From Bdellovibrionota bacterium (GTDB taxonomy: Bacteria; Bdellovibrionota_C; UBA2361; JBGSMV01), in NCBI GenBank assembly GCA_044356455.1, contig JBIKWF010000105.1, positions 1 through 15,856 on the forward strand: 15,856 bases of DNA, in the 5' to 3' direction. Shown here piece after piece: positions 1 through 15,856 of this stretch; position 1 is the first letter of the stretch; the number at the start of each line of letters is the position of its first letter. A program made the position numbers and the translations under genes. The notes below the pieces were generated by a model. That model did no database searches. It saw only the letters and a program-made list of their open reading frames with translations, and was not told where the DNA came from.

Positions 1-1772
1 AAAAGGATTTTCGCCGTGTCATACCCTCCACTGGCAATATGCGCATAGGCTAGCTCAACTTTGGTTTGCGCAGTCTGAATAGAATCATCCCCGCTTCGCT
101 GCTTCGAAAGCGCGAGAGCTTCCGCGAGCTTATCGACGGCAGCTGCGTTCGCCCCTCCCGCGCGTAGCATATGCGAAAGTTCCCGAAAAAGTTCCAGTGG
201 AATCTGAGAGGAATCGGCAGTAAGGCGCTTCGCGACCTCAACCGCCTGCTGCGCAAGCGTCTCCGCCTTTCCGTATTGTTCCTGAGCTTCGAACGCCTGG
301 GCAGCTTGCATCAGAGCATCAATATGGCCTGAGCTCTCCTCTCCGAAAGCTTGCGCACAGAGTTTTACAAGTGTTACTGCCTGCGAGAGCTGCTCATCTG
401 CCCGGCCTATGCTCGCGAGAAAATCACAGTAGTTCTGGTGCGCAATGACATCGAGCTCTTTCTGGGCCAAGCTTGTTTCGGACACAAAATGAAGGGCAGC
501 AAAGTGCCGCTCCTCAGCTTCCTCATAGAGCGCCGCACGCTTCTTTGCCCCTTTACTCCCAGGCGTGGTGTCAGTTTTCGCAATCTGCACTATTGCCAGC
601 GACGAATACTGGAACGCTTCGACTAGAGAATACGCGTCAACACGAGATCCTCTCTGATAAAGCTCAATGGCTGCATCAAAATGTTCGCGTGCTTTTTCAG
701 GCTCACCCTCTCTCAGCTTGCAGATACCCGCCACACGGTGAGCAATTGCCGCACTAGAAAATGCGGCATCTGTCTCCGGCGATTGCGTGAGGCGTTCCAA
801 GGTTTCACTGGCTATCGCATGAGCCTCGTCAAATTCATCTAGGCTCAAATGAGTTTCAGCAATCTTGGCATACCAACAAAGTATCTTGGGCTCAGACGAA
901 TGTGCGGCATTCGGCACTAACCTCGTGCTCTGCTCTAGGAGAGACAGTGCCACCCGGTATTCTTCTCGCGCGGCAAGAACCTCTGCGAGCTCTGCGCGCA
1001 CTTCCGCAGTCTCAAGCGACTCCTTGCCCAGAAGTCTCTCAGCAGCACGAAGGGCGCCTTTGGCGCATCGGAGCTCATTTTCTTGATCATGCAGAGATCT
1101 ACAGGCGGGCACGGCGCTTCGTAAGGCCGAAACCAAGAGCTGCCCGGCTACCGTCTGCTGAGCAGGAGCGGGAGAATTAATTATTCTCTGAAATAATCTT
1201 AGACCACTCTTGAAGATGCCCCTTGCCTCTAGGCGCTCCTTCTCAAGATCAGAGGTGCCCAAGGAAAGTGCCAGCTCTATGCTTATACTTGCGGCTCCCA
1301 ACGGGTGAGGGAATTGAGGCCTTAGCGCAATTTCCAAACACTCCCGCCACATCGCCGAAGCTTCCGGAAGGTTCCCCGTAGAAGATAGAATCTGAGCTGC
1401 GAGAGAGCACCCCGCACAATAGTTTTTGATTTGGATTGCATAGTCAGGACTCGCGCATATCGCCTCCCTGCGTCCGGGTGAGAGCCCTTTTATCTGGCTC
1501 TCTCCATACGTCGCTCGAAAGCTACTGAGTGCATCGCGGCACAAGGCAAGGGCCGCATCAGACTGCTCATGTTCAAAGAGGTAACCGACTCGCCGAGCGA
1601 TGTCCTGCCAAGATTCCCCGGATTTTTTCACCCGCGCACTAGAAACGGCTGGAAGGCTTATGTAGCCAAGAGACGTGAGACTACGATCGCTCCCTGCAAC
1701 GCTGCGTATGGCGTCAGCAGACGAGTTCTTTGCTCTTAAGATTCGTGAAACTTTGGTTACCGCGGGGGACAT
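1..1772 (-). CDS. Tetratricopeptide-repeat-like helical protein, partial (>=590 aa, C-terminus beyond window edge)
   Basis: Manual translation from ATG at 1772 (MSPAVTKVSRILRAK...) stays open to position 3, with an in-frame TAG three codons upstream of the ATG. TPR-like helices include ETAEVRAELAEVLAAREEYRVALSLLEQS, AHRVAGICKLREGEPEKAREHFDAAIELY and ALMQAAQAFEAQEQYGKAETLAQQAVEVA. Confidence 0.88.
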   Translation of the reverse strand, partial: MSPAVTKVSRILRAKNSSADAIRSVAGSDRSLTSLGYISLPAVSSARVKKSGESWQDIARRVGYLFEHEQSDAALALCRDALSSFRATYGESQIKGLSPGRREAICASPDYAIQIKNYCAGCSLAAQILSSTGNLPEASAMWRECLEIALRPQFPHPLGAASISIELALSLGTSDLEKERLEARGIFKSGLRLFQRIINSPAPAQQTVAGQLLVSALRSAVPACRSLHDQENELRCAKGALRAAERLLGKESLETAEVRAELAEVLAAREEYRVALSLLEQSTRLVPNAAHSSEPKILCWYAKIAETHLSLDEFDEAHAIASETLERLTQSPETDAAFSSAAIAHRVAGICKLREGEPEKAREHFDAAIELYQRGSRVDAYSLVEAFQYSSLAIVQIAKTDTTPGSKGAKKRAALYEEAEERHFAALHFVSETSLAQKELDVIAHQNYCDFLASIGRADEQLSQAVTLVKLCAQAFGEESSGHIDALMQAAQAFEAQEQYGKAETLAQQAVEVAKRLTADSSQIPLELFRELSHMLRAGGANAAAVDKLAEALALSKQRSGDDSIQTAQTKVELAYAHIASGGYDTAKIL

Positions 1773-2242
1773 CAACAACTACCGAAGCTACAACGTAGAA
1801 GCGAGTATCATAGATTTAGTCTAGACTCTAATGGGATTTTGGGGCCTAAGCGCCCTCTCTGCCATGCTCCTATTGGTCTACAACTCTTACTCGGGTGGCT
1901 ACGCCTCCTTAATTCCTGCGTTTGATTACGTGATGTGTGTCTTAACGTATGTTAGCCTGCGCTTTCCGTTGGCGGCGCGACTGGGACGAGTCCCTAAATC
2001 CTTTCTTTGACCTCATACCCATCTCATTTTTAGGCGGAGAATCCGCGCGCGAGGAAGGCAAACTCCTGAAATTGCTGGCCTTTGCCGAGAGGGCGCGCCA
2101 AGATAGCGAGGAGTCTCTCCCGTAGAAAGTTCCTCCCACTACTTGTTGTGGTGGCGACGGAACACCCCCCCTAGGCAACTCATTCCCTTAATCATCCATA
2201 CCAGATAAAACCCTAAGCGTTTCTGGGTGGGAGGGTGAAATC

Positions 2243-3562
2243 GTGCATACGTACTCTTTTACTTCGAGTCTCTCGAAGGCATTTTTTTCTGTCGCTGCTC
2301 TATTAGCGATTTCGTTAAGTTGTGTAGCGACCGAGACATGCGCTCAGACATTAGAAACGCTATCACCAACGCAGTCCACCACAGGAGATAGACTAGGGCA
2401 CAGTGCAAGTGTCTCGGGCCGACGTCTCGTAATGGGGGCACCGCTTAGCGACACACCGCTTCTTAACGCAGGCGCCGTTTACGCATATTACATTGACTCT
2501 TTCTCCTCCCGATTCGACGGTCGCTTGCTTCCCTCTGACCCCAGTACGGGAAGTAATTTTGGAGCCGCGGTAAGCGTAAGCGGCGATTTCGTAGCTATTG
2601 GAGCTCCGCTTGAAGATCGCGGCATCAGTGTAGATGTCGGTTCAGTCTATGTTTTCAAGCGGCTTCCTCAAGGCTGGGTGCAGCAGGCAAAAGTATTGGC
2701 TCCAACTCCAGCGGCTGGTCAGCGTTTTGGCTTTTCGGTTGCGCTCGTGGGAAATGATCTTCTCGTGGGAGCACCTGGCGAAGCCTCTCAACGGGGGTCC
2801 ATCTACCGCTTTAAGTCAGTAGTGGGCACGTGGACTTACCAAGAGCGATGGGACCCCTCAAATCCGATTCTTGCTCAGAACTTTGGTCATGCGCTGGCGT
2901 TTGATGGAACATGGGCGGCTGTTGGCATGCTTCAAAACGCGCCTGAAGCGTCGAACCCGGGCCGGGTACACATGTACTTGAACATGGGCGGAACCTTTTC
3001 TGAAGCTCAAGTTATTCTTCCGACAGGTGGCCATCTTGATGACCGCGCAGGTTCGAGCCTTGCCCTGTCATCCAACCTTTTAGTTGTTGGAGCGCGTGGA
3101 CTCAATAGTGGCGCGGTGAACAATGGCGGCGCCTTTGTATTCCAGCTTCAAACGGGAATCTGGACTCAGGCTCAGATCTTGACTCCTGGAACGACCCAGG
3201 CAAATCAGTTCGCTGGCTTTTCCGTTGCAGCCCTGGGTGGATTCACTCCCGGCACGGAGATCTCCCTTGGCGCGCCTTATTTTAATGGAGCGGCTTCGGA
3301 TACGGGAGCGGTCTATGCCTTTTACCGGGTAGGCAATAGCTTTATTCAAACTGCTGTCGTGCGTGGAAGCGCCGAAGAGGTAGGAGATCTTTTTGGATCT
3401 GCCCTTGGCCTTACTAAAATCAAGGCCACGACACGTGCTCTTTACGGCGCACCTGGCGACAATGCGCGTGGGACAGACTCCGGGCTCGGCTATCTTTCCA
3501 GGGCGGTGCCACGCTACGCTGAAGCAGTCCGTTTTGTATGCCCGTTACCTGATGACTGCTAG
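2243..3562 (+). CDS. Secreted FG-GAP repeat (integrin-alpha-like beta-propeller) protein
   Basis: N-terminal hydrophobic signal-like segment; seven FGxS/AV...GAP...GxVY repeats (GDRLGHS, SNFGAAV, QRFGFSV, QNFGHAL, DRAGSSL, QFAGFSV, DLFGSAL); SD GGGAGGG at 2229-2235 before GTG. Confidence 0.9.
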   Translation: MHTYSFTSSLSKAFFSVAALLAISLSCVATETCAQTLETLSPTQSTTGDRLGHSASVSGRRLVMGAPLSDTPLLNAGAVYAYYIDSFSSRFDGRLLPSDPSTGSNFGAAVSVSGDFVAIGAPLEDRGISVDVGSVYVFKRLPQGWVQQAKVLAPTPAAGQRFGFSVALVGNDLLVGAPGEASQRGSIYRFKSVVGTWTYQERWDPSNPILAQNFGHALAFDGTWAAVGMLQNAPEASNPGRVHMYLNMGGTFSEAQVILPTGGHLDDRAGSSLALSSNLLVVGARGLNSGAVNNGGAFVFQLQTGIWTQAQILTPGTTQANQFAGFSVAALGGFTPGTEISLGAPYFNGAASDTGAVYAFYRVGNSFIQTAVVRGSAEEVGDLFGSALGLTKIKATTRALYGAPGDNARGTDSGLGYLSRAVPRYAEAVRFVCPLPDDC

Positions 3563-3614
3563 GGAACCTCTGAACGAGCCCTCCTTCGTGGTATTAGTGG
3601 TTGGTTTTCATCAA

Positions 3615-4391
3615 TCACTTCCCGGCCGTATACTTTCGCGCCTGACGCCAGAGAAGTTCAAAATGTTCCAAATAGCCCCGCGCCACGGACCGATTCCAAA
3701 TCCTGATTATGAGGACCTGTGGGGCATAGGTCTCTATGGTGGTAAGCTCAGGCGTGATGCGCGTATAGGTGGGCGAAGTCAGGGCACCAGAAATAGTGCG
3801 AAGCTCATTACCCTTCTCTCTGGCGAAACGCTCTTTAAAGAGCTGAGAAGCAGCCTCTGGCGCGATGAGGCGTTTGCTGATCTTTTGTGATTGTCCTTCA
3901 TCTCGGTAACGCTGATAGAAAGGGCCAACTACCCTATAAAAATCTTCATCACTGGCCCCTCCTATCACACGCACCACGCCATCACAGCGCTTTGCTGAGT
4001 GAAGCACGGTGATGAGGTTATTAAAAAACTCTTCTGGGCCAAAATGCGTCGTCACTTCAATCTTATCCTGAGATCGGTTCTCAAGAGCAGTCAGAGCCGG
4101 AACGAGCTGCTCGGCATAAGCCGCGCGCTGGGCTTCAAGAGCGACGAGGACAGAAGGCGACGCAGCCTGAAAGACCCGCCTTCCGCGTTGCAACACAAAT
4201 GAAGCCAGGCTACGCCTCGAGAGCACATCGAGCGCGGCATAGACGTATTGGCGATGGAGCGCTAACTCGCGAATGAGAGGCCCCGCATTCGTAGGACCAA
4301 GTTTGAGCAAGCAAAGGTAAACCCGCGCCTCAGTTTTCGTGAGGTCAAAGCGCATGAGCTGCGACGCGAGCTGGCCTTCTGATAATGTCAT
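3615..4391 (-). CDS. TrmB-family transcriptional regulator (N-terminal winged HTH)
   Basis: LTKTEARVYLCLLKLGPTNAGPLIRELALHRQYVYAALDVL...FQAASP matches the TrmB HTH pattern. The C-terminus (IRIWNRSVARGYLEHFELLW) resembles that of TrmB-like proteins. Confidence 0.88.
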   Translation of the reverse strand: MTLSEGQLASQLMRFDLTKTEARVYLCLLKLGPTNAGPLIRELALHRQYVYAALDVLSRRSLASFVLQRGRRVFQAASPSVLVALEAQRAAYAEQLVPALTALENRSQDKIEVTTHFGPEEFFNNLITVLHSAKRCDGVVRVIGGASDEDFYRVVGPFYQRYRDEGQSQKISKRLIAPEAASQLFKERFAREKGNELRTISGALTSPTYTRITPELTTIETYAPQVLIIRIWNRSVARGYLEHFELLWRQARKYTAGK

Positions 4392-4472
4392 AACTATTCT
4401 GACGATATCTATAACTAGTTAGTAAATATACGTTTTATATATTGTTATTGTCATCATGAAATTTTTGACGAT
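4385..4472. promoter_or_regulatory. Two imperfect palindromic TCA-N9-TGACGAT boxes, candidate operators of the TrmB-like regulator
   Basis: ATGTCA-taactattc-TGACGAT (4385-4406) and TCATCA-tgaaatttt-TGACGAT (4451-4472), 66 bp apart in an AT-rich divergent intergenic region. Confidence 0.55.
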
Positions 4473-4493
4473 TATGACTGCAGGCCCTACCAT
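4465..4493 (+). promoter_or_regulatory. Sigma70-type promoter for the substrate-binding protein gene
   Basis: TTGACG (4465-4470), 17-bp spacer, TACCAT (4488-4493); SD GAGGT at 4510-4514 before ATG 4520. Confidence 0.55.
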
Positions 4494-4519
4494 GAGGCGT
4501 CTCATTGGTGAGGTATCTC

Positions 4520-5662
4520 ATGAAATCCCTATGGCATCGGCGATTCTTTTGCGTAGCAGTTGCTTCGCTTTTGTTCCCCACGCAACCTCAGGTTCTCGCG
4601 CAGGACAGCGGGACTCCTGAGCCGCTGAGAGTGGGTTGGATTGGGGGCATGTCTGGCCCGACTGCAAAATATGGTGCCTACGAATCTGCAATTCTCGCCG
4701 AGGAGGATATTAACCGTACTGGGGGTATCAACGGTCGTCCCTTAAAGCTTATCTTTGAAGATGGAAAAGGGAACGGGAAAACAGCGGTTAATGCGGCGCT
4801 CAAGCTGATGAGCATTGACCGCGTCACCTTTATTGTAGGTGGCCACAGCACCCCAGAGAGTCTTCCTATGGCATCCGTGGTTGATAGGAAAGGAGCCCTT
4901 ATGCTTGCGGCAATTACTTCCTCTCCTCGGCTCACTGGAGTAAGCAAGAATTTTTTTCGCGTGACCGCAGTAAGTTTGCAAGGAGCAGCGGCGCTTGCCA
5001 AGTACGCTGTCGAAACCAAGAAACTTGGTTCATTCGGAATCATCTATGAGCTTACAGACTACGCACAACCTCTCGCTGAAGGCTTTCGAGATGACGTAGC
5101 TTCGCGCGGGGGAAAAATCTCGGTATTCGAAGGGCTTCCTCCAGGCGAACTGGATGCTCGTCCCTTGCTTCTAAAAATGAAAGTTGCGGGAGTTACCTGC
5201 CTCTATCTTGGCATACAGAATCCCGAACTCGCGGGCATAGTTCTCCAGCAAGCAAGAGAAATCGCCTTTCATCCCCTTGTCCTGGGAAACGAAATTACAG
5301 GCAACGCAGTCTCCACCGCAGGAGAGAAAAAGCCCCTGTTTGAGGGACTGGTTTTCGCAGAACCAACTTTCAATCTTGAAGCTGAAAAGACGAAAGCATT
5401 TGTTGAAAGATATAAAAAGCGCTTTAGCGTGAACTCACTCCCCTACGGCTTTTGGTCCGCAGAAGCCTATGACGCCGTGAGGCTGCTTGCAGAAACCATG
5501 GCACGCTGCGGAGAGGAAGTTTCCGCGGTAAGAAGTTGCCTTCTTCAGACTAAGAACTATTCAGGAGTCTCGGGGCCGATTTCGATAAATACCCAGGGTG
5601 ATGGCGTAAGAGATTATCAGCTAAAAAAAATCTCAGATGGAATTCCCATGCCAGAGGCCTAA
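4520..5662 (+). CDS. ABC transporter substrate-binding protein, LivJ/LivK-like (type I periplasmic binding fold)
   Basis: Signal peptide, then LRVGWIGGMSGPTAKYG...LAEEDINRTGGINGRPLKLIFEDGK, FFRV, AEAYDAVRLLAE and YSGVSGPISINTQGD. Start placed at ATG 4520 because of the SD; the track starts at TTG 4505. Confidence 0.92.
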   Translation: MKSLWHRRFFCVAVASLLFPTQPQVLAQDSGTPEPLRVGWIGGMSGPTAKYGAYESAILAEEDINRTGGINGRPLKLIFEDGKGNGKTAVNAALKLMSIDRVTFIVGGHSTPESLPMASVVDRKGALMLAAITSSPRLTGVSKNFFRVTAVSLQGAAALAKYAVETKKLGSFGIIYELTDYAQPLAEGFRDDVASRGGKISVFEGLPPGELDARPLLLKMKVAGVTCLYLGIQNPELAGIVLQQAREIAFHPLVLGNEITGNAVSTAGEKKPLFEGLVFAEPTFNLEAEKTKAFVERYKKRFSVNSLPYGFWSAEAYDAVRLLAETMARCGEEVSAVRSCLLQTKNYSGVSGPISINTQGDGVRDYQLKKISDGIPMPEA

Positions 5663-5683
5663 ATATTGGTTATTGCGAGCGAT

Positions 5684-5712
5684 TTGATTAGCCGCCGGAC
5701 CGCAAGTAAATT
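5684..5712 (+). promoter_or_regulatory. Candidate leaderless sigma70-type promoter
   Basis: TTGATT (5684-5689), 17-bp spacer, TAAATT (5707-5712), then 7 nt to ATG 5720; no SD. Confidence 0.5.
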
Positions 5713-5719
5713 AGCGCTC

Positions 5720-6538
5720 ATGTCCATCGGCCCCGAAAGCAGTAACCCTACCGGCGCTCCTAAACGCGCAACACCTCTTCGAAAGGACACATCGTCAGAT
5801 TCTGTGCCTCCTCGCGCTCCCCTCGCGAAACTTCCGCCGCCTCCACGTGAGATCCAACCGTCTGAGTTCTCTCGCCCCTTTATTCAAGACCACCTTAGAG
5901 CACGAGCCTCTTCTGGCCTGGCAAGAAGCTCAGGCGCACTCGCTCACATCTGCACTAGACTTGCATCTCTCACTGAAAGAATGCATGCCTTGGCATCCGA
6001 TGTGGGATGGCTGCCCTTCTATTCTCTTCAGGAGCAAGACGGCGACCCCATCGGGTATTTTGAACTTTCGCGTGCCAGGAGAGATAACAAGTCCTTCATT
6101 ATTTTAAAGGAAGTTCGGCACGCAAAAATTTCATTGGTCGAAAAATCCTATGGCCCAGAACACGAGCTCACCCAGGAAGAGGAAGCGCTCGATGCCTTTC
6201 TCACTAAGATGGATTGCGAAACTGAGCAGCAGTTCCATACCGAGCTAAGCTCAAAGCAAGTCGAAATCGGCTTTGCCGTCGCGTGCACGCACTCCGAAGG
6301 ATTTTGGAATACTTCGTCTCGGACATTTGCGCTCACCGATGGAATCTTGCATGCGCTGCTTATCGATCTACCAAAGGGTGGCGTGAGCCTCGGATATCCT
6401 AATCTCCATTCCTGGCAACCTGACTCAGAGACAACTGAGCCACTTCCCCTTTTAGCCAAAGATTTAGACCTCTTGCTAGGCCCGGGAGATGCGCTTCTGA
6501 CCTGGGCTGACGAGGTACTTTCGAAAGAGATGATTTAG
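5720..6538 (+). CDS. Hypothetical protein with Pro/Ser-rich, probably disordered N-terminus
   Basis: Long ORF filling the gap between genes; ATG 5720 preferred over TTG 5666 because of promoter geometry; no family recognised. Confidence 0.75.
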   Translation: MSIGPESSNPTGAPKRATPLRKDTSSDSVPPRAPLAKLPPPPREIQPSEFSRPFIQDHLRARASSGLARSSGALAHICTRLASLTERMHALASDVGWLPFYSLQEQDGDPIGYFELSRARRDNKSFIILKEVRHAKISLVEKSYGPEHELTQEEEALDAFLTKMDCETEQQFHTELSSKQVEIGFAVACTHSEGFWNTSSRTFALTDGILHALLIDLPKGGVSLGYPNLHSWQPDSETTEPLPLLAKDLDLLLGPGDALLTWADEVLSKEMI

Positions 6539-6689
6539 TCTCGTTTGCATTGCACACGAGAAAACACTATTTGCAAAGCATTGCTTGGGCTTTAATTCCT
6601 AATAAATCTTTAGGCTTACCTGATTACCTGCTAAGCGGCGGATATTGGTAGAGCGCTCCACAACAGAGGTCGATAGAAACTCTAAGTCT

Positions 6690-8483
6690 ATGAAATACCT
6701 CTGCGTTACCTTTCTTACAGCCGCATCGATTCTCATGCTGACTCTTCCTGCGGCTTCGCAGACCCTTCTTGCGAGTCAAAGCAGCACCCCAGAACCTCCC
6801 GACGGGGTAAGCTCTTCACCTGACATCAGCTCTGATAGTCGCTTAATGGTGTTCTCCTCAACCTCGACCAACCTGGTTTCAGGAGATACCAACGGAGCTG
6901 CTGATGTTTTCTTGCATACACAGGAGAATCTCCTTGCAACGCCCAATCCCGATGGACTGAGACAAACTACGCTCATTTCAAAAGGGCTAGGCGGACTACC
7001 CGCTGATGGCGCAAGCTCATCTCCTCGCATCAGCGACAATGGGCGCTGGATTGTCTTTTCGTCCACCGCAACAAATCTTGTCGCCTCGGATACGAACGGT
7101 AAATCAGATATTTTCCTGTATAATAGCGATAATCTCTCGCTCAGAAGAATTAGCTTACCTATCACCGTCTTTGGAGTTGAAACAGGGGAAGCTGATGGCG
7201 ATAGTGTAACCCCCGCTATCTCAGCCGACGGGTGCTACATTGCCTACGCTTCTGATGCCACTAATCTTCTTGCCCTTGGACAAGACGGGTCCTCGGTCAC
7301 TGACACTAATGGGAAACGCGATATTATTCTCTACCTCAATATGGCTGAGTCCTCGTGTGGATTCTCCCAACTTCAAAATGAACTCATAAATGTAGGAGCA
7401 GGCGGACAACTAGCGAACGACGACAGCTCACTCCCTCGCATAGGTGGCAATGCCTACGTTGCCTTTGTTTCTGCCGCCACTAATCTCGTAGCCGATGATA
7501 CAAACGGCTTTGCCGACGTCTTTATAAGAGATCGGAGACTCTCAATTGGAGATGGCCGCACCACTTTGCTTGTCTCCCGATCAACGACAGGATCTCCTGG
7601 GAATGGAGGAAGCTACTCAATCGATATCGAGGAAGGTGGCAACTTTGCCTTTGATTCCGACGCCTCTGACCTTGTCGCCTCTGATTCAAACGGTAAGCGA
7701 GATGTTTTTCGTCGCGCGATTACATCGAGCCGAACGCTCACTGATTCTCTGCTTGTAAGCTCAAAGATAAATGGAACTCAAGGGAATGGAGACAGCAGCT
7801 CTCCTTCTCTGGTCAATGGAGCGAACTACATCGCATTCGCCTCTGATGCGACGAACCTGAGTGAAAGAACCGACTGCAACAATGCACGAGACATTTTTGT
7901 GAGGGATTATCTGCTTGGCACTCTAAGGCGCGTGAACCTTAGCACTTCAGGCTATCAGGCAGACACGGGCTCAAACAGTGACCTACCAGCGCTGGCCCCG
8001 GGAGCGCTGCTTGTGGCATATGAGTCATCCTCGGACCTTCTACCTTCTGATACCAACCAGAACGTGGATATCTATGCCTCAGTAGCCTCGCAAGATCCCC
8101 AGTCTCGCGATAATCCCCTTTCAGCGGGAGTTCGACTTGATGAGCCGCCGGATGTCTGCGTCAAAGGCGCCGCAGCTTCTGTCTTCATGGAGTATTTCTC
8201 GGAAGTGGCATCGAGCTCATTTACTCACCCGAGTGCCTCAGCAACGAGCACGCGCTGCCCTGCGAACAAGATCTGCTACAGCGTTGACCTTACCCCTACC
8301 GGGAAAGGCGCCCGAGAGCGAGATAGCGCTAAAAAGCTCGTGAAACGGAATCAGGCCTCTTTTACCAAGCTCAAGCCTGGGGCATACCGAGTTTCGTTCC
8401 GAGCGAGTGGTCAGGCCGGCAATCGAACTATCACTACCAATCGAAGCCCGAAGCGAAAAATTACTATCCGGGCACGTCGATAA
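6690..8483 (+). CDS. Secreted TolB-like/PD40-repeat beta-propeller protein with basic C-terminal domain
   Basis: Signal peptide MKYLCVTFLTAASILMLTLPAASQ; seven repeats of the P-x-IS-x-DG...F-x-S-x-ATNLV-xx-DTNG-xx-DVF type. Not a true tolB: no TolB N-domain recognised and no tol-pal context. Confidence 0.88.
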   Translation: MKYLCVTFLTAASILMLTLPAASQTLLASQSSTPEPPDGVSSSPDISSDSRLMVFSSTSTNLVSGDTNGAADVFLHTQENLLATPNPDGLRQTTLISKGLGGLPADGASSSPRISDNGRWIVFSSTATNLVASDTNGKSDIFLYNSDNLSLRRISLPITVFGVETGEADGDSVTPAISADGCYIAYASDATNLLALGQDGSSVTDTNGKRDIILYLNMAESSCGFSQLQNELINVGAGGQLANDDSSLPRIGGNAYVAFVSAATNLVADDTNGFADVFIRDRRLSIGDGRTTLLVSRSTTGSPGNGGSYSIDIEEGGNFAFDSDASDLVASDSNGKRDVFRRAITSSRTLTDSLLVSSKINGTQGNGDSSSPSLVNGANYIAFASDATNLSERTDCNNARDIFVRDYLLGTLRRVNLSTSGYQADTGSNSDLPALAPGALLVAYESSSDLLPSDTNQNVDIYASVASQDPQSRDNPLSAGVRLDEPPDVCVKGAAASVFMEYFSEVASSSFTHPSASATSTRCPANKICYSVDLTPTGKGARERDSAKKLVKRNQASFTKLKPGAYRVSFRASGQAGNRTITTNRSPKRKITIRARR

Positions 8484-8545
8484 AGACTTTCTCATTTCTA
8501 AGCGCTGCTCCCAGCATACCTCCAAACCCTCCTGGGACATCCCTG

Positions 8546-8683
8546 TGTTACTTTGGGACTGGAATTGAAGAAGGAGATGTTCTGATTGTCCCTCACCAAG
8601 GAGCGCTGACCTTCGCTCTCGCGCAGGAGTTTATTCGGCCTATCGCTCGGATAAATCTGCTCGACCCCAACGCCCAACGCTAA
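8546..8683 (+). pseudogene. 3' remnant of a PLP-dependent Orn/DAP/Arg decarboxylase (LysA-like) gene
   Basis: Startless frame CYFGTGIEEGDVLIVPHQGALTFALAQEFIRPIARINLLDPNAQR* fits the fold-type III decarboxylase C-terminal pattern (ExGDxL...GAY...RP). Confidence 0.55.
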
Positions 8684-8853
8684 CCTCTTGAAACTTTTCT
8701 ATTTTCTTTTGTTTCTGCTCGGTTTGGGACAGCACATCTCGACTTCAGATCTTCATAACCTATCTGACTCGACCGCTGGTGTTTCCAGTCACTCTTTAGG
8801 TTCTCTTTTCTTTTCGGACCACGTGTCAACTCCTCAGTCGCCGGGCTCCTCTT

Positions 8854-11800
8854 ATGACGCAACGAACAAACGAAACTGCGCGTTCGAATTCATTGGCCGC
8901 GCTTTCACCGGCAGGTGACATTGCGCTCTCTTCAGAGCACCGAGTGCTCCTACCTGGACTTGCGTTCATCGCTGAGAAATTGCACGTCCTCGCAAGGGCG
9001 GAGCGCCTCGTGGCCACGCGCTTTGAACCAGAGAAGCGCGTAACGGCCTTCATGTCTCTTGCTGGTCATTATAAAGAACTTAAGGACGAAAGCGGATTCG
9101 CTCGATGCGTTGATAGTGCTTGGACGCTCATATCAAAGAAACCCGACGTGGGCTCGGGCCTTGACTCCCGAGTAGTTTCTGAATTCATTTCAAGATGCCT
9201 GACTCTAGGCCTTCTGGCCCGAGCGAAAGCGGCGCTTGTCATGTATTCCGGCGATGGAGTGAATGAGACACCAACGGCAGACGTCACGAAAGGGGTGGCA
9301 CTCGCGTTCGAGAAGGCCGGAAAGCGCAAGGAAGCCTTAGTTCTCTATAAGCAAGCGCTCGCGGCTCAATGGAAAAAAAGCCCGAAACTCGAACGCCGCA
9401 TCGCAAAACTTGAACGCGACATCGAACTTAGCGCCATGACCCCGTCCCAGCGAAAGCGATTTCGCGTCCGTTCACTTTCAAGGCGCATTCTTGGGCACGA
9501 AGTCCTTGCAGAGGACGCCAGCACCCGCCGCAAGCCGGCACTCTACCAAAAACTTGCTAAGCTTCAGCTTCAGGCTGACCAGCCTGCTGACGCGAGGCGT
9601 TCACTCGTACTGGCGCGCACGTTCGCACTACAAGTTACCCCGCCTGATAAAGAACTACTGGTTGCGATAATGCAACAGCAAGCTACCTCAGGCTTCCATC
9701 TCGACGCATCGAAAACCATGAGAGTGCTGCCGGAGATGGGGGAGCAAGACCTTGAAAAACTGGCTCCCATCCTTAAAACTTTCGCAGCTCACCTTTCGTC
9801 CCGGCAAATGAATTCCTTAGTATCTTTTCTTGCGTCGAAGGGATTTGCACGCACCGCGGCCAACATTCTTACGGAAGCGAAATGTGCTGGGCCAGCCCTC
9901 ACGAGCCGCATTCGTGAGTTTGAAGCTGCCCCTATGGGGCTCATGGGAGGATCCCTAGAATCCTTCTGCAAAACGCTCGGGCTCGCACTCTCGAGCTCTG
10001 AGGCGCGCTTGCATAAGCGAGCGCGCTCCGTAGCCTCACATGCAATCGACACCCTTCTAAAGGCCGCACCTGAGGATACGGCAACGGCAGCAAGGCGCCT
10101 TCCTGAGATCGCCGTCGTCTTGGCGCGAGGAGATAGCAAGGCGTTGGCGTATAAAGCGCTGGAGAAAGCTCAAACTCTCGCCTCGTCAGCCACAGAGCCC
10201 TTCACTGAAGAGCAGACCAGGTGGTTCCACGAGAGCTTGGCGAAGGCTTGGGTTCATCTAGGAGAAATTTCCAAGGCGAAGGACCATCTTAATAAATCTC
10301 TAGAGGGCAATGAACTTGATGCGTACTCCCTCAACCAGTTCATGGACGTGGCGCTAGCGGCAGGCCAACCGATCCTGGCAGAGGAAGCGCTACGGCAAGC
10401 CATTGCGTCGCATCACTCTGTGGATATTTCGTGGCTCACGAAATGCTCTCAAAGGTTTATTGCGCTAGGAAGGGTAGACGAAGGCAGGGCGTTTTCCGAG
10501 CGTGCGACGAAACTAGCGCTGGGTGCCTACCTCGAGAAGGGCAAGTGGGACGAATCTGTGTTTGCTCTTCTAAAGTCGGAGGTGGAGCTACTCGCTCCCT
10601 CTGGGAGAGCGCTGAGCGAAGCGTCTGATTGGAACGCCTATATTGCAGGGTGGAATAGCGCCTCAAAATCCGAGCAAGAACAAATCATTTCCGCCTTTAG
10701 TTACGGCGTCCCTGAGATCTACAAAGAACGCCTCCTTGCCAAGGTACCCGCGGAACGTCGCCCTATGATGGTTGCTCAGTGGGACAACCTGCAAGTCCGA
10801 GGGGCCGATGAAGCTCCTCGCGAGGTCTTTGACCGCACCAAGGCAGGGTTGCTTGAGTGCTTAGAATCTCCCTCGGCAGAGAACTCCGCACGGGTAAAAG
10901 TCATAATTGACACTCTGCAAGAGTTAAATCAGAAAGAGGCCCAAGACTTACTACTCGAGCATGCTACTCGCTTGGGCAGGCTCGCAGCAGAGCGGAAATG
11001 GAAGCATTGCCACCCAGCAACGGTTCGCCTTATCGACGCGGCTCTTGGCACCAAACGCTTAAGGGCCCAGGAGCTCGTCGCGGAACTCGTCGCCTCTCCG
11101 AATACGCCCCAACATCTTGCGCACCGGGGAATCGATCGGCTTGTAGAGCTTGGCTACCTGAGCCCTGACCTAAAGAAATGGGAGCAGCGCGTAGCACATA
11201 AAGTCCCGGCTCTTATGTTGGATGAAGGCATTGCCTTTAACGCCAAAGAGTTAATTCGTTTTCTGATGGCCCGGGGCATAACACCCTCTGGGGAGGTGCT
11301 TGCCTTCGTGACTTCCCCCACGTGGGAGGCCGGGGCACTTGCTCAAGGTAAAGACACCGTCGCCGCGCGCCTTCGTTCATTGCAAGATCTTGGCGCCACC
11401 TTTGAAGCGATGCCCAGCGCGCCGGCCCTTATCCAGTCCCTAGCAAAAGATAAGCAGCAGGCGATGGCCTACTACGTGCTGCACATTGGAAAGTCTCGGT
11501 TTAACCTCATCAACAACTACACTTTCGAAAAGTTTTTCGAAGTGATCGAAATCGCGTCTAATCTGAAGGTGTCAGAGCGCGTCCTTGAGACGTTCCACAA
11601 AGCTCTCTGTGTGGCGGGACACACTCCTGACGCCGCATCGGCTATCATAGCGAACCTACGAAACGGCGCGGCCCCGTTCGCGAGCTCCGCCGCTCAAGAA
11701 CTTGCTACTCGCATCCGGCTTGATGTCTCCGACTCTGCGAAGCTAAACGCAGCCCATCGTGAAGCGGGTGGCGCCCTCGGGAGGGAGCAGCTTGGAGTCT

Positions 11801-13179
11801 GCCTTCGCTCTAGCCTTTACCGTAGATTCCTTCTAGCTGAACATCATGAGTCCCCCCATTTAAGAAGTCTTCAATCCGCAAAGACACTCGCGGAGCGTGG
11901 TCAAGCATTGGTAGAAATCGAGAGCTCGCACCCCGAGTACCTTGAAAGAGGAATTCAGTATCTCGATCAGCGCTTCGCAGAAATGAGGCGCAAGCTTCCA
12001 TTCACTGCCACGGCACGCGAGATTCTTACGAATGTGGAAGTTACCGTGAACTCTCAAGAGTTGCTCGAGCGGGTAGAAGAAAAACGGACTGCGCTCATCC
12101 ACGCAAAAAACAGCATCCTTCGCGCCCTCAAGGGAGAGAATCCTCAACTTGCTGCGTTAGAGAAGGGGCTCAGGCAGAGGCGTCGGGCGCTACGTGCTCT
12201 TCAAGAGGGGCTTGCCCACAACCCGGCTCTTCAGTCGCGAATCGAAGAAGTCTCAAGGGAAATCAGCGCCCTTGAGGAGAATAGTAGCGCTCTTGGACTT
12301 TCCTACATCGACGAGCGCTACGCCAACCTTGATGAAAATGCCCGGAGGGAGGCAATCGCCGCCGAGCAGCAAGAACTTGTCTCGATAGAAGAGAAGGAGC
12401 CCGCACTAGTCTTTATTGCCCTCGTCATGGAATCCGTTGGTGCTGAAAGTATTACCGAAGACGAACTTTCTCTCCTTAGAGAGATTAGCTCACACCTAAG
12501 CCATCCGTTTGAGGTACTGCGAGAGATCTCGAAGCTTGATACACGGGCAAGAGCCATCTCGAAGGAACAAGAGGTCCACTACCGCCTTATCCCTAAGCGA
12601 GACCTGGTCACGATGGCGCGTTTTGCGGACTCAAAGATCTGCTGCTTTTCGTCCACAAATTACGACATGCAGGTAGCACATAACACCCCCAATAAGTACT
12701 GGGTGGCCGCTATTCTTGCAGATCCGCTTTCGTTTGTTTTTGAAATTCAGGACGTACCTGAGTCCCAGGAATCGGGTTCCTTCTTAGGACGGCCCGTAGT
12801 TCAGAATCTCGGGTTCAATTTTGGAATGTTCGGCACCGATTCCGAAGAAAACCTAACCATATTTTTAAACGGGGTGTACCTGTCGACTGGAAATGACGCG
12901 CAGAGTTCTGCTTCGGTACTTTCCGCGACTGAAACGCTGCTTTCCCGGCCCATGCGCGCGGCTTGGCAGGCGGTTGCCACAAAACATGGGGGCAATATAG
13001 GAAGCGCTATTTCTGGCTACAATCCGGAAGCATTTGAAGGAACACGCCTCAGAGCTTTGACTGATAAGCGCGGTCATGACCCAGTGCTGAACGTCTACGA
13101 CGATTTAGGTACTAAGGTAAACCAAGAATGTACCTTTAAGGCCCTTCGAAAAAAAGTGCCTAAAGAAAAGAGTCAATGA
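8854..13179 (+). CDS. Large hypothetical protein (1441 aa): TPR-like/helical N-terminal half, coiled coil, C-terminal alpha/beta domain
   Basis: Uninterrupted 4.3-kb ORF; TPR-like segments (VALAFEKAGKRKEALVLYKQAL; LAKAWVHLGEISKAKDHLNKSL); coiled coil LQSRIEEVSREISALEE; beta-rich C-terminus with ADSKICCFSS. No signal peptide evident. Confidence 0.88.
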   Translation: MTQRTNETARSNSLAALSPAGDIALSSEHRVLLPGLAFIAEKLHVLARAERLVATRFEPEKRVTAFMSLAGHYKELKDESGFARCVDSAWTLISKKPDVGSGLDSRVVSEFISRCLTLGLLARAKAALVMYSGDGVNETPTADVTKGVALAFEKAGKRKEALVLYKQALAAQWKKSPKLERRIAKLERDIELSAMTPSQRKRFRVRSLSRRILGHEVLAEDASTRRKPALYQKLAKLQLQADQPADARRSLVLARTFALQVTPPDKELLVAIMQQQATSGFHLDASKTMRVLPEMGEQDLEKLAPILKTFAAHLSSRQMNSLVSFLASKGFARTAANILTEAKCAGPALTSRIREFEAAPMGLMGGSLESFCKTLGLALSSSEARLHKRARSVASHAIDTLLKAAPEDTATAARRLPEIAVVLARGDSKALAYKALEKAQTLASSATEPFTEEQTRWFHESLAKAWVHLGEISKAKDHLNKSLEGNELDAYSLNQFMDVALAAGQPILAEEALRQAIASHHSVDISWLTKCSQRFIALGRVDEGRAFSERATKLALGAYLEKGKWDESVFALLKSEVELLAPSGRALSEASDWNAYIAGWNSASKSEQEQIISAFSYGVPEIYKERLLAKVPAERRPMMVAQWDNLQVRGADEAPREVFDRTKAGLLECLESPSAENSARVKVIIDTLQELNQKEAQDLLLEHATRLGRLAAERKWKHCHPATVRLIDAALGTKRLRAQELVAELVASPNTPQHLAHRGIDRLVELGYLSPDLKKWEQRVAHKVPALMLDEGIAFNAKELIRFLMARGITPSGEVLAFVTSPTWEAGALAQGKDTVAARLRSLQDLGATFEAMPSAPALIQSLAKDKQQAMAYYVLHIGKSRFNLINNYTFEKFFEVIEIASNLKVSERVLETFHKALCVAGHTPDAASAIIANLRNGAAPFASSAAQELATRIRLDVSDSAKLNAAHREAGGALGREQLGVCLRSSLYRRFLLAEHHESPHLRSLQSAKTLAERGQALVEIESSHPEYLERGIQYLDQRFAEMRRKLPFTATAREILTNVEVTVNSQELLERVEEKRTALIHAKNSILRALKGENPQLAALEKGLRQRRRALRALQEGLAHNPALQSRIEEVSREISALEENSSALGLSYIDERYANLDENARREAIAAEQQELVSIEEKEPALVFIALVMESVGAESITEDELSLLREISSHLSHPFEVLREISKLDTRARAISKEQEVHYRLIPKRDLVTMARFADSKICCFSSTNYDMQVAHNTPNKYWVAAILADPLSFVFEIQDVPESQESGSFLGRPVVQNLGFNFGMFGTDSEENLTIFLNGVYLSTGNDAQSSASVLSATETLLSRPMRAAWQAVATKHGGNIGSAISGYNPEAFEGTRLRALTDKRGHDPVLNVYDDLGTKVNQECTFKALRKKVPKEKSQ

Positions 13180-13298
13180 CGCCCGCGTATCCAACGGGGT
13201 ACCACTCGAGACGCCTAGAAAGAGACCCGACATCACTGGCAGAGCAGGTCACCGCGATAACGTCCGCTCAAGAACGTAAAATTGGTGCACCCCACCAA

Positions 13299-13554
13299 TT
13301 CGAGGCACTAAACGTCGAGTTGGCCCGCGAGGTGCTAAGAGTGACGATGTCGTCGATGGCTTGAACGCAAGATGCACATCCAAACTGAGGCGCTAATGCG
13401 CCAGGGTATCGATCGTTTGCGCGCGTATCAGATCTACGTCTCGGCCGCCCGTAATCTAGAGCGAATCGGTGATCACGCGACGAATATCGCGGAAGACGCG
13501 ATCTATCTCGTTGAGGGTGAGATCGTACGGCATAGGTTGGGGAAGGAAACTTAA
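13299..13554 (+). pseudogene. phoU: Truncated, doubly frameshifted phosphate signalling protein PhoU (second PhoU repeat)
   Basis: Three frames join to FEALNVELAREVL / KSDDVVDGLNA / KMHIQTEALMRQ...AARNLERIGDHATNIAEDAIYLVEGEIVRH, the PhoU C-terminal signature. Single-base losses near 13337 and 13369; most of the N-terminal half is absent. Confidence 0.85.
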
Positions 13555-13555
13555 T

Positions 13556-14341
13556 CTAGTTCGTGCGGGCTACCGGCCAGGCTCCACCCACCGAGCCGAA
13601 ATGAGGTCGTAATTCATCGAACGTTTCCGGCCATCCGACTAATTTACCTTCCTGATCCGTATAGACGCACCCAAGGTCCTGCGTGGGAAACGTTAACAAT
13701 TCGGTCTCGGCCTTCTCGATCAGTGTTAGCCAATCTTTTTTTAGCTGCACCGCGTCGACGGGTCGCACCGTGCGTTCAATTGCGAGGGAGTCAGGGGAGA
13801 TGCGCGCGTTGCGGCGCAGTTGCGAGACGATCATGTCGGGGGTGAACCCGGGGTCTTTACCGCACGCGGCCCAGATCATGCAGGCCAGGGACATGGTTGA
13901 TTCATTCAGATGGATTGCATCGATGATATCGCGCACTTCGCTACGTCCAGCGAGCGCCAAACATTTATTCGTTGCAAGATCCACCGCGTGCAGCCGGTAT
14001 CCCATCACACGATCTCGTTCGATCGGGAAAAATCGAAACGCAGAGTCATTAGCCCAGTCTAGCTTAAGTGTTGACCCAGCCTTACTGATTACAGCCGTTA
14101 TAAACCCTGGTTGATTGACATTGACATCAACTAAGAATCCAGCAGCCTCAAGTGCAGCCCGATCGAGTGCGGAACTACGTTGCACCGCCTCGGCTGAGGC
14201 ATGGAATAGATCGATATCAGCGGAGAATCTCGGAGAATTAGAAGCAGCGTTAATTGCAACGCCACCCGCTACATAACTATTCGGGTCACGATTCTTACCG
14301 ATGATCGAAAATACTAAGATCTGGAATTCATCAATCGGCAT
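13556..14341 (-). CDS. AbiEii/AbiGii-family nucleotidyltransferase, putative toxin
   Basis: Motifs YVAGGVA, RFSADIDLF and NKCLALAGRSEVRDIID (GG, RxSxDxD, K..R..RDxxD); SD AAGGAGG at 14358-14352. Confidence 0.88.
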   Translation of the reverse strand: MPIDEFQILVFSIIGKNRDPNSYVAGGVAINAASNSPRFSADIDLFHASAEAVQRSSALDRAALEAAGFLVDVNVNQPGFITAVISKAGSTLKLDWANDSAFRFFPIERDRVMGYRLHAVDLATNKCLALAGRSEVRDIIDAIHLNESTMSLACMIWAACGKDPGFTPDMIVSQLRRNARISPDSLAIERTVRPVDAVQLKKDWLTLIEKAETELLTFPTQDLGCVYTDQEGKLVGWPETFDELRPHFGSVGGAWPVARTN

Positions 14342-14649
14342 ATCAAGTCCGCCTCCTTAAACCCCTCTCGCCCACCGTAACGCTTTAGTCCTGCAATTAC
14401 TTCCGGGATAAGCGCTTCCGTTACCACGGCCTCTTTTCGAAAATGCCAGAAGGCTCGTGCGAAGTATTTATCAAATGCTACCTGGGCGTACGCCACCGCA
14501 CGGCGCATAGCGCGTTCACTCGACTCATCATGCTTTGATCCGATCGCCGCGCGCAGCGCAGAGTTGATTCGTGCTTGGTACCCCGGCCCCGCTGCTCGAA
14601 AGTGCTCAAGGACGGCGGAATCTAGCTTTATATATATGCCATGGCGCAT
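14314..14649 (-). CDS. Putative antitoxin: BrnA-family (RHH) domain fused to a ~60-aa helical domain
   Basis: IYIKLDSAVLEHFRAAGPGYQARINSALRAAI matches the BrnA signature (xRLDxDVxxxFxxxGxGYQxRINxxLR), followed by AFDKYFARAFWHFR...LKRYGGREG; overlaps the toxin gene by 28 bp. Confidence 0.85.
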   Translation of the reverse strand: MRHGIYIKLDSAVLEHFRAAGPGYQARINSALRAAIGSKHDESSERAMRRAVAYAQVAFDKYFARAFWHFRKEAVVTEALIPEVIAGLKRYGGREGFKEADLICRLMNSRS

Positions 14650-14655
14650 ATCTGG

Positions 14656-14684
14656 ATTATATATATATCTTCCCGTGTAAGCAA
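14656..14684 (-). promoter_or_regulatory. Leaderless sigma70-type promoter of the TA operon
   Basis: Minus strand TTGCTT (14684-14679), 17-bp spacer, TATAAT (14661-14656), then 6 nt to ATG 14649; no SD. Confidence 0.75.
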
Positions 14685-14860
14685 CGTGTGGATTGAGCGG
14701 CTCACCATGGTAGCGGGACCTGAACTCGATGTTTGAGCTGAACGGAACGAGACTAGCTCGAGCTCTAACCAGAACGATTCCAACAATTTGAATTATCTGC
14801 TTTAGAAAAAGCCCTCCCCACCCGGGACACTCCTCATCATTAAAAAAGGCTGGGTCAGAT

Positions 14861-15160
14861 ATGAAAGAAAAGCTTCAGGCACTCGTTGTGTGTATGTCCC
14901 TTACGGCGTTAGTCGTTTCAGTTGGAACGCCGTATTTTCATGGTGGCAAACCAACCGTTGCAGATGAACAGAGAGAGTTAGAGGAATCGCCCTGTGTGAG
15001 GTTATGCTCGATTGGTCTGACCAGCAACAAGCATCATGTAAGGCTTCAATTGCACTATGTAAAACCTCTGGGAGCACCGAAGACTGCGCAAATCGTGACA
15101 GAGTCTGAAAAATTGCAAAGGAAGCTAGGTTGGCTGCAATCAAGGCCTGCAGGGGACTAG
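14861..15160 (+). CDS. Small hypothetical protein with N-terminal signal/TM segment
   Basis: ATG start, MKEK followed by hydrophobic LQALVVCMSLTALVVSVG; no family recognised; may be a degenerate gene. Confidence 0.35.
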   Translation: MKEKLQALVVCMSLTALVVSVGTPYFHGGKPTVADEQRELEESPCVRLCSIGLTSNKHHVRLQLHYVKPLGAPKTAQIVTESEKLQRKLGWLQSRPAGD

Positions 15161-15729
15161 CTCTGCGAGCACTAGGCCCCTACGAAAGTAGCAGCACTGG
15201 CCCTGTTACGGAGTAGAGGCTTCAATACCAACCCGATATCCAAGTTTTGTAATCTCGTTTGTGCCCTAAAGAAGCGGGTGACGCTTTAGGACGGTTGCCT
15301 AGCACCACACAGACCGCAGCGCGTCATGTGCCCGCACGAGTGCATCGCCACCTCGAATTACCCGCGGAACCCGCGGAACCATGCCATCGTCTCAGAGACA
15401 ATGCGCAGGACAATGTGTGAAAGATTCGCGTGGAGATGAAGAGCAGAGAAAGTTGGGGTGCACGAGTTTGTGGGGGGTTCTTTTTCCAATCGACAACCAC
15501 TCGCCGCTCACCGCATGTGTTATCAAATACTTACGACCCAATATTCCACGCACTTAGTCAAAACATACTTCCCGAGTGACAGTGCGATGCAATACCCGAA
15601 CGTGGGTGCCCAAACCTAGCTCCCCGGATACCAATTTCCTTTGCTCTAAAGAATCTACCTAAATGCGCCGACAGAACAGCTGCTAGGACTAAAATCTCAG
15701 AGAAAATGGAGCTGGTCCACCAATGATAC

Positions 15730-15856
15730 GTATCCGTCCTCTAGAGCGCAGCCTTGCGCCACGTATGAGGAAGTAGGTCGAGAGCTGAAGCCGAGCGGTC
15801 TGAGCTAACCCTTACGAGGACGTCTTTGAGCCATTCCCAGGGCTCAACTTTATTTA
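15730..15856 (-). mobile_element. IS66-family insertion sequence, right end (partial)
   Basis: Transposase C-terminus followed by GGACGGATAC (plus strand GTATCCGTCC at 15730-15739), which resembles IS66 terminal repeats (GTAA/GTAT-xCGTCC). Confidence 0.82.
15741..15856 (-). CDS. tnpC: IS66 transposase TnpC, C-terminal fragment
   Basis: NKVEPWEWLKDVLVRVSSDRSASALDLLPHTWRKAAL* matches the IS66 C-terminal pattern NGxxPxxYLxDVLxR...xLLPxxW. Confidence 0.85.
   Translation of the reverse strand, partial: NKVEPWEWLKDVLVRVSSDRSASALDLLPHTWRKAAL

Follow-up and report, generated by a model that had tools for sequence, protein, structure and literature searches.

Mix-and-match of toxin-antitoxin (TA) domains is well known. 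In the AbiEi-AbiEii, MenA3-MenT3, SanaTA and RlegTA systems (COG5340 + COG2253), reported as overlapping operons with the antitoxin gene first, a nucleotidyltransferase (NTase) of the DUF1814 family carrying motifs I-IV is paired with a two-domain antitoxin, in which an N-terminal DNA-binding winged helix-turn-helix (HTH) is joined to an AbiEi C-terminal domain (PMC3985639; bioRxiv 10.64898/2026.01.19.700257). MenT1, MenT3, MenT4, and AbiEii are reported to extend tRNA 3′ ends, stalling translation. In the M. tuberculosis pair MenA1-MenT1 (Rv0078B-Rv0078A), the gene for the DUF1814 NTase follows that of a small helical partner that lacks the AbiEi fold; MenA1, a 7.4-kDa protein with no DNA-binding domain, is reported to neutralise MenT1 through induced auto-phosphorylation, and the pair is described as lacking autoregulation (PMC11375011). 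BrnT-BrnA systems (COG2929 + COG3514/COG5304) have brnT upstream of brnA and a ribbon-helix-helix (RHH) domain at the C-terminus of BrnA (PMC5086665; PMC11980606; PMC2701414). BrnA has been reported among the least modular antitoxins, and one TASmania cluster of BrnA has BrnT as the partner in 99.88% of pairs.

The window analysed here, a stretch of 15,856 nt from a Bdellovibrionota bacterium, contains two minus-strand genes that we read, from their sequences and predicted structures, as probably forming an undescribed TA operon, with an NTase as toxin, a helical domain here called CFW as antitoxin, and a BrnA-type RHH as repressor ("CFW" and, below, "KGG-like" are labels coined in this analysis). 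The upstream gene (14314..14649) encodes a candidate antitoxin/repressor of 111 aa, RHH followed by CFW (AlphaFold model, pLDDT 90), and the downstream gene (13556..14341) a DUF1814/AbiEii-type NTase of 261 aa, the candidate toxin. The two open reading frames overlap by 28 nt, as an earlier note on this DNA had described. That note also gave the pair its own promoter, and the elements are there: a candidate -10, TATAAT (14656..14661, minus strand), ends 6 nt before the ATG, 17 nt from a candidate -35, TTGCTT (14679..14684, minus strand). A promoter scanner returned 0 sites on the window, because the -35 fits the consensus at only 3/6 positions, and did not corroborate them. A transcript starting from this -10 would probably be leaderless. 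A Shine-Dalgarno sequence for the NTase, AAGGAGG (14352..14358, minus strand), lies within the 3′ end of the upstream gene, 10 nt before the NTase start. The fusion is neither unique to this assembly nor an artefact, as the earlier note had allowed that it might be: it is present in two further assemblies (60% identity), and a contig from another study (run X3) covers 14063-14754, comprising promoter, fusion, and NTase start, with 0 differences, which rules out misassembly.

Tail to tail with the NTase gene, at 13372-13554 on the plus strand, lies a 60-aa C-terminal PhoU remnant (E 3e-8) that ends one base from the NTase stop; two related stretches are found on contigs C79 and C117, and the remnant may mark an insertion site. 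Further away are a helical ORF of 1441 aa (8854-13179, plus strand) with sub-threshold TPR matches only and, at 2243-8483, an FG-GAP repeat protein, a TrmB-type regulator divergent from a periplasmic binding protein, a 290-aa orphan, and a PD40 propeller protein.

The downstream protein matches Pfam AbiEii at E 8.8e-7 (29.5 bits; cut-off 22.5), gives nine weak AbiEii matches in PADLOC (best E 2.8e-5), and has no match in NCBIfam; with family-model scores this low, its substrate may differ. The AbiEii motifs are intact, as had been claimed: motifs I-IV, as defined in PMC3985639, are all present (G26-G27; R38-x-S40-x-D42-x-D44; K126 to R133; R137-D138-x-x-D141). Across 212 aligned NTase rows, which overlap and are not independent, G26, R38, S40, K126, R133, R137, D138, and D141 are invariant (212/212), D42 is kept in 209/212 and D44 in 208/212; G27 was left uncounted there and is A in some aligned relatives. 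D44 is replaced by T or N in 2/5 distant alphaproteobacterial homologues, and such distant NTases occur in twelve alphaproteobacterial plasmid records. NTase relatives number 3,077 among 4,141 candidates. PDB sequence searches with the NTase and with its alignment gave nothing significant; Foldseek searches with its AlphaFold model (pLDDT 93.8) returned JHP933, MenT4, MenT3, and MenT1 as the top folds (E 1e-7 to 2e-4, TM 0.4-0.6). In structural alignment the NTase shares 15-18% identity with MenT1 and is about 65 aa longer.

One residue bears on mechanism. S40 lies two residues ahead of the DxD, at the same spacing as T65 of AbiEii, and occupies the phosphoacceptor position that is T39 in MenT1. 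Its reported equivalents, MenT3 S78 and MenT1 T39, are described as auto-phosphorylated when the antitoxin binds, and the aligned residue is reported as phosphorylated in MenT1, MenT3, and AbiEii alike. PMC11375011 examined COG2253 and COG4849 hits and found Ser/Thr strictly conserved at this site, and MenT4 is reported to show no phosphorylation; the presence of S40 therefore does not show that the NTase described here is phosphorylated.

The part of the partner that is constant across loci is the helical CFW domain of 60 aa, not BrnA. In the window it spans approximately residues 44-106 (14332..14520, minus strand; delimited by alignment) and has no family assigned. The earlier note had recognised a second helical domain and proposed this C-terminal part, rather than the RHH, as the real partner of the NTase, and the distribution of the two supports it. 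Of 102 NTase loci collected, 95 were kept, six having been removed as partial matches and one because tblastn gave no hit; an ORF with the FW motif lies upstream of the NTase in 94 of the 95, and L049 has one just beyond the distance limit. An HMM check found an open CFW domain upstream in 79/79 GTDB loci, a count that favours close relatives, since these loci come from the top 80 of 578. Among 89 distinct loci (the 95 less five duplicates and L049, with five architecture labels set by eye), the partner is a BrnA RHH joined to CFW at 29, a KGG-like peptide joined to CFW at 33, and CFW alone at 27, so the domain does stand by itself upstream of NTases; 60/89 partners have no BrnA part. The Pfam KGG match of the KGG-like peptides is weak (E 0.08 and 0.43). 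At 72 of the 89 loci the partner gene runs 10 nt into the start of the NTase gene, and partner and NTase identities are correlated (Spearman 0.74 over 86 loci, a value inflated by kinship). These three partner architectures bear out the domain shuffling that had been suggested.

The coupling also holds in the other direction. In a reverse search of the host's order, 29 of 30 fetched CFW loci were re-detected, and an NTase start followed in 29/29; the NTase was intact in 21, broken in 7, and cut by a contig end in 1. A broken NTase thus lies beside an open CFW domain at 7/28 readable loci, and none has a broken CFW domain; as the NTase offers a target four times the size, 7 against 0 is weak by itself (about 0.8^7 = 0.2). 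One of the seven partners, at L130, has a truncated N-terminus. These loci bear on a reading in which the roles are reversed as in HepT-MntA, with the CFW protein as a toxin that the NTase inactivates by nucleotidylation. NTase antitoxins are reported to exist (PMC7641770), and record P0238 joins CFW to a minimal NTase domain, although this is one record from a single contig and probably a read-through. Against the reversal, CFW persists as an open domain at those seven loci, where the NTase has been lost; the DNA-binding module sits on CFW, as expected of an antitoxin, and the nearest folds of the NTase are toxins. We consider this reversal very unlikely and retain the NTase as the candidate toxin.

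By record titles the pair is spread over about a dozen phyla, mostly uncultured; among named records the closest, at 69% identity, carries the label Bdellovibrionota, and a CFW match occurs in 28/91 genomes of the host's order. Among five alphaproteobacterial loci examined, the Bosea partner of a distant NTase is a clear CFW relative (E 3.6e-9), and the other four are plausible relatives only (E 7e-4 to 0.03, single comparisons). At three alphaproteobacterial plasmid loci (L168, L171, L172) a different conserved N-terminal module, RVEVLVP, is found in the partners of distant NTases, one of which gives an RHH_8 match at E 0.03. L009 carries two CFW-NTase pairs within 3 kb, at 229-387 and 2846-3004. 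Besides P0238, CFW is joined to a whole NTase in P0237 and, in the 249-aa P0144 (single contig), to an NTase without its catalytic half; all three records may be read-throughs.

A further reading makes the NTase an RNA-repair or stress enzyme that is not toxic, with CFW as its activating subunit or regulator and not an antitoxin. The pair is chromosomal, in ordinary neighbourhoods; JHP933, the top fold match, is titled only putative nucleotidyltransferase; and P0237 holds CFW and NTase in a single chain of 344 aa, although this record is single-contig and its CFW is missing the final helix. Patchy presence (19/61 relatives), frequent decay, and distant copies in one genome fit an addictive module, as does the likely capture of a TA repressor, and we regard the enzyme reading as improbable.

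If the operon is a TA system, its antitoxin sets it apart from those described. Like the partners in the AbiEi-AbiEii group, the 111-aa protein is encoded first in an overlapping operon, has two domains, and has a predicted N-terminal DNA-binding module, but it consists of RHH and CFW where they have a winged HTH and an AbiEi C-terminal domain. AbiEi models gave no match in Pfam (30 partners) or PADLOC (29 partners), and judged by the sequence of its antitoxin the locus is not an AbiE system. CFW itself had no significant match in Pfam across 30 partners and another 108 homologues, apart from BrnA in 10 and AbiEii in a single deletion fusion, and none in NCBIfam, PADLOC (version 2.0.0 of which has no model for the partner), or PDB sequences. 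Fold searches were similarly unrevealing: the two-domain 111-aa model had no Foldseek match at E 0.001 and a best Z of 5.6, to generic helices, and matches in the ESM Atlas were to hypothetical-protein clusters only (feature scores under 0.9). A complex prediction for NTase and CFW scored 0.00 in two runs and is no evidence either way.

Two small helical partners of DUF1814 NTases invite comparison. DUF6922 (PF21956) is a small helical domain with an FW motif found directly before an AbiEii-type NTase at 5/5 loci (L163-L167), and two of these (L164 and L166) add N-terminal modules that, by eye, appear to be RHH and HTH, a parallel architecture. No homology between DUF6922 and CFW was detected: hhalign gave a probability of 0.5% with a five-sequence profile, HMM comparisons gave E 0.02 or worse, and a PF21956 search of the host genome found no match. 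We found no paper using the term DUF6922. MenA1 is close in size to the solo CFW proteins, which are also about 68 aa; sequence searches of the PDB found no match for CFW, and fold searches with the two-domain model no clear one. MenAT1 differs from the RHH clade in its described lack of autoregulation, whereas these loci combine an RHH with an operator-like box. By analogy, the operon in the window likely works like MenAT1, with autoregulation added.

The added module is of BrnA type. The 111-aa protein matches Pfam BrnA_antitoxin (PF14384; E 8.9e-11, 42.5 bits, cut-off 26.1) over residues 6-35 (14545..14634, minus strand), close to the limits of residues 5-37 given earlier, and only at model positions 38-67 of 68, which correspond to the DNA-binding RHH half. 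Its structural matches to the RHH proteins CopASO (6iya, Z 4.7) and omega (1irq, Z 4.8) are weak and fall short of what the tool counts as reliable. On a quick NTase tree without outgroup, the RHH loci form one side of a branch (SH-aLRT 97), so a single origin is likely, with the direction of change inferred. The hybrid of BrnA and AbiEii that the earlier note proposed is therefore real as a fusion, but is no one-off; it is one clade of a large CFW-NTase family.

The fusion nevertheless stands outside the BrnTA family. RHH family and upstream palindrome are shared with BrnT-BrnA, but brnT is absent, the partner gene comes first, and the RHH is N-terminal. As had been noted, no window ORF resembles brnT; an HMM built from BrnT relatives found brnT in the flanks of 0/29 fusion loci. 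The N-terminal BrnA segment (a D.SD.PEL-like motif), which we infer to be the part that binds BrnT, is absent from all 29 fusions and present at 8/9 standalone BrnA loci. By its sequence, the fusion locus is not a BrnTA member. The host genome has one brnT, on another contig (C175; L103 1266-1755, minus strand), and the fusion is its only PF14384 match, which together leave room for a fusion that acts in trans as the BrnA antitoxin of that gene. However, that brnT is followed by an 86-aa gene of its own (without a Pfam match) and has no RTATATAY box, and the fusion lacks the segment just described; action in trans is judged so unlikely as to be scarcely credible. BrnA-like proteins also occur elsewhere in the class: in ten genomes (L149-L151, L155-L159, L161, L162), a PF14384 protein without brnT lies behind a long ORF (about 440-480 aa when complete within the locus), apparently in a housekeeping position.

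A link between the fusion and brnTA operons also lies in the DNA. RTATATAY lies upstream of 28/28 RHH-fusion loci, over a GC range of 0.29-0.65, and of 0/26 solo and 0/33 KGG loci (0/59; two loci with short upstream DNA were excluded), and is absent from those downstream control stretches long enough to test. At RHH genes the palindrome is mostly doubled, with a spacing of ~12 nt, over the -10 region, and the host genome (4.7 Mb) has a single double box, at the fusion locus. In the window, operator-like box 1, ATATATATAT (14659..14668), overlaps the candidate -10. Here and in L001 the second upstream box has decayed, and a box (box 2, 14629..14637) lies instead within codons 5-7 (ATA TAT ATA) of the RHH β strand, in the same codons in both; in long open frames, ATA accounts for 15% of the codons for Ile. 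On these two sequences, the coding box may be a compensating site. Since the RHH forms are one clade, 28/28 reflects a single event, and the seven brnT-brnA operons are the sole separate control. That control comprised 24 of 30 PF14384 loci from the phylum, with six known fusion loci left out: the exact box precedes brnT in 6/7 brnT-brnA operons, the seventh having one mismatch, and it is found at 5/5 fusions and upstream of 0/12 other PF14384 genes. As the simplest reading of these sequences, RHH and operator-like palindrome likely came together from a brnTA operon. The palindrome also supports the autoregulatory role that the earlier note had assigned to the RHH. No paper on the RTATATAY palindrome was found.

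These features suggest how the operon would work. A probably leaderless transcript would give the partner, and coupled translation the NTase; RHH dimers would repress the operon's own promoter through the palindrome, and CFW would hold the NTase off. Free NTase would be expected to behave like its described relatives, extending the 3′ ends of tRNAs and stalling translation. Given a TA system, neutralisation by the MenA1 route, in which CFW binds the NTase and Ser40 becomes auto-phosphorylated, is an analogy to which we give slightly less than an even chance; the MenT4 case means that this route is not universal. CFW could also protect without toxin phosphorylation, by plain sequestration or by action on the target, an alternative that differs from the preferred one in the last step only. 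MenA1 is reported also to neutralise MenT1 T39A by binding alone, and no mechanism is established in the literature for MenA4, whereas MenT1, MenT3, and AbiEii are all reported as phosphorylated at the residue aligned with S40. Protection without phosphorylation is a substantial possibility, held well short of even.

Anti-phage activity, which the earlier note had raised, found no support. Of 24 pattern matches in viral contigs, 0 were confirmed as CFW-NTase loci, and flanking genes show no defence-island pattern: among 95 flanking ORFs of 27 fusion loci, PADLOC gave 10 matches at E 1e-8 (no control rate), all scattered single components such as a reverse transcriptase, TnpB/Cas12f-like, DndA/SspA, and a helicase. 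S. agalactiae AbiE is likewise reported to give no protection against 32 coliphages, so the missing phage link does not exclude phage defence.

We found no paper on the CFW-NTase pair, which the TASmania and NetFlax supplementary tables, TADB, or DefenseFinder could list. What appears new, judged from the sequences, is a subfamily of DUF1814 NTases whose partner domain has no family assigned; one clade of it carries a likely BrnA repressor and an operator-like box. We tentatively go further, in a proposal that as a whole is plausible but rather doubtful: CFW would be a new class of DUF1814 antitoxin, unrelated to AbiEi, MenA1, or DUF6922, present in a dozen mostly uncultured phyla and acting by induced Ser40 auto-phosphorylation; one clade would have captured a complete regulatory cassette, the BrnA RHH with the TGTATATACA operator, which would also be that of brnTA operons in the phylum, and, in the window, the second box would lie in the very codons for the β strand with which the repressor reads DNA. 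For DUF1814 toxins it has been proposed that structurally unrelated antitoxins trigger toxin self-phosphorylation, and the authors of that model predict that this occurs widely. CFW, at 60 aa and with a different fold, would offer a direct test case for the prediction, and its candidate toxin has some 3,000 homologues. As read here, the locus would also be a case of joint transfer of a repressor with its operator from one TA family to an unrelated one.
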